This document shows positions 1 through 41,421 of a stretch of DNA of 41,421 nt, in pieces. Made by a program: the position numbers and the translations under genes. The stretch is taken from assembly GCA_036986255.1 (NCBI GenBank), contig BTRF01000001.1, positions 1 through 41,421 on the forward strand. The letters run 5' to 3'. How positions within the stretch are numbered: the first letter of the stretch is position 1; every line of letters begins with the position of its first letter. The notes below the pieces were generated by a model that was not told where the DNA came from, ran no database searches, and saw only the letters and a list, made by a program, of their open reading frames with translations. The stretch comes from Patescibacteria group bacterium (GTDB taxonomy: Bacteria > Patescibacteriota > WWE3 > 9FT-COMBO-53-11).

Positions 1-3000
1 ACCCTCTCCATCAACACGGCTACCAACCGTCCCGTCATCTTCGGGGCCGGGCTGGTCACGGCGAACAACTTTACTTCTTCGGGGGCGGTGATCACGGGGG
101 GATCGATTGATGGCACTCCCATCGGCGCGGGCACGCCCTCTTCAGGGGCTTTTACGACTTTATCGGCCAACTCGGATGTGGACTTTCTCTTCGCCGGGGC
201 GGAGAACTTAGGAACCTCCGGAACCGTGTCGGGCACCGCGGGGGTGGATCTGATCTCGGCTTCGCTGACCAACGACACTACCAGCGGGAACCAGCGTCTG
301 CTGGTCCTCACCAACACGGGAACGGGGGTCACCGAGAACGGACTTCTCATCTCCAACACGGGAACGGGGACGACGGCGATGGAGATCTCGGGAACTTGGG
401 GAACGGGGATCCTGACCAATAATAACTCCATCAATGCGGGAACCGGTTCGATCACTTCCGGTGCTATTACTGCATCAGGGGCTTTGGCCGTAACCTCCGG
501 CGGGGCTTCCGTCACCGGGGACTTCTCGCTGGACGGGGATCTCTCCTTCACCGGCCCCCAGCAGATCACCTCTTCTACGGGGGACTTGACGGTGGACACG
601 GCCGGGAGCTTAATAATTGCGGATGCGGTGGATCTTAATAATATTTTAGACATCGATGCGGCTTCGGCTTTAGCTTTAACCGTGGGAGATGGAACTTCCG
701 ATACGCTAGTGGTGGATACCGTTGCCGATTCACTCACCGTGACCGGCGGGCTGTCCCAATTGGGCGGGGCGGCGACATCCTTTTCCGGGAATGTTACGCT
801 GGGAGATACCTCCGGAGACATGATCACCTTTTACGGCCTCCAGAACTCCAACCTGGTTCCCGCTATTCACAACTCTTACGATCTGGGCTCCCCTTCCAAC
901 AAATACGCCAACATCTACGCCGTCAATTTGATAGTGGAGTCCACTTCCGCCGAGGGGACTACGGCCAACTCCTTCATCATCAACTCCGACAATGCGACCG
1001 CCGATTTGGAGGATTCCAATCTGGAGTTCGAACGCGGAACCGAAGTTCCCAATGCGATCATCAGGTGGGACTCCGCCGGCGACGAGTTTGACTTTAACTT
1101 TCCGGCCAACATTACCTCGGCCGCTGCCCAGCTGAAGCTCTCCTTCGACGCTTCCAACTACATGACTGCAGGGGTGGCCTCGGACGGGACCGTCACCCTA
1201 AATGCGGCCGGGACGGGGGCGGGCTTCTCCTTCTCGGACGCCGTCACCGTTTCCGCCGGCAACCTGACCGTTTCGACGGGCGCTTTAACGGTTTCCGCCG
1301 GCGGGGCTTCCATCACCGGCGGGCTGTCAACAGACTCTTTAACGGTCTCGGGGACTTCCACTTTCAACGGAATCTCCACCTTCAACACCGACGCCGATTT
1401 CACTTTGGCTGAAACGGAGAACCTCAGCATCTCCAACACCGCCACCGGCACCACGGGAGTGGACCTGATCTCGGCTTCCCTGACCAACAACACCACTTCG
1501 GGCACCCAGCGGGGCTTGGCCCTCACCTTTAACGGTTCGGGAGTGACGGATGTGGGTATGATCCTAACCTACGCCGGGGGCGGTTCGGCCACCACTGCTC
1601 TGGAGATCGCGGGAACTTGGGGAACGGGGATCCTAACCAATGACAACTCCATCAATGCGGGAACGGGTTCAATCACGGGAGGGACGGGGACTTTCTCGGA
1701 GCTCAACCTCACGGGCCCGCTGACGATCACCTCCTCTACCACTCCCCAGATTTCGGTCCGCTTTGATGCCTCCAACCGCTGGGATGCCAGCGTTTCGGCG
1801 GCCGGAGCGGTGGCCTTTGACGCCTTCGGCGCCTCGGCCGGCTTTAGCTTCTCGGACAGCTTGACGGCTGCGGCCGGAGCGACCGTGGGAGACCGTGCCG
1901 GAACGGACACATTCGTGATGGACGCCTTGGGAACTGCCGACGGCACGTTCACCACCTACGACTCCAACCTTCTCCAATTCACGGCCAGCTACTGGGATGG
2001 GTTTGCCGCTCAGGATATTACCGCAGGCATCTTCCTGGACGCCGTCTCCACCGCGCCGGAATACGGCTTGGCTCTTCAGACTGCCGGGTCGACCCGCATA
2101 TTCGTGGACGAGGGCGGTTTTGTGGGTATTGGGGACTCGTCCCCGGCAGCCCATTTGGTAGTAGGGTCCGACGCCGGAGCCAACTACGCCAACGGGGTGG
2201 GAGATGTCTATGTTCAAAACGACTTGGAGGCGGATGGGACGATTTACGCCGGGACGATTATCCTTCCCAGCTTTACTCCCGGGTCGGTGATCTTTGCCGG
2301 AGCCGGCGGTACGCTAGCGCAAGATAATATCAACTTCTTTTGGGACGATACCGCTAAGGAGATTGGGATTGGGACGAATACTCCCGGCTACAAGTTGGAG
2401 GTGGTTGGGGATGCGCGGGTAACGACCAATCTCAGCTTTGGCACGGTCGGGGCTTATCTGGCCGGCGGCAGTCAAGGGGGAAGCATTGAGCTGGGGCCCG
2501 CCAACAGCGGAGCCGGGGAGACGCCTTTCATTGATCTCCACTACGGGGTTGGGACGGCTCAGGACTACAACTACCGCGTGGTCAACTCCGGCAACAATAT
2601 TCTGGAGTTTAAAGAATCCACTGGAGGGACTACGATGGTGATTAACGCCGGCCAAGTGGGGATTGGAATAGGGAGCGTTCCGGAGCAGAGGCTCCATGTC
2701 GGCGGGAATATCGCCGTGACCAATAATCAGGCCTTTATGGCCCGGAACGTCGGGGATACGGCCTACTACGAGCTGGCCAAGCTGGACAACACCGATCTGG
2801 CCCGCTACGGCAACTCAACTTTAAACATTGACATCACTCTCGGCGAGGTTGGGATTGGCATTACCAACCCGACCGGCAAGCTTCAGGTGGTTGGGGGTGA
2901 GGTTCGCATTGGAAACGCCGGAACGGTTGATTACGCCGCGGGGGACGGCGACCTCTATGTGGAAGATGTTTTGGAGGTGGATGGCGCATCATACCTTTCG

Positions 3001-6000
3001 GGTGTGACGGCAGGAGCGACCTCCCTCTCTGGCAACCTTACCCTTCTTAAGACCAACACGGCCACCTCCATCACCCAATACCCCTCCTATGACGCTATCT
3101 TCCAGGGCTCGGGCTGGGACACCACTCTGGTTGCTCCCGCCGATCTCACAGGGAGGTTGAGGGTAATCGCCGGATCGGGAGCGACCGGATCAATTCCCTA
3201 CCGCCTCGGAATTTTTGACAACACCCCCGCCGAGTTTGTTACCTTCGATCTCCTCAACCAAAGGGTGGGGATTGGGGCGGCGAGTCCAGGAGCGAAGCTG
3301 GATGTTCGGGGCGGGGCTGTCTTCAATGAAGACGCCGCTAATGAAGATTTCCGCGTGGAGGCAGTCAGCAACCCCTACGCTCTTTGGGTGGACGCCGATT
3401 ACAACACCAACCGTGGTGCTATCTTCCACAACCAATGGACCTCGACAACCGGACAGGTTGAACTCTCTACCTCTGGGTCCCTTTACGGGCAGGTGTATCT
3501 AAGATCGGGCTTTAACGCCGGATCCAGAAGAGCGTTTTTACGAGCCGCAGCGGCTGGCCAAATTTCTCTTAGCTTGGGGGATGGGTTAATCGGCGGGGAC
3601 TTTGTCCAGTATAGAACTGATGCCGGTGCTCAACAAGTTTATTTTGATTCCGACGCCGCCGAAAGCGTCGTGGGGCATACTTTTTACGCCCGACTGCAAG
3701 TAGGTTCAACTGCTCCTATTATCCTTCAAGGCGATAACGCCACTATTGCGTCCACAGTTGGGAATTTGACGCTTGATCCTATCGGCAGTCTGGTTATCAA
3801 CTCAGGCACAATTGACCTCTCGGGCCAGACCGTAGATGTGACCCTGAATAATGCTGTCGACGCGTTGAATTTCGACAGCAACACCCTGAGCATAGATGCA
3901 TTAAACGACAGCGTCGGCATCGGGACAACTAGTCCCTCTCAAAAACTAGTAGTTAAGGGTAGCGCTAGCGGTGACACTGGAATATTCCGGCTAGAGAACG
4001 ACAATACAGCAGATGGTTACAACATCTTCAGAAAGGATAGTACGGGGTTTCTGCACTTCGTTGGAAACCAGGCAACATACAGCGGCTACCGTTTCTTTGT
4101 GAATGACGCTACTGAAGTTTTGACAATATTAAATAATGGCAACGTCGGCATCGGGACTACAGCGCCTGGGTACAAGTTACATGTAAATTCTAGTTCTGCT
4201 GCAAATCCACTTTATGTTAGTTCCGGTGTATATAACAATGTCGCGGCTTTTATAAGCACAGATGATGGTGCGGTATTAACTTTGTCAGATAATGATACGA
4301 ACTCGTATATAAACGCACAAAATGGATACACATCCATAGGCGGCGCAAATAATCTGAATGCTACTAACTTGAATATTAACAATACATCTGGCAACGTCGG
4401 GATTGGGACGACGGCGCCGAGAGGTAAGCTAGATGTTGTTACCTCAACCACAAACGGGAATAATGTCTCAAGCTATTTTGGTCCGAACTACAGCTTAACC
4501 TTAGCAGGAAGACAAGATAATGATGCCGCAGCCTCAATACTCCAGAATGCTTTCGCAGAATATAATACGACAGGAGCAGCTACTTATAAATGGATAACCA
4601 CTCACGCTTCATTTGGAAGTAGAGGAATAGAATTCGGCTATGGAGCCACCAATGGTATAAAATTTTACGCCGATTCAGCAGCCACAACTGCCAATACAGC
4701 TTTTACTCCCACAGAAAGAATGAGAATAACAAACGCGGGCAACGTTGGGATCGGGACGACGAGTCCAGGTGGCACCTTAGATGTTCGTGGAGATGCATAT
4801 TTTACATCTGATTCATCCGTAGCTATAACTGCTAATGCAAGAATGTCTGCCAATGCAGGAACAAATGATAATTTGGTATTAAATGGAAAAGGGACTGGCG
4901 GAATATATTTGAATTGGGACAAAGGAACCGGTGGTGTGCATGTAGGAGCTGGTAGTACATCTGAAATATTTACAATCTTAAATTCCGGCAACGTTGGGAT
5001 CGGGACGACGAATCCAGGAACAAAGCTTGAAGTTAATGGCGAAGTTACACTCCCCTCTATCAAAGCCAGCACTAGTTTATACAATGGTACTGATATTAAC
5101 GACGCAGTTGCTCATAAAGTTTTTTTCAAAATTCCTCCTGGATCTGGTGTACCGCAATACTACAAGATTGCTAGAATTAAACTTCTAGGTACTTATGCAC
5201 AAAGTCTATTAACCGGTTGGATAAATTCCAGTGGTACTGCTCAGGTGGGTTATGAAAAAACCGCCTATTTTACCATAAAAGCTTACACTCAAGGTACGGA
5301 AACGACAAGTTTTTTAAACTACTCTAAACAAGGCGAAAATACTTCCAATATTATGGTTTATAAAATAGACGACGGGGACGGTTCCGGTCATGATTATTAT
5401 GATGTTTATGTCAATACTTATTGGTATAGCAATGCTGTTGGTGAAATAACTATTATTGGAAAACAGTATGGTAACTCCGCTGTTACGGTCTGGCAAACCG
5501 GATTGGATAGTGGCTCCTCCCCCCCTAGCTCCGGTACTCTGCAAGTTGCTAATGCAAATTATAATTTCGATACTACAGGCAACGTCGGCATCGGGACGAC
5601 GGCGCCGGGGGCAAAATTAGATGTTGCTGGCGGGGCAATAAGAACAGATAATCAGCTTATCTCCACGGTGGTCACAGGGACCGCCCCGCTGTCCGTCGCC
5701 TCTACCACTTTAGTTACCAATCTTAATGCTGATCTTTTGGATGGATACAGTTGGGGCAACGTACCGGACGGGACCGATATTTGGGTCAACGAATCTGGAG
5801 ATACAATGACAGGAACGCTTACCAGCTCTGTCGGGACTGGATCAAACCGTTTTGATTGGACTGGCGGAGCGATGAGAAGAATGACAGATCAGGGCGGGTT
5901 CTCTTTGTATTCTGATAGTTCGGTTTTGTTCCATGCTGGTGATAATGGAGTTACTTTAATATCCGATTTAGGAATTACCAACGCAACTACAACTGAAATT

Positions 6001-9000
6001 CTGTACCTAACAGCGGATAACGCTGTTAAGATAATTACTAACAGGCAGACTGATTATGCGTCATCTAAAACTTTTACATTTGCCACTAGCGGTGATTTAA
6101 CTATTCCTGGCGACCTGACGGTGAGCGGAGGGGATGTCACCGGAATTGGCGGGGCGGCAATTGATCTTGGTGAAACTGCTTCTGGAGATATTTACATGAC
6201 TGGGGATGTTGACATTGCTGGCCACCTGGCGGTTGGGGCAAATGGGGTAATAGGTACTAACAACCTCATTGACATCGACGAAACCATGTCTACCAATGCA
6301 AACACTATGGGCATACGCCTTGAACCAACATTCAACTATACAGCTACGGCAAATAGGACCAACTATGGATTATTGGCTCTTGCCCAAGCAAACACCGTCA
6401 ACGAAAGCACATTCAACGTTGATGTCAGAGGAATTCAGGGTGAAGTATCGGTAGACGGTACCTCAACCCTCAATGATGCCTGGGGAGGATTTTTCCTTGT
6501 TGACCAAAACAGCACCACCGGCCAAATTGACACGGCCCAGGCAGTCAGAACCGACCTTCAAGTGGCTTTATCAACAACAATAACTAATGGCTATGGAATT
6601 TATACTAATTTAACTAACTCCGGCACAATCACCAACTATTATGGCCTTAGAATTGCTGATGTGATCGAAGGTACTCAAACCAATGCTTACGCCATTTACA
6701 TAGACGAGGGTGATGTTATTTTGGATGGGGATGGAAATGGTATTGCCGGAGGAACCAACGCTGGTTCGGATCTCTTTTTCGGAGAAGGACGTGACGCCGC
6801 TATTTGGTACGATGGGGCAGATTTAAATATCGATCCTCAAATCGTCGGCACAGGAGATCTAGTAGTACCAAACGGCAACGTCGGGATTGGGACGACTTCG
6901 CCTGGGTATAAGCTAGAAGTTGAAGGAACTGCAAATATTGATGCAGGCGCGTATGAATTAGATGTTTTAAATACAGGTCTTGGTGTAACCTCATCTGGTG
7001 TATATGGCGGAGATGATGGAACTAAAAAAGCAGTTTATCATTTTGGTGGAGCTGGTGCGGATCTAAGAGTCGGTCCTTCCTATGTTTCGGACAGGGACTA
7101 TATTGAACTTCAAGCTGGAGGAACTGTTTCTTCTGTGGTTACTGTAAATGAGAGATTAGACATATCTAACTCAGGAGGTGATATTACATTGAGTCCATCA
7201 GGCAACGTCGGCATCGGGACGACGACACCAGGAACGAAGCTGGATGTTGCTGGTGGACCGATAAGGACCGACAACCAGCTTATCTCCACGGTGGTCACGG
7301 GGACCGCCCCGCTGTCCGTCGCCTCTACCACGTTAGTTACCAACCTCAATGCGGATTTGTTGGACGGTAGACACGGCTCTGGGTTTTTATATTACAGTAC
7401 GGGAGGTTCACTTGATGTAAATAGCACACCAGGGTACTCACAGCTTTATGTCGGTTCATCTGGTACTTGGACTAATAGGGGGCCAACGGGAAACAATGCT
7501 AGTGCGCTGTTTAGCCTAAATACCCATCCTGGTGACTATTACAGCCAGATATGGTTTGATACTGCCGGAGATACCTTATACCACCGCTCAAAAAATGCAG
7601 GGGCTTGGCGAGGCTGGAATGAAATTTGGACTTCTGGCAACGACGGCTCGGGTTCGGGCCTGGATGCGGATTTGTTGGATGGATGGAACTTGGCCACAGC
7701 CTCCACAGGAAATACTGTAGTTGGCAGAAACGGATCTGGAGATATTAATGCTCGACTTTTTAGATCAGAATACGACACCACCAATGCCACCATTAATTAC
7801 ATTATGACCCAGATTGACACCGTTTCTAATAACTATATTCGTCCATCAACCCCAGCTCAGTTAGTAACAGGACTTGGATTAGAAGCCGGCGGCAGCAGAG
7901 ATATTTGGGTAGAAAAAGCCGGGGATACGATGAGTGGGGCGCTCTCTTTCGGCAGTAGCATGCTTAATGAACTGACTCCAAGATTTATCGTCTATGATGA
8001 TAGCTTCAACGCCAGTTACATGACATACGGCGTCGACGCTGTCACAAGATATAAAGCTACTAGTAATTTTATGTGGAAATCTGTACCTACAGGGGCAACG
8101 CGACTATCTGCTGCCGGTACGCAGACTATGGTCTTGGACACGGCAGGCAATCTGACGGTGGGTGGCAATCTGACAGTGAGTGGGAGAAACATCTATCTTG
8201 GGTCGCAAAGACTTTATGGGGATAACAACGCTTACCTCAATTGGTACGGCAATCATAGTACTACTACTGGTATGCAATTCCGCGACCTGGAAGGCTCTCT
8301 TTATGGATATGTTTATGGTGATGGTAATGGTGCTAACTTCGGTCTGCTGAACTCCGCCGGAGGCTGGCGGGTGAGGGTTGATGCCTCAAATGTAGAGCTA
8401 TACGGCGGAGTCTACATGGGCACTGCATACGCCAGCATCCTCTACGACCGCAACAACACTGGCTACTATGTGGACCCAGCCTCTGGACTCTCAGCCAACT
8501 TCGCCGGCTACATCGACGCTACTTACTTCAGGGATGAAAACAACACCGGCTACTATGTGGATCCGGCGAGTACGAGCAATCTTAATGCGGCAAATTTTGC
8601 CGGCACAGTTGCCGCCAACAACGGTATCAGTGTTGATGGTAGTACTGTTATTGACAACGGCGCCGGCTGGCACCGATCCTATAATGCTACTGGCTGGTAC
8701 AACGGGACGTACGGTGGCGGTGTCTGGATGGATCAATCTACCTATGTACGAGTCTATGGTGGTAAAGGCTTCACCGTTCCGGGCAGCGTCGGCATAGGGA
8801 CGACGAGTCCGGCTACGAATTTAGCTCTTGGTGACTCTTCAAGTACGGTTGCCAGTAGATCAATTCGTCTTTATGGGTATGCCGCCGCCGCTACTGGTTA
8901 CTTTGAAATCTCAGCGAGCGGCAACTGGGCACAGCTTTACAATTCGAGAGGGAATGTTGCCTTTAAGATGGGTACCGATAACCAGTATCAATTTCTTAAT

Positions 9001-12934: not shown

Positions 12935-15004
12935 ATGTCGAGGAATCAGCTATCAGTAATTGGTCTCTTTTTACCTTTTTTGGTTTTCTCAACGGTCCTC
13001 GAACGCTTCAACGTTTTTATACCCCAGCTTGATTTTTCTCTTAAACTTTCCCTGATTCTTCTTCCGGTGGTTGGTCTGGTGCTGTTTTTGAAGAGGCGGC
13101 TGGTGTTTAACGCCACTTTTCTCTTCCCGTTTTTGGCTTTAGCGGTTTTGGCGCAGATAGTATCGATTCCCTTCTCGTTCGATCCGTTTCAGAGCTTCCA
13201 AGTTGTCGTCTTTACTCTCCTGATGATCGGTTTTTTCTACTTGATTGTTTGGAGTGTTAGGAGCGCAGAGGTGCTTACCCGGTTGGTCTGGGCCTGGGGA
13301 GCGGGAGCGGTGGCGGTGGCGCTTCTGGGGTTCTGGCAGTTTGGGAGGTTTCTGCTTGGGCAGGACCCGGCCCTGTTTTTCGACCGCTGGGTTTTGGCGA
13401 AGACTCTGCCTGCAGTTACTTTCATTCAAGACTTTTTCGGCCGGACTTTTTTAAGGCCGTCTTCGACTTTCATTGATGTGAATACGTCCGCTTCGTTTGT
13501 GGGAATCTTTATTTTGCTAGGGTCGGCTTGGTTGCTAAGCATGAGAGCAGAGAACAGAGAGCAGAGAACAGAGAGCAGAAAAACTCGTACCTCGTACCTC
13601 ATACTGCTAACCTTCCTGCTAATTTCTTTGGTTTACTTTATTTTGGCCTCTTCTCGAACTGCCGCTTTGGGTTTGGCCGTGGGAGCGGCAACCCTGGCTT
13701 ACCTGCTCCTCCGTGAGAAGATCGGTAAGAAATTATTGGCGGGGGGTTTGGTTCTGCTTCTGGCCGGATTGATTGGGGGAATGGCCTACTTTAGCTCCGT
13801 GGACCCGGCCCGTTCAGGGTCGGCAGTGGCTCGCCTCGATTATGCCCGCGCGGCGGTGGAGATGCTTAAGCGCAGTTCGTGGGCGGGGGTGGGAGCGGGC
13901 AACTTTGAGCCCTACTATACGCAAGTGCTCAAGCCCGGCGCCGAAGCCGGCTACTCCCATTCAATCCTTCTCACTTGGCTGGGGGAGTTGGGAGTTGGGG
14001 GGACCTTTATTAACCTTCTTCTTATCGGGGTAGTGGTGCTTTTTCTCTGGAGAATTTTAAACTTCTTGAAGTCCAATAGTGTATGGTACATCAGGGTTTC
14101 GGGATTGTTGGCCGGTTTTTTGGCCCTCGTTTTTGCCAATGTTTTTCACGCTCATTACGGCTTGGAGTTTACCTGGGTGCTGTTGGGCCTCGCAGTAGCG
14201 GGGTACTATGTGGCTAGGTCAGAGATCAGAGATCAGAGATCAGGGAACAGAGGCCAGGGATTGGGAAGGGTTGATGTGCTGGGCGTCCAGGTGGATAACA
14301 TCACGATGGGGGAGGCGGTAGATAAGGTTAAGGAGATTTTTAGATCGGGAAAGAAGGGCTTTGTTGCTACCCCTAACCCGGAGATGGTGATGCAGTCCAG
14401 GGGGGACGAGGAGTTTAGGAAAATTCTAAACGCCGCAGATATATCCGTTCCGGACGGTGCCGGGCTTATTTGGGCATCGCGGATTTGGGGGACTCCTCTA
14501 AAAGAAAGGGTTACCGGGACCGATCTTTTCTTGGAGCTTTGCGCCGAAGCTTCAAGGCGGGGAGGAAGGGTGCTTTTCTTGGAGGGTCCGGAGGGGCTGA
14601 TGTCCTCTGAAGAAGCGGCCCGGAAGCTTAAGCAGAAATATCCCAAGTTAGACATCGCAGGTACTTTGGTTATCAGCCGCAGAGATGATAAGAAAGCTCT
14701 TTCCGCGATCAAGGAAGCGAGCCGGGGAAGGGATATTGATCTTCTTTTCGTGGCTTACGGCCACGGCAAGCAGGAGCCGTGGATTAAGAGAAACCTTCCC
14801 AAAATTCCCGTGAAAGTTGCAGTAGGCGTTGGCGGGGCCTTGGATTTTGCCGCCGGGGTTCAGATTCGTGCTCCAAGGGTGGTCAGGGCTTTGGGTCTTG
14901 AGTGGTTTTACAGGCTGGCCCGCCAGCCTAACAGGTTAAAGCGGCAGGTTTATGCACTGGTTCCATTTATCTTTCTCACCTTCCGTAAATCGCTTAAGCG
15001 CTAG
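12935..15004 (+). CDS. O-antigen ligase (Wzy_C-like, polytopic membrane) fused to a WecB/TagA/CpsF (GT26) glycosyltransferase domain
   Basis: The track ORF starts at a TTG at 12902, which lies inside a repeat tract; the ATG at 12935 (MSRNQLSVIG) is the more plausible start. Multiple TM helices and an SRTAALGL-type ligase core. The C-terminal ~250 aa (VDVLGVQVDNITMGEAV...GLEWFYRLARQPNRLKRQ) match the GT26 family end to end. Confidence 0.75.
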   Translation: MSRNQLSVIGLFLPFLVFSTVLERFNVFIPQLDFSLKLSLILLPVVGLVLFLKRRLVFNATFLFPFLALAVLAQIVSIPFSFDPFQSFQVVVFTLLMIGFFYLIVWSVRSAEVLTRLVWAWGAGAVAVALLGFWQFGRFLLGQDPALFFDRWVLAKTLPAVTFIQDFFGRTFLRPSSTFIDVNTSASFVGIFILLGSAWLLSMRAENREQRTESRKTRTSYLILLTFLLISLVYFILASSRTAALGLAVGAATLAYLLLREKIGKKLLAGGLVLLLAGLIGGMAYFSSVDPARSGSAVARLDYARAAVEMLKRSSWAGVGAGNFEPYYTQVLKPGAEAGYSHSILLTWLGELGVGGTFINLLLIGVVVLFLWRILNFLKSNSVWYIRVSGLLAGFLALVFANVFHAHYGLEFTWVLLGLAVAGYYVARSEIRDQRSGNRGQGLGRVDVLGVQVDNITMGEAVDKVKEIFRSGKKGFVATPNPEMVMQSRGDEEFRKILNAADISVPDGAGLIWASRIWGTPLKERVTGTDLFLELCAEASRRGGRVLFLEGPEGLMSSEEAARKLKQKYPKLDIAGTLVISRRDDKKALSAIKEASRGRDIDLLFVAYGHGKQEPWIKRNLPKIPVKVAVGVGGALDFAAGVQIRAPRVVRALGLEWFYRLARQPNRLKRQVYALVPFIFLTFRKSLKR
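13543..13612 (+). repeat. Heptamer-periodic tract inside the ligase ORF (gagagca gagaaca gagagca gagaaca gagagca gaaaaac tcgtacc tcgtacc tcatact gctaacc)
   Basis: Ten in-phase 7-mers. They are translated as the charged loop RAENREQRTESRKTRTSY between TM helices. Confidence 0.75.
14212..14267 (+). repeat. Heptamer-periodic tract inside the ORF at the ligase/GT26 junction (ggctagg tcagaga x3 tcaggga acagagg ccaggga ttgggaa)
   Basis: Eight in-phase 7-mers translated as ARSEIRDQRSGNRGQGLG. They share a 17-mer with the intergenic tract at 27958-27974. Confidence 0.75.
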
Positions 15005-15009
15005 CGCGC

Positions 15010-15087
15010 ATGTAAAATATAGAATGTAAAATTTTGAAAGTTGGGGATTCCGGTGGATTTTACTTTATACCTTTTACTTTTTACTTG
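15010..15087. terminator. Imperfect inverted repeat between convergent genes (candidate bidirectional terminator built from heptamer units)
   Basis: The left arm atgtaaaatatagaatgtaaaat (about 15010-15032) is largely complementary to the right arm attttactttataccttttacttt (about 15057-15080). Both arms have 7-nt periodicity. The right arm overlaps the last codons of glgP. Confidence 0.35.
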
Positions 15088-16849
15088 AATACAACTTGTT
15101 GTATTCATTAATCATTCGTTTGGTATCGAATTTCTCGCCGCAAGAGTTGTAGGCCTCCTTAATCATTGCGACCCATCCTCGAGGAAGGTTATTTTCACGC
15201 CGGTGGTAGAGGGGGATGATTTCATTTTCCAAGAGCGCATAGGCTGGGCCGGCGTAGTCTTCCCCATCGGGCTCAATTACCCAACCGTTGGCCGCCCGCC
15301 CGCCTTTGGCGGGTTGAAACCCTTCCAGCCACCACCCGTCGAGAGTCGAGGCGTTGAGAGCGGAATTGTAGACGGCCTTCATCCCCGAAGTTCCGCTTGC
15401 TTCCCATCCGACAACCGGAGTGTTAAGCCAGACGTCGGCGGCCGCAAGGAGGTCATGGGCGAGGGTGAGGCTGTAGTTGGGGAGGTAGATCAGGCGGTCC
15501 TTAATTCGCGGATCGCGGCTGGCTTTGATGACTTGGGTAACAAATTCTTGCCCCTCCGGATCCTCGGGGTGAGCTTTCCCGGAGATCAGGAGATACGCAG
15601 GCATTTTTTGGCTTGAAAGGATCTTGGCGAGCCGGTCAAGATCGGAGGTAAGGAGGGTGGGCTGCTTGTATTTGGCAAAGCGGCGGGCCCAGCAGAGAAC
15701 CAGCGCTTCGGGGTCGAAGGTTTTTCCGTCCAGAGCGGCTTGGCTTAGTTTGACCGCAACCCTGTTTTTGGCAGCGAGCTTCCCTTCCCAAAGGTTTTTA
15801 TCATCAGTCTTGCTATTCTGCTGATAAGTATCTTTCAACTCTGGGGGTGTCCAGCGGGGAGCGTAGACACCGTTGGTGACATAAGAGAGGGGAAGATTGG
15901 GGATGAAGCCCCAAAGCTTTTGGGAAACCTTGAAATGCTTTTTGCTTACGGCGTTGGTCGCCCGCGCGAGCCGCATGGCAAACACGCTCAGGGAGAAAAC
16001 CTCTTCCTCCCCCCACATCCGCTTTCCCAGTTCATAAATCGCTTCCAGATCAACATTAACCCCGGCAAAGAGAGCGGTTAGGACAGGGAAAATCTCCTTT
16101 TTGGGGAATTTGCTCTCGGCCCCAGCGACAGGGGTATGAGTGGTAAAGATAGTTTCGGCCTTAACCTTCTCCCGGGCGGTGTCGAGAGGGGCCCCCTGGG
16201 CGATATACTCCCGGAGGCGTTCCATAATATTTAGGGCCCCGTGGTCGTCATTGATGTGCCAGGTTTGGATCGGCAGCCGCAGTTTTCGAGCCAGCCGGAC
16301 GCTGCCGATTCCTAGAACCAGGTCGTCGGTGAGGTGGGGAGCCCAGACCCGCTCATAAAGCCGATCGGTGATCTTCCGATCCTCGGGTCTGTTTTCCGGA
16401 GTGTCTGCATCCAGAAGGTATAGAGGGGCGTGAGGGAAAGAGGGAGCTTGCCCCGAGCTTGCCGAGGGGTCCTTTCTCCAGATCTTAAGATAGATTTCAT
16501 GGTTGACAAGGGGAATTTTAATGAGTTGGCCCGTGTCAACCAGCCCCGCTTTCTCGGGCTGAATACTTTCGTAGAAGTGCTGCTGCCGGCCCTCGGGGTT
16601 AATTAACTGTTGAAAGAACCCCTCTCGGTAAAAGACGGTAATTCCGGCCATAGGGATCTTGCTCTCCGCCGCTTGATAGAGGATGTCGCCGGCCAGCACC
16701 CCCAGGCCTCCGGCGTAGGTGGGGAGGTCGTCGGTGAGGGCGAACTCGGAGCTGACGTATGCGATGTTCTCGGAGTTCACATTGGACGCGATCTTGCGAT
16801 CACTAGCAATGCTCTCGGAGTTCGCATTGGAAGCAATTTCAGGGTTCAC
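15074..16849 (-). CDS. glgP: Alpha-glucan (glycogen/maltodextrin) phosphorylase, GT35 family
   Basis: 591-aa ORF with DDLPTYAGGLGVLAGD near the N-terminus and the PLP-lysine motif WEASGTSGMK. The 5' end carries a tandem duplication; the alternative GTG start at 16780 would give MNSENIAYVSSEF. Confidence 0.85.
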   Translation of the reverse strand: MNPEIASNANSESIASDRKIASNVNSENIAYVSSEFALTDDLPTYAGGLGVLAGDILYQAAESKIPMAGITVFYREGFFQQLINPEGRQQHFYESIQPEKAGLVDTGQLIKIPLVNHEIYLKIWRKDPSASSGQAPSFPHAPLYLLDADTPENRPEDRKITDRLYERVWAPHLTDDLVLGIGSVRLARKLRLPIQTWHINDDHGALNIMERLREYIAQGAPLDTAREKVKAETIFTTHTPVAGAESKFPKKEIFPVLTALFAGVNVDLEAIYELGKRMWGEEEVFSLSVFAMRLARATNAVSKKHFKVSQKLWGFIPNLPLSYVTNGVYAPRWTPPELKDTYQQNSKTDDKNLWEGKLAAKNRVAVKLSQAALDGKTFDPEALVLCWARRFAKYKQPTLLTSDLDRLAKILSSQKMPAYLLISGKAHPEDPEGQEFVTQVIKASRDPRIKDRLIYLPNYSLTLAHDLLAAADVWLNTPVVGWEASGTSGMKAVYNSALNASTLDGWWLEGFQPAKGGRAANGWVIEPDGEDYAGPAYALLENEIIPLYHRRENNLPRGWVAMIKEAYNSCGEKFDTKRMINEYNKLYSSKK

Positions 16850-17160
16850 AAGAGAATACTATCGGAAGCGAGGGGCGCTTGGCAATTTTCTAGACCTCTG
16901 AGGTCTAGGAATTTGACTTTGCGGATTTGTTTTTGCTAACGTAGTTTTGAAGAAGGGAGTTAGTACTTAAAGTACGTTCAACATTGCCATAGTTCGGAGT
17001 TCTCGCGCCGTCAAGAAGGCGGACACCGATAGAATTACCGATCCGGAGCCCTATCCAAAAGGAGAGGGATAGTTGCCGCTGTCCATCCAGGCCTCGACTA
17101 CGGCCGTACCTAGTCGAGGCCTACTCTTTTTACTGTTCAATATGAGATAATTTTCAAGAT

Positions 17161-18735
17161 ATGGTTACGGCAAAGACGGCTTTCTTAGAGCCCATCACTA
17201 AAATTGTTCCTCTTTCCCATGCCCCCGCACCGCTGAGGGTTTTGATTGTGGTTCCCGAAGTTTCTCCGTACGCTTCGGTCGGGGGGGTTTCCCGGGTAGC
17301 CGCCCATCTCTCCAAGGAGTTGGTCAACTTGGGGCACGATGTACGGATTTTTATGCCTAAGTACGGGTTTATTGATGAAGAAGAGTACCCTCTTGAGATG
17401 GTAGTGGAGGGATTGAAGGTCTACACCGGTGCGGAAGGAAAAGGTCCCAAGGAGCTACTCTGCAATGTCAAGACCCACCTAAGCAAGAGCGGGGTCCGCA
17501 CTTATTTTTTGGAGAATATGGAGTACTACGAGAAGCGCGCCAATGTTTATGGCTACTCCGATGATCCCATCCGGTTTGTGCTCCTGTGCCGCGGGGCCCT
17601 GGAGTTTTTGCGCCACTTTGAGTGGAAGCCGCAGGTGATCCACGCTAACGATTGGCAGACCGGAGCAATGCCCAATCTCCTCAGGACGACCTACGCGAAG
17701 AGTAAGGATTTGGCCGGAATCGCTGCCGTTTTTACGATCCACAACCTTTTTTACCAGGGGATGTTTGATCACCGGCAGATCTCTGAGTTGGACTTTGATG
17801 ACGGCCGCTCGCCGATCGCTCCGCTGTTCTCCGAACGGCTCAAAAATCAAAACTTTATCCGCCGCGGGATCATTTACTCCGATGCGGTCAACACGGTTTC
17901 GGAAACCTACGCCCGCGAGATACTGACCCCGGAATACGGGGAGGGGCTGGACAAGCTTCTCTTGGAGGTCCGATCGAAGCTTTTTGGCATTATCAATGGG
18001 ATAGATTATGACGATCTCAACCCCAAGACGGATCCCCTTGTCCCTTACAGTTTTGGCGCTAAGTCACTATCGCAAAGGAAAAAGAATAAAATTGCCTTGC
18101 AGAAAGAGTTTAGCCTGCCGGAGGGGGAGGAGCATTTTGCGTTGGGAATGGTTTCCCGCCTCTCGGAGCAAAAAGGTCTTGAAATTCTCTTGGAAGCCCT
18201 CCCGCACTTTCTCTCCGCTTTTGACGCTCAGTTCTTTGTCATTGGCGGCGGGGAGGAGAAATACGCCTCCGCCTTTCGGGACTTGAAGAAGCGCTTCCCA
18301 GATAAGATAGGAACTCATTTGATGCCTAATTTTACCTTGCCGCGGCTTCTCTTCTCGGGAGTGGACTGCTTAACCGTGCCCTCTCGCTTTGAGCCGGCCG
18401 GGCTTACCCAGCTGGAAGCGATGCGCTACGGAGCTATTCCGATTGTCCGCAAGACCGGGGGTTTGGCCGATACCGTTCAGGATCTGAATGTGGAAGAAGG
18501 CCTGGGAACGGGGTTTGTTTTTGAGGAATATGACCCTTGGGCCCTTTTCGCCCAGCTTGTCCGCGCTCACGAAAGCTTCCGTTACCCCAAGGTTTGGGAG
18601 GCCCTTGTCAAGCGGGCTTTGGAGGCCGATTTCTCCTGGGGGGCCTCGGCTGAGAAGTACGCCGAGCTCTACCGTAAGGCGATTCAGCTTAGGAATCGGG
18701 ATGAGGCGGCCGGGGGAAAGACGACCCTCTTTTAA
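17161..18735 (+). CDS. glgA: Glycogen/starch synthase, GT5 family
   Basis: 524-aa ORF. N-terminal VVPEVSPYASVGGVSRVAAHL resembles the KxGGL region, and PSRFEPAGLTQLEAMRYG is the GT5 signature. Confidence 0.85.
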   Translation: MVTAKTAFLEPITKIVPLSHAPAPLRVLIVVPEVSPYASVGGVSRVAAHLSKELVNLGHDVRIFMPKYGFIDEEEYPLEMVVEGLKVYTGAEGKGPKELLCNVKTHLSKSGVRTYFLENMEYYEKRANVYGYSDDPIRFVLLCRGALEFLRHFEWKPQVIHANDWQTGAMPNLLRTTYAKSKDLAGIAAVFTIHNLFYQGMFDHRQISELDFDDGRSPIAPLFSERLKNQNFIRRGIIYSDAVNTVSETYAREILTPEYGEGLDKLLLEVRSKLFGIINGIDYDDLNPKTDPLVPYSFGAKSLSQRKKNKIALQKEFSLPEGEEHFALGMVSRLSEQKGLEILLEALPHFLSAFDAQFFVIGGGEEKYASAFRDLKKRFPDKIGTHLMPNFTLPRLLFSGVDCLTVPSRFEPAGLTQLEAMRYGAIPIVRKTGGLADTVQDLNVEEGLGTGFVFEEYDPWALFAQLVRAHESFRYPKVWEALVKRALEADFSWGASAEKYAELYRKAIQLRNRDEAAGGKTTLF

Positions 18736-18737
18736 GG

Positions 18738-19934
18738 ATGATTTGGTCTCCAGTTCTTCATATCTACCAACCTCCCACCCAGTTTCCTGAGATCACAAGA
18801 AAGATTGCCGAGGAATCTTATGCTCCTCTTGTTGCCTTTTTGGATTCCAACCCCAAAGCTAAGCTGACCCTTAATATCAACGCTTCTCTTTCTGAACAGT
18901 TGGCGGAGCTGGGGTACCGGGACGTCCTTGCCGGGATTCGGCGGCTGACGGAGCGGGGGCAGGTGGAGCTTTTGGGTTCGGGGGCTTTCCACCCCTTGCT
19001 AACTCGCCTTCCTTTTTCTGAGATTAGCCGCCAGGTGCGCCTCAATGAACGGATGAATCGCGAGCTTATCGGTCCGATCTACAAGCCGCGAGGCTTCTTC
19101 CCTCCCGAGCTGGCCTATTCAAGGAAGGTGGGGAATGTTTTAGCCGAGCTAGGGTATGAGTGGGTCCTCGCAGAGGACTGCTGTATTTCCAATCCTCCCG
19201 TCCGCTACGACCGCGTTTATGAACTGCCTAGCGGGGATATTTCCGTCTTCTTTCGTCAGAGCGAGCTTTCCCTAGCGATTGCCTTTGGCCGAGTAGAAAA
19301 CGCGGCCGGTTTTGTTAAACTCGCCGGGAAAGTTCTTGGCGAAGGCGATTATATCTTGACCGCCATGGATGGGGAGACCTTCGGCCATCACCGCAAGGAC
19401 AGCTTTAAGCTTTTGGCGGATCTGTACGCTGTCTTGGAAAGCGCAACCGTTTCGGAGCTTACTCTTCGATATCCTAAGCGGGAGAAGACTGATCCGATGG
19501 AGTCCACTTGGGCGGTTTCGCATGAAGACTGCGAGCGAGGAACCGTCTATCCACGCTGGGACAACCCAGGCAGTCCCTTGCACCCTAAACAATGGGAGCT
19601 CTTTCGGCTCGCTTTGGAGGTGGTTCGCGAATCGGTTTATCGGCTCGGTCAGCCGGACGGGTTAAAGAGTTTCAACCTTTCGAGTTTGCAGAAACGGTGG
19701 CTCAAAGCGCGTCAAATATTAGACCGTGCCCTGCACTCAGACCAGTTCTGGTGGGCCTCTCACAACCCTTACTGGCACCCGGCGATGGTGGAGCGGGGAA
19801 CCAAGCTTTTGCTTGAAGCGGTTTTGGCCGTTCCGGGAGTATCCAAGGACGAAGAGGAGCGCGCCCGCGCGCTTTATCGGGAGATTACCACCGAAGGAGT
19901 CAAGATGTATGGGAAAGAGCCAATAACCGGTTAG
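18738..19934 (+). CDS. Glycoside hydrolase family 57 protein
   Basis: GH57 conserved regions are recognisable: HIYQPPTQ, GQVELLGSGAFHPLL, WVLAEDC, AMDGETFGHH and LHSDQFWWASH. The start codon is 3 nt after the glgA stop. Confidence 0.8.
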   Translation: MIWSPVLHIYQPPTQFPEITRKIAEESYAPLVAFLDSNPKAKLTLNINASLSEQLAELGYRDVLAGIRRLTERGQVELLGSGAFHPLLTRLPFSEISRQVRLNERMNRELIGPIYKPRGFFPPELAYSRKVGNVLAELGYEWVLAEDCCISNPPVRYDRVYELPSGDISVFFRQSELSLAIAFGRVENAAGFVKLAGKVLGEGDYILTAMDGETFGHHRKDSFKLLADLYAVLESATVSELTLRYPKREKTDPMESTWAVSHEDCERGTVYPRWDNPGSPLHPKQWELFRLALEVVRESVYRLGQPDGLKSFNLSSLQKRWLKARQILDRALHSDQFWWASHNPYWHPAMVERGTKLLLEAVLAVPGVSKDEEERARALYREITTEGVKMYGKEPITG

Positions 19935-20021
19935 CGAATAGTCGAGTGCGAAGCTACAAAGAATTAAAAGTTTGGCAGAAAGCCGTCGGCAGGGCGTAAA
20001 AGTTTCTGATTCTATTGACGC

Positions 20022-20057
20022 TACTAGTTTTACTGCTTTTACTGGTGTTACTATAAC
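20022..20057. repeat. Nonamer-periodic tract (tactagttt tactgcttt tactggtgt tactataac) in the leader of the second GH57 gene
   Basis: TACT recurs every 9 nt at 20022, 20031, 20040 and 20049. The tract ends 6 nt before the ATG at 20064. Confidence 0.6.
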
Positions 20058-20063
20058 GACGTT

Positions 20064-21410
20064 ATGTACTGGGCGAACTTTCTTCATTTTTACCAACCCC
20101 CGACCCAGAAGAAGGAGTGGGTGGATCGGATTACTAAAGAGTCCTACCAGCGGGTATTGGGAGGGCTGTTGGAGAACCCCGAGGCCAAGATAACCTTTAA
20201 TATTAACGGAATTCTTTTTGATCTTTGGAAGCAGTTTGGGCATCAAAATGTGATTGAGATGGTGGGGGAGCTGGCCGGCCGCGGACAGATTGAGCTGACC
20301 GGATCGGCCAAATTCCATCCTCTTCTCCCCAAGCTTCCCGAAGATGAGATTAAGCGCCAGATTGAACTAAACTTTAAAACCCTTCAAGAGTATTTGGGTG
20401 ATAGCTGCCGTCCCAAGGGTTTCTTTCCTCCCGAGATGGCTTACGATGTCAACGTTGCTCGCGTAGCTCGTGAGATGGGCTTTTCCTGGATCATTGCGGA
20501 GGAGCTGAGCCTAGACCTCCGAGGTCTGGAACGGGACCGCATTTATCAGGAAAAGGAGACGGGCATCATGATCTTCTTTAGGGATCGGGCGTTCTCTTAC
20601 CAGATTTTGTCAGGGCAGTTGGGGACCGCCAACCTCTTTTTGAAGGCTCTTGGCGATCGTCTCGGCAAGAATGAATACCTCCTCACCGCTATGGATGGAG
20701 AGACCTTCGGCCATCACCGTCCGGGGATGGACAAGGCTTTGATGGAGCTTCTGCAGCTTGAGCAGGTTCCCACGATTCTGATCTCCGATCTTCCCGAAAA
20801 GTTTCCCCAAGTAGAAGTGGTTGAGACCCGCCCCTCGACTTGGGCTTTAATGGAAAAGGACTTGGAAAAAAAGATTCCCTTCGCCCGTTGGGATGACCCG
20901 GGCAATGAGATCCATGAGTTCCAATGGGAGCTAACGGACCTTGCGATCAAGGCGGTTCGCGAGTCGAAGAATCCCGGCGGGGCTCGGAAGATGCTGGATC
21001 GCAGTCTTCACAGCGATCAGTACTGGTGGGCTTCGGCCCGCCCTTGGTGGTCCCTGGAGATGGTCGAGCGGGGGGCCTTTGAGCTCAAGGAAACGATTTT
21101 AGCCGTTTCGGATGCCTCGGAGGAGGTGAAGCGCCGGGCCCAAAAGCTTTATTTTGATATCCTTACTAAAGGTTTTGAGTGGCAACGGACGGGCAAGGTG
21201 GAGGAATTGGCGCACAAAGAAGATGAGGAAGTGCGCATGCGCACCGATGCGGGGCTGCCTTCTCTTCCTAAAGAAGAGTTGGAGAAGATAATTGCCCATA
21301 TTCAGGAAGAGATGGAGGAGGTGGCGAAGCATCAAGAGTATGAGCGGGCTGCTCTTCTTCGGGATCGGGTTAGGGAGTTGAAGGGTTATCTCGAGGATGG
21401 GAGATCTTAG
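20064..21410 (+). CDS. Glycoside hydrolase family 57 protein with a C-terminal UVR-like domain
   Basis: Paralogue of 18738-19934 (HFYQPPTQ, GQIELTGSAKFHPLL, WIIAEEL, AMDGETFGHH, LHSDQYWWAS). It has an added C-terminal tail, HQEYERAALLRDRVRELKGYL, which resembles the UvrB/UvrC UVR motif. Confidence 0.8.
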   Translation: MYWANFLHFYQPPTQKKEWVDRITKESYQRVLGGLLENPEAKITFNINGILFDLWKQFGHQNVIEMVGELAGRGQIELTGSAKFHPLLPKLPEDEIKRQIELNFKTLQEYLGDSCRPKGFFPPEMAYDVNVARVAREMGFSWIIAEELSLDLRGLERDRIYQEKETGIMIFFRDRAFSYQILSGQLGTANLFLKALGDRLGKNEYLLTAMDGETFGHHRPGMDKALMELLQLEQVPTILISDLPEKFPQVEVVETRPSTWALMEKDLEKKIPFARWDDPGNEIHEFQWELTDLAIKAVRESKNPGGARKMLDRSLHSDQYWWASARPWWSLEMVERGAFELKETILAVSDASEEVKRRAQKLYFDILTKGFEWQRTGKVEELAHKEDEEVRMRTDAGLPSLPKEELEKIIAHIQEEMEEVAKHQEYERAALLRDRVRELKGYLEDGRS

Positions 21411-21458
21411 GCACTAAACTACGAAAAGTATGAAGCAGGTTCGAATTTCTAATTTCTA

Positions 21459-22385
21459 ATGACTACTTACCAAAAAGTCTTCCAACCGGTTTTTGATAAG
21501 TTGGGCCTGACGATTACTAGAGCCTTCCGCGAAGGTCCCCGCTTTTATGTGGCCGGGGGGGAGTATCAAGGGGAGAAGGTCGTTTTTAAGGCTGATTTGG
21601 AGTCGGAGAAGAAGCCCTTGACCAAGGCCTGGTTCAAGCTGCGCCGCGAAGCGGCCTTTCTGGAGTCGGGCGACCTGAAGCATATCCCCAATTTTTACGC
21701 CAAGGGGACTCACCGGGGGTTTTTCTGGCTTCTGCAGGAGCGGGTTCCGGGGGAGTCTCAAGAGCAGGGGGAGAGCACCTTCCTGATCAAAGACTCTTTC
21801 TTCACTCCCAAAAATCTCGAGTACTGTTTGGAGTTTTTAACTACCCTGCACAATCTTCCCCAGACCAACCAGAACCCCAAGTTCAAGGAATTTGAGGAAA
21901 AGTTTGCTAAGAAGTACACCTTGGCCGACTACGTTGCTCTTATTGTTTCTGACAGGGGGGAATTAGTTGGGAGGAAGTTGACGGGAAGAATTGATGAGCT
22001 GATTGGGCGGAGCCATAAGTTTTTTGACGCTCAGCAGACGGTAATTACCCACCACGAGTTCTTTGCTCCCCATATTTTTGTGAACGGGGGGAAGCTTAAT
22101 GTGATTGATTGGGAGAATGTGGGTTGGGGGAATCCGGCCTATGATTTTATGGAGCTTTGGATCAGGAGTTTTGCCCACCCTGAATTTCAGGCCGAGCTGC
22201 TTGAGCGCTTCCGGGCTGTTCATCAGGATAGAGAGGTTTTTGATCGGTTATTTGCGCTAGAGACAGTTTTTCAAGGCCTGGGAAATCTGAAGTACTTCAA
22301 GGCCCCTGAGGTGGCGGAAGAAAGAGCCGTCGCCGGCGAGGTTACGGCATTCTTGCTCAAGCGCATTGAGCAGGCAGTGAAATGA
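21459..22385 (+). CDS. APH/choline-kinase-fold phosphotransferase-like protein with a non-canonical catalytic loop
   Basis: 308-aa ORF. The segment VITHHEFFAPHIF...NVIDWENVGWGNPAYDF aligns with the HxDxxxxN ... IDWE ... YD pattern of aminoglycoside/sugar kinases, but it has Glu in place of the catalytic Asp and His in place of Asn. Confidence 0.6.
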   Translation: MTTYQKVFQPVFDKLGLTITRAFREGPRFYVAGGEYQGEKVVFKADLESEKKPLTKAWFKLRREAAFLESGDLKHIPNFYAKGTHRGFFWLLQERVPGESQEQGESTFLIKDSFFTPKNLEYCLEFLTTLHNLPQTNQNPKFKEFEEKFAKKYTLADYVALIVSDRGELVGRKLTGRIDELIGRSHKFFDAQQTVITHHEFFAPHIFVNGGKLNVIDWENVGWGNPAYDFMELWIRSFAHPEFQAELLERFRAVHQDREVFDRLFALETVFQGLGNLKYFKAPEVAEERAVAGEVTAFLLKRIEQAVK

Positions 22386-23554
22386 TTAACACTGATCTGC
22401 ACCCCTTTCACTTTCGTAGCTCCCCTCCCTTAGGAGGAGATTTGGATGCCGCCTTTAACCCCCGCGAGATTGTGGGTTGGGTTGATCGTTTTGGGATCTT
22501 TGACCGCTTTGTGCTGGGAACCCATCCCCCCGAGTTTTTCCGAATCAGCACCAAACTTCCTCCCGAAGAATATCTGGATGCGGTGGGGGCTGATATTGAC
22601 AGCGTCCGCAAATTTTTTAGGGGGAGGGTATTTAGAGGACTCGAGTGTGATCTTCTTATTCAGCCGGGAGGGAAGGTGGACTTCAGTCCCGGAGAAACGC
22701 TTTTGAAGTGCTTTGATCCTGAGATTGCTCTGATCTCTTTTCACTTCCACAGCTCCTTGACTTATGCAGGGAGGTTTGAGATGGAAGTCGCCGACCTTGT
22801 GACGGCTTTTAAGTGGGCGATTAACCACGGAAAATTTTCCGTCCTGGCCCATCCGTTTGATGCCCTGGAGAGGGTTTTGGAGGGAGATCCTTCCGGTTTT
22901 GAGGAGATTGCCAACTTAGCACGGGAGAAGCGGGTCGCTTTTGAGATCAACGCCGATAAGGGATTTTGGGAGAAGCCCTTGCTAAAGCTGATTGAAAATA
23001 GAAATATCTTCTCTTTTGGGGGAGATCTGCACGCCCTTTCCTACTGGCTTAAGCGGGATTGGGCAGGGTTAGAAGTTTCCGAAGAAGACCGCCCGCTGGT
23101 GGATAAAGTTTTGGGGCTGACTCGGGAGGCCGCCGACAAGGAGAAGGAGTACTGGAGGGTCCTTGACCCTATGTTTTGGCACCTCCCCCATTTAAGCCCC
23201 CGACTTTTGAGATTTAAGAGGCAAGCGGTTTGGCTGTACCGCCGCTGTATTAGCGATCGGGCTTGTTTTGAGCGGAATCTCTCGCGGCTAGTTGCTCGCT
23301 TTAGCCCGCAGGATGGAGAATTGGTGGAGCTTTACATAAGAGATCTTGGAGAGGTCTACCGCAAGTGGGGCGGAGGGCTAAAGAAGAGGGATCGGATGAG
23401 GGCCGAGAAGTATTTTTTAAAAGCTTCGCTGACGCCCTCCGAATTTGAGGTTTATGAGCGGTGGCTGGTTAGAGCGTTTGATTTTGGGCTTCAAAGCAAG
23501 CGGCTTATAAATGCTTGGGATACTCCCAAATTGGAAAAGTTCCTCCACCGCTGA
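22382..23554 (+). CDS. PHP-family (polymerase/histidinol-phosphatase-like) phosphoesterase
   Basis: 390-aa ORF with an ATGA overlap onto the upstream kinase-like gene. PHP-type His/Asp motifs are present: TDLHPFH, ISFHFH, VLAHP, FEINA and GGDLHA. Confidence 0.6.
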   Translation: MINTDLHPFHFRSSPPLGGDLDAAFNPREIVGWVDRFGIFDRFVLGTHPPEFFRISTKLPPEEYLDAVGADIDSVRKFFRGRVFRGLECDLLIQPGGKVDFSPGETLLKCFDPEIALISFHFHSSLTYAGRFEMEVADLVTAFKWAINHGKFSVLAHPFDALERVLEGDPSGFEEIANLAREKRVAFEINADKGFWEKPLLKLIENRNIFSFGGDLHALSYWLKRDWAGLEVSEEDRPLVDKVLGLTREAADKEKEYWRVLDPMFWHLPHLSPRLLRFKRQAVWLYRRCISDRACFERNLSRLVARFSPQDGELVELYIRDLGEVYRKWGGGLKKRDRMRAEKYFLKASLTPSEFEVYERWLVRAFDFGLQSKRLINAWDTPKLEKFLHR

Positions 23555-24072
23555 TTGCTCTAGCTTATAAGAAGTGGGTAGCACTTGTGACTTGCATAGC
23601 TCTTTTTGTCTTTGGTGGGAATTTAGCAGTTTTCCTCATCTTTCTCTTCTTAGTTTTGTCATGGGGATGGTTGGAAGAAAGTTTTGAGGTTTGGAAGTAG
23701 GAATTGGTGGGATACTGATGGTTTTTGCTAGGTTAAGTCCAGATTTTAAGGAGGGTATCTAGTTATACTCTTTTGAAATGGGTGATCTATTTCACAGGTT
23801 TAGACTTACGTAAGGAGTAAATATATTGTCCATATGTCGAGAGAGTCCCGAGCTCTCGTCCGCTGACGGTGGGAAAAGGTGTCTCCTTTTATCTTCGAAC
23901 TCGTGCTGGAGTGCTTTTTTGCTCCTAGCAGAGTTGAATTCAGCTTGGTTGGAACCTGCTTGCGGAGCACTGGAAATAGGATTAATTTGAGGGTGGGCGA
24001 ATCTCGGCCTTCACTATCGTCTATAGTAACAAGTGGTTGGCACGCAATCAAGCTTCGCACCTGTGTGTCTAG

Positions 24073-24205
24073 TCAGAGATCAGAGATTAGGGATCGGAGG
24101 TCAGAAGTTAGAAGTATGAAGTTAGAGGTATGAGGTTAGAGATCACTGGTTGCTGTCCACTACTCACTATCCCCTAATCCCTAATCCCTAGCACCTGAAA
24201 CCTAA
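24073..24205 (+). repeat. Longest heptamer-periodic tract (19 in-phase units, 133 nt)
   Basis: Units in order: tcagaga tcagaga ttaggga tcggagg tcagaag ttagaag tatgaag ttagagg tatgagg ttagaga tcactgg ttgctgt ccactac tcactat cccctaa tccctaa tccctag cacctga aacctaa. The first half is purine-rich and the second half pyrimidine-rich. Confidence 0.85.
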
Positions 24206-24335
24206 CCACGCGCCTTCGTGTCTACTATTGTTGCTCCTTCGCGTTGCACTCAGGAGCACAAGTAGCCTCCTCAGCTAGAGCTTGCGGGTGGCTACTTGAC
24301 ATCACTTGTGTTTCCCACTAGAATCTTAAGTGGTT

Positions 24336-24362
24336 GACTCTTTGCGGAAAGAGTCTTTTTTG
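24336..24362 (+). terminator. Rho-independent terminator upstream of secE
   Basis: Stem GACTCTTT (24336-24343), loop GCGG, stem AAAGAGTC (24348-24355), then a run of six T. It ends a plus-strand transcript coming from the ORF-poor gap. A second hairpin, GGGCTTA-ctct-TAAGCCC, lies at 24365-24382. Confidence 0.7.
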
Positions 24363-24396
24363 TTGGGCTTACTCTTAAGCCCTCGAATGCCTACTA

Positions 24397-24579
24397 ATGA
24401 AAATTATTTCATTCTTGCAAGAAGCTTGGGCAGAGCTCAAGAAGGTGGTTTGGCCCTCACGCCGGCAGACGGTTCGTTTAACCGCAGCCGTCTTGGCAAT
24501 TACTTTCGGAGTGGCGGGATTCCTTGCTGCTGTGGATTATCTGTTTAGTCAGATGTTGAGTCTGCTGGTCGAAAAGTAA
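24397..24579 (+). CDS. secE: Preprotein translocase subunit SecE
   Basis: 60 aa, with AWAELKKVVWPSRRQTVRLTAAVL followed by a single TM helix. The position upstream of nusG is canonical. Confidence 0.85.
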   Translation: MKIISFLQEAWAELKKVVWPSRRQTVRLTAAVLAITFGVAGFLAAVDYLFSQMLSLLVEK

Positions 24580-24595
24580 GGTTTTATGGCGAGCT

Positions 24596-25216
24596 ATGGC
24601 TGAAGAAAAGGAAACAACCGAGAAAAAATTGAACGAGGCAAAGTCTGCCAAGCTCCCGCGCGGCGGTGGAGGTTTATCCAGAGAGCAGTCGAGTGAGGCG
24701 CACTGGTTTGTGGTACATACCTACTCGGGGCACGAACGCAAGGTTATCGATGCGCTTAAGCAGCGCATTGAAGCGTTGGGTTTGAAGGATAAGATTCAGG
24801 AGGTTTTCATCCCCACGCAGGAAAAAATCATCATTGACGCCGGCAAGAAGAAGACCATCCGCGAGCGGCTTTTCCCCGGTTATGTGATGGTGAAGATGGT
24901 TCTCAGTGATGAAACCTGGGGAATAGTTCGCAACACTGCCGGCGTAACCGGGTTTGTGGGTACTGGATCACGGCCGACTCCTCTCCCTCCGCATGAGGTG
25001 GATGCAATTCTTAAATTCACCAAGATGGAGGCACCTAAATTTGAGCTGAAGTTCAAAGTGGGCGAGACAATTAAAGTTATTGACGGCCCCTTCAATGATT
25101 TTCTCGGCAAAGTGGATGAGATTGATGAGGAGAAGGGGAAGGTTAAGGTTTTGGTTTCCGTGTTTGGGCGTGAGACACCCGTAGAGCTTGACTTTTTGCA
25201 AGTTTCTCGGTTATAG
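24596..25216 (+). CDS. nusG: Transcription termination/antitermination factor NusG (with a ~35-aa N-terminal extension)
   Basis: WFVVHTYSGHERKV, the NGN domain and the KOW motif region (GETIKVIDGPFNDFLGKVDEID) are recognisable. Synteny is secE-nusG-rplK. Confidence 0.9.
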   Translation: MAEEKETTEKKLNEAKSAKLPRGGGGLSREQSSEAHWFVVHTYSGHERKVIDALKQRIEALGLKDKIQEVFIPTQEKIIIDAGKKKTIRERLFPGYVMVKMVLSDETWGIVRNTAGVTGFVGTGSRPTPLPPHEVDAILKFTKMEAPKFELKFKVGETIKVIDGPFNDFLGKVDEIDEEKGKVKVLVSVFGRETPVELDFLQVSRL

Positions 25217-25262
25217 AGAAATGCCGCAAAAAGCTAGCGGCCAACGGAGTGCCGCGTCCTTT

Positions 25263-25360
25263 TTACAGGTTTCAAGGCTCAAGTAGGCAGTGGACGGACC
25301 ACGGCTGACAGTTGAGGATGCTAAAATCTGTGAACTGCATACTGGGAACTGTTAACTACC
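25263..25360 (+). repeat. Heptamer-periodic tract forming the rplK leader (14 units)
   Basis: Units in order: ttacagg tttcaag gctcaag taggcag tggacgg accacgg ctgacag ttgagga tgctaaa atctgtg aactgca tactggg aactgtt aactacc. The ATG at 25361 follows directly. There is no Shine-Dalgarno-like purine run. Confidence 0.75.
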
Positions 25361-25786
25361 ATGGCTAAGAAGGTTAAGGCAACATTAAAACTTAATATTC
25401 CGGCCGGGGGGGCAACCCCGGCTCCGCCCATTGGACCTGCTTTGGGGCAGTACGGGGTGGCAATTATGGATTTTTGCAAGGCTTACAATGAGAAGACGGC
25501 TCAGATGAAGGGTCAGATCATTCCGGCGGTAGTTACGATTTATGAAAACCGTTCTTTTGATTTTGTGATAAAGAGTCCTCCTACGGCGGAGCTTCTCAAG
25601 AAGGCCGCTGGGATTGAAAAGGGTTCCGGAACGGTCCCTCGAGAGATGGCGGGAAAGGTAACGCGGGATCAGGTTCGCGAGATCGCCGAAAAGAAAATGG
25701 TCGATCTAAATGCAAAAAATATAGAAGCGGCGATGAAGATTGTGGAAGGACAGGCAAAGAGTATGGGGATTGAGGTCACGGAGTAA
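25361..25786 (+). CDS. rplK: 50S ribosomal protein L11
   Basis: 141 aa; [33 protein letters not shown] is the canonical L11 N-terminus. Confidence 0.95.
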
Positions 25787-25793
25787 CTTAGCG

Positions 25794-25867
25794 TACGGCA
25801 AACGGCTAACCGCTAACGGCTTAAACTGTTAGCTGTATGCTGTAGGCTGTTAGCTAGCGAAGCTATG
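25794..25867 (+). repeat. Heptamer-periodic tract forming the rplA leader (about 11 units)
   Basis: Units in order: tacggca aacggct aaccgct aacggct taaactg ttagctg tatgctg taggctg ttagcta gcgaagc tATGggt. The tract runs into the start codon at 25865. Confidence 0.75.
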
Positions 25868-26692
25868 GGTGGAAGAAAAGCAAAAACAGTAGAAGGAGCG
25901 GAAGCTTCTTTGCCGGAAAAGAAAAAGCAGTCCCGTACCAGGGCTTCTGAGGAATCCTCAAAGGGGACTTCTAAGAAGAGGGTTTCCAAGGTCAAGAAGA
26001 CTGCCCGCGGAAAGCGGTATCTTCAGGCCAGGAAGGGTATCGAATCCCAGCCGTACCCCATTGGAGAAGCTGTTAAGAAAGTTAAAGAACTTTCCTACGC
26101 AAAATTTGACGCTTCGGTGGATGCCCACATTAACTTGGGACTGGATATGGGCAAAAAAGCCGATCAAAAGATAAGAACTTTAGTTGCGTTGCCTCACGGG
26201 ACGGGTAAGGCGGTCCGCGTTTTAGTTTTTGTCGATCCGTCCTTGGCTAAAAAGGTTAAAGATGCAGGGGCCGATGAGGTTGGGGATGAGGCTATGATTG
26301 AGAAGATTGCTCAGGATGGAAAAACTAAGTTTGATGTGATCGTGGCCACACCCTCCTTTATGCCCAAGATCGCCAAGGTTGCGCGGATTCTTGGTCCTAA
26401 AGGGTTGATGCCCACGCCTAAGACGGGGACGGTTTCCGATGATCCTGCCGAAGCAGTTAAGGAGATTAAGAGAGGCAAGTTGGAGATCAAGACCGAAGCC
26501 CGGCCGATTGTTCACGTTTCCATTGGGAGGGTTTCTTTCGAGGATAAAAAGCTGATTGAGAACCTTAAGGCGGTGATAGCCGAACTCCATCGCGTTAAGC
26601 CGCCTAAGGTTCAAGGTGAATTTATCCGGTCCGTTTCCCTTGCCCCGTCGATAGGACCATCGGTAAAGGTGGAGATAGGGAGCATAGGTTAA
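25865..26692 (+). CDS. rplA: 50S ribosomal protein L1 with a ~45-aa Lys/Ser/Glu-rich N-terminal extension
   Basis: The canonical L1 core begins at GKRYLQARKGIE...FDASVDAHINLG. There is no alternative in-frame start between the ATG at 25865 and that core. Confidence 0.9.
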   Translation: MGGRKAKTVEGAEASLPEKKKQSRTRASEESSKGTSKKRVSKVKKTARGKRYLQARKGIESQPYPIGEAVKKVKELSYAKFDASVDAHINLGLDMGKKADQKIRTLVALPHGTGKAVRVLVFVDPSLAKKVKDAGADEVGDEAMIEKIAQDGKTKFDVIVATPSFMPKIAKVARILGPKGLMPTPKTGTVSDDPAEAVKEIKRGKLEIKTEARPIVHVSIGRVSFEDKKLIENLKAVIAELHRVKPPKVQGEFIRSVSLAPSIGPSVKVEIGSIG

Positions 26693-26795
26693 AGGTCAGC
26701 TGATAGAACGGCTTCCGATGAATCGGAAGCCTAGCAATCATCCGATGGTTGATTGTTAATAGCTAATAGGCTATAGTTAACAGAAGATAGCTCTG

Positions 26796-26904
26796 TCCGA
26801 AGACAGTGAGGGTCCGTTGAGGACTTAATCAGACTCACCGAGGAGAAGTAACCTAAAGGGTTGGGAAATTTGATGAGACCTCGGTGAGCACCCGAGGTTT
26901 TTTT
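26796..26904 (+). promoter_or_regulatory. L10-leader-like attenuator upstream of rplJ
   Basis: CTCACCGAGG (26834-26843) pairs with CCTCGGTGAG (26879-26888). The latter segment overlaps an alternative hairpin, CCTCGG (26879-26884)/CCGAGG (26892-26897), which is followed by seven T (26898-26904) ending right at the rplJ ATG. This gives an antiterminator/terminator layout. Confidence 0.6.
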
Positions 26905-27432
26905 ATGGTTACGAAAGAAAAAGCTAAACAAGTTGAAAACTTGATTGATGAAATTGCCCGATCCGAGGCGGTTGTGTTCTCTGATTACGCCGGGTTTACG
27001 GTTACCGAAATGACGGAGCTCCGAAGAAAGCTCTCTGAGTTGGGAGCGGTCCTTCAGGTGACTAAAAATTCACTTCTTAAGCTTGCCCTGGAGAAGGGGG
27101 GGCTTCCTTTGCCCAGGGAGTTGACGGGTCCTACCGCGACTCTTTTTTCTGGAGAAGCGGATCCTATCGAGAGTATTAAGACTTTGGCTTCCTTTATCAA
27201 GGAGAAGGGAAAGGGGGAGGTCAAGTCCGGTTTCTTTGAGAAGGCTTTTGTAGCGGCGGAGGAAGTTGGGGCACTAGCGTCTCTACCTGGAAAAAAGGTT
27301 TTGCAGGCTCAACTGGTTAACCGGCTAGCGGCCCCCATATATAATCTAGCGTATGTTTTGGGTAACGGTCCTCAAAAGTTGGTATCTGTTTTAGATCAGA
27401 TTACAAAACAGAGGGGAGGTGGAACAGAGTAA
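26905..27432 (+). CDS. rplJ: 50S ribosomal protein L10
   Basis: The track ORF starts at a GTG at 26884, which lies inside the terminator hairpin. The ATG at 26905 ([17 protein letters not shown]) is the plausible start. Synteny is rplA-rplJ-rplL. Confidence 0.9.
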
Positions 27433-27460
27433 CTCGCATTTTGTGAGTTTAAAGCTAATT

Positions 27461-27898
27461 ATGACGGAAGAAAAGAAAGATAAGAAGAAAGAGATAAAGC
27501 TCTCTAAGAAGGCCGAAGAGGTGATTAAAGCTGTAGAGGGAATGTCCGTTTTGGAGTTAAATGAGCTGGTTAAGGCGTTGGAAGATAAGTTTAACGTCTC
27601 GGCCGCTCCGGCCCCTACTGTCGTTGCCGCCGCACCCGCCGCTAATGGCGAGGGTGGTGCTGAGAGTGGTGGAGCCGAAGAGAAATCCAGCTACGATGTG
27701 ATCCTTTCCGGTTCCGGCGACAAGAAGATTGCGGTAATCAAAGCCGTGCGCGAGATCAATCAGAACCTTGGTCTCAAGGAGGCCAAAGACTTAGTGGAAT
27801 CTCCTCCCCAACCGATTCTTGAAGGAGCTAAGAAAGAGGATGCCGAGGAAGCTAAGAAGAAGCTTGAAGCAGCCGGAGCAACCGTGGAGATTAAATAG
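27461..27898 (+). CDS. rplL: 50S ribosomal protein L7/L12
   Basis: ATG at 27461. The protein has [28 protein letters not shown], an Ala-rich hinge, and [25 protein letters not shown]...[11 protein letters not shown]. Confidence 0.9.
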
Positions 27899-27913
27899 AC
27901 GCAGGCTAGTCTT

Positions 27914-27938
27914 ATAGCAAATCAACCCTTAGGGTTGA
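27914..27938. repeat. REP-like element, copy 3 (exact 25-mer)
   Basis: atagcaaatcaacccttagggttga, 16 nt downstream of the rplL stop. It may double as a terminator hairpin. Confidence 0.85.
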
Positions 27939-28001
27939 GGTGCTTGTTTTGCTCCTCCTGTTCCCTGATCTCTGGTCTCTAACTAGCTACTGGCCTGCTA
28001 C
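27939..28001. repeat. Heptamer-periodic tract adjacent to REP copy 3 (9 units)
   Basis: Units in order: ggtgctt gttttgc tcctcct gttccct gatctct ggtctct aactagc tactggc ctgctac. The reverse complement of 27958-27974 is identical to 14234-14250. Confidence 0.75.
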
Positions 28002-29758
28002 TAAAGGGTTTCCCTTCTCTTGAGGGCGGTTTTGGGTTTCTTCCTAATGACGATAGGAGGATTGAGCGGCTCTATTTTTTTGGCAACAATCAGCTCTTCT
28101 CCTTTATAGCTGCGGGCCGTGTTTTGGCGCTCCCACTCAACGGAGGCGATGAGAATCTTATACGACCCTGTAGGAGCGACAAATTGGTAGCGGCCGCTAG
28201 TATTCGTAACCCTGCGCTGGATCAGTTTTCCTGTTTTAGCATCCACTAGAGATAGGGCTACCCCGCCCGCCCGGTTTCCCTTCCCATCTTTTACCGTTCC
28301 CCAGTACCTCTCCGTCTTAACAGCATTAACCGCTACTAGCGAAAGAGCGACGACGTAAAAACCCGCAATTACCTGGTTGTAAAGATTTGGTATGGCTAGA
28401 TAGGCAATCCCCGAGAGCAGGAGACCCCCCGTAAGGAGTGGCAGGTTGATGGCGGAGCCGTGTTTTCTGAACAGCTGCTTGATTTTGCTGGGCTTCTGGG
28501 CGCCGCGCGGGTCGATGGGGACGCTTAGGCTCACGGTGGGCTTGGTCTCGAGAACCTCAAAGACCTCGCCGTGGTAAATGCTCTCGTACTCCCCGTCCTT
28601 TTCTCTGGAAACTACTTGGGAAGGGAACTCGTAGCCGGCCCGGGACGCTTCAAGCTTGTACTTCCCTTTCTGGGGCAGAAAAGCGAAAACCCCGAACGCG
28701 TTGGTGACCTCCATATCGATAAACTTCCCCTTTTCGTCGAGAAGCCGAATGAGGCCTTGGGCCAGCGGCTGCTTGGTGACCGCATCGTAGAGGACTCCCC
28801 AGGCTCTTTTCTTTTTCTTTTTTTCAAAAAACACGGGGAGGAACGGAAATCCGCTCGCAATGGCGAGGTATTGACTAAGGAGCAGGCCCAGGTCTTGGAT
28901 GGTTACTAAGCCTGCTTGCAGAAAAAGCCCTAAAAGCGTTAGCGGAATGGCCACTTTGGAGGTAGCATTGGAGACTTGTTTAACTGACTCCGGAAGGGCT
29001 TGGACGGCCGCAGTTACGTTTTCGAGGGTGTTTTCGACCGCGTTTGAGAAGGAATTCGACAGCGATCCTACTATCTCCGCTAAGGGACCGAGTTGATCGG
29101 TGATAATACTAATGAGGGTGTCAATCGGCCCTGCTGATCCGATCTCGAAATACAGCTCTTGACTCTCCCTGCTCTCTCGGCTTCCTACGGCCGAAACTGC
29201 CTTAACTGTATAGCTGCCCTTCCCCAGCGCATTGACGAGAAGCTCCCATCCTCCGGTAGTTTCATCTGCTGCGGCGGAGAAAGTACCGTTGTAGCCTTGA
29301 TCAGAGGTGATGGCTACCCGGATAGTTGCTTCGGGGTAGCTGAAACCGGATAACTTAAGGTTATCCTCCGGCAGACTCTCCTCTTCTACGGAAGTGATGG
29401 TAGGCGGTAGGACTTCGCCGTCTAGAGTTGTTCCCAGAATTAGAACCTTATTAGTTATTCCGGCCTCATCGGTGGCGTAAATGTAGATTGAACCCAGATC
29501 CCCACTCTTAATAAGGAAGGTGAAGTTTACTAGGCCCTTTTCGTTCAGCTTTGCAACGGCTTGAATCTCTTCGGCGGCATTCTCCACCGTTACTTCCGAC
29601 CACGGGGCTGTTTTCCCGTTGACAATGGAGACAGTGGTATCGCCGTCGATGGGAGAGAATAGAGCCCCGATTCCTTCTCCTCTGGATTGGGCCTCTGCGG
29701 AGCGGGCGAAAAGCAGAAGGACAGTAAAGAGCAGTACTGCGGCGGCAATTTTTCGCAT
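28001..29758 (-). CDS. Secreted/membrane protein with Ig-like N-terminal region, TM segments and two carboxypeptidase-regulatory-like (CarboxypepD_reg) domains
   Basis: Signal peptide MRKIAAAVLLFTVLLLFARSAEA, using the ATG at 29758 (the track has a GTG at 29761). Two similar modules: WGVLYDAVTKQPLAQGLIRLLDEKG...YKLEASRAGYEF and WGTVKDGKGNRAGGVALSLVDAKTG...YKILIAS. Confidence 0.65.
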   Translation of the reverse strand: MRKIAAAVLLFTVLLLFARSAEAQSRGEGIGALFSPIDGDTTVSIVNGKTAPWSEVTVENAAEEIQAVAKLNEKGLVNFTFLIKSGDLGSIYIYATDEAGITNKVLILGTTLDGEVLPPTITSVEEESLPEDNLKLSGFSYPEATIRVAITSDQGYNGTFSAAADETTGGWELLVNALGKGSYTVKAVSAVGSRESRESQELYFEIGSAGPIDTLISIITDQLGPLAEIVGSLSNSFSNAVENTLENVTAAVQALPESVKQVSNATSKVAIPLTLLGLFLQAGLVTIQDLGLLLSQYLAIASGFPFLPVFFEKKKKKRAWGVLYDAVTKQPLAQGLIRLLDEKGKFIDMEVTNAFGVFAFLPQKGKYKLEASRAGYEFPSQVVSREKDGEYESIYHGEVFEVLETKPTVSLSVPIDPRGAQKPSKIKQLFRKHGSAINLPLLTGGLLLSGIAYLAIPNLYNQVIAGFYVVALSLVAVNAVKTERYWGTVKDGKGNRAGGVALSLVDAKTGKLIQRRVTNTSGRYQFVAPTGSYKILIASVEWERQNTARSYKGEELIVAKKIEPLNPPIVIRKKPKTALKRRETL

Positions 29759-29839
29759 CACCTTATGTATACCATTTTTTCTTTTTCACTGGCCGCTAGC
29801 CGGGGAACTTGGCTTTTGAATTTGTTATCATTCTTTTAG

Positions 29840-32800
29840 ATGCCTAATCCTGCCCTGGAGGGCCCCATTACAATTCCGTCGAATGACCAGCTACGGCGGT
29901 CGTTTAGGTTAGCTACTCCTTCTAAGTTTCGTCGTTCGGCTCCCAAGATAATTACTCTTGTTTTGACCTTTCTCTTAATTGGTCTTGCTTTTAAGTACTA
30001 CCCTATCGTTGGGCAGGTGTTGGGCGTTCAAACCCAAGGGGGGAGTGCCGTAACCCTGGATCGTATTTTGGACGACAGCTTTAACCTCTCCCTTGCCGGA
30101 TATGTGGAGGGCAAGAGGTTAAAATCTTTTGCTACTTCCGGGGCTCCTCTTACTGTTTCAAGTACTGGATTAGTCACGAATCTCAACTCTGATTTTCTTG
30201 ACGGGCAACACGGTAGCTACTACCTTGGCGCTACTACTTTAGATTCTCTTGATTCCACTTCCTTTCTCAGGTCTGATGTGAGTGACAGCTATACCTCCGG
30301 TACTTTGACCTTCAACTCTGGAACGACCCTTGATGTTAACGGCGACTTCACTATCGCCGATACCGTCATTAATCTTGATGGAGGAGCAACGACTATTCAA
30401 ACTGTATCTGGATCACTTTCGCTTAAAGGGTCGGGGTTGGAGTTTGAAGGAACATCTGCCAGCAGCGATGTCGAGTTCTTCCGCGACCTGGCCAACGGGG
30501 GGCAGGGAAACAACGGCCTTTACCTTTTTAGCTACAACACCGGGGTGGGAGGGACCCGCTCCGGGCGGCTGTGGGTCACTACGACGGGAGAGTTCCGAAT
30601 CGATCCGAGCGTCTCCAACCGCCTCTCCTTGGATACTTATGCCGAAAGCTACCTCACAGCCTTCGAAAGTTCTGCCGCAGGAGAGAACCGGGAGTTTCGG
30701 ATCTACGGCTGGAACACGGCTCTCGCCGCCCCGGCTTACGGCCTCTTCCAATATGACGACACCAATGACCGCTTCCGCTTGGATGTCTCTACCGGCGATT
30801 TGGAACTGGACGATGATGTTTATATTACGGGATTGCTGGATGTTGTTGGGACCCTCACGGCCAATGGCAGAGTGGGGGTGGGGGTTGATCCGGAGTACGC
30901 TCTCCATGTTCGGACTGAAGACTACACCGGGACCCAGACGCTCATGCGGAGTGCTTTGGTGGATCTTTTCCTTTACGCCGATGACGCCACCCCCGACACC
31001 AATTCTTACAACACTATTCAAGGGCGGGCCCGCTACTACGGAGGGGTGGGGGACACCGCTTACGCTATCAGGGCATTGCGGGGGAGCGTGTGGAATACGG
31101 GTGCCGGAACGATCACCGAGGCCGTTGGGTCTTTTACAACTATTCGGAATGGCAGTACGGGTACGATTGAGAGGGCCATCGCTTTCTACACCCCCGGAGT
31201 TGCTAATAGTTCGACGGGGACCATCCAGAACGCTTACGGTATGCTAAGTGGAAATGTTGATAATACTGGTGGAGGAACGATAGTTAATAACTACGGTCTG
31301 TATATTGAAGACCCGACGTGTGTTGGCTGTACTAATACTTGGTCTATCTATTCTGAGGCGGGTGACAACTTCTTTGGCGGGTCGGTGGGGATTGGGACGG
31401 CAACCCCTGACGGTAAATTACATGTTCTAAGTGCAGATTCGGGTGCTGCTCCCTCCACCTTCGCAGATGACTTTATCGTTGAAGGTACCGGCTCTATGGG
31501 AATGACACTTGCGGCTAATAGCAGCGGCTCTGGAAATATTTATTGGGCCAACGAAGCCACAAACCAAGCCGCATCTATTTCATATTCTCACTCATCCGAT
31601 TCGTTGTCTATTTCAAATGCCTCCGGAACTCACATTGTTATGGGAGCTTCCGAATTAGTCATCAACGAGTTTAGTTATGACAACGACTTCCGTATAGAAT
31701 CCGATACCTCTCAGTATATGTTCTTCTTGGATGGTGGTAATAATGAAATTTTAATTGATGCGTCTAACACCCTCACTACAGCGGATGGAACACTGCATGT
31801 AAGCACAGCTTCTGCCGGGGCCACCAGCGCGAATGCAGTTGCTGATGATCTCGTTGTTGAGAACAGCGCCGAAGGAGGAATAACTATCCTTACGCCCGAT
31901 ACCAACGCGGGCAGTTTAACCTTCGGCTCTTCGGGCGGAAATCTCAAAGGTCGGATACGCTATGACCACAGCGCTGAGGCAATGGAGTTCTATACGAATA
32001 CGCTTGTCCGCTTGTATCTCTCGGAATCGACGGGCTTTGTCATCAACGCTGGAAGCACGGATTTCGATACAAGAATTGAGGGCGATACTGAACCCTATCT
32101 GCTGTTTGCGGATGCGGGTAGCGATAGGGTGGGGATTGGGACTAACATTCCCGGTGCGAGATTAGAAGTTAAGGGTGCTACAAACGACGCCACCGCTTAT
32201 GCTCTCGACGCGAGAAACAGCGATGACAGGAGCCTCTTTTTTGCGAGAAACGACGGGACGCTTGAGATCGGCAACGCTTTACTGACAGGTCCTACTACCA
32301 GCGTTACCATCTATCCTAAGCTTTATTCTATGGAGCCCTCCTTCTTTACGAATGGTACTTTTCTGGGTCTTGCTACAGGAACCTGGGGGTACTTGAGTGT
32401 AGTAGAGGACTATGGGGCTGAAGGTATTGCAAGAATAGTAGATACAGGCATAACCGATGACGCTGGCGTTTCAGTTTTGCGTTTGGGATTGGGTACTATA
32501 ACCACCGGTGTAGCTACCAGATTTGTTACTTTTTATGCCGCCGCAACTACTGAGAGCGATGGGACTGGAGTGGGGAGGATCCGCCTAAACAACGGTGGCG
32601 TCGCTTACGAAACAGGCGGCGCGGACTACGCGGAGTACGTTACCGTTTCCGGCTCGGTTAGCCAGGGTGACATCATCTCCATCCCCTCCTCGGCAGGGAA
32701 GAAGGCTTTGGTTGGAGAAAGAGTCGTTGGGGTAGTTTCTGATACCGCCGGGTTTGTGGGGAACGCCAAATCGGAATCCCCTGGGCCAAACCAGGCCATC

Positions 32801-33316
32801 GTTGGGTTTATAGGGCAGATCAGGACTAAGGTTACAGGAAACATAAAGTCCGGGGACTTAATAACCGCCTCAAACATAGCTGGTGTTGGTACAAAAGCAG
32901 AAGGCAGAGGATCAGTTGTTGGAATCGCTCTTGAATCTCACAGTGGGGCAGCGGTTTCCAAGATCAAGGTTTTTGTCAATCCTGGCTGGTGGGATCCGGG
33001 AACCGAGATTGTCAGTGATGGTACGGCCGGTGCCGATATGAACATACCGGACCAGCTTAAAGTTTTGGGTGTTGAGGCCGAAGTAGGAATCTTCCAAACC
33101 CTAAGGGTTAAGGTAGAGGCTGTTTTCTTAACCCTTAGGGTTAAAGTGGCCGAGATCGCTTCTGCAGTGGTAGATACGCTCAAGGTTGGAAACCTAACGA
33201 TTGGGGAGGCAGACGCCCCGGCTGGAATTACCATTTACGACCGAGTAACCGGAGAACCCTACTGCGTCTCTATCTCCGACGGCGATTGGCTCAAAGAACT
33301 GGGCGAGTGTGAATAG
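29840..33316 (+). CDS. Large (1158 aa) N-terminally membrane-anchored surface fibre protein, paralogous in modules to the giant protein
   Basis: TM helix IITLVLTFLLIGLAFKYY. Also APLTVSSTGLVTNLNSDFLDGQHGSYY, two VGIGT..P..KL.V motifs, and the C-terminal module DYAEYV..VVGVVS..GDLITAS..WWDP, which is homologous to the giant protein's C-terminus. Confidence 0.8.
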   Translation: MPNPALEGPITIPSNDQLRRSFRLATPSKFRRSAPKIITLVLTFLLIGLAFKYYPIVGQVLGVQTQGGSAVTLDRILDDSFNLSLAGYVEGKRLKSFATSGAPLTVSSTGLVTNLNSDFLDGQHGSYYLGATTLDSLDSTSFLRSDVSDSYTSGTLTFNSGTTLDVNGDFTIADTVINLDGGATTIQTVSGSLSLKGSGLEFEGTSASSDVEFFRDLANGGQGNNGLYLFSYNTGVGGTRSGRLWVTTTGEFRIDPSVSNRLSLDTYAESYLTAFESSAAGENREFRIYGWNTALAAPAYGLFQYDDTNDRFRLDVSTGDLELDDDVYITGLLDVVGTLTANGRVGVGVDPEYALHVRTEDYTGTQTLMRSALVDLFLYADDATPDTNSYNTIQGRARYYGGVGDTAYAIRALRGSVWNTGAGTITEAVGSFTTIRNGSTGTIERAIAFYTPGVANSSTGTIQNAYGMLSGNVDNTGGGTIVNNYGLYIEDPTCVGCTNTWSIYSEAGDNFFGGSVGIGTATPDGKLHVLSADSGAAPSTFADDFIVEGTGSMGMTLAANSSGSGNIYWANEATNQAASISYSHSSDSLSISNASGTHIVMGASELVINEFSYDNDFRIESDTSQYMFFLDGGNNEILIDASNTLTTADGTLHVSTASAGATSANAVADDLVVENSAEGGITILTPDTNAGSLTFGSSGGNLKGRIRYDHSAEAMEFYTNTLVRLYLSESTGFVINAGSTDFDTRIEGDTEPYLLFADAGSDRVGIGTNIPGARLEVKGATNDATAYALDARNSDDRSLFFARNDGTLEIGNALLTGPTTSVTIYPKLYSMEPSFFTNGTFLGLATGTWGYLSVVEDYGAEGIARIVDTGITDDAGVSVLRLGLGTITTGVATRFVTFYAAATTESDGTGVGRIRLNNGGVAYETGGADYAEYVTVSGSVSQGDIISIPSSAGKKALVGERVVGVVSDTAGFVGNAKSESPGPNQAIVGFIGQIRTKVTGNIKSGDLITASNIAGVGTKAEGRGSVVGIALESHSGAAVSKIKVFVNPGWWDPGTEIVSDGTAGADMNIPDQLKVLGVEAEVGIFQTLRVKVEAVFLTLRVKVAEIASAVVDTLKVGNLTIGEADAPAGITIYDRVTGEPYCVSISDGDWLKELGECE
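33097..33142. repeat. REPIN-like inverted doublet of the REP core inside CDS 29840-33316
   Basis: aaccctaagggttaag (33097-33112) and cttaacccttagggtt (33127-33142) are perfect reverse complements (16 nt) separated by 14 nt. They are translated as QTLRVKVEAVFLTLRVKV. Confidence 0.8.
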
Positions 33317-33499
33317 CTAACCCTTTACCCCCCCTTTTTTAATTTTCTTTAGACAAGAGGTACAGACGCGCTTCTTTTTTCCTTCTACTTTAGCCGTGTG
33401 CAAATTAACCTTTAACCGCCGTTTGGTGTGGGCTTTGGATTTGGAGATGGTGGAGCCGACCCGGCTTCCTTTTGAGCAAATTTCGCAGATTCTTGGCAT
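33317..33499 (-). CDS. rpmB: 50S ribosomal protein L28
   Basis: 60 aa; MPRICEICSKGSRVGSTISKSKAHTKRRLKVNL fits L28. Its stop codon directly abuts the stop of the convergent CDS 29840-33316. Confidence 0.85.
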   Translation of the reverse strand: MPRICEICSKGSRVGSTISKSKAHTKRRLKVNLHTAKVEGKKKRVCTSCLKKIKKGGVKG

Positions 33500-33589
33500 T
33501 TTTCGATTGATTATTTTTCAACCCTTGCCTAAACACGTTCTTTTACTTTACCATGGCAGTGAGCTGCCGACTACTAGCTCCGGCCTATT

Positions 33590-34201
33590 ATGTATTTTTC
33601 TGCGCAGGAAATAAGAGATTTAATTAAAGCTTGGGTGGCCATCTCTCTGGCTGTCTCCTTGGCCATTTTGGGTTTTGAAGCTGTGAGAGTACTGGGCCTG
33701 CCGCTTCTGGTTCGGGCGTTTGTGATTTATGCCTTTACCGTGGGGGTGGCCTTTTTGGCTCATGAGGTTTTAGGGCACAAACTTCTCTCTCAGCGGTACG
33801 GGCTTTTCGCCGAATTTCGGGCCGATGATTTTTTTCTGATGCTGGCCGTACTGCTCTCGTTCACGGGGTTTGTTTTTGTCGCTCCCGGGGCGGTGGTGAT
33901 TGCGGGGGTTACCAGAGTTGATATTTACGGTAAGATTGCGGCGGCAGGACCGCTAGTGAATATCATTTTAGCGGTGGCCTTTGGCCTATTGATGCGGGCG
34001 GGAGTGGCGTTTTATCTTCCGCTTTACGCCGGGTCGAGTATCGACTTAGTAGCTACCAGCTATCAGATTAACGCCTGGTTGGCGCTCTTTAATCTTCTTC
34101 CTTTGGGTATCTTGGACGGGGCGAAGATATGGGCTTGGAGCCGCGGAGTTTGGATTCTTTTGGCAGGGGTTTCCGGGCTCCTTTTCTTGGGAATTATTTG
34201 A
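33590..34201 (+). CDS. M50/site-2-protease-family membrane metalloprotease-like protein
   Basis: 203 aa and polytopic. HExxH is present in AHEVLGHKL, and NLLPLGILDG matches the second conserved motif. Confidence 0.7.
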   Translation: MYFSAQEIRDLIKAWVAISLAVSLAILGFEAVRVLGLPLLVRAFVIYAFTVGVAFLAHEVLGHKLLSQRYGLFAEFRADDFFLMLAVLLSFTGFVFVAPGAVVIAGVTRVDIYGKIAAAGPLVNIILAVAFGLLMRAGVAFYLPLYAGSSIDLVATSYQINAWLALFNLLPLGILDGAKIWAWSRGVWILLAGVSGLLFLGII

Positions 34202-34419
34202 AGGGGGTCTTAAATTCGCTTCGAATTTTGTGCTTCGGTTTGCTACAATATAGTTGGCCTACCTGGCGCGCTGAGTTGGAGCGATTCCTGAACATTACCC
34301 TGCTAGGGACCTCTATATAGCTTCTCCGACGTGGTGAAGGAGCTGCGGGGACCCACTTTACATTCAGCGGGATCAGCTCAACAACTATTCTCAACGACTG
34401 GGTGGGTTTTTCTTTTGGG

Positions 34420-34944
34420 CTACCCCTTCATCTGCTCCTCTAACTGGCGTTCGATCTCTTCAGGGTTTAGCGGTTCCAACATCTTTTTAAGTTCAGGGTC
34501 GCGGCCTACATCCACCCCCATCTTTTTCAGGATTACGGCCAGGATTCTCAACACCTTGGTGAGCTCCTGCTCGGAGATTAGGTTGATTTGGAGCTCGGTC
34601 TCTTCGCGCAAACTGCTAATTCTTTCCTGGCGGTTTTGGGTGATGAGGACGAAGATCGCTAAAATGATTGCTTCAAGAGAGACGAACGTAATTAAGAGGA
34701 TGTATGGGTAGGGGTCAAATGGTTTGACGGTTGGAATCACTCCGGAGTTGATTGCGATCCATGCCGCAAAGAAGAGAAGATTGAGGATCAGGAATTCGAC
34801 AGTCCCGAAGGTGGAGACGATTTTGTCTTCAAGCCTTTCCATGGGCGAACGCCGTCCCCGCGCCTTGGCTTCGATGCTTTTAACGGCGGTTTTAAGGGCG
34901 CGGCGCCGGCTGATTTTGTTTCGACGGACTCCTTTTAGTGGCAT
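34420..34944 (-). CDS. DUF1003-family membrane protein
   Basis: The ATG at 34944 (MPLKGVRRNK) is preferred over the TTG at 34962. The segment FGTVEFLILNLLFFAAWIAINSG...DPYPYILLITFVSLEAIILAIFVLITQNRQ is typical of the family. Confidence 0.65.
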   Translation of the reverse strand: MPLKGVRRNKISRRRALKTAVKSIEAKARGRRSPMERLEDKIVSTFGTVEFLILNLLFFAAWIAINSGVIPTVKPFDPYPYILLITFVSLEAIILAIFVLITQNRQERISSLREETELQINLISEQELTKVLRILAVILKKMGVDVGRDPELKKMLEPLNPEEIERQLEEQMKG

Positions 34945-34982
34945 TCTAGAGGATTTTAGCAATTTACAAGTGACAAGCGGTG

Positions 34983-35056
34983 TGGCAGGCCCGGGAGGAT
35001 TCGAACCCCCAAATCCCGCTCTGGAGGCGGGCGGTTTGCCGTTAGCCTACGGGCCT
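34983..35056 (-). tRNA. tRNA-Trp (anticodon CCA), CCA end encoded
   Basis: The reverse complement reads AGGCCCG-TA-GGCTAACGGCAAACC-G-CCCGC-CTCCAGA-GCGGG-ATTTG-GGGGG-TTCGAAT-CCTCC-CGGGCCT-G-CCA. The acceptor, anticodon and T stems pair; the D stem has one C.A mismatch. Confidence 0.88.
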
Positions 35057-35081
35057 TCATCTTAATCTTAGCACCTGAAGC

Positions 35082-35249
35082 TCAGATCTTAGTCTCTTTA
35101 TGAGGAGTCTGCTTCCGACACTTGTTGCAGAACTTCTTAAGCTTCAGCGCTTCCTGCGTGTTGATACGGTTCTTCTTGGTAGTGTAGTTATGCTTGCCGC
35201 AATCCCCACACTTCAGCCGAATGAACGGTCTTGCTCCTTTTTTAGCCAT
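35082..35249 (-). CDS. rpmG: 50S ribosomal protein L33 (55 aa; below the ORF-track length cutoff)
   Basis: Hand translation gives [55 protein letters not shown] followed by TGA. It has the Cys4 zinc-ribbon pattern and the KETK end of L33. Confidence 0.88.
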
Positions 35250-35330
35250 AGCTTCGTAATTTTATCACGGTGAGATTCTTAATTCCGCTGGCGCCAAAGT
35301 GTAGTAGGGATAGTGCCGCGTCTGATGCGG

Positions 35331-35406
35331 TGGAGCCCGGTGGCGGAATCGAACCGCCGACCCCGTTCTTACCAAGAACGTGCTCTTCCGACTGAGCTAA
35401 CCGGGC
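35331..35406 (-). tRNA. tRNA-Thr (anticodon GGU), CCA end encoded
   Basis: GCCCGGT-TA-GCTC-AGTCGGAA-GAGC-A-CGTTC-TTGGTAA-GAACG-GGGTC-GGCGG-TTCGATT-CCGCC-ACCGGGC-T-CCA. All stems are perfect. Confidence 0.95.
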
Positions 35407-35524
35407 ATATATTTAGGGTGGGCGAGTCGAACTCGCCTGCTCATCTTCGTCTAACTCTAAAATTAGAAAGGAAAAGTCTGACTTTTCTGCTTCTAATTTC
35501 TTCTTTGAATCGAGTTAGACTCGA

Positions 35525-35611
35525 TGGTGCTGGGGGAGGGATTCGAACCCCCGTAGGCGTAAAGCCAACTGGTCTACAGCCAGTCCCGTTTGTCCGCTTC
35601 GGTACCCCAGC
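35525..35611 (-). tRNA. tRNA-Tyr (anticodon GUA), class II with a long variable arm, CCA end encoded
   Basis: GCTGGGG...ACTGG-CTGTAGA-CCAGT-(variable arm TGGCTTTACGCCTAC)-GGGGG-TTCGAAT-CCCTC-CCCCAGC-A-CCA. Confidence 0.9.
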
Positions 35612-35727
35612 AAGTTTTAAAGCTGTCTATCTGCCCGCATCCAACCCTTCATTACCCTACTCCTTAGTATAAAACTATTTTACACTGGCTCACCCCAGTC
35701 AGGAAGGCAAAGCCGCGTCTGACGCGG

Positions 35728-35918
35728 TGGAGCCGCCCCACGGGATCGAACCGTGAACCTGCCGTTTATCACGTCAAACGTGAGTAGCGATTGACTTCTG
35801 GAGCCAGGGGTGGGATTTGAACCCACGACCCCCTGTTTACAAAACAGGTGCTCTGGCCGCTGAGCTACCCTGGCCAATCACGTCCAAAACGGCTGCTCTA
35901 CCATTGAGCTAGGGCGGC
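35728..35918 (-). tRNA. tRNA gene whose two perfectly matching halves are separated by a 123-nt insert in the anticodon loop (interrupted, split or intron-containing tRNA; identity unresolved)
   Basis: 5' part (35889-35918): GCCGCCC-TA-GCTC-AATGGTA-GAGC-A-GCCGT. 3' part (35728-35765): ACGGC-AGGTT-CACGG-TTCGATC-CCGTG-GGGCGGC-T-CCA. The acceptor, D, anticodon and T stems are all perfectly complementary. The intervening 35766-35888 contains tRNA-Thr(UGU). Confidence 0.55.
35799..35874 (-). tRNA. tRNA-Thr (anticodon UGU), CCA end encoded, located inside the interrupted tRNA
   Basis: GCCAGGG-TA-GCTC-AGCGGCCA-GAGC-A-CCTGT-TTTGTAA-ACAGG-GGGTC-GTGGG-TTCAAAT-CCCAC-CCCTGGC-T-CCA. All stems are perfect. 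Confidence 0.95.
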
Positions 35919-36117
35919 TTGGATTAAATCGTATCCGATTTTCAAAACGGCTCTCTGCCATTGTTTCGTCCTCGCTCCTGCTTGAACGAACGGTAGTGAT
36001 CCTTAGTTTTCATTACCGGGCTGCGCCAGCACGATTAAGTTCTAAAAGAACTTTCAAACGATTACCCTATCGTTTACAGTTTAGCATTTGATTTCGTACC
36101 ATACCACCCCATAGTTA

Positions 36118-36146
36118 TTGACTTACCACAGCTTTCAAGATAGACT
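36118..36146 (+). promoter_or_regulatory. Candidate sigma70-type promoter
   Basis: TTGACT (36118-36123), a 17-nt spacer, then TAGACT (36141-36146). It lies about 40 nt upstream of a strong SD (AAAGGAGAGG, 36171-36180) and the ATG at 36186. Confidence 0.3.
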
Positions 36147-36185
36147 TCAAACGAATACAAAACTAAGAAGAAAGGAGAGGTTGTG

Positions 36186-36573
36186 ATGCCTGTTGTAGTA
36201 CTTAATTACGATCCCGCAAGGGTACGGCGAGAAATGGCAGTCTACATTGCCCAGGCTCTGCCCAGGTGGGTAGCTGGTGCTCTTTCGGTCGAGGAGGCCG
36301 ATAGGCCGACTCACAAAAGATGACATTGAAGTTTGGGTGAGGGAGCGTCAGCCCTCCGACGTTGGCAGCTATCAGATTGAAGTCGTGGTTTGGGCTAAGC
36401 ACTACCGCGCTCGCGAAGAACAGATTGACGAGGCAGCGGCGCTCATTGACTCATATATCAGACTGGTGGTGGAGAAGTATATCGCACAGCTGGTGGACGT
36501 GGTCGTTCCCTTTCCGATCAAGAGTTTTGTTTACATCCTGCTATGCCCGGCCGGCTTTGCTGAGAGCAGCTGA
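36186..36573 (+). pseudogene. Small hypothetical gene split over two frames at an A4 run (frameshifted gene, sequencing error or two small ORFs)
   Basis: The ATG at 36186 has a strong SD and opens a 45-codon ORF ending in TGA at 36321-36323. The +1 frame is open from 36277 to the TGA at 36571-36573. Removing one A from the aaaa run at 36315-36318 joins them as ...EEADRPTHK-DDIEVWVRERQ.... Confidence 0.4.
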
Positions 36574-36589
36574 CCTTGGCAGGCATATG

Positions 36590-36626
36590 ACCCTCCTTTG
36601 AGATTCAGAGGAGGGTTTCTTTTTTG
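36590..36626 (+). terminator. Rho-independent terminator
   Basis: Stem ACCCTCCT (36590-36597) pairs with AGGAGGGT (36609-36616), followed by TTCTTTTTT. Confidence 0.75.
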
Positions 36627-36647
36627 GGCCCCTCCAGCCATTATTGC

Positions 36648-36681
36648 GCCACCTCGGCTTTATGCTTCGGTGGCTTTTTTA
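36648..36681 (+). terminator. Second tandem rho-independent terminator
   Basis: Stem GCCACC (36648-36653) pairs with GGTGGC (36669-36674), followed by TTTTTT. Confidence 0.6.
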
Positions 36682-36850
36682 TTCACCCGGGGTATAAAGG
36701 TCAGACCCTCAAGTTACTGCCTGTCTGCTACCCACTATCACATATAATACTATTATACTTTAAAGTATGAAAGTATTGAGAATCAGGAGTGGGCCCGCGT
36801 CCAAAACAGGAACAATAAAACTAACCAACCATAATTTCAAAGCTCCAACG

Positions 36851-36927
36851 ACTACTGAACTATTAACTACGGACTAACTGCCAATAACTAATGACTATTG
36901 CCTACCGGCTATTCACCTACTAATAAC
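36851..36927. repeat. Heptamer-periodic tract downstream of fmt (11 units)
   Basis: Units in order: actactg aactatt aactacg gactaac tgccaat aactaat gactatt gcctacc ggctatt cacctac taataac. The CTA/ACTA core stays in phase throughout. Confidence 0.7.
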
Positions 36928-36971
36928 TAGCGAAGCTGGTTAATAGCTAGTGATCGTAAGATCACGTCCTA

Positions 36972-37877
36972 CTACTTGAGATATCCTTTGACAAAATCGG
37001 TAAAGTGAATAGGTTTTCTTCCCTCTACCTGAACGCGGTCGAGGGAGATGACCCCGTTTTCCAAGTGTGCTTCAAGGAGCTTTAGTTTGAGGTCTTTGTG
37101 TTTGGGGCTTCTTAACTCCTGATCCAGCTGGTCGGCCATCTCTCCAACCGTGGTCCAAACTCCCGGCCAGGGGGTATAGGCCCGAAACATTTGTTCAATC
37201 TGCTCGTTGCTCATCCCCCAGCTTATCTTCCCGTTCTCCCTCCGGATGAGTTTGGTGACGGTGGCTTGAGCGTGGTCCTGGGGTTGAGGAGTGATCCGCC
37301 CGTTCCAGTATTCAAGGATGGTTTTGACCAACAGGTTTCCTCCGAGGATGGCGAGCTTTCCGGTCAGGGTGGGAGTGGTTTCGTCGGCGGCGAGGGCGAT
37401 TTTTTCTTGGGCCAGGAGGGGTCCATGGTCCATTTCTTCGTCAAGAAGCATGATTGTCGCTCCCGTCTCCTTATCTCCATTGAGGATGGCGGCTTGGATA
37501 GGAGAAGGCCCGCGGTACTTGGGCAAGAGCGAGGGGTGGACGTTTAAGGACCCTCGAAGCGGAATGTCCAGGATCTCTTTGGGAATGATGAGTCCGTAGG
37601 AGGCTACAACGAAGAGATCAGGTTTAAGGGTGGAAAGTTTTGCGTCCAGAGCTGAGAGCTCGGACTTGCTGGCGGGGCTGAAGGCGGTGATTCTATGTTC
37701 TTTAGCGAGAGCTTTTACATGAGAGGGGTTTCGCTTCTGCTTCCGGCCGGCGGGCCGATCGGGCTGGGTGACGACCGCGCTGATTTTAAATTTGGCATCC
37801 AGGAGGATTTGGAGAATAATCCGGCCGAAGGCAGGAGTGCCGAAGAAAATAATACGGGGTTTGGCTTGGGTTTTCAT
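36972..37877 (-). CDS. fmt: Methionyl-tRNA formyltransferase
   Basis: 301 aa with IIFFGTPAFG, VVTQPDRPAGR, LNVHPSLLPKYRGPSPIQAAILNGD. It has an ATGA overlap with def. Confidence 0.9.
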   Translation of the reverse strand: MKTQAKPRIIFFGTPAFGRIILQILLDAKFKISAVVTQPDRPAGRKQKRNPSHVKALAKEHRITAFSPASKSELSALDAKLSTLKPDLFVVASYGLIIPKEILDIPLRGSLNVHPSLLPKYRGPSPIQAAILNGDKETGATIMLLDEEMDHGPLLAQEKIALAADETTPTLTGKLAILGGNLLVKTILEYWNGRITPQPQDHAQATVTKLIRRENGKISWGMSNEQIEQMFRAYTPWPGVWTTVGEMADQLDQELRSPKHKDLKLKLLEAHLENGVISLDRVQVEGRKPIHFTDFVKGYLK

Positions 37878-38380
37878 TCTGTGCGGGTCTTCTCCATGGC
37901 TCTGCCGGTAATGAGCCTGCCGTTCAAATGGTCAATTTCGTGTTGGAAAATGCGGGCAAGGAAGCCGGAGGCCTTTATTTTGAGGGTTTGTCCCTGCAGG
38001 TCTTGAGCTTCAATGGTAATGGTCTCGAAGCGCTCAATGGGAATGTACTGCCGGGGGACGGAGAGGCATCCTTCGTGTTCGGAGCCGGTCTTGCGGGAGT
38101 GCTTGGTGATTTTGGGGTTTACGATGGCTAGGAAGTTGGGAGAGGAGTTGGTTTCTTCAGGATTCAGTCTTACGATGGCTACCCGCAACCCAATTCCTAT
38201 CTGATTGGCGGCCAAGCCCACCCCCTCGGGGTTGCGCTGGGCTTTAAGGGTCTCTTTCATCTTCCGGATGAGCTTTTGAAGTCTTTCATCAAACTTCGTG
38301 ACGGGACGGGTGGGTTTCTTAAGGACTGGGTTTGGTACCGTAACGATCTTCGGTTCGGATTTAGGATGGGTAGTTTTCAT
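37874..38380 (-). CDS. def: Peptide deformylase
   Basis: The three motifs are present: GLAANQIG, EGCLS and HEIDH. It has an ATGA overlap with the upstream priA-like gene. Confidence 0.95.
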   Translation of the reverse strand: MKTTHPKSEPKIVTVPNPVLKKPTRPVTKFDERLQKLIRKMKETLKAQRNPEGVGLAANQIGIGLRVAIVRLNPEETNSSPNFLAIVNPKITKHSRKTGSEHEGCLSVPRQYIPIERFETITIEAQDLQGQTLKIKASGFLARIFQHEIDHLNGRLITGRAMEKTRTE

Positions 38381-39807
38381 AGCAGCGACTCCGGATCGAC
38401 CTCAATCTTCCATTCCGGAGGGATCACCTTAGACAGTTTAGCAAGAGTTTTCTCAAGTTGCGCTCCTTTTTCTTCACTGCGCTTAGGACAGGTTTTGATC
38501 TTAACGGCAAGATTGAGCTGGATTTTTCTGGGGGTGGGCAGGTACGGAGGGTAGGGTGGAGAAACGTTAATAGTGGGGAGTTTAGAGTTCAAGGTTGAAA
38601 GTTTCTCATGAAGTTTTTCTGCCTCCAGGTTGGTTTTGGCGGTGCTTCTGGAGGTGAAGGTGAGCTTGACGAGGGTACTGAAAGGGGGATAGGAGAGTTC
38701 GCGGCGGGTTTTAAGTTCGCATTTGTAGAAGTTGGTCAGGTCCCCGCCGTCTAAACTATCAAAAAGAATATGGCGGGGAAAGGAGGTTTGGAGGTAGACT
38801 TTTCTTTTTGTGATTTGATCTAGCTTTCGGACGGTCCAAACTATCTTTTCGTGGGCGCGGAAGTCGGGGAGGTTGAAGATGGTGTCCACATCTGCCCAGA
38901 CGATGTGATCTGCTTCTTTTCCGGGGAGAGAGAAGAGCTTAGGCCCCCAAACCTCTACGAAGTTTTTACCCACACCGCTTTTAAGCAACTCATCTTTAAT
39001 TCCCTCCTGTAATTCTTTGGAACTAACATAGACTATTGTATATTTACATTCTTTAAGGAGGGTTTTTAGCTTTTGAGAAACGAGGGAAAAGTTGCCGGCG
39101 GCCTTCTCGCGGGCGAGGTCAGTTATCCCAACCCTTCGGGTTGAGGATTTCGAACCCGAAGGGTTTAATTTTTCATTATAGATGTCTTCAATGCGCGGGG
39201 ATAGGTAGCGCAGCTCCAACTCTAATCCCTCGATCTCCGCCCGCTTTTGGGCGACGTCCTTGGCATGGTAGTAAGGCGATCGCTCGTCTTTGTAGTTCCA
39301 ATTCTCCGGCTCTTCAATGATGATTTTTTTTAGGTTCGGCAGATTGGCAAAGACTGCCGACCGCGACCCCACCATCGCCTTTTGAGTTTGAGATCTTGAG
39401 TTTTGAAGAGCCCGGGCGCGGATTTTTACTTGGGAGGCATAGGGGACGAGGAGCAGAGTGGTGATCTCGCCTTTAGGGGCGGTGGCTGCTCTGGCGCCTT
39501 TTTTCTCGATTTGGCTTTTGAGGCAATCCAGAGGAGGAGCCAAGTAGTGTTGAGTCATCCATTGGGATAGGGCTACTTGGGAGGCGGTAAAGGTGCGTGC
39601 TTTTACTTTCTGTATTTCCTTAGTAGGAAAAGGGGGCTTTTTCGAAGTAACCCTCCAGATATACCCCTCCACAACCCGTTTTCCAAAAGGGATAACGACC
39701 TGAGCACCTTCCAGGGCGTCGGTTTCAAGACTCTTAGGCACCCGATAAGTGAAGAGCTTTTTGGCGGGATCCTGATAGGTATCGACCGCAATTTCCGCAT
39801 AAAGCAT
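38377..39807 (-). CDS. PriA-like primosomal protein N' homologue lacking helicase and zinc-finger motifs
   Basis: The ATG at 39807 (MLYAEIAVDTYQDP...) is preferred to the track start at 39969, which would overlap dprA. The N-terminus (VVIPFGKRVVEGYIWRV) and C-terminus (RRELSYPPFSTLVKL) match PriA, and priA-def-fmt synteny holds. There is no GxGKT motif, DEEH is replaced by EEPE, and there are no CxxC pairs. Confidence 0.7.
   Translation of the reverse strand: MLYAEIAVDTYQDPAKKLFTYRVPKSLETDALEGAQVVIPFGKRVVEGYIWRVTSKKPPFPTKEIQKVKARTFTASQVALSQWMTQHYLAPPLDCLKSQIEKKGARAATAPKGEITTLLLVPYASQVKIRARALQNSRSQTQKAMVGSRSAVFANLPNLKKIIIEEPENWNYKDERSPYYHAKDVAQKRAEIEGLELELRYLSPRIEDIYNEKLNPSGSKSSTRRVGITDLAREKAAGNFSLVSQKLKTLLKECKYTIVYVSSKELQEGIKDELLKSGVGKNFVEVWGPKLFSLPGKEADHIVWADVDTIFNLPDFRAHEKIVWTVRKLDQITKRKVYLQTSFPRHILFDSLDGGDLTNFYKCELKTRRELSYPPFSTLVKLTFTSRSTAKTNLEAEKLHEKLSTLNSKLPTINVSPPYPPYLPTPRKIQLNLAVKIKTCPKRSEEKGAQLEKTLAKLSKVIPPEWKIEVDPESLL
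39130..39165. repeat. Inverted doublet of a REP-core variant inside the priA-like CDS
   Basis: aacccttcgggtt (39130-39142) and aacccgaagggtt (39153-39165) are reverse complements separated by 10 nt. They have the same AACCC/GGGTT arms as the REP core. They are translated (minus strand) within KLNPSGSKSSTRRVG. Confidence 0.7.
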
Positions 39808-39894
39808 CAACTTTATCTTAACAAGACGGCGTGATATGATTTGAGGCAAGCGGAGGCAGTAAAACAGTAAGTTTACTGACCCGCCAACCTTACT

Positions 39895-41001
39895 ATGATT
39901 TTGAACGATCGTGAGAAAGAGTTTTGGCTTCTTTGGAATCAGCTTTACGAACATATCGGTCCAACCCATTTTGACCAGCTTCTGCGGGCCTTTGGATCAG
40001 CCGAAAAGGCTTGGAAAGTACCTGCCAAGGAGTTTGAAAAGTTGGGTTGGAGGCCCAAAGCGCTGGAAGCGCTTAAAAACCGTAATAATCCCACGGTTAC
40101 GCCTACATTGGGAAATACTAGCAGAGGTACTTATGATGTGATAGCCAGCTTTGAGGAGGCTTATCCGCAAAGTCTGCTCCAGATAAGTTCTCCCCCGCCC
40201 ATCCTGTACGTAAGGGGGGAGCTAATTCCACGGGATCGGTTGGCGTTGGCCGTAGTAGGGTCGCGGAAGATGACAAGGTACGGGCGGGAAGTGGTGGAGG
40301 CGTTAGTGCCGGAGCTTGCGGCCGCCGGCCTCACCATAGTTTCCGGCCTTGCTTTGGGCGTTGACACCATTGCTCACCGGACCGCCCTGCAGGGGGGAGG
40401 GCGGACGATTGCCGTCTTGCCTTGCGGGATAGATCAGGTTTACCCGCCCTCTAATGTATCTCTTGCGGAGCAGATTATCAGGAGCGGTCGGGGGGCTTTG
40501 GTGACGGAGTTTCCTTCGGGGACGCCGGCCTACCAATCCAATTTCCCGATTCGCAACCGGATCATCTCGGGCTTGGCGCTGGGGACGCTGGTGATTGAGG
40601 CGGCTCGGGGTTCCGGCACTTTTCACACCGTGTCAGCCGCTCTGGAACAGGGGCGGGATGTTTTTGCGGTTCCTGGATCGATCTTCTCCCCTTATTCAGC
40701 CGGGACGGCCAGGTTGATTGAGAGGGGAGCTAAGCCGGTTACGCGGGCTTCCGATATTCTTGAGGAGTTGGAGATCGTAGCCGAAAGTTTAAAGCAGGAA
40801 GTTAGGGAAGTGTCTCCCTCTACTCCAGAGGAGGAGGGGATTTTGGAGGTTTTGGGGAGCGACGAGCTCCACATTGATGAGGTTGTACGACGCTCGGAGC
40901 TCGATGCGTCTAAGGTCTCGTCAATCCTGACGATAATGGAGATGAAAGGGTTAGTTAGGAATTCAGGAAGCGGTATTTATCAAGCAAGGTTAAATAGTTG
41001 A
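39895..41001 (+). CDS. dprA: DNA-processing protein DprA (Smf)
   Basis: 368 aa with the Rossmann-like core LAVVGSRKMTRYGREV...IVSGLALGVDTIAHRTAL...TIAVLPCGID...NFPIRNRIISGL and a C-terminal winged-helix-like tail. Confidence 0.85.
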   Translation: MILNDREKEFWLLWNQLYEHIGPTHFDQLLRAFGSAEKAWKVPAKEFEKLGWRPKALEALKNRNNPTVTPTLGNTSRGTYDVIASFEEAYPQSLLQISSPPPILYVRGELIPRDRLALAVVGSRKMTRYGREVVEALVPELAAAGLTIVSGLALGVDTIAHRTALQGGGRTIAVLPCGIDQVYPPSNVSLAEQIIRSGRGALVTEFPSGTPAYQSNFPIRNRIISGLALGTLVIEAARGSGTFHTVSAALEQGRDVFAVPGSIFSPYSAGTARLIERGAKPVTRASDILEELEIVAESLKQEVREVSPSTPEEEGILEVLGSDELHIDEVVRRSELDASKVSSILTIMEMKGLVRNSGSGIYQARLNS

Positions 41002-41234
41002 TAAGTTGGATCCTTTTTAGGACATTTCGTGGTCGTCAAGTCCTCGCTTAACCCTGTGTCCAACCATTATCACTTTCTGCTCTGGACTGCGATCCAAACT
41101 TCAAGGGTTGGGTCCTTAGACCTAGACTTATTTGGTGATTAAGTGCCGGAGAGGTCGAATTGGAGGGTTTCCTACTTGTGCCTGAAGTTAAGATATTTTC
41201 GGATTTGGAATAATTCTGCTATTATCGCTCTGAC

Positions 41235-41421
41235 GTGAAGTTAGTTGTGGTGGAATCTCCTACAAAAGCAAAAACCTTATCCAAGTTTCTGGGAAAGGGC
41301 TACGAAGTTCTCTCTTCGATGGGGCATATTATTGATCTGCCCAAGAAGGAACTGGGGGTAGACGTGGAACACGGTTTTACCCCCCAGTACGCTGTACTCC
41401 CGGGGAAGGGTAAGACGGTAT
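41235..41421 (+). CDS. topA: DNA topoisomerase I, N-terminal fragment (continues beyond the window)
   Basis: GTG start. [35 protein letters not shown] is the TOPRIM N-terminus of TopA. The ORF is open to the window end. Confidence 0.85.

Follow-up and report, generated by a model that had tools for sequence, protein, structure and literature searches.

Whether one bacterial reading frame can join segments of different evolutionary history, and how such a gene would have arisen, is the question raised by the giant open reading frame (ORF) at the start of this locus. The window, which means the whole stretch of DNA analysed here, comprises 41,421 nucleotides of a genome of WWE3 (Patescibacteria), a tiny uncultured bacterium represented by a bin of 52 contigs (576 kb, 84% complete, 2.7% contamination). 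The contig break falls within the repeat-rich giant fibre ORF (1-10476), and the missing 5' part is on none of the other contigs of the genome. A first-pass annotation of the window had described the gene as an AT-rich cassette between GC-rich flanks, and had suggested that the cassette was brought in by recombination or horizontal acquisition. The features on which the following analysis relies are collected in Table 1.

Table 1. Coordinates of the giant ORF, its segments and its repeated elements in the window
Feature	Position	Strand	Description
Giant ORF	1..10476	+	3491 aa; open at contig start, N-terminus missing; encodes a modular tail-fibre-like surface protein (ORF list and translation)
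Segment A, GC3-rich 5' part	1..3444	+	GC3 0.71; orphan Gly/Thr/Ser-rich aa 1-690, then the first five VGIG-type modules
5' transition zone, patchy	3445..4176	+	GC3 ~0.54; contains the VGIGT motif 3907-3930 (three-state HMM segmentation; 20-40-codon windows)
Most AT-rich core	4177..7200	+	GC3 0.35; VGIGT modules and unique modules
Intermediate patchy segment	7201..9255	+	GC3 0.50; includes the tail-fibre-tip-like domain (aa 2450-2625)
Domain C1, phi29-gp12-type (Peptidase_G2-like) intramolecular chaperone domain	9277..9729	+	Starts at S3093-D3094 (SDIAE), ends SWYDPAVYL; within the AT-rich block 9256-9780 (GC3 0.32-0.34)
Segment C (= C2), GC3-rich 3' part	9781..10473	+	GC3 0.72; coiled coil and terminal beta-sandwich ending DYWIVN
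169-nt joint repeat, copy 1	5576..5744	+	VGIGT motif plus LISTVVTGTAPLSVASTTLVTNLNADLLDG; GC3-rich island (0.54)
169-nt joint repeat, copy 2	7199..7367	+	GC3 0.71 vs 0.22-0.41 around; 85% identity to copy 1
REP-like 25-mer	10485..10509		9 nt past the giant ORF stop; copies at contig C1:11250-11279 and C1:27914-27938, and on contigs C12, C8 and C30 (blastn of gene region vs genome)

The composition shift is real and strong. GC3 is 0.712 in 1-3444, 0.414 in 3445-9801 (segment B) and 0.723 in 9802-10473, against 0.575 +/- 0.058 for the genome, and total GC follows with 0.58-0.63 in 1-3600, 0.39-0.47 in 3900-7200 and 0.52-0.56 past 9600, the genome average being 0.511. The four hand counts of G+C given at first pass (37, 23, 23 and 41 of 60) were exact, and sliding profiles of GC, GC3 and codon usage against the genome, which had been proposed as a check, gave significant change points. 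The change-point statistic reaches 223, about ten times the maximum of 19.9 found among 1000 synonymous-codon shuffles, and the giant ORF is the most heterogeneous gene of its genome, with 214 versus 32.5 for the runner-up. When the GC3 residual was computed genome-wide in 150-codon windows, the 0.5-99.5 percentiles spanned -0.23 to +0.17; the extremes within the giant ORF, -0.31 and +0.21, lie beyond both limits.

Amino-acid composition, and in particular a richness in Gly, Ala and Thr that had been named beforehand as a trivial cause, is ruled out as the source of the shift. Amino acids and genome codon usage together predict a GC3 that is constant across segments (0.56-0.58), the GC3 residual shows no correlation genome-wide with Gly/Ala/Thr/Ser content or with GC2 (rho ~0), and the shift goes in the same direction in 17 of 17 amino-acid classes with data; since it is present in every class tested, composition of the protein is not the explanation. 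The dinucleotide signature behaves in the same manner. By the GC-normalised distance delta*, B scores 188, while none of 103 equally long genome fragments exceeds 104, and the core 4177-7200 scores 177 against a maximum of 130 for fragments of its own length; the distance of A (112) is also above the 99th percentile of the genome. The claim that one ORF joins compositionally distinct segments is thereby borne out at synonymous sites and in the dinucleotide signature, with no amino-acid effect. The flanks, for their part, are unlike the genome as well: with GC3 of 0.71-0.72, A and C stand at about the 99th percentile of the genes of the genome and are outliers themselves, while B stands at about the 1st percentile. 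Antisense ORFs of at least 100 aa, said to be many in the GC-rich 5' part and absent afterwards, are enriched in 1-3500 (seven of them), and six more occur farther on, two in the GC-rich tail.

The two boundaries of the AT-rich part are of different kinds. At the 5' side, 3907-3930 does carry the VGIGT motif (it encodes DSVGIGTT), at which an abrupt switch had been placed; the best single change point is in fact at nt 3496 (support interval 3442-3610) within a patchy zone from 3445 to 4176, and the motif marks merely one step. The last GC-rich patch of this zone covers 3781-3930, and its portion 3781-3906 runs directly into a B-type motif. At the 3' side the return to GC-rich sequence near 9.8 kb was correctly seen, the change point being 9841 (support 9778-9853) and sharp, within less than 80 nt. 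It sits at aa 3260-3285, in the linker between the gp12-type domain and the tail module, which, for a real mosaic, suggests that modules are naturally exchanged at this linker. What lies between the boundaries contrasts with the flanks as had been claimed, but it is a patchwork and not a uniform cassette, with GC3 of 0.35 in 4177-7200, 0.50 in 7201-9255 and 0.32 in 9256-9780, plus GC-rich islands. The frame is open through both junctions and homologues are collinear across both in alignment. Within the genome, no repeats or shared sequence were found at the change points (3442-3610 and 9778-9853), and a concentration of GC3 steps at the VGIGT joints is not significant (P 0.15-0.19).

The islands coincide with repeated or conserved joints. 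The protein contains 15 joints of VGIG type with the consensus VGIGTTxPxxKL, and the gene is rich in such short joints conserved at the nucleotide level; the 24-nt VGIGT motif is GC3-rich even inside the AT-rich part. The two 169-nt joint copies and a paralogue on another contig share 77-85% mutual identity, copy 2 being 81% identical to the paralogue (C5:12272-12388), and a 75-nt stretch of segment C shows 81% identity to the same resident paralogue. In addition, the REP-like 25-mer just past the stop codon recurs on other contigs, which ties the 3' end of the giant ORF to resident DNA.

As to the product, the whole 3491-aa protein gives no match in Pfam, while the PHROG tail-fibre families 9942 and 18345 match it and its relatives in Patescibacteria carry the annotation "tail fiber domain-containing protein". 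It is a very long, probably trimeric surface fibre resembling phage tail fibres, of which the AT-rich part spans the distal two-thirds. Its architecture is one of modules linked by the VGIGTTxPxxKL joints and, at the end, a predicted self-cleaving folding domain of gp12 type followed by a coiled-coil/beta-sandwich tail. For the folding domain, PF11962 scores 19.0 bits (E 0.001) on window positions 9100-10473, below its 25-bit gathering cut-off, and 31.7 bits on a homologue (P0132) aligned to the same chaperone domain. In the AlphaFold model pLDDT is 80-95 in C1 (residues 60-200) and helices begin at residue 233 (aa 3266); the top Foldseek matches of the modelled domain are 3suc (E 3.9e-5, prob 1.0) and 3gqh (E 8e-4, TM 0.57 by target length). 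As modelled, C1 has a beta-stranded chaperone body with the fold of the gp12 C-terminal domain. Judged by the alignment (A1), in which D-x-A-E is invariant, S3093-D3094 at the start of C1 would occupy the predicted autocleavage position. Peptidase_S74 (PF13884) has no match in the giant ORF even at E<=5, and SDIAEV is without the lysine of SDxxxK; two relatives (P0146 and P0022) do have S74. The C2-type tail follows S74 domains in these two and G2-type domains in three others (P0046, P0110 and P0130), so that this module is found in other combinations elsewhere; the 3' switch falls on a real module junction.

Relatives of the gene differ from segment to segment. The first 700 aa have a single database homologue. 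Farther on, aa 1012-1104 share 70% identity with a same-family genome (G008:C19), which is the best match recorded for stretches longer than 90 aa. For aa 1198-1318 the local identity to same-family fibres is about 60%, and every family copy of the N-terminal module aa 260-373 is rich in GC3 (0.69-0.75). By tblastn against the loci of two family genomes (G004 and G007), this similarity ends at about 3907-3950, at the VGIGT motif, and past about nt 3950 the family relatives match the joints and the chaperone domain only. For the tip-like domain (aa 2450-2625), domains of very AT-rich genomes (GC 0.28-0.33) give 53-71% identity, and phrog_24121 matches the segment 7201-9255. The best relatives of A are family genomes, and parts of B have theirs in distant AT-rich genomes and in phages. 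B matches tail fibres in 20 phage records and A in none; PHROG tail-fibre profiles nevertheless match modules in both A and B, so that phage-likeness is no clean separator. Phylogenetic incongruence between segments, which had been proposed as a check, is not clear from the per-segment identity to the conserved family fibre: C1 (32-35% identity) and C2 (39-43%) stand at a similar distance from it.

The mosaic is not a general trait of giant fibre genes. In six giant fibres of relatives GC3 matches that of the neighbouring genes, and a GC3 step of at least 0.2 occurs in none of 46 related giant fibre ORFs (>=1000 aa), so the pattern looks like a specific event and not like a property of the family. 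The same count of 0/46 is also compatible with an artefact. The hypothesis of cassette replacement gains from this specificity, from the end of family similarity at about 3907-3950 and from the 3' module junction, yet a donor, an allele or an alternative cassette did not come to light. Exact-protein and protein-cluster look-ups gave no same gene or allele; in three region-limited protein searches the identity did not exceed about 50%, and the matches covered pieces only; a search of 5.8 billion proteins, a set that possibly leaves out the records of the genome itself, gave no homologue of B above about 50% identity. Scans of metagenome, genome and viral contigs returned domain-level matches only, a class-wide search of 134 genomes returned no close relative, also for the core 4177-7200, and neither junction is reproduced in public data. 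The alternative cassettes expected at the same junctions were likewise not encountered in the sequence collections searched. Two further candidates were set aside: a locus with a giant gene followed by a Y1 transposase (P0126) has only 31% identity and no synteny, and for hypermutation by a diversity-generating retroelement (DGR) the reverse transcriptase PF00078 has no match in the 576-kb genome (84% complete).

As the best explanation of the mosaic we favour, with a confidence somewhat above even, an import by recombination, in which a gene of family type received foreign fibre modules. Some 6 kb of modules that evolved in one or more lower-GC lineages of roughly 40-45% GC would have entered by homologous or module-level recombination, and the imported stretch would run from the distal shaft through the tip into the chaperone unit, of which it would take in the first half. 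The exchanged part would accordingly be distal, as had been presumed, but not ligand-contacting only, as half of the C-terminal chaperone unit is included. The recipient would be a GC3-rich gene of family type whose proximal part and far C-terminal tail were retained, and the binding specificity of the fibre may have changed thereby. Judged from sequence similarity, the relatives point the same way: the best ones of A and of the transition zone appear to be in the same family, and those of the tip-like domain of B in low-GC genomes. The nearly equal GC3 of the flanks (0.712 and 0.723) is as expected for the two ends of one older gene; the distance of 0.72 from the genome value of 0.575 makes "resident flanks" an assumption. 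The import would be recent, with silent sites still short of the host composition. The patchy 700-nt zone at the 5' side and the GC-rich islands resembling the resident paralogue argue against one clean event, and multiple events are probable; later gene conversion within the insert would give islands of paralogue-like sequence.

The foremost alternative, which we hold to be unlikely though to be taken seriously, is a chimeric metagenome contig, in which the assembler would have jumped from the true, GC-rich fibre gene of the organism to the AT-richer homologue of a co-occurring organism or strain and then back, so that the mosaic would exist in the assembly only. The state of the bin as given above, the contig break inside this repeat-rich ORF, the many short joints conserved at the nucleotide level, the absence of the step from all 46 related ORFs and the junctions reproduced nowhere in public data speak for it. 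Such an artefact requires two in-frame switches, however, and these would have taken place where no repeat or shared sequence exists within the genome. Moreover, the 5' side is a patchy zone instead of a single sharp step, with the GC-rich patch 3781-3906 continuous with the B-type motif, and repeated recombination fits this zone and the islands better than a single mis-join does. Contig-level GC3 in the bin is confined to 0.45-0.65 and no contig is composed like A or B, by which a second organism of such composition in the bin is ruled out, and none offers an alternative continuation of either junction; a homologue of B above about 50% identity is also missing from the protein set mentioned above.

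It is improbable in our view that the whole gene is a foreign patchwork, with A and C from a GC-richer relative and B from AT-rich lineages, which means at least two outside sources and accretion rather than replacement of a resident middle. The positions of A and C near the 99th percentile and of B near the 1st would agree with it, as would the dinucleotide distance of A and the GC3 of sister genera of the family, which at 0.64-0.74 is closer to A and C than that of the host; the genome-specific REP copy 9 nt past the stop codon and the 75 nt of C resembling the resident paralogue stand against it. Accretion and import differ in the history of the flanks alone, and the present data do not separate them. 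Divergence in situ of an old resident gene has an equally poor chance. In that case local forces would have made the contrast: gene conversion biased towards GC, acting between repeats and paralogues, would have lifted GC3 in the ends and joints, and mutation biased towards AT, with codon selection weak, would have depressed it in a fast-evolving centre. In its favour, the islands coincide with joints 77-85% identical to one another and to the paralogue, the 24-nt motif is GC3-rich within the AT-rich part, and in a homologue (P0125) the region related to A is the most GC3-rich of its gene (0.57-0.63 vs ~0.42). Against it, the silent sites of a 10-kb gene share one mutational background, A is uniformly GC3-rich though mostly non-repeated orphan sequence, the 3' step is a sharp one, B has a dinucleotide signature outside the whole-genome range and comparable giant repeat-rich fibres of relatives are homogeneous.

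Should the mosaic be real, it would document with unusual clarity a recent exchange, between lineages differing in GC, that involved the distal part of a fibre by which an episymbiotic CPR bacterium putatively attaches to its host, and host-recognition modules in this group would move among very different genomes as they do among phages. If it is an artefact, it gives a warning that giant repeat-rich fibre genes in bins can be chimeric and still keep an open frame of 10 kb. Carrying recombinational import further, one may speculate, at rather long odds, that ultrasmall Patescibacteria renew their host-contact fibres by taking up whole blocks of modules, and with them a piece of the matching folding domain, from remote lineages or the phages of these, that recombination is anchored in register by the GC-rich, nucleotide-conserved joints (the 24-nt VGIGT motif and the 169-nt collar element), and that this gene has been freshly caught with the silent-site signature of the donor intact.

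Among known systems, conserved proximal and exchanged distal parts are the classical pattern of horizontal tail-fibre evolution. Exchangeable receptor-binding parts together with C-terminal intramolecular chaperones are described for phi29 gp12 (PDB 3SUC/3GQH), T5 pb1 and the K1F endosialidase (PMC4690869). Like phage tail fibres and tailspikes, the giant ORF is modular, matches tail-fibre PHROGs and has modules in common with 20 phage tail-fibre genes, and like phi29 gp12 it has, in the model, a C-terminal chaperone domain of gp12-type fold, which begins with a Ser-Asp site. Unlike them, it is chromosomal in a cellular genome beside housekeeping genes and 5-10 times longer, its exchanged block would be internal, include half of the chaperone unit and be visible as a GC3 step of about 0.3, PF11962 stays below the curated cut-off and S74 is absent. 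The mosaic adhesive trimer (MAT) fibres of Bdellovibrio bacteriovorus are phage-like fibres at the cell surface with diversified tips, some with and some without an S74 end (Caulton et al. 2024, PMC10769870); the MAT proteins are of about 1000 aa, with a signal peptide and then a common beta-rich N-terminal domain of about 130 aa, and carry a repeated capping-loop motif V-G-G/N-pi-x-x-P-x-x-x-L, and the paper makes no mention of GC content (0 occurrences; PMC10769870). The VGIGTTxPxxKL joints appear similar to this motif, but with the proline one position later, and a counterpart of the MAT N-terminal domain would fall in the N-terminus that is missing where the ORF runs off the contig start.

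The Rhs/YD-repeat genes of Enterobacteria, which serve toxin delivery, have a GC-rich core and AT-rich displaced C-terminal tips. The present gene resembles them in its giant size and in a sharp break of composition, which would mark a part from foreign recombination; unlike them, it encodes a fibre and not a toxin-delivery protein, has no downstream immunity gene and no orphan tip, and carries the deviating part as an internal block flanked on both sides, whereas in Rhs the foreign part is the C-terminal end. No RHS/YD families were found in Pfam or NCBIfam scans of the whole protein and of six pieces. With the giant "tail fiber domain-containing" proteins of Patescibacteria/CPR, which are of the same taxon and 2000-6400 aa long, it shares the VGIGT joints, the collar motif, a G2- or S74-type chaperone and the WWIVN tail; these relatives differ in that none of 46 has the internal GC3 step and none aligns collinearly for long with an identity above 30%. 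The gene belongs with the already known mosaic tail fibres and the Rhs-like compositional mosaics, as a new case.

The host genome comprises 576 kb in 52 contigs at 51.1% GC (completeness 84%, contamination 2.7%), and the window, its entire contig C1, carries the giant ORF whose modules, compositional segments and repeats are listed below. No match above threshold was found for it among Pfam, NCBIfam or PDB sequences; PHROG tail-fibre profiles match modules in its GC-rich and AT-rich parts alike, and its database relatives, 25-35% identical, are Patescibacteria proteins of 2000-6000 aa named "tail fiber domain-containing protein". The orphan region has a single homologue among 5.8 billion proteins and is internally duplicated (200-455 and 1415-1676, 73% nt identity over ~260 nt, with a core of 91 nt at 87%, 365-455 and 1586-1676). 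Among the giant tail-fibre-like relatives (3500-5700 aa), P0146, P0011 and P0046 bear a MerR/HTH_17 DNA-binding domain at the extreme N-terminus (aa 17-64 in P0146), which is either an odd fusion, given the presumed surface role of these fibres, or an artefact of gene calling.

Features of the giant ORF, with segments from binary segmentation of the GC3 residual and blocks from a three-state HMM on GC3 (nt unless marked aa)
Feature	Position	Strand	GC3	Expected GC3	Remarks
Giant ORF	1-10476	+			3491 codons, open at contig start, N-terminus missing
Orphan Gly/Thr/Ser-rich region	aa 1-690				first in module order
Module array	after orphan region				15 VGIG-type motifs as joins
Tip-like domain, among further modules	aa 2450-2625				after VGIG array
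C-terminal unit	end of giant ORF				two parts, C1 and C2
Domain C1	aa 3093-3243				first part of unit; alignment, Pfam, structure model
Domain C2	aa 3266-3491				long helical region and terminal beta-sandwich, end DYWIVN; structure model
Segment A	1-3444		0.712	0.57	
Segment B	3445-9801		0.414	0.575	
Segment C	9802-10473		0.723	0.56	
HMM block	1-3123		0.72		high
HMM block	3124-4176		0.54		intermediate
HMM block	4177-7200		0.35		low
HMM block	7201-9255		0.50		intermediate
HMM block	9256-9780		0.32		low
HMM block	9781-10473		0.72		high
Joint element copy	5576-5744		0.54		169 nt
Joint element copy	7199-7367		0.71		169 nt

The first-pass annotation had described an AT-rich cassette at 3907-9800 between GC-rich flanks. 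Its hand counts of G+C in four 60-nt lines are all exact, the motif at 3907-3930 does encode DSVGIGTT, and sliding GC and GC3 profiles against the genome confirm a compositional mosaic within one ORF, with total GC of 0.58-0.63 to 3.6 kb, 0.39-0.47 in 3.9-7.2 kb and 0.52-0.56 past 9.6 kb. We divided the signal by codon position and derived the expected GC from the amino-acid sequence and the codon usage of 404 long ORFs of the genome. Along the ORF this expectation keeps to a narrow range (0.48-0.57), whereas observed GC3 passes from 0.65-0.79 through 0.27-0.45 to 0.64-0.71. All 17 amino-acid classes with data shift in one common direction (over the three segments, Glu 0.76/0.15/0.70, Arg 0.82/0.22/0.67, Ser 0.83/0.42/0.94), and the change-point statistic is 223 against a maximum of 19.9 in 1000 shuffles of synonymous codons among identical residues. 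Genome-wide, the GC3 residual is uncorrelated with Gly/Ala/Thr/Ser content or GC2 (rho ~0). Amino-acid composition as a trivial cause is thus contradicted, and the observation stands.

By the same residual in 150-codon windows (genome SD 0.069, 0.5-99.5 percentiles -0.23 to +0.17), the extremes of the giant ORF, -0.31 and +0.21, both lie outside these percentiles. Its flanks too are unlike the genome: ranked by GC3 among the genome's genes, they stand near the 99th percentile (0.71-0.72) and its centre near the 1st. No other gene of the genome comes close to it in heterogeneity (statistic 214, against 32.5 for the second). The GC-normalised dinucleotide signature distance (x1000) of the centre is 188, against at most 104 for genome fragments of equal length, and that of segment A is 112, slightly past the genome 99th percentile. 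The other GC3 extremes of the genome are accessory-type genes (C2:23004-24350, C9:15989-17890, C43:2213-3364, C42:3488-4606, C49:1250-3358): judged by sequence motifs, the low ones are a Fic-domain-like protein (HPFVDGNGRTAR motif), an ATPase-like and a glucoamylase-like protein, and the high ones an Fn3-like surface protein, an FG-GAP repeat protein and a VirB4-like ATPase with Pro-rich ends.

Such a mosaic is not a general property of giant fibre genes. Six of them (1771-6425 aa) in related genomes have the GC3 of their neighbours and no large step (statistics 10-24), and a GC3 step of at least 0.2 occurs in 0 of 46 related ORFs of at least 1000 aa, so that the mosaic represents an event in the giant ORF, or in its assembly, and not a family trait. 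A single related giant ORF shows a notable step (contig L060, 13741-22221; statistic 78), from GC3 0.12 over its first 2530 codons to 0.30 over the last ~300, and may represent C-terminal module import on a smaller scale. In the 4888-aa gene of P0125 (contig L104), codons ~900-1350, homologous to the GC-rich N-terminal part, have the highest GC3 (0.57-0.63; ~0.42 elsewhere in the gene, flanking DNA GC 0.43), which could reflect a module type from GC-richer sources or an intrinsic bias.

The two boundaries differ in character. The return to GC-rich sequence, placed at about 9.8 kb in the first reading, is borne out by a best 3' change point at nt 9841 (support 9778-9853), which corresponds to aa 3260-3285, in the linker that joins C1 to C2. 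On the 5' side a single change point fits best at nt 3496 (2-lnL support 3442-3610), and at 20-codon resolution GC3 alternates, being low at 3601-3780, high at 3781-3930 and declining after. The last GC-rich patch closes with the motif at 3907, which is one switch among several and not a lone abrupt step. Antisense open frames are indeed denser in 1-3500, but they are not absent further on. The two joint element copies are the clearest GC3-rich islands of the AT-rich part (surroundings 0.22-0.41). Joints at 4144, 6880 and 7207 do coincide with large GC3 steps; overall, the steps are not significantly concentrated at conserved joints (P 0.15-0.19), which leaves the joints as recombination points without statistical support. 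The ten VGIGT copies in the AT-rich part (3904-9093) have a common nucleotide form, GGCAACGTCGGCATCGGGACGACG (Val GTC, Ile ATC), whose core is more GC3-rich than the five in the GC-rich 5' part (2122-3306), which use GTG/GTT and ATT like the paralogue on contig C5; the copies of the cassette thus have a concerted history of their own.

Relatives also differ by segment. Of 41 related genomes, 7 contain relatives of segment A, the best of them in the same family, and it has no phage matches; no stretch longer than 90 aa has a closer match than aa 1012-1104 (70% identity to G008:C19), and the module at aa 260-373 is GC3-rich (0.69-0.75) in every family copy. Within the transition zone, aa 1198-1318 still match two same-family genomes at ~60% local identity, a similarity ending at the VGIGT motif at ~3907-3950, so that the coordinate first proposed holds as the end of family-type sequence despite the earlier fall of GC3. 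Beyond the zone, family genomes match the joint element and the chaperone domain only, and other families of the class contain weak relatives of the AT-rich VGIGT modules. The tip-like domain shares 53-71% identity with genes from an archaeal, a Patescibacteria and a Peribacteria bin, whose genomes have GC 0.28-0.33, and related tail-fibre modules occur in 20 phage records. No donor or close allele of the gene was found in the protein, genome, metagenome and viral collections searched or in 134 class genomes. The paralogue at C5:9505-16023 (2173 aa, GC3 0.37-0.72 per 100 codons, mildly heterogeneous) resembles the conserved family fibre, its C-terminal unit being highly similar to those of G008:C13 and G007:C4.

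C1, beginning at S3093-D3094, aligns with homologues sharing an invariant D-x-A-E, scores 19 bits against PF11962 (cut-off 25; one homologue reaches 31.7), and is predicted to fold with pLDDT 80-95; the structures closest to its model are those of the phi29 gp12 appendage and of the C-terminal auto-chaperone fragment of gp12 (3suc, E 3.9e-5; 3gqh, E 8e-4). C2-type tails also follow S74 chaperone domains (P0146, P0022) and G2-type domains (P0046, P0110, P0130), so C1 and C2 are separable modules. Relative to the conserved family fibre (C5:9505-16023 and its G007 and G008 orthologues), C1 is 32-35% and the end of C2 39-43% identical, which is no convincing incongruence. Directly after the giant ORF, on the opposite strand, lies a Y1 (IS200/RAYT-type) transposase gene (10536-11225); another (L106, 11657-12298) likewise follows a 2875-aa fibre gene on an unrelated 1.08-Mb contig, the transposases being 31% identical with no further synteny.

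The first interpretation is supported in part: if the assembly is right, different histories of the segments are very likely, but cassette replacement is not demonstrated. We lean modestly towards recombination as the cause, with fibre modules of lower GC imported into a GC3-rich gene of the family type, because both flanks are identical in composition and the foreign-looking centre ends 3' at a real module junction and 5' at a patchy zone. Such an import would have taken in the distal shaft and the tip together with the first half of the folding unit. Resident paralogues probably then took part in local gene conversion: the joint element and a 75-nt stretch of C2 are each 81% nt-identical to the C5 paralogue (C5:12272-12388 and C5:15726-15800). 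In an unlikely variant, inseparable from this import on present data, the flanks too would have come from a GC-richer sister genus, whose GC3 is 0.64-0.74.

A chimeric metagenome contig is unlikely but deserves weight, since the bin is fragmented, contig C1 breaks off within the ORF and the pattern is unique among relatives. Yet it requires two in-frame switches at change points without detectable shared sequence, the 5' zone is patchy rather than a single sharp step, none of the bin's contigs resembles A or B in composition or offers an alternative continuation, and a genome-specific REP copy 9 nt past the stop codon ties the 3' end to resident DNA. Divergence in situ, by biased gene conversion in the repeats and AT drift in the centre, seems quite improbable: it does not explain why the N-terminal 2 kb, orphan and non-repeated, are uniformly GC3-rich, why the 3' step is sharp, or why comparable genes elsewhere are homogeneous. 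DGR-type hypermutation is unlikely, as it would act on the wrong scale, and reverse transcriptase is absent from the 576-kb, 84%-complete genome.

Horizontal mosaicism is a known phenomenon among tail-fibre-like genes, as are Rhs-type discontinuities in composition. Under the import we favour, a tip and chaperone moving together would resemble phage fibres, but phage-likeness separates A from B poorly. Among cellular fibres described so far, the nearest analogue is the MAT family of Bdellovibrio (PMC10769870), whose capping-loop motif resembles the joints found here.

What the first reader, a model, noticed from the sequence alone, without database searches (positions are those of the whole stretch)
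13543..13612. A heptamer-periodic tract is translated in frame as a loop of the O-antigen-ligase domain
Ten in-phase 7-mers (gagagca gagaaca gagagca gagaaca gagagca gaaaaac tcgtacc tcgtacc tcatact gctaacc) lie inside the ORF. They read as SMRAENREQRTESRKTRTSY, between two predicted TM helices and just before the SRTAALGL ligase core. A 7-nt DNA periodicity cannot arise from selection on a protein repeat. The tract therefore looks like a DNA-level element of the same kind as the intergenic tracts, which happens to be stop-free and in frame and is tolerated as a hydrophilic loop.
Basis: seen in the sequence. Interest (0 to 1): 0.6.

Follow-up and report, generated by a model that had tools for sequence, protein, structure and literature searches.

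The report
In-frame heptamer repeat in membrane-enzyme gene
A short run of 7-base DNA repeats, one of dozens scattered through this tiny uncultured (WWE3/Patescibacteria) genome, sits in frame inside a cell-envelope enzyme gene and adds about 11 amino acids to a short cytoplasmic loop; it looks like tolerated passenger DNA, not a protein adaptation or a genetic switch.

Summary
Window 13543-13604 is a real 7-nt periodic tract: (CAGAGAR) x5.5, including a perfect 14-mer x2.6, then (CTCGTAC) x3. It lies in frame in a 700-aa Wzy_C + TagA/WecG fusion ORF. The last two listed 7-mers (13599-13612) are weak and mostly encode the next membrane helix.

Among 42 homologues this protein has the longest loop here: 33 residues between two anchors, against 21-22 in 35 of them. 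Three orthologue DNAs read at this loop show no 7-nt periodicity, so the tract is lineage-specific.

Period-7 arrays are strongly over-represented in the genome: 14 TRF arrays with score >=50 against 0 in shuffles, and 30 lag-7 tracts against 0-3 for neighbouring lags. The same unit family occurs in intergenic arrays and in this gene's inter-domain linker.

Other heptamer arrays are read through in TopA, LepA, ArgS, LeuS, MnmA, GlmS and RecF, almost always in the hydrophilic orientation.

This is an STRR-like heptamer array behaving like Rickettsia palindromic elements: DNA-level origin, kept only where it is stop-free, length-compatible and structurally tolerated. Phase variation is unlikely but could not be tested with reads. 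How the arrays spread is unresolved.

The parts
13543..13582 (+). A-array: (GAGAGCA GAGAACA) x2.5 followed by GAAAA, which is CAGAGAR x5.5. Contains a perfect 14-mer x2.6. Read as MRAENREQRTESRK.
   Evidence: Same unit family as intergenic C12:10637-10666 and the linker array at 14222-14252.
13583..13604 (+). B-array: (CTCGTAC) x3, the last unit CTCATAC. It is the reverse complement of the GAGGTAC-type units that adjoin CAGAGAT arrays elsewhere. Read as TRTSY.
   Evidence: period 7 x3.0. GAGGTAC/GAAGTAT units are seen at C12:10600-10640 and window 24104-24141. No significant blast hit for this part alone.
13605..13612 (+). Only weakly in phase, and most likely native coding sequence for the start of the next membrane helix (LILLT).
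   Evidence: TRF ends the array at 13604. These residues align with helix residues of orthologues.
12902..15004 (+). Host gene: a polytopic Wzy_C (WaaL-like) membrane domain fused to a TagA/WecG (GT26) glycosyltransferase domain. 700 aa from TTG 12902, or 689 aa from ATG 12935.
   Evidence: Pfam PF04932 at 55 bits and PF03808 at 160 bits. AlphaFold pLDDT 85.4. Foldseek matches TarA 5wb4 (TMt 0.90) and WaaL 7tpg_B (E 1.4e-6). 8 full or partial orthologues in the same family, none interrupted.
14219..14252 (+). Second in-frame heptamer array in the same gene: (TCAGAGA) x4.9, read as SEIRDQRSGNRG in the linker between the two domains.
   Evidence: The linker is 23 residues against a modal 15-16. 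Both ends, GTGGCTAG(G)T and CAGGGAACAG(A/G)GG, are shared with intergenic copies C12:13362 and C4:5911.
12875..12916 (+). Upstream heptamer/14-mer array (TGATAGC TGGTAGT)n in the divergent intergenic spacer. It carries stop codons, so it is not translated if the start is ATG 12935.
   Evidence: gene caller's product is 689 aa.

Best explanation
The tract is one member of a genome-wide population of degenerate heptanucleotide tandem arrays of the STRR / long-SSR type. It arose at the DNA level in this lineage, overwriting and lengthening by 33 nt (11 codons) the short Arg-rich cytoplasmic loop between two membrane helices of a Wzy_C-TagA fusion enzyme.

Seven is coprime to three, so an array of 21 nt or more is read in all three phases. 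It therefore gives the same 7- or 14-residue periodic peptide whatever the entry frame. Such an array survives in a gene only under four conditions:
- the unit has no stop in any phase of the sense strand;
- the net length change is a multiple of three;
- the reading is hydrophilic;
- the site tolerates extra residues.

Here all four hold. The segment (MRAENREQRTESRKTRTSY) is read through and extends the two helices into the cytoplasm. It is best seen as tolerated passenger DNA, analogous to Rickettsia palindromic elements, not as a protein-level adaptation or an on/off switch.

Shown: periodicity, over-representation, in-frame position, lineage-specific extra length, shared unit family with intergenic arrays, the same behaviour in housekeeping genes, and orientation bias.

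Inferred: actual translation, near-neutrality, and the mode of origin. I favour templated copying or overwriting from another array plus local 14-nt slippage.
For: - Periodicity and statistics.
- Intact host gene with both flanks conserved in one frame.
- Extra length: 33 residues against 21-22 in 35 of 42 homologues. Orthologue loop DNA is aperiodic.
- Shared unit family: CAGAGAN x3 occurs at about 9 sites in this genome, in both coding and intergenic sequence. Within the class it is found in only 3 of 134 genomes, representing three genera of one family.
- The linker array in the same gene shares both ends with intergenic copies and adds 7-8 residues.
- Generality: arrays are read in frame in TopA, GlmS, ArgS, MnmA, LepA, LeuS, RecF and a glycosyltransferase.
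  - LepA: 22-aa insertion against 2ywe.
  - GlmS: +3 aa with replaced residues.
  - TopA: +19-21 aa against 6 relatives.
- Relatives G004 and G005 carry CAGAGAN arrays in frame in LepA, RecR, TopA and RecF.
- Selection filter: 14 of 16 arrays in genes of >=250 aa lie in the orientation more hydrophilic than any antisense frame, and only 5 of these are forced by stops. All 9 strict AAC[AG]GCN arrays are sense, with the seventh base G or A in 20 of 21 units; T would create TAA.
- Structure: pLDDT 85.4, with tract residues forming a helical hairpin extension between H193-221 and H226-249.
- Sequence is not an assembly artefact: an independent Logan contig of 12.8 kb is identical over 13300-14400.
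Against: - There is no direct evidence of translation. No RNA or proteome data were found; one search returned DNA runs only.
- The first seven residues (SMRAENR) resemble the ancestral S[WF][KR]REDR. The A-array could therefore have grown in place from native AGA/GAG codons rather than been copied from another array.
- The B-part has no significant match elsewhere.
- The tract has no stable hairpin (z -0.07 RNA, -0.08 and -0.75 DNA), so it lacks the palindromic character of RPEs.
- Strict arrays are not depleted in coding sequence (9 of 9 AACAGCN arrays lie in genes). Simple 'random insertion plus strong purifying filter' does not predict this.
- Neutrality is assumed, not measured.
- My gene model for the genome-wide counts is a crude longest-ORF model.
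Confidence: 0.75

Rival explanations
1. In-place origin. The array grew by replication slippage from the native purine-rich Arg/Glu/Asp codons of the loop (AGA-GAG-GAC-AGA type), with no sequence brought in from another array. Its resemblance to other CAGAGAN arrays would be convergence on a slippage-prone motif.
For: SMRAENR aligns with the ancestral S[WF][KR]REDR. The perfect 14-mer x2.6 implies recent local duplication. The B-part has no detectable donor. Mrazek's polymerase-slippage proposal for heptamer SSRs is summarised in PMC4679880.
Against: Orthologue loop DNA uses CGG/AGG/GAT/CGA codons and shows no heptamer seed. The exact units GAGAACA and GAGAGCA stand side by side in the intergenic array C12:10637-10666. 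GAGGTAC-type units adjoin CAGAGAN arrays at two other loci. The sister array in the linker shares non-repeat ends with intergenic copies. A single 14-nt slip would break the frame.
Confidence: 0.18
2. Contingency locus. The 7/14-nt repeat is a slipped-strand mispairing switch that turns the surface-glycan enzyme on and off by frameshift (phase variation).
For: The unit length is not a multiple of three. It is a cell-envelope glycopolymer gene, the classic target class. There is a perfect 14-mer x2.6. A second array lies in the same ORF and a third lies upstream.
Against: - Copy number is low and the units are degenerate (85% at period 7).
- The same kind of array sits in essential single-copy genes (TopA, LepA, ArgS, LeuS, GlmS), where switching off would be lethal.
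- No length variant appears in the only run holding the locus, but those are contigs at about 9.5x, which drop rare variants.
- No variant protein is in the 90% cluster.
- No variant was found by flank-pattern scans.
Confidence: 0.06
3. Protein-level adaptation. A longer, charged cytoplasmic loop was selected for function, such as partner binding or topology, and the DNA periodicity is incidental.
For: The loop keeps a net positive charge, as in orthologues (RREDRRR against 6 K/R and 4 E), consistent with the positive-inside rule. It is modelled as an ordered helical extension. Four other homologues also have about +9 residues in this loop.
Against: A perfect 14-nt DNA repeat, including synonymous positions, cannot be maintained by selection on a non-repetitive peptide. 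The same units occur in non-coding DNA. The peptide composition follows from the unit in any frame.
Confidence: 0.03
4. Artefact or pseudogene. The tract would be an assembly error, or would mark an inactivated gene.
For: The genome is a metagenome-assembled draft (52 contigs, 84% complete). Repeats are error-prone in assembly.
Against: An independent Logan contig is identical over 1.1 kb. The ORF is uninterrupted for 700 codons, with family-invariant residues kept on both sides.
Confidence: 0.02

Closest known systems
Cyanobacterial STRR sequences and heptanucleotide long SSRs (Calothrix/Nostoc; Xanthomonas and Nostoc GGGAATC-type; Beggiatoaceae TAACTGA). Sources: PMC4692102, PMC4679880; Mazel 1990 and Mrazek 2007 from my own knowledge and as cited there.
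   Same: - Short tandem arrays of 7-nt units.
- Several unit families per genome.
- Dispersed, with strong and specific over-representation of period 7.
- Often paired in direct or inverted arrangement.
- Patchy phylogenetic distribution.
- Function and spreading mechanism unknown.
   Different: The published cases are described as mainly intergenic and under-represented in coding regions (PMC4692102). Here many arrays are read in frame inside conserved genes. The unit sequences differ. The host is a ~0.6-Mb Patescibacteria (WWE3-like) genome. My literature search found no paper on heptamer repeats in this phylum.
Rickettsia palindromic elements (RPEs; Ogata et al. 2000, as summarised in PMC10969869)
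   Same: A dispersed repeat family sits in frame in many unrelated, functional genes, including housekeeping genes. It is translated as extra peptide segments at structurally tolerated positions and behaves as selfish or passenger DNA.
   Different: RPEs are ~100-150-bp palindromic elements with a conserved consensus. The tract here is ~60 nt, is built of 7-nt tandem units, has no significant hairpin, and partly overwrites native codons rather than simply inserting.
Phase-variable simple sequence repeats of contingency loci (e.g. Haemophilus tetra- and heptanucleotide repeats, PMC8262952)
   Same: A repeat unit not divisible by three, lying within or next to a surface-structure gene.
   Different: Contingency repeats are long, perfect and polymorphic, and they avoid essential genes. 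These arrays are short, degenerate and also present in essential genes, and no polymorphism was detectable.

Membership tests
Heptanucleotide STRR / long-SSR arrays | Tandem head-to-tail copies of a 7-nt unit | tested here: met
   TRF period 7 x5.9, period 14 x2.6 at 100% matches, and period 7 x3.0.
Heptanucleotide STRR / long-SSR arrays | Many dispersed arrays per genome, with period 7 specifically over-represented | tested here: met
   14 arrays against 0.0 in shuffles at score >=50. 30 lag-7 tracts against 0-3 for other lags. 77 merged period-7k tracts.
Heptanucleotide STRR / long-SSR arrays | Predominantly intergenic and under-represented in coding sequence (as published for Nostoc and Xanthomonas) | tested here: inconclusive
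   Per base, tracts are about 3.6x denser in intergenic DNA: 8 fully intergenic tracts in ~11% of the genome. However, 18 of 30 lag-7 tracts and 9 of 9 strict AACAGCN arrays lie in genes. The gene model used is crude.
RPE-like in-frame selfish repeats | The same repeat family in frame in several unrelated functional genes | tested here: met
   The CAGAGAN family occurs twice in this gene, in a 685-aa ORF on C23, and in LepA, RecR, TopA and RecF of relatives. The AACAGCN family occurs in TopA, LeuS, ArgS, MnmA, LepA and a glycosyltransferase.
RPE-like in-frame selfish repeats | Palindromic, hairpin-forming element | tested here: not met
   Fold z-scores are -0.07 (RNA), -0.08 and -0.75 (DNA) for this tract. 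Other bipartite arrays give z of +0.47 to -1.92.
RPE-like in-frame selfish repeats | Located at structurally permissive, surface or loop positions | tested here: met
   The tract sits at the cytoplasmic turn between two membrane helices in the AlphaFold model. This loop varies in length among homologues. The LepA array lies in a hairpin turn relative to 2ywe. All of this rests on a model and alignments, not an experiment.
Phase-variable contingency SSR | Length polymorphism of the repeat within populations or between strains | not testable with these tools
   Only assembler contigs of one run hold the locus, and they show no variant. No variant member is in the protein cluster. Flank-pattern scans found nothing.
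Phase-variable contingency SSR | Repeats confined to dispensable or surface genes, not essential genes | tested here: not met
   Arrays of the same kind lie in TopA, LepA, ArgS, LeuS and GlmS.
Wzy_C (O-antigen ligase/polymerase-like) + GT26 TagA/WecG (host gene) | Pfam hits above the gathering score, and fold similarity to WaaL and to TarA/TagA | tested here: met
   PF04932 at 55 bits (cut-off 31.7) and PF03808 at 160 bits (cut-off 27.4). Foldseek: 7tpg_B at E 1.4e-6; 5wb4 and 7n41 at TMt 0.90-0.92. Substrate and activity were not tested. An organism of this phylum is not expected to make LPS O-antigen (my own knowledge).

The most novel reading that the evidence does not exclude
The heptamer arrays are not random slippage products. 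They would be written or copied by a dedicated, template-using process that repeatedly overwrites the same few permissive protein loops with whichever unit family is current in each lineage.

Observations that fit this reading:
- One TopA site carries an AACAGCG array in this genome and a CAGAGAT array in G004.
- A RecF site is occupied in both genomes.
- The RecR array in G004 and G005 replaces native residues with a net gain of one residue.
- Strict arrays are not depleted in genes.
- Unit families are patchy among genera.
- The genome's single PF05635 (rRNA-IVS/Avd-like) gene is flanked by inverted heptamer arrays, and intergenic CAGAGAT arrays abut REP palindromes near a RAYT-bearing genome. 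These point to candidate machineries.

If true, this would be an unrecognised class of prokaryotic repeat element that remodels protein loops.
Probability: 0.2. Interest if true: 0.8.

Novelty: new variant of a known kind. Interest (0 to 1): 0.5.

Why it matters
Heptanucleotide arrays have been known since 1990, but neither their function nor their mechanism is understood, and they are described as intergenic. This reduced genome shows them read through inside a membrane enzyme and inside essential enzymes, with clear signs of a selection filter:
- no stops in the sense strand;
- hydrophilic orientation;
- placement in permissive loops.

That has three consequences.
1. It gives a natural experiment on which protein sites tolerate insertions.
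2. It warns annotators that odd low-complexity R/E/Q/N/S/T-rich segments in Patescibacteria proteins can be DNA-level repeats rather than protein features.
3. It offers comparative handles on how such arrays spread: the same sites carry different units in sister genera.

For this particular gene the practical message is that it is intact and probably functional.

Tried and rejected
- **Hairpin or terminator-like structure.** Rejected for this tract. Fold energies equal those of shuffles.
- **Read-level polymorphism.** Only one DNA run holds the locus, and only as Logan contigs. They show no differences and cannot show rare variants.
- **Strain variants.** The 90% protein cluster holds only the same sequence with another start. 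Exact-flank scans with a variable gap found nothing in metagenome contigs or genome contigs.
- **Is the +9-residue loop of the closest homologue (P0005) also a heptamer array?** No. Its DNA is aperiodic.
- **Does presence of the PF05635 gene correlate with CAGAGAN arrays across the family?** No. The gene is in 9 of 10 genomes and the arrays are in 3.
- **Literature.** I found no paper on heptamer repeats in Patescibacteria and none on in-frame heptanucleotide arrays in Nostoc coding sequences.
- **Genome-wide periodicity in relatives.** Their loci are not available to the Python box, so this was not computed.
Full report
**1. The observation**

Tandem Repeats Finder reports three arrays:
- a period-7 array at 13538-13579 (5.9 copies, 85% matches);
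- a perfect period-14 array at 13543-13579 (GAGAGCAGAGAACA x2.6, 100% matches, score 74);
- a second period-7 array at 13584-13604 (CTCGTAC x3.0).

The tract lies inside the 700-codon ORF 12902..15004. The public gene call starts at ATG 12935 and gives 689 aa. The tract is read as S213-MRAENREQRTESRKTRTSY-232.

The last two '7-mers' (13599-13612) are only weakly periodic. They mostly encode the start of the next membrane helix, which aligns with native residues of orthologues. The real array therefore has about eight units in two blocks, not ten.

The host protein has Pfam Wzy_C at aa 238-370 and Glyco_tran_WecG at aa 512-682. An AlphaFold model built on 42 homologues has mean pLDDT 85.4. Its C-terminal domain superposes on TarA/TagA (5wb4, 7n41; TMt 0.90-0.92). 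Its membrane part matches the WaaL ligase 7tpg_B (E 1.4e-6).

**2. More than chance**

| Measure | Observed | Control |
|---|---|---|
| TRF period 7, score >=30 | 69 rows | 11.7 in dinucleotide shuffles |
| TRF period 7, score >=50 | 14 | 0.0 |
| TRF period 14, score >=50 | 9 | 0.1 |
| Lag-7 tracts, >=21 of 28 matches | 30 | 0-3 for lags 5, 6, 8-11 |

No other period reaches score 50 more than four times. Heptamer periodicity is therefore a specific property of this genome.

**3. Lineage-specific extra sequence**

Eight orthologues of the fused protein exist in the other genomes of the same family, at 55-62% identity, and none is interrupted. At this position they have a 7-9-residue Arg-rich loop: S[FW][RK]REDRRR or T-KDRRNR.

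In an alignment of 42 homologues, the distance between anchors L212 and F246 is 33 residues here. It is 21-22 in 35 sequences, and 23, 27 or 31 in the remaining six.

The loop DNA of three orthologues has no 7-nt periodicity. TRF finds no array there in six orthologous loci. The closest homologue (65% identity) has its own +9 residues in the same loop, but its DNA is aperiodic.

So the loop is length-permissive, and the heptamer tract is specific to this lineage. The net gain is 11 codons. Part of the ancestral loop was overwritten rather than displaced.

**4. Same kind as the intergenic tracts**

The pattern CAGAGAN x3 (one mismatch allowed) gives 15 overlapping matches at about nine sites in this genome. 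Some are in ORFs and some are between genes. Among 134 genomes of the class it is found only here and in two other genera of the same family, G004 and G005.

The A-part matches the intergenic array C12:10637-10666 at 90% over 30 nt, including the adjacent units GAGAACA and GAGAGCA. It matches the array in this gene's own linker at 87% over 31 nt.

The B-part is the reverse complement of GAGGTAC-type units. Such units adjoin CAGAGAT arrays at C12:10600 and at window 24104-24141. The B-part alone has no significant match.

The linker array (14219-14252, read as SEIRDQRSGNRG) adds 7-8 residues relative to the modal linker. It shares its non-repeat ends, GTGGCTAG(G)T and CAGGGAACAG(A/G)GG, with intergenic copies. 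This argues for copying of a pre-existing element rather than local slippage.

**5. A general behaviour in this genome and its relatives**

Heptamer arrays are read in frame in these genes:
- topoisomerase I (two arrays);
- GlmS;
- arginyl-tRNA synthetase;
- MnmA;
- LepA;
- leucyl-tRNA synthetase (two arrays);
- RecF;
- a glycosyltransferase.

Recurrent peptides are EQRTANS, from (GAACAGC)n, and AVSRKPL, from (GCCGTTA)n.

Comparisons with homologues show how the arrays sit in the proteins:
- Against solved structures, the LepA array is a 22-residue insertion in a hairpin turn (2ywe).
- The GlmS array replaces native residues with a net +3 (1jxa).
- In TopA, one array adds 19-21 residues relative to six relatives and is shared in decayed form with G003. 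A second site carries an AACAGCG array here and a CAGAGAT array in G004.
- G005 has a CAGAGAN array in another part of LepA.
- G004 and G005 have one in RecR that overwrites native residues with net +1 relative to this genome.
- G004 has two in RecF.

The AACAGCN family is confined to this genome among the ten genomes of its family.

**6. Signs of a selection filter**

Seven is coprime to three, so an array of 21 nt or more passes through all three phases. It gives the same periodic peptide in any frame. What matters is that no phase of the sense strand has a stop, and that the net length change is divisible by three.

All three sense frames of the A-part are open. The antisense frames are also open but would give hydrophobic Cys/Leu/Phe-rich peptides.

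Of 16 arrays in genes of 250 aa or more, 14 lie in the orientation that is more hydrophilic than every antisense frame. Only five of those are forced by antisense stops.

All nine strict AAC[AG]GCN arrays are on the sense strand. Their seventh base is G or A in 20 of 21 units; T would create TAA.

Per base, lag-7 tracts are about 3.6 times denser in intergenic DNA (with a crude gene model). Yet well-preserved arrays are not depleted in genes. A simple model of random insertion plus a strong filter does not predict that. I leave it unexplained.

**7. What the tract does in the protein**

The AlphaFold model puts M214-Y232 into the ends of helices 193-221 and 226-249, with a turn at R222-S225 and pLDDT 82-91. 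The ancestral loop is strongly positive, and the next helix leads to the invariant S251-R252 of the ligase core. The turn is therefore inferred to be cytoplasmic, by the positive-inside rule.

The inserted segment keeps a net positive charge. Nothing suggests a new function. I infer a tolerated helical extension.

**8. Rival explanations**

- **In-place growth** from native Arg/Glu codons is possible for the A-part, because SMRAENR resembles the ancestral loop and the 14-mer is perfect. It does not explain the shared units, the B-part, or the sister array with conserved ends.
- **Phase variation** is unlikely. Copy number is low, units are degenerate, and the same arrays sit in essential genes. 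No variant was found in the contigs, the protein cluster or the flank scans. This test is weak without raw reads.
- **Protein-level selection** cannot keep a perfect 14-nt DNA repeat.
- **Assembly error** is contradicted by an identical independent contig.
- **A hairpin role** is rejected.

**9. Comparison with what is known**

Heptanucleotide SSRs are the most over-represented long SSRs in many bacteria. They are known as STRR in heterocystous cyanobacteria, as GGGAATC arrays in Xanthomonas and Nostoc, and as TAACTGA arrays in Beggiatoaceae. They are reported as mainly intergenic, and their mechanism is unknown (PMC4692102, PMC4679880).

In-frame selfish repeats are best known from the Rickettsia palindromic elements (PMC10969869).

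This tract combines the two: a heptamer array behaving like an RPE. I found no paper describing this in Patescibacteria.

Earlier AI notes of this scan report similar in-frame heptamer arrays in several other phyla. They also report heptamer arrays in this same window. Those notes are leads, not independent evidence.

I confirmed one of their points here. The genome's single PF05635 gene (C11:15393-15710) is flanked by inverted (AAGTTGC)n arrays.

**10. Verdict**

The tract is a new variant of a known kind. It is of moderate interest as one clear member of a larger, poorly understood phenomenon, and it is probably without consequence for the gene's function.

Noticed in passing
G000 contigs C5:135-525, C7:13215-13263, C12:605-658 and 4835-4910, C21:5030-5080, C23:4661-4711, C35:3612-3655, C14:10814-10852: Heptamer arrays, mostly (AACAGCR)n followed by an A-rich spacer and (AGCCGTT)n, are read in frame in TopA, GlmS, LeuS, ArgS, MnmA, a glycosyltransferase, LepA and RecF. 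They give recurrent peptides EQRTANS...AVSRKPL. This unit family is absent from the nine other genomes of the family.
   Followed up: partly
L048 (G004 TopA) against L041 (G000 TopA), alignment A3 columns 160-200; L039 (G004 RecF): The same protein sites carry heptamer arrays of different unit families in different genera: TopA has QRTANSEQQ here and SEIRDQRSE in G004, and RecF is occupied before DLAAYGSRGEQR in both. This is either repeated hits on a few permissive loops or in-place turnover of the unit sequence.
   Followed up: partly
G000 C11:15337-15860 (L023): The only PF05635 (23S rRNA intervening-sequence / Avd-like) gene of this genome (15393-15710, minus strand) is flanked by inverted heptamer arrays: (AAGTTGC)n at 15337-15372 and (GCAACTT)n at 15822-15860.
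   Followed up: partly
G000 C4:5860-5940, C4:8480-8550, C12:10640-10720, C12:13360-13430: Intergenic CAGAGAT arrays have conserved ends. They begin with GCTAG(C/T) and end with CAGGGAACAGGGGGAGCAG. About 10 nt further on lies the REP-like palindrome CAACCCTTAGGGTTG, which another note links to a RAYT transposase at window 10536-11225.
   Followed up: no
G000 C11:15971-16089: A 49-nt sequence (CCGTCAGCAGTTGCGCGAAGGACGGGATCTTTCAATCCCTATCTTCGCT) occurs twice, 70 nt apart, at the contig end. It is a possible repeat array cut off by the assembly.
   Followed up: no
L006:1857-1892 (G009 orthologue of the host gene): A 17-nt palindromic repeat (AGGGGTTCAACCCCTAA x2.1) lies inside the orthologous ORF, where that protein has an extra segment (TAPGVEPLKGFNPLS). 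It appears to be a REP-like palindrome read in frame in a different loop of the same protein family.
   Followed up: no
window 24172-24190: Perfect (CCCTAAT) x2.7 lies next to the large intergenic heptamer tract. It is another unit family of the same 7-nt period.
   Followed up: no
window 13521-13540 against G000 C4:~5945-5960: The native coding flank GGTTGCTAAGCA, just 5' of the tract, resembles the flank GGTGGCTAAGTA of an intergenic CAGAGAT array (10 of 12 matches). This is either chance or microhomology used in copying.
   Followed up: no

What the first reader, a model, noticed from the sequence alone, without database searches (positions are those of the whole stretch)
24073..24205. Degenerate heptanucleotide-periodic tract of 133 nt, the flagship of a tract family that fills most intergenic spacers
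Nineteen consecutive 7-mers stay in phase: tcagaga tcagaga ttaggga tcggagg tcagaag ttagaag tatgaag ttagagg tatgagg ttagaga tcactgg ttgctgt ccactac tcactat cccctaa tccctaa tccctag cacctga aacctaa. The units are related but not identical, and they switch from purine-rich to pyrimidine-rich midway.

Tracts with the same 7-nt period but different words occur at:
- 11721-11755
- 12871-12919
- 13543-13612
- 14212-14267
- 15011-15087
- 21444-21464
- 25263-25360
- 25794-25867
- 26740-26795
- 27939-28001
- 36851-36927

There is also one 9-nt-period variant at 20022-20057.

A 7-nt period fits neither codon structure nor the DNA helical repeat. Classical microsatellites are not this degenerate. I know of no described element class that matches this pattern. 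Possible explanations are slipped-strand filler DNA that has since diverged, protein or RNA binding arrays, or unstructured leader sequences.
Basis: seen in the sequence. Interest (0 to 1): 0.7.

Follow-up and report, generated by a model that had tools for sequence, protein, structure and literature searches.

The report
Heptamer-repeat hairpin spacers in a CPR genome
The 133-base tract is a real array of degenerate 7-base repeats of the kind long known in cyanobacteria, here found in a candidate-division WWE3 bacterium, and in relatives the same arrays form the hairpin arms around a small gene otherwise known from intervening sequences in ribosomal RNA.

Summary
24073-24205 is the strongest of 15 period-7 segments in the window, against about 1 expected from shuffles. 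"Fills most spacers" is overstated: tracts are about 11% of intergenic bases and touch about 10 of 25 spacers, and two lie inside an ORF.

The window is from a roughly 51%-GC candidate division WWE3 (CPR) bacterium. Its relatives share the trait, with different words. Orthologous spacers are 2-9 nt in some strains and 76-410 nt of tract in others, even at 99.3% flank identity, so the tracts are dispensable. Arrays change by 7-nt or 14-nt steps.

Many are dyads: an array followed by its reverse complement, folding into rod-like hairpins of 5-bp helices with 2x2 loops.

[quoted passage not shown] The window holds one decayed cassette (19945-20057).

Best reading: these are STRR-like arrays that serve as arms or remnants of intervening-sequence-like hairpin cassettes. 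They evolve by slippage and are probably selfish or nearly neutral.

The class is already described (cyanobacterial STRR, the Nostoc trnL P6b stem, Coxiella intervening-sequence heptamers). This is a new member in a new phylum. I did not find the cassette link reported.

The parts
24073..24205 (.). Flagship degenerate heptanucleotide array of 19 units. About 10 units of T[CT]AGA[AG][AG], 4 of TCACTNN, 5 of [TC]CCCTAA.
   Evidence: Lag-7 identity 0.65. Top lag-7 segment, score 44.8. TRF period 7, and period 14 at 24104-24141 with 91% matches.
24075..24092 (.). Left arm of the flagship dyad (AGAGATCAGAGATTAGGG)
   Evidence: Inverted repeat I1, 18 nt, 83% complementary to 24172-24189. TTAGGGA is the exact reverse complement of TCCCTAA, in the same unit phase.
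24172..24189 (.). Right arm of the flagship dyad (CCCTAATCCCTAATCCCT)
   Evidence: TRF perfect CCCTAAT x2.7. The whole tract folds as one unbranched hairpin of 48-49 pairs, reached by 0.7-1% of shuffles, although its energy equals that of shuffles.
11722..11752 (.). Direct heptamer array (TACTGTA GACTGTG AACTGTT TACTGTC AACTAAT), immediately 3' of the PEGA-domain gene on the minus strand
   Evidence: Lag-7 score 12.6. Sequence.
12868..12916 (.). Heptamer array in the divergent spacer between the PEGA gene and the Wzy_C+WecG gene. 14-nt higher-order repeat.
   Evidence: Score 19.5. TRF period 14, 90% matches. Plus strand folds at -16.4 against -2.2 kcal/mol for the minus strand.
13543..13604 (+). 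Heptamer array inside the Wzy_C+WecG ORF. It encodes an extra 11-residue loop (…RAENREQRTESRKTRTS…) that is absent from the L084 homologue.
   Evidence: Score 28.5. TRF period 14, 100% matches. Translation, Pfam, alignment.
14216..14259 (+). Heptamer array (TCAGAGA x3 …) encoding the linker between the Wzy_C and WecG domains
   Evidence: Score 23.3. The same linker is encoded by heptamer arrays with other words in L084 (1661-1697) and L002 (501-540).
15010..15086 (.). Dyad of heptamer arrays (TGTAAAA… / …TTTTACT) filling the convergent spacer between the Wzy_C+WecG gene and the phosphorylase gene
   Evidence: Two lag-7 segments, scores 10.3 and 14.1. Within-region reverse-complement 6-mer sharing 0.25.
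19945..19980 (+). Remnant of the 5' end of a 23S_rRNA_IVP (four-helix-bundle) gene: VRSYKELKVWQKAVGRA*
   Evidence: 94% identical over 36 nt to the start of the L005 PF05635-type ORF, blastn E 3e-9. The next best hit is the start of the Nostoc punctiforme gene. Translation. A weak profile-HMM hit first pointed to it.
20022..20057 (.). It is the right arm of the decayed cassette and runs up to the GH57b start codon.
   Evidence: Lag-9 identity 0.67. TRF period 9. Same layout as the 9-nt arms of the L004 cassette.
21440..21472 (.). Direct heptamer array (AATTTCT…) between GH57b and the phosphotransferase gene, overlapping that gene's start codon
   Evidence: Score 14.5. No Shine-Dalgarno-like motif upstream.
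25263..25360 (.). Degenerate array and dyad (…ACAG… / …AACTGTT AACTACC) in the nusG-rplK spacer, ending at the rplK start codon
   Evidence: Lag-7 identity 0.51. Score 9.6 for 25263-25315. The orthologous spacer is 2 nt in L004 and L095.
25788..25857 (+). Periodic hairpin filling the rplK-rplA spacer: 5-bp helices separated by 2x2 internal loops
   Evidence: MFE -33.6 against -24 kcal/mol in shuffles, z about -3. The antisense strand is weaker. Lag-7 score 24.5. The same spacer holds analogous hairpins of unrelated sequence in L006, L099, L096, L091, L089 and L164.
26744..26776 (.). Heptamer array just upstream of the L10 leader (Rfam RF00557 at 26779-26912)
   Evidence: Score 12.8. Rfam.
27957..27980 (.). 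Short heptamer array (GATCTCT GGTCTCT, the reverse complement of the AGAGATC word) in the convergent spacer after rplL
   Evidence: Score 11.1. Similar to the flagship in reverse orientation.
36856..36911 (.). Direct heptamer array (AACTATT AACTACG GACTAAC …), 3' of fmt
   Evidence: Score 14.2. Very little predicted structure on the plus strand, -4.5 kcal/mol for 86 nt.
24296..24362 (+). Context only. secE promoter-like site TTGACA-17-TAGAAT (24296-24324), then a hairpin plus T-run (stem-loop 24336-24355 followed by TTTTTTG to 24362), conserved in relatives. It places the flagship upstream of the secE transcription unit.
   Evidence: 11 of 12 consensus matches. Conserved block in L002-L005 by blastn, and the same motif read by eye in the printed L006 spacer.

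Best explanation
The tract is a short tandemly repeated heptanucleotide array of the STRR (long simple-sequence repeat) type, in a candidate division WWE3 (CPR) genome.

Shown:
- Such arrays are a trait of this roughly 51%-GC WWE3 subclade.
- They sit mainly in spacers, and in tolerant protein loops or linkers.
- They differ in word between lineages.
- They change by whole 7-nt or 14-nt units.
- They are present or absent between strains whose flanks are 99.3% identical, so they are dispensable and turn over fast.
- A substantial subset, including the flagship, are dyads: an array of word W followed by an array of its reverse complement. As single strands these fold into rod-like hairpins with helices of about 5 bp and 2x2 mismatch loops, which is what produces the 'degenerate period 7'.
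[quoted passage not shown] The arrays are on both sides in 11 and are mostly inverted.
- One spacer of the window still holds the first 12 codons of such a gene, next to a 9-nt array.

Inferred:
- The window's tracts are ORF-less arms, remnants or relatives of cassettes like rRNA intervening sequences, in which the ORF sits in the loop and the repeat arrays form the stem.
- They expand and contract by replication slippage and are selfish or nearly neutral.
- When transcribed they probably act as intercistronic or 3' hairpins, being possible RNase III substrates or mRNA-end stabilisers. This rests on analogy with rRNA intervening sequences, where RNase III cuts in the heptamer-bearing stem.
- The flagship is an old, decayed dyad sitting between the upstream gene and the secE promoter.
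For: Reality and specificity.

Taxon: (nearest genomes are candidate division WWE3, NusG 83-85% identical).

Clade trait: 62 lag-7 segments against 6-12 for lags 5, 8, 10, 11 and 13 in the clade loci. Other taxa are near background.

Dispensability and turnover:
- The nusG-rplK spacer is 2 nt in L004 and L095, against 144 nt in the window and 410 nt in L003.
- The rplK-rplA spacer is 8-9 nt in L002, L003 and L004, against 78-98 nt of tract in the window, L006, L099, L089 and L091.
- L096 carries a 76-nt dyad, and L004 a 495-nt cassette, that strains with 99.2-99.9% identical flanks lack.

Slippage:
- 14-nt higher-order repeats with 91-100% matches.
- The right arm of the homologous nusG-rplK cassette is exactly 7 nt shorter in L089 than in L164.
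- In-frame arrays in a protein loop and linker, with different words in three lineages.

Hairpins:
- rplK-rplA spacers of seven lineages, unrelated in sequence, all fold into one periodic hairpin (z -2.7 to -5.5).
- The flagship forms a single unbranched hairpin of 48-49 pairs, reached by at most 1% of shuffles.

Cassette link:
- PF05635 ORFs flanked by arrays in L004, L089/L003 and L005.
- The same in L164, L165, L166, L169 and L172.
- The same on plasmids of Anabaena, Nostoc, Calothrix, Picosynechococcus and Gemmatirosa.
- In 50 kb of a Nostoc punctiforme plasmid, 12 lag-7 segments occur, several as inverted pairs (by reading the words), and one pair brackets the only such gene in that stretch.
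- The cassette arms and the ORF-less dyads of one genome share word families: CTTAGG in L004 and L096, CTTAGAG in L089.
- In-window remnant at 19945-19980.

Literature:
- The Coxiella intervening sequence has tandem GACAGAT heptamers in its stem, 2 or 3 copies by strain, with the RNase III cut at the first repeat (PMC4990558).
- The Nostoc trnL P6b stem is built of the 7-nt motifs TDNGATT or NNTGAGT, with 7- and 14-nt indels (PMC4476775).
Against: - The window has no intact PF05635 gene and only one remnant. The link of the flagship itself to such cassettes rests on shared architecture, not on homology.
- The flagship and most window tracts are no more stable than shuffled sequence. Several are plain direct arrays with no inverted partner: 11722, 14216, 21440, 36856.
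- Exact reverse-complement 6-mer sharing within tract regions is only modestly enriched: 0.071 against 0.032, and 7 of 50 regions reach 0.15.
- Sense and antisense strands fold about equally well, so RNA-level function is not separated from DNA-level symmetry.
- One cassette (Gemmatirosa) has direct rather than inverted arrays.
- In array-rich genomes, cassettes could simply land in pre-existing arrays.
- No transcription, RNase III or mobility data exist for this organism.
Confidence: 0.55

Rival explanations
1. The tracts are pure mutational filler. Heptanucleotide arrays arise and decay by replication slippage alone, from an intrinsic bias of the replisome towards 7-nt units, and have nothing to do with PF05635 cassettes. 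The cassettes merely insert preferentially into, or are tolerated in, array-filled spacers.
For: - Arrays occur in every kind of spacer and even in protein loops.
- Words are highly diverse.
- 14-nt higher-order repeats and one-unit length differences are present.
- The arrays are dispensable in near-identical strains.
- Most window tracts are not unusually structured.
- Over-representation of heptamer repeats through polymerase slippage is the standing proposal, as summarised in PMC4679880 and PMC4692102.
Against: - Slippage yields direct arrays. It does not explain the recurrent array-plus-inverted-array layout.
- It does not explain why cassette arms and ORF-less dyads in one genome share a word family in both orientations.
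- It does not explain why 14 of 14 PF05635 genes across phyla sit exactly at such arrays, 11 of them between two.
Confidence: 0.25
2. The tracts are cis-regulatory arrays. They would be multivalent binding sites for an RNA- or DNA-binding protein, or standby leaders that let ribosomes start on genes without a Shine-Dalgarno sequence, as proposed for the TAACTGA repeats of Beggiatoaceae and the heptamers upstream of Nostoc recF and recO.
For: - Five tracts run right up to a start codon (20022, 21440, 25263, 25791, 12868), and genes in the window almost all lack Shine-Dalgarno-like motifs.
- One tract begins with a literal TAACTGA.
- The proposals exist in PMC4679880 and in bioRxiv 10.1101/2022.06.06.494920.
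Against: - The flagship lies upstream of the secE promoter.
- Other tracts are in convergent or 3' spacers or inside an ORF.
- There is no common word: 25 classes.
- Near-identical strains do without the tract, with spacers of 1-9 nt before the same ribosomal-protein genes.
- Genes without tracts also lack Shine-Dalgarno motifs.
Confidence: 0.1
3. The dyads are REPIN-like miniature elements mobilised by the REP-associated tyrosine transposase (RAYT)-like gene in the window (10536-11225, minus strand).
For: - A Y1/IS200-like gene is present. Its best NCBIfam hit is REP-associated tyrosine transposase.
- Such enzymes act on DNA hairpins (established knowledge of the IS200/IS605 and RAYT families).
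Against: - That gene is flanked by its own, separate palindrome family, CAACCCTTAGGGTTG. This family has a conserved sequence and no 7-nt period.
- The heptamer tracts have no conserved sequence, which REP families do have.
- The NCBIfam score (46.6 bits) is below the family cut-off of 80.
Confidence: 0.04
4. The tracts are assembly or consensus artefacts.
For: Low-complexity repeats can be mis-assembled. Raw reads were not examined.
Against: - An independently assembled contig is identical over 6281 nt.
- Homologous tract-bearing spacers occur in many unrelated MAGs and metagenome contigs.
- In-frame tracts keep a 700-aa ORF open.
Confidence: 0.01

Closest known systems
Cyanobacterial STRR (short tandemly repeated repetitive heptanucleotides) and heptamer simple-sequence repeats of Nostoc, Xanthomonas and others
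   Same: - 7-nt tandem units, mostly intergenic, at many loci per genome.
- Perfect and heterogeneous units both occur.
- Some arrays are arranged as inverted pairs.
- Length and sequence vary between close relatives (PMC4692102).
- In Nostoc punctiforme pNPUN01 I saw the same inverted-pair layout, with and without a four-helix-bundle gene between the arms.
   Different: - The host is a CPR bacterium (WWE3), not a cyanobacterium or proteobacterium.
- The units are more degenerate: about 65% unit-to-unit identity in the flagship.
- The words are very heterogeneous between loci.
P6b stem-loop of the Nostoc tRNA-Leu(UAA) group I intron
   Same: A hairpin stem built from degenerate heptanucleotide motifs (TDNGATT or NNTGAGT). 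Its length changes by 7- and 14-nt indels on one or both sides of the stem (PMC4476775). This is the same anatomy as the rplK-rplA hairpins here. The NNTGAGT word also appears in the arms of the L165, L166 and L172 cassettes.
   Different: That stem lies inside a self-splicing intron of a tRNA gene. The ones here lie in spacers between protein genes, upstream of a promoter, or in protein linkers.
23S rRNA intervening sequences carrying the S23p / 23S_rRNA_IVP ORF (Coxiella, Leptospira and others)
   Same: - A stem formed by terminal complementary sequences, with the four-helix-bundle ORF in the loop.
- In Coxiella the 5' stem carries tandem heptamers (GACAGAT) whose number differs between strains, and RNase III cuts at the first repeat (PMC4990558).
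- The cassettes in L004, L089, L005, L164-L172 and on cyanobacterial plasmids have this layout.
   Different: - These cassettes are not in rRNA. They sit between protein-coding genes such as nusG-rplK and cas6-cas4.
- The window's own copies lack the ORF, apart from a 36-nt remnant.
- RNase III processing is untested.
TAACTGA direct repeats of marine Beggiatoaceae, cyanobacteria and Bacteroidetes
   Same: Intergenic heptamer direct repeats, often abutting start codons of genes without a Shine-Dalgarno sequence, including ribosomal-protein genes, and sometimes inside ORFs (PMC4679880). Related words (TAACTGA, AACTGTT) occur here.
   Different: There, one exact word in 2-6 copies dominates and inverted arrangements are rare. 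Here there are many words, the units are degenerate, and dyads are frequent.
REP / REPIN elements with RAYT transposases
   Same: Short hairpin-forming extragenic repeats in spacers. A RAYT-like gene is present in the window.
   Different: REP families share a conserved sequence. The window does have such a family (CAACCCTTAGGGTTG), but it is distinct from the heptamer tracts.

Membership tests
STRR / heptanucleotide long simple-sequence repeats | Head-to-tail repeats with a 7-nt unit | tested here: met
   Lag-7 and lag-14 identity 0.65. TRF period 7 and 14. Lag scan: 15 segments against about 1 in shuffles.
STRR / heptanucleotide long simple-sequence repeats | Many dispersed, mostly intergenic loci in one genome | tested here: met
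   15 segments in 41 kb. 11 lie in spacers; 4 lie inside ORFs (two in a loop and a linker, and two borderline segments at 13983-14001 and 38572-38603).
STRR / heptanucleotide long simple-sequence repeats | Runs of identical or near-identical units (classical definition) | tested here: inconclusive
   Only short perfect runs: TCAGAGA x2-3, CCCTAAT x2.7, and a 14-mer x2.6. Overall unit identity is about 65%. Heterogeneous units are nevertheless accepted in PMC4692102.
STRR / heptanucleotide long simple-sequence repeats | Copy-number variation between relatives (slippage) | tested here: met
   One-unit (7-nt) difference between the homologous right arms of L089 and L164. Presence or absence between strains with 99.3% identical flanks. 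Not testable within the window's own population, because only one identical contig was found.
rRNA-type intervening sequence (IVS) cassette | Terminal complementary sequences that form a stem | tested here: inconclusive
   Flagship: 18-nt arms at 83% complementarity and a single unbranched hairpin of 48-49 pairs (at most 1% of shuffles), but energy equal to shuffles. Clearly met for 25788-25857 (z about -3).
rRNA-type intervening sequence (IVS) cassette | ORF for the S23p / 23S_rRNA_IVP protein in the loop | tested here: not met
   No PF05635-like ORF in the window, using a profile HMM with all filters off. The only trace is a 36-nt 5' remnant at 19945-19980. Met in the relatives L004, L089, L003, L005 and L164.
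rRNA-type intervening sequence (IVS) cassette | Located in helix 25 or helix 45 of 23S rRNA | tested here: not met
   No rRNA gene in the window (Rfam). The tracts lie between protein-coding genes.
rRNA-type intervening sequence (IVS) cassette | Excised from the transcript by RNase III | not testable with these tools
   Requires RNA end-mapping or an in vitro cleavage assay.
TAACTGA repeat system (Beggiatoaceae) | Direct repeats of the exact word TAACTGA | tested here: not met
   A single TAACTGA unit at 12871, followed by divergent units. No exactly repeated TAACTGA class among the 25 classes.
REP / REPIN | A conserved palindromic sequence shared by all copies in a genome | tested here: not met
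   Heptamer words differ from tract to tract. The conserved palindrome family in the window is a different sequence.

The most novel reading that the evidence does not exclude
STRR-type heptanucleotide arrays, in CPR bacteria and in cyanobacteria alike, are the stems and footprints of a widespread and so far unrecognised class of selfish hairpin cassettes related to 23S rRNA intervening sequences. The complete form carries the four-helix-bundle (S23p, Avd-like) gene in its loop. It colonises spacers inside operons such as nusG-rplK, rplK-rplA and cas6-cas4. The ORF-less periodic dyads seen in this window are its non-autonomous or decayed copies. The protein may act on the repeat arrays.
Probability: 0.35. 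Interest if true: 0.75.

Novelty: new member of a known kind. Interest (0 to 1): 0.5.

Why it matters
Heptanucleotide arrays (STRR) have been used as cyanobacterial fingerprinting markers for decades, with no accepted origin or function. [quoted passage not shown]

Two results bear on this. The same arrays exist in a CPR lineage. And in every case examined here, across three phyla, the arrays flank that gene's ORF, mostly as inverted arms. Together these give both puzzles a shared and testable handle: do the arrays and the gene form one mobile or RNase III-processed unit?

On the practical side, these tracts explain why spacer lengths in otherwise compact CPR operons vary from 2 to more than 400 nt. 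They are also a source of false ORF calls, such as the 84-aa ORF over the flagship, and of in-frame loop and linker insertions in proteins.

Tried and rejected
- **Structured RNA gene.** I suspected a structured RNA with a heptamer insert, as in RNase P RNA of heterocystous cyanobacteria (from memory). Rfam at gathering threshold over the window, and at E up to 5 over 23500-24450, gave nothing relevant. ARAGORN found only four distant tRNAs.
- **Stable hairpin or terminator at the flagship.** The energy is no better than shuffles on either strand. Only the topology is unusual.
- **Unit-number variation within the species.** Look-ups of SecE, NusG and L11 found a single, identical contig. The metagenome scan found nothing closer than 87% NusG identity.
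- **Homology of the 842-nt spacer to anything.** blastn found only the conserved secE promoter and leader hairpin. tblastx gave only weak hits (E 0.002) to an unrelated locus (L067), which I treated as chance. The small ORFs there look spurious, and Pfam found nothing for the one tested (23879-24133).
- **One common motif or binding word.** There are 25 different exactly repeated classes.
- **Exact reverse-complement 6-mer sharing as a dyad statistic.** It is too strict for helices interrupted every 5 bp, and the enrichment was only modest.
- **Strand asymmetry of folding, to separate RNA-level from DNA-level selection.** The results were mixed.
- **Shine-Dalgarno loss as a tract-specific feature.** Nearly all genes in the window lack such motifs.
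- **Intact PF05635 gene in the window.** None found.
- **Prior reports.** Literature searches for heptamer tracts in WWE3 or CPR, or for a link between STRR and the four-helix-bundle gene, found nothing beyond the Coxiella paper. The library holds open-access papers only.
Full report
**Observation.** Its self-identity is 0.65 at lags 7 and 14, against 0.20-0.28 at the other lags from 1 to 15. Tandem Repeats Finder calls period-7 and period-14 arrays there, including a 14-mer with 91% matches and a perfect CCCTAAT run.

I scanned the whole window with a log-odds score on self-matches at each lag. Lag 7 gave 15 segments (697 nt) and lag 14 gave 13. Dinucleotide shuffles gave about 1. Lags that are multiples of neither 3 nor 7 gave 0-3. 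Multiples of 3 reflect coding periodicity. The scan returned exactly 24073-24205 as the best lag-7 segment (score 44.8).

Intergenic DNA as a whole has lag-7 identity 0.290, against 0.256 in shuffles (z = 5.4). Coding DNA shows none.

The title overstates coverage. Tracts are roughly 11% of the bases between genes and touch about 10 of 25 spacers. Two listed tracts are not intergenic at all.

A Logan assembly contig from run DRR500112 is identical to the window over 6281 nt, including five tracts.

**Context.** The tract lies in an 842-nt gap between a 390-aa gene of unknown function and secE-nusG-rplK-rplA-rplJ-rplL. A near-consensus promoter-like site (TTGACA-17-TAGAAT, 24296-24324) is followed by a hairpin with a T-run (24336-24362). 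This block is conserved just upstream of secE in relatives that otherwise share nothing with the gap. The flagship is therefore upstream of the secE transcription unit, not in its leader. No Rfam family, tRNA or tmRNA overlaps the gap, and its small ORFs look spurious.

**Organism and relatives.** NusG places the window in a roughly 51%-GC subclade of candidate division WWE3 (CPR/Patescibacteria). The nearest genomes have NusG 83-85% identical, and the metagenome contigs reach 87%. Gene order glgA-GH57-GH57-APH-(hyp)-secE-nusG-rplKAJL is conserved.

In the loci of this subclade I counted 62 lag-7 segments, against 6-12 for each of lags 5, 8, 10, 11 and 13. AT-rich WWE3 and unrelated taxa are at background. 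The trait belongs to the lineage, but the words differ. There are 25 classes of exactly repeated heptamer, and only one is shared by two tracts.

**Turnover.** Orthologous spacers differ enormously.
- nusG-rplK is 2 nt in L004 and L095, 144 nt in the window and 410 nt in L003.
- rplK-rplA is 8-9 nt in L002, L003 and L004, but 78-98 nt of tract in the window, L006, L099, L089 and L091.
- L004 and L096 are 99.2-99.3% identical in their flanks. Yet L096 has a 76-nt periodic dyad between rplK and rplA where L004 and L094 have only TAA-A-ATG. L004 has a 495-nt insert after rplL that L096 and L094 lack.

The tracts are therefore dispensable and recently gained or lost.

Homologous arrays differ by whole units. 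The right arm of the nusG-rplK element is exactly 7 nt shorter in L089 than in L164. Perfect or near-perfect 14-nt super-repeats occur in three window tracts.

Two window tracts are in frame inside a conserved Wzy_C+WecG fusion ORF. One adds an 11-residue loop that L084 lacks. The other encodes the inter-domain linker, and that linker is also encoded by heptamer arrays of different words in L084 and L002. This pattern is what a genome-wide mutational process filtered by selection would give.

**Anatomy.** The purine-to-pyrimidine switch reflects inverted symmetry. TTAGGGA is the reverse complement of TCCCTAA in the same phase, and the arms 24075-24092 and 24172-24189 are 83% complementary.

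The same layout, an array followed by its inverted array, recurs in the window (15010-15086, 25263-25360, 25791-25864) and across relatives.

The rplK-rplA spacers of seven lineages are unrelated in sequence. Each folds into one long hairpin of 5-bp helices separated by 2x2 loops (period 7) or 6-bp helices with 3-nt loops (period 9). Their z-scores run from -2.7 to -5.5. This explains why the period is 7 and why two positions per unit are free to vary.

The flagship is a weak case. Its energy equals that of shuffles. It does form a single unbranched hairpin of 48-49 pairs, which at most 1% of shuffles do.

Not all tracts are dyads. Several are plain direct arrays, and an exact 6-mer statistic shows only a two-fold enrichment.

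**The cassette link.** The 495-nt strain-specific insert of L004 has three parts: a 9-nt-period array, an ORF of the 23S_rRNA_IVP family (PF05635, E 2e-33), and the inverted array. The 76-nt ORF-less dyad of L096 uses the same CTTAGG word family.

The 410-nt nusG-rplK spacer of L003, L089 and L090 holds another PF05635 ORF between CTTAGAG and CTCTAAG arrays. Neighbouring ORF-less spacers of L089 use the same word in both orientations. L005 has a third, between glgA and GH57a.

Among 161 loci (1.77 Mb), such ORFs occur only in this subclade.

I then looked at homologues elsewhere:
- five further contigs, two of them again between nusG and rplK;
- six plasmid loci, from Anabaena, Nostoc, Calothrix, Picosynechococcus and Gemmatirosa.

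In all 14 cassettes, 7-, 8- or 9-nt arrays sit at the ORF ends. In 11 they sit on both sides, usually inverted, and often overlap the last codons.

In the first 50 kb of Nostoc punctiforme pNPUN01 there are 12 lag-7 segments. By reading their words, several form inverted pairs. One pair brackets the only such gene in that stretch.

The window itself holds one decayed cassette. Bases 19945-19980 are 94% identical to the first 36 nt of the L005 ORF (E 3e-9).

**Comparison with the literature.** Degenerate or tandem heptanucleotide arrays are a described class.
- STRR and heptamer simple-sequence repeats in Nostoc and Xanthomonas include heterogeneous units, inverted pairs and variation between relatives (PMC4692102).
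- TAACTGA repeats precede start codons in Beggiatoaceae (PMC4679880).
- The P6b stem of the Nostoc trnL intron is built of the 7-nt motifs TDNGATT or NNTGAGT, with 7- and 14-nt indels (PMC4476775).
- The Coxiella 23S rRNA intervening sequence has a stem enclosing the S23p ORF. It carries tandem GACAGAT heptamers whose number varies between strains, and RNase III cuts at the first repeat (PMC4990558).
- CPR rRNA insertions sometimes carry this ORF (PMC11270868).

I found no report of heptamer tracts in WWE3, nor of the general association of this gene with such arrays outside rRNA. The searchable library holds open-access papers only.

**Interpretation.** Shown:
- the arrays are real, clade-specific and dispensable;
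- they change by whole units;
- they are often dyadic;
- they bracket PF05635 genes.

Inferred: the window's tracts are ORF-less arms or remnants of intervening-sequence-like hairpin cassettes. They evolve by slippage and are selfish or nearly neutral. When transcribed they may act as intercistronic hairpins, either as RNase III substrates or as mRNA-end protectors.

Rivals:
- Slippage filler unrelated to the cassettes remains plausible (0.25).
- Regulatory or standby-leader arrays are disfavoured (0.1) by position, word diversity and dispensability.
- REPIN-like elements are disfavoured (0.04) because the RAYT-like gene in the window has its own distinct palindrome family.
- An assembly artefact is very unlikely (0.01).

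**Verdict.** The tracts are a new member of a known kind (STRR-like arrays) in a new phylum, and the link to the intervening-sequence gene family is worth following up.

Noticed in passing
window 10494-10507, 11260-11273, 11672-11685, 27923-27936 (exact); variants at 33096, 33129, 39129; gene at 10536-11225 (minus strand): A second, unrelated repeat family. The palindrome CAACCCTTAGGGTTG has a 7-bp stem and a TTA loop, and two copies share a longer context (CATAGCAAATCAACCCTTAGGGTTGAA). There are 16 strand-matches with up to 2 mismatches, against 0.3 expected. Copies flank on both sides a Y1/IS200-like gene whose best NCBIfam hit is REP-associated tyrosine transposase (E 3e-12, below the family cut-off). 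This looks like a REP/RAYT-type system in a CPR genome.
   Followed up: partly
window 24296-24362; L002-L006 just upstream of secE: A near-consensus promoter-like site (TTGACA-17-TAGAAT) is followed within about 12 nt by the hairpin GACTCTTTGCGGAAAGAGTC and a T-run. The block is conserved across relatives that share nothing else in this spacer. It could be an attenuator or a 5' stabiliser of the secE-nusG operon.
   Followed up: partly
window 12935-15004 (ORF called from 12902): An O-antigen-ligase-like (Wzy_C) domain and a WecG/TagA glycosyltransferase domain are fused in one ORF, and the fusion is conserved in L084 and L002. The linker is encoded by heptamer arrays of different words in all three, and a loop carries an 11-residue tract-encoded insertion.
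   Followed up: yes
window, upstream regions of all genes: Almost no gene has a Shine-Dalgarno-like motif within 20 nt of its start, including the ribosomal-protein genes. Translation initiation seems largely independent of Shine-Dalgarno pairing in this organism.
   Followed up: partly
L029 (labelled Andersenbacteria SZUA-179), 777-2554: Six lag-7 tracts in 4.6 kb around secE-nusG-rplK-rplA of a different CPR lineage. They include ATTGGTC repeats, which are a rotation of the cyanobacterial STRR2 word TTGGTCA (STRR2 word recalled from memory).
   Followed up: no
L173 (Anabaena sp. 90 pANA02), L177 (Picosynechococcus PCC 7003 plasmid): Four-helix-bundle (PF05635) genes are wedged inside CRISPR-Cas operons (cas6-[gene]-cas4 and cas10-[gene]-cmr3), again with short-period arrays on both sides. 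In the plasmid collection, homologues of this gene are mostly in cyanobacteria, chiefly Nostocales, the classical STRR hosts.
   Followed up: partly
L164, L166-L168, L003/L089/L090: nusG-rplK spacer: The nusG-rplK spacer holds a PF05635 cassette in at least three organisms whose cassette proteins are only 55-85% identical. One has a 298-aa NusG. This is either a recurrent insertion site or an old, vertically kept cassette.
   Followed up: partly
window 36187-36573: A small gene after the tRNA cluster appears interrupted. An ATG-started ORF of about 42 codons runs into a stop, and the reading then continues as a 98-aa ORF called from a start codon further on. A strong terminator-like hairpin follows at about 36591-36625. 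This may be a pseudogene or a sequencing error. The 98-aa part has no Pfam hit.
   Followed up: no

What the first reader, a model, noticed from the sequence alone, without database searches (positions are those of the whole stretch)
35728..35918. A complete tRNA-Thr(UGU) is nested inside the anticodon loop of another, otherwise perfect, tRNA gene
The following is read on the minus strand.
- The 30 nt at 35889-35918 encode a tRNA 5' part: acceptor GCCGCCC, D arm GCTC/AATGGTA/GAGC, and anticodon-stem strand GCCGT.
- The 38 nt at 35728-35765 encode the matching 3' part: ACGGC, variable loop AGGTT, T arm CACGG-TTCGATC-CCGTG, acceptor GGGCGGC, U73 and CCA.
- Every stem is perfectly complementary, which argues against a decayed pseudogene.

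The two parts are separated by 123 nt (35766-35888) where a 7-nt loop is expected.
- That insert contains a flawless tRNA-Thr(UGU) at 35799-35874.
- The inner tRNA is bracketed by a 7-bp helix, GUGAUUG (just 5' of it) and CAAUCGC (5 nt 3' of it).
- The insert ends carry a near-identical direct repeat: UUUGGACGUGAU at the 5' junction and UUUGACGUGAU at the 3' junction.

The anticodon of the outer tRNA is ambiguous. It reads UGG if an intron sits at the canonical 37/38 position, and the loop GUGAUAA (GAU) if read from the 3' junction.

Known bacterial tRNA introns are group I ribozymes of about 200 nt or more, and archaeal introns use bulge-helix-bulge motifs. Neither fits here. RNase P and RNase Z processing of the inner tRNA would necessarily cut the outer transcript into two halves. 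The locus could therefore be a split tRNA that works through annealed halves, a novel intron type, or a very recent disruption.
Basis: partly seen in the sequence, partly recalled or inferred. Interest (0 to 1): 0.85.

Follow-up and report, generated by a model that had tools for sequence, protein, structure and literature searches.

The report
One tRNA gene inside another
In an uncultured WWE3-like (Patescibacteria) bacterium, a working threonine tRNA gene sits inside the anticodon loop of a second, otherwise flawless tRNA gene; relatives suggest the outer gene is an older copy broken by a structured insertion, not a new intron, but why it is still flawless is unexplained.

Summary
On the minus strand, 35918-35889 and 35765-35728 form a canonical tRNA body. 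The 123 nt between them hold an intact tRNA-Thr(UGU) at 35874-35799, bracketed by a 7-bp helix.

The predicted minimum-energy fold is a double cloverleaf. ARAGORN calls the outer gene once the inner tRNA is masked.

The outer tRNA is most likely a second tRNA-Thr(UGU) interrupted after G35. It has the GCCG acceptor start, U73 and the loop ends UUUG...UAA. A tRNA-Ile(UAU) reading is not excluded.

No group I core, bulge-helix-bulge motif or known ribozyme is present.

Relatives (candidate division WWE3; formyltransferase (Fmt) 61-69% identical) never show the nested gene. Two lineages carry the same insert without the tRNA inside it. It is a small three-way junction, lying in fragmentary tRNA-Thr remnants just upstream of their working tRNA-Thr(UGU). 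The whole tRNA cluster is a mosaic of exchanged alleles and gene remnants.

Best reading (about 0.5): the outer gene is a displaced tRNA-Thr copy. It now serves only as leader and trailer of the inner tRNA.

Against this, the outer gene is perfect and the insert's hairpins keep pairing through compensatory changes. A live tRNA-like RNA therefore remains possible. Reads, a full tRNA inventory and small-RNA data would decide.

The parts
35889..35918 (-). Outer tRNA, 5' part: acceptor strand GCCGCCC, U8 A9, D arm GCUC-AAUGGUA-GAGC, A26, anticodon-stem strand GCCGU
   Evidence: Sequence. Called as part of a tRNA when joined to the 3' part. Local hit of the tRNA-Thr covariance model at 35909-35877, 13.1 bits.
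35882..35888 (-). Junction strand UUUGGAC. The first four bases are most likely U32 U33 U34 G35 of the original UUUGUAA loop. U32 and U33 can pair with A38 and A37, which lengthens the stem to 7 bp.
   Evidence: Sequence. Fold. Homologous UUUAGAC in L013 and UUUGGGC in L007.
35875..35881 (-). Hairpin 1, 5' strand GUGAUUG. It abuts nucleotide 1 of the inner tRNA.
   Evidence: Pairs with 35793-35787 in the minimum-energy fold. Homologous to GCGAUC of the closed hairpin GCGAUC-GGA-GAUCGC in relatives.
35799..35874 (-). Inner tRNA-Thr(UGU), 76 nt, with encoded CCA and U73. It is presumed to be the working gene.
   Evidence: ARAGORN. Rfam tRNA 72.5 bits. 87.5 bits against the clade's tRNA-Thr model.
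35794..35798 (-). GAAGU spacer after the inner CCA. It resembles the Thr-Tyr spacers of relatives (GAAGAC, GAGGUUU, GAAACU).
35787..35793 (-). Hairpin 1, 3' strand CAAUCGC
   Evidence: AUCGCUAC is identical in L013 and L007.
35784..35786 (-). UAC linker between the two hairpins, invariant in the three versions known
35769..35783 (-). Hairpin 2, UCACGU-UUG-ACGUGA.
   Evidence: Fold. Three pairs differ on both sides from UUUCGC-UAGC-GCGAAA of L013/L007 and still pair.
35766..35768 (-). UAA, most likely U36 A37 A38 of the original anticodon loop
   Evidence: Sequence. AUAAAC(C/G)GCAGG is conserved in L013 and L007.
35728..35765 (-). Outer tRNA, 3' part: ACGGC, variable loop AGGUU, T arm CACGG-UUCGAUC-CCGUG, acceptor strand GGGCGGC, U73, CCA
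   Evidence: Covariance-model hit at 35788-35728, 20.1 bits.
35713..35727 (-). Terminator-like hairpin CCGCGUCAGACGCGG followed by CUUUGCC, directly after the outer CCA. A near-identical copy follows tRNA-Thr(GGU) at 35330-35315.
   Evidence: 22 of 23 bases identical. Two matches against 0.01 expected.
35921..35963 (-). Decayed tRNA-Thr-like fragment upstream of the outer gene: CAAUGGCAGAG-AGCCGUUUUGAAAAUCGG...GAUUUAAUCC. It repeats the outer gene's D loop to anticodon loop (35906-35885) at 20 of 22 positions. Its loop UUUGAAA is not interrupted.
   Evidence: Read from the sequence. Alignment with the L013 leader. Not detected by the covariance model, so this rests on sequence similarity only.
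35965..36017 (-). Two leader hairpins: GGUAAUGA...UCACUACC and UUCGUUC...GGACGAA. They are homologous to the leader of L013 at about 75% identity.

Best explanation
The outer gene is an older copy of tRNA-Thr(UGU). A less likely identity is a tRNA-Ile(UAU)-like paralogue.

Its anticodon loop was broken after G35 by a structured insertion about 40 nt long, a three-way junction. In this genome the first hairpin of that insertion also carries the working tRNA-Thr(UGU).

The locus is transcribed as one unit: leader, outer 5' part, inner tRNA, outer 3' part, terminator hairpin. RNase P and the 3' processing enzymes release the inner tRNA.

The two outer pieces (44 and 71 nt) are leader and trailer. 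They can stay paired as a tRNA-shaped by-product, but they have no anticodon loop and do not decode.

The arrangement arose by recombination in a tRNA cluster where alleles are exchanged between WWE3 lineages and displaced copies are left behind as remnants.

Shown: the anatomy, the homology of the insert to relatives, the absence of known intron signatures, and the mosaic nature of the cluster.

Inferred: transcription as one unit, processing, loss of function of the outer gene, and the order of events.
For: 1. None of the distinct related clusters has an outer tRNA: L007/8, L011, L013-18, L020/21, L022/23, L033, L036, L039-42. Each has one tRNA-Thr(UGU) at the head of Thr-Tyr-Thr-(L33)-Trp.

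2. L013-18 and L007/8 carry the same insert, closed and without a tRNA inside. It reads GUUUU(A/G)G(A/G)C, GCGAUC-loop-GAUCGC, UAC, UUUCGC-UAGC-GCGAAA, UAAACCGCAG. It lies immediately upstream of their working tRNA-Thr and is flanked only by fragments of a tRNA.

3. In L013 the remnant starts with GCCGAGGU directly after the same promoter that in L011 drives an intact tRNA-Thr beginning GCCGAGGUAGCUCAACGGCAGAGCA. L033 has the same promoter followed directly by the other allele. So the insert is found inside a dead tRNA-Thr.

4. The window itself has a further decayed tRNA-Thr-like fragment at 35963-35921 and an 8-nt remnant of an older tRNA-Tyr allele at 35698-35691. L007 has a 20-nt tRNA-Tyr remnant followed by a decayed copy. 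'Old copy upstream of new copy' is thus a recurring pattern.

5. The tRNA alleles are mosaic. The window's Trp is 100% identical to that of L022, its Thr(GGU) 95% to L007 and its Tyr 93% to L022, while Fmt is only 61-69% identical. One tRNA-Thr(UGU) allele is 97-100% identical in four lineages whose tRNA-Tyr genes are 79-91% identical.

6. There is no group I core, ribozyme or other Rfam family at E up to 10, and no bulge-helix-bulge in the fold.

7. The candidate 'anticodon' strand is not conserved: UUUGGAC, UUUAGAC, UUUGGGC.

8. The outer gene has the Thr-type acceptor start GCCG and U73. The inner tRNA therefore supplies the same decoding function.
Against: 1. The outer gene shows no decay at all: 21 of 21 Watson-Crick pairs, every conserved tertiary position, an encoded CCA and its own terminator-like hairpin. 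Yet the insert it carries is shared with lineages whose fourfold-degenerate sites are saturated (identity 0.30-0.47).

2. The window's insert differs from the L013/L007 version by about 22%. The difference includes three compensatory pairs in hairpin 2 (20 of 500 shuffles reach the observed value). If the insertion happened once, an unselected outer gene should have picked up several disruptive changes.

3. The inner tRNA lies exactly in the loop of hairpin 1, so the three-way junction can still form.

4. Hairpin 1 pairs the inner tRNA's 5' leader right up to position -1. That is not what one expects if only the inner tRNA mattered.

5. Only three distinct versions of the insert are known. The L007 and L013 versions are identical and are probably one recent transfer.

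6. The history, including how the tRNA moved between 'inside hairpin 1' and 'after the insert', could not be reconstructed.

7. The rest of the genome could not be searched for other tRNA-Thr or tRNA-Ile genes.
Confidence: 0.5

Rival explanations
1. The outer gene with its three-way junction is a live, selected RNA that does not decode. It is a tRNA-shaped molecule in which the anticodon is replaced by a structured module.

Possible roles are a processing or stabilising scaffold for the embedded tRNA, a ligand for a tRNA-binding enzyme, or a chargeable non-ribosomal tRNA. The inner tRNA rides in a peripheral loop where it does no harm.
For: - The outer cloverleaf is perfect although the insert is old or widely shared.
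- Three compensatory pairs in hairpin 2 and one in the first leader hairpin.
- The leader and the insert are 75-78% identical between lineages with saturated synonymous sites, about as conserved as the working tRNAs themselves.
- The inner tRNA sits in the loop of hairpin 1 and preserves the junction.
- A dedicated terminator-like hairpin follows the outer CCA.
Against: - In L013 and L007 the junction persists without any tRNA body around it, so it does not need the outer tRNA.
- Most relatives lack both the outer gene and the junction.
- The L007 = L013 identity is better explained by recent transfer than by constraint.
- No known RNA family matches.
- No candidate partner protein lies next to the locus.
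- Only one genome shows the complete form.
Confidence: 0.2
2. This is a true interrupted or split decoding tRNA. Either the insert is removed and the halves are ligated, giving tRNA-Thr(UGU) (join 35|36) or tRNA-Ile(UAU) (join 34|35), or the annealed halves work without ligation. The mechanism would be new for bacteria.
For: - The halves are perfect and join into a canonical tRNA.
- For the 34|35 join the 5' exon ends in U and the insert ends in G, as in group I introns (rule as described in bioRxiv 10.1101/2020.01.27.920355).
- Intact Patescibacteria tRNA-Ile(UAU) genes share the D arm and anticodon stem.
Against: - There is no ribozyme core and no bulge-helix-bulge.
- The insert is 116-123 nt, of which 76 nt are a tRNA.
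- RNase P and RNase Z leave 5'-phosphate and 3'-OH ends. These do not suit RtcB (established enzymology, not tested here).
- Annealed halves would lack an anticodon loop.
- The U/G boundary rule fails in L013 and L007, where the last base is A.
- U73 does not fit tRNA-Ile.
- A tRNA-Thr(UGU) product would duplicate the inner tRNA.
- The arrangement is not conserved in any relative.
Confidence: 0.08
3. The nesting is an assembly chimera of co-occurring strains that carry different tRNA-Thr alleles.
For: - The contig comes from a metagenome-assembled genome.
- The only independent contig of the same organism (Logan DRR500112, 2.5 kb) stops about 410 nt short of the locus.
- The cluster is known to vary between lineages.
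Against: - No exact repeat longer than 14 nt exists in 34900-36400 that could mislead a k-mer assembler.
- A chimera would not create two perfectly complementary tRNA halves plus a 7-bp helix around the inserted gene.
- Both outer/insert junction sequences occur contiguously in independent assemblies of other lineages (L007/8, L013-18).
Confidence: 0.04

Closest known systems
[quoted passage not shown]
   Same: The interruption lies inside the anticodon loop of a bacterial tRNA gene. For one possible join (after U34), the 5' exon ends in U and the insert ends in G.
   Different: No catalytic core is present (Rfam). The insert is about 40 nt without the tRNA, far below ribozyme size. The boundary rule is not kept in relatives. 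The flanking exons are fragmentary in relatives.
Archaeal bulge-helix-bulge tRNA introns that host a functional RNA (for example the box C/D RNA in the tRNA-Trp intron of haloarchaea; from my own knowledge)
   Same: A functional small RNA is embedded in the interruption of a tRNA gene. The host and guest RNAs come from one precursor.
   Different: No bulge-helix-bulge is present. The organism is bacterial. The guest is a complete tRNA, released by RNase P and RNase Z rather than by a splicing endonuclease. There is no evidence that the host is rejoined.
Split and permuted tRNA genes (Nanoarchaeum, Caldivirga, Cyanidioschyzon; PMC3218864, PMC4390854)
   Same: Processing would yield two tRNA halves held together by the acceptor and anticodon stems.
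   Different: Here the halves are on one transcript, around another gene. Known split tRNAs are ligated by archaeal enzymes and keep an intact anticodon loop after joining.
tRNA pseudogenes and remnants left by recombination or integration at tRNA genes (integrative elements that use the anticodon loop as attachment site; from my own knowledge)
   Same: A tRNA gene is disrupted in the anticodon loop. A short direct repeat lies at the two junctions. Fragments of older alleles lie nearby. An intact copy of the same isoacceptor is supplied.
   Different: No integrase or other mobility gene is at the locus. The insert is tiny and structured. The replacement is a whole tRNA placed inside the old one. 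The disrupted gene shows no decay.
Intervening sequences of bacterial rRNA genes, excised without religation (from my own knowledge)
   Same: A structured insertion in a stable RNA gene would, after excision, leave fragments held together by base pairing.
   Different: Fragmented rRNA keeps its functional sites. A tRNA cut in the anticodon loop loses its function.

Membership tests
Group I intron in a tRNA gene | Conserved catalytic core (P3-P9) detectable with Rfam Intron_gpI | tested here: not met
   No hit at E up to 10 in 34800-36400 or 35700-36300.
Group I intron in a tRNA gene | U before the 5' splice site, G as the last intron base, and a spliced product with a normal 7-nt loop | tested here: inconclusive
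   Met only for the join after U34, which gives UUUAUAA. The homologous inserts in L013 and L007 end in A.
Group I intron in a tRNA gene | Length of about 200 nt or more of intron RNA | tested here: not met
   The insert is 116-123 nt, of which 76 nt are the inner tRNA. It is about 37-40 nt in relatives.
Archaeal/eukaryal protein-spliced tRNA intron | Bulge-helix-bulge (3-nt bulge, 4-bp helix, 3-nt bulge) at the exon-intron junctions | tested here: not met
   The minimum-energy and centroid folds give a three-way junction with strands of 5, 3 and 1 nt. No alternative pairing found by inspection gives the motif.
Archaeal/eukaryal protein-spliced tRNA intron | Splicing endonuclease and RNA ligase encoded in the genome | not testable with these tools
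   Only 41 kb of the genome is available. Neither is in the window.
Split tRNA (trans-joined halves) | The halves are joined into a mature tRNA with an intact anticodon loop | not testable with these tools
   This needs RNA data.
Disrupted tRNA gene / pseudogene | Interruption incompatible with a 7-nt anticodon loop, with no recognisable removal signal | tested here: met
Disrupted tRNA gene / pseudogene | An intact gene for the same isoacceptor is present | tested here: inconclusive
   The inner tRNA-Thr(UGU) qualifies if the outer gene is Thr(UGU). Its Thr identity rests on GCCG, U73, UUUG...UAA and context. Ile(UAU) is not excluded.
Disrupted tRNA gene / pseudogene | Decay of stems and conserved positions | tested here: not met
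   None in the window. Heavy decay in the homologous remnants of L013 and L007.
Integrative element at a tRNA attachment site | Integrase or recombinase gene, and an element bounded by direct repeats of the tRNA 3' part | tested here: not met
   No recombinase between Fmt and DUF1003. The repeat (13 of 15 nt) spans the exon-insert junction and is not a copy of the tRNA 3' part.
Known small self-cleaving ribozymes (hammerhead, twister, pistol, hatchet, HDV-like) | Match to the Rfam family model | tested here: not met
   No hit at E up to 10 in the window locus or in the L013 leader.
tmRNA / tRNA-like domain with an insertion | G3-U70 alanine identity, reduced D arm, tag reading frame | tested here: not met
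   The acceptor has C3-G70 and the D arm is complete. ARAGORN finds no tmRNA. The Rfam tmRNA hit scores 9.4 bits against a threshold of 47.

The most novel reading that the evidence does not exclude
The outer gene is alive. It would be a bacterial tRNA, of Thr(UGU) or Ile(UAU) type, or a tRNA-shaped RNA. It would carry a conserved, non-group-I, roughly 40-nt three-way-junction module in its anticodon loop, and that module would be either removed or used by an unknown mechanism. Here the module would host a second, complete tRNA in a peripheral hairpin loop. That would be a new class of bacterial tRNA interruption.
Probability: 0.12. Interest if true: 0.9.

Novelty: new variant of a known kind. 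Interest (0 to 1): 0.55.

Why it matters
If the outer gene is a relic, the locus is an unusually clean snapshot of tRNA gene turnover in reduced Patescibacteria genomes. An incoming allele lands inside the resident gene, and both remain readable. It also shows that tRNA alleles are exchanged between WWE3 lineages faster than the surrounding genes diverge.

It is a practical warning as well. Standard tRNA finders report only the inner gene, so such loci go unseen.

If the outer gene is alive, bacteria would have a tRNA interruption that is neither a group I intron nor of the archaeal type. The small three-way junction upstream of or around tRNA-Thr would then be a new structured RNA element whose function can be tested.

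Tried and rejected
- **Group I intron, known ribozymes, tmRNA, other Rfam families.** No hits.
- **Bulge-helix-bulge.** Not present in the folds.
- **ARAGORN intron mode on the native sequence.** It misses the outer gene and gives spurious low-score calls. It works only after the inner tRNA is masked.
- **Search for other nested or insert-bearing copies.**
  - Metagenome scan for the two halves 100-130 nt apart: 0 hits.
  - Metagenome scan for the insert's 3' part continuing into something other than the L013-type junction: 9 hits, all chance matches in coding DNA.
  - Three viral-contig scans and a BLAST against phages: only generic tRNA-Thr matches.
- **Identity of the outer tRNA from overall similarity.** Not informative once the 23 bases used as search pattern are left out: 21-24 of 37 positions match for Thr alleles against 17-24 for Ile.
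- **Similarity of the leader to the start of the L33 gene** (17 of 21). Judged to be chance, because it is absent in L013.
- **A 26-codon reading frame running from the leader into the outer gene.** Not conserved, since L013 has ACG where the window has ATG.
- **Integron attC-like core sites, REP-like GTAG plus palindrome.** These are resemblances only. The window's own REP-like palindrome CAACCCTTAGGGTTG, which flanks a Y1 transposase gene, does not occur in the tRNA cluster.
- **A nuclease or recombinase gene at the locus.** None in the window. L007 has a GIY-YIG reading frame inside its cluster.
- **Literature.** No report of a tRNA nested in a tRNA, or of non-group-I tRNA introns in Patescibacteria, in the library searched.
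- **History of the rearrangement.** The L013 form can be derived from a window-like form by deletion between the two CAAYGGYAGAG repeats. No simple path moves the working tRNA between 'inside hairpin 1' and 'after the insert'.
Full report
**1. What is there**

On the minus strand the window carries a tRNA cluster between the formyltransferase (Fmt) gene (37877-36972) and a DUF1003 gene (34962-34420). ARAGORN and Rfam report four tRNAs:
- Thr(UGU) at 35874-35799
- Tyr at 35611-35525
- Thr(GGU) at 35406-35331
- Trp at 35056-34983

A 55-codon L33 gene lies between Thr(GGU) and Trp.

They are 35918-35889 (acceptor strand, D arm, anticodon-stem strand) and 35765-35728 (anticodon-stem strand, variable loop, T arm, acceptor strand, U73, CCA).
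- All 21 stem pairs are Watson-Crick, and the conserved tertiary positions are canonical.
- Joined by any 7-nt loop, the pieces are called a tRNA.
- ARAGORN in intron mode finds the outer gene only when the inner tRNA is masked.
- A covariance model made only from relatives' tRNA-Thr(UGU) genes hits both pieces separately.
- The minimum-energy fold of the 194 nt is the nested double cloverleaf: -80.7 kcal/mol, z = -3.0.

**2. Anatomy of the insert**

- The anticodon stem can extend to 7 bp (GCCGUUU/AAACGGC).
- From it emerge UGGAC, then hairpin 1 (GUGAUUG ... CAAUCGC), whose 'loop' is the inner tRNA plus GAAGU.
- Then come UAC, hairpin 2 (UCACGU-UUG-ACGUGA) and U.
- The insert is thus a three-way junction.
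- A terminator-like hairpin follows the outer CCA. A copy identical at 22 of 23 bases follows tRNA-Thr(GGU).

**3. Which tRNA is the outer one?**

A scan of one genome per species with the outer D arm plus anticodon-stem 23-mer found four Patescibacteria genes. All are intact tRNA-Ile(UAU), and none is from WWE3. A join after U34 would give the loop UUUAUAA.

That similarity is partly forced by the search pattern. Outside the pattern the Ile genes are no closer than the clade's Thr genes, and they have A73.

The outer gene shares GCCG/CGGC at the top of the acceptor stem, and U73, with every tRNA-Thr of the clade. Its loop ends UUUG...UAA are those of UUUGUAA cut after G35. An upstream fragment that repeats its D loop to anticodon loop has the uninterrupted loop UUUGAAA (35963-35921).

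I read the outer gene as a tRNA-Thr(UGU) paralogue at about 70%, against about 25% for Ile(UAU). UGG is also what ARAGORN prints by default.

**4. Known intron types**

- Rfam scans at E up to 10 give no group I intron, ribozyme or other family here or in the homologous leader of a relative.
- No bulge-helix-bulge can be drawn.
- The insert is too small for a ribozyme.
- For the U34 join the boundaries are U and G, as in group I introns (rule as in bioRxiv 10.1101/2020.01.27.920355). The homologous inserts of relatives end in A.

**5. Relatives**

The contig belongs to a metagenome-assembled Patescibacteria genome (protein GMR18903.1). The nearest Fmt proteins, at 61-69% identity, are from candidate division WWE3. 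The only other contig of the same organism (Logan DRR500112) ends about 410 nt before the locus.

Fourteen related clusters were recovered through Fmt and L33 homologues. All have Thr(UGU)-Tyr-Thr(GGU)-L33-Trp, or part of it. None has an outer tRNA.

Two allele types of tRNA-Thr(UGU) occur.
- One has D loop AAYGGCA and variable loop RGGUU (L011, L036, L022, L039-42).
- The other has anticodon stem CCUGU/ACAGG (L013, L033, L020, L007). The window's inner tRNA is nearest to this type.

Two lineages carry the insert.
- In L013-18 the usual promoter is followed by GCCGAGGU, the first 8 nt of the first allele type as in L011.
- Next comes about 117 nt with two hairpins, then CAACGGCAGAGCA GCUGU UUU, then the closed three-way junction (AGAC, GCGAUC-GGA-GAUCGC, UAC, UUUCGC-UAGC-GCGAAA).
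- Then follow UAA ACCGC AG and immediately the second-type tRNA-Thr.
- L007/8 has the same junction and tRNA, with even less tRNA remnant.
- L033, close to L013, has the promoter followed directly by the second-type tRNA.

The window's leader (36017-35965) is homologous to the two L013 hairpins.

The insert therefore exists elsewhere, inside an evidently dead tRNA-Thr, next to the gene that replaced it.

**6. The cluster is a recombination hot spot**

- The tRNA alleles do not follow the genome tree. The window's Trp equals that of L022, its Thr(GGU) is 95% identical to L007 and its Tyr 93% to L022.
- The second tRNA-Thr allele is 97-100% identical in four lineages whose tRNA-Tyr genes are only 79-91% identical.
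- Remnants of older tRNA-Tyr alleles precede the live gene in the window (35698-35691) and in L007. L007 also has a GIY-YIG reading frame in the cluster.
- The orientation of the cluster relative to its neighbours also differs between lineages.

**7. Most likely explanation (about 0.5)**

The outer gene is a displaced tRNA-Thr copy broken by the junction-bearing insertion. In this genome the replacement tRNA lies inside hairpin 1.

The unit is transcribed together, and RNase P and 3' processing free the inner tRNA. The outer pieces are leader and trailer without decoding function. Transcription, processing and loss of function are inferences.

**8. What does not fit**

- Fourfold-degenerate sites between the window, L013 and L007 are saturated (0.30-0.47).
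- Yet the leader and the junction are 75-78% identical, and hairpin 2 differs by three compensatory pairs.
- The L013 form can be derived from a window-like form by deletion between the two CAAYGGYAGAG repeats. This suggests that a complete, insert-bearing outer gene is old.
- An unselected 68-nt tRNA body should then have decayed, but the window's is flawless.
- Either the event is recent and the shared pieces spread horizontally, or the outer RNA is under selection. The identical L007 and L013 copies show that horizontal spread happens.
- I give 0.2 to a live non-decoding tRNA-shaped RNA, 0.08 to a spliced or split decoding tRNA and 0.04 to an assembly chimera.
- A chimera is unlikely for two reasons. 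No repeat longer than 14 nt exists at the locus. Both outer/insert junctions are seen in independent assemblies.

**9. Novelty and score**

I found no report of a tRNA nested in a tRNA in bacteria. As a disrupted gene it is a new variant of a known kind.

Its interest lies in three things: the perfect double cloverleaf, the evidence for exchange of tRNA alleles, and the small conserved junction of unknown role. Interest 0.55.

The decisive data are reads across the junctions, the genome's full tRNA and enzyme inventory, and small-RNA sequencing.

Noticed in passing
window 10484-11277, also 11672-11686 and 27923-27937: A 229-aa IS200-like Y1 transposase gene (10536-11225, minus strand) is flanked on both sides by direct copies of CATAGCAAATCAACCCTTAGGGTTGAA. 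The palindrome CAACCCTTAGGGTTG occurs at four intergenic sites (12 strand matches against 0.21 expected). This looks like a REP/RAYT-type system. A homologous gene lies next to dprA in L007 and L009.
   Followed up: partly
window 35082-35249 (minus strand): A 55-codon ribosomal protein L33 gene lies between tRNA-Thr(GGU) and tRNA-Trp, as in relatives. It is too short for the default ORF list.
   Followed up: yes
window 35677-35698 (minus strand); L007 7640-7780: An 8-nt remnant of an older tRNA-Tyr allele (CTGGGGTG) and a promoter-like GTGTAAAAT precede the live tRNA-Tyr. L007 has a 20-nt tRNA-Tyr 5' remnant, a decayed copy with an insertion in its D loop, and then the live gene.
   Followed up: partly
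window 35315-35330, 35509-35523 and 35713-35727 (minus strand): Three tRNA genes (Thr(GGU), Tyr and the outer tRNA) are each followed directly after CCA by a short hairpin. Two of the hairpins are near-identical (CCGCRUCAGACGCGG), and relatives do not have them.
   Followed up: partly
L007 7185-7454: An 89-aa GIY-YIG nuclease-domain reading frame sits between tRNA-Tyr and tRNA-Thr(GGU) in the closest relative's cluster. The window has nothing comparable.
   Followed up: no
loci L007, L011, L013, L020, L022, L033, L036, L039 and the window: The tRNA alleles of the cluster are mosaic relative to the protein genes. One example is that the window's tRNA-Trp is identical to that of L022 although Fmt is 61% identical. 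Another is that one tRNA-Thr(UGU) allele is 97-100% identical across four lineages. This suggests frequent horizontal exchange or gene conversion of tRNA genes in WWE3.
   Followed up: partly
L002 2642-2716, L003 373-444, L004 4136-4208, L006 5856-5930: Uhrbacteria, Vogelbacteria, Campbellbacteria and another Patescibacteria genome carry tRNA-Ile(UAU) genes. Their D arm and anticodon stem are identical to those of the outer tRNA and close to WWE3 tRNA-Thr(UGU). This hints that the AUA decoder of these lineages is related to tRNA-Thr(UGU).
   Followed up: no
upstream of tRNA-Thr(UGU) in L011, L013, L020, L022, L033, L036, L039, L041: A conserved motif CGTGTTAAAAT (variants GTGTTAGAAT, TGTTAAAC) lies about 10 nt before the first tRNA. 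It is probably an extended -10 promoter without a recognisable -35. The simple sigma-70 scan does not pick up such sites.
   Followed up: no
window 26779-26912 (plus strand): An Rfam L10 leader match (47.6 bits, threshold 44) lies upstream of the L10/L12 genes. It is ordinary.
   Followed up: no
window 88-10476 and 29840-33316 (plus strand): Two very large reading frames (3462 and 1158 aa) are present. The second is rich in Gly/Thr/Ser repeats. They are probably surface proteins typical of Patescibacteria. They were not examined.
   Followed up: no
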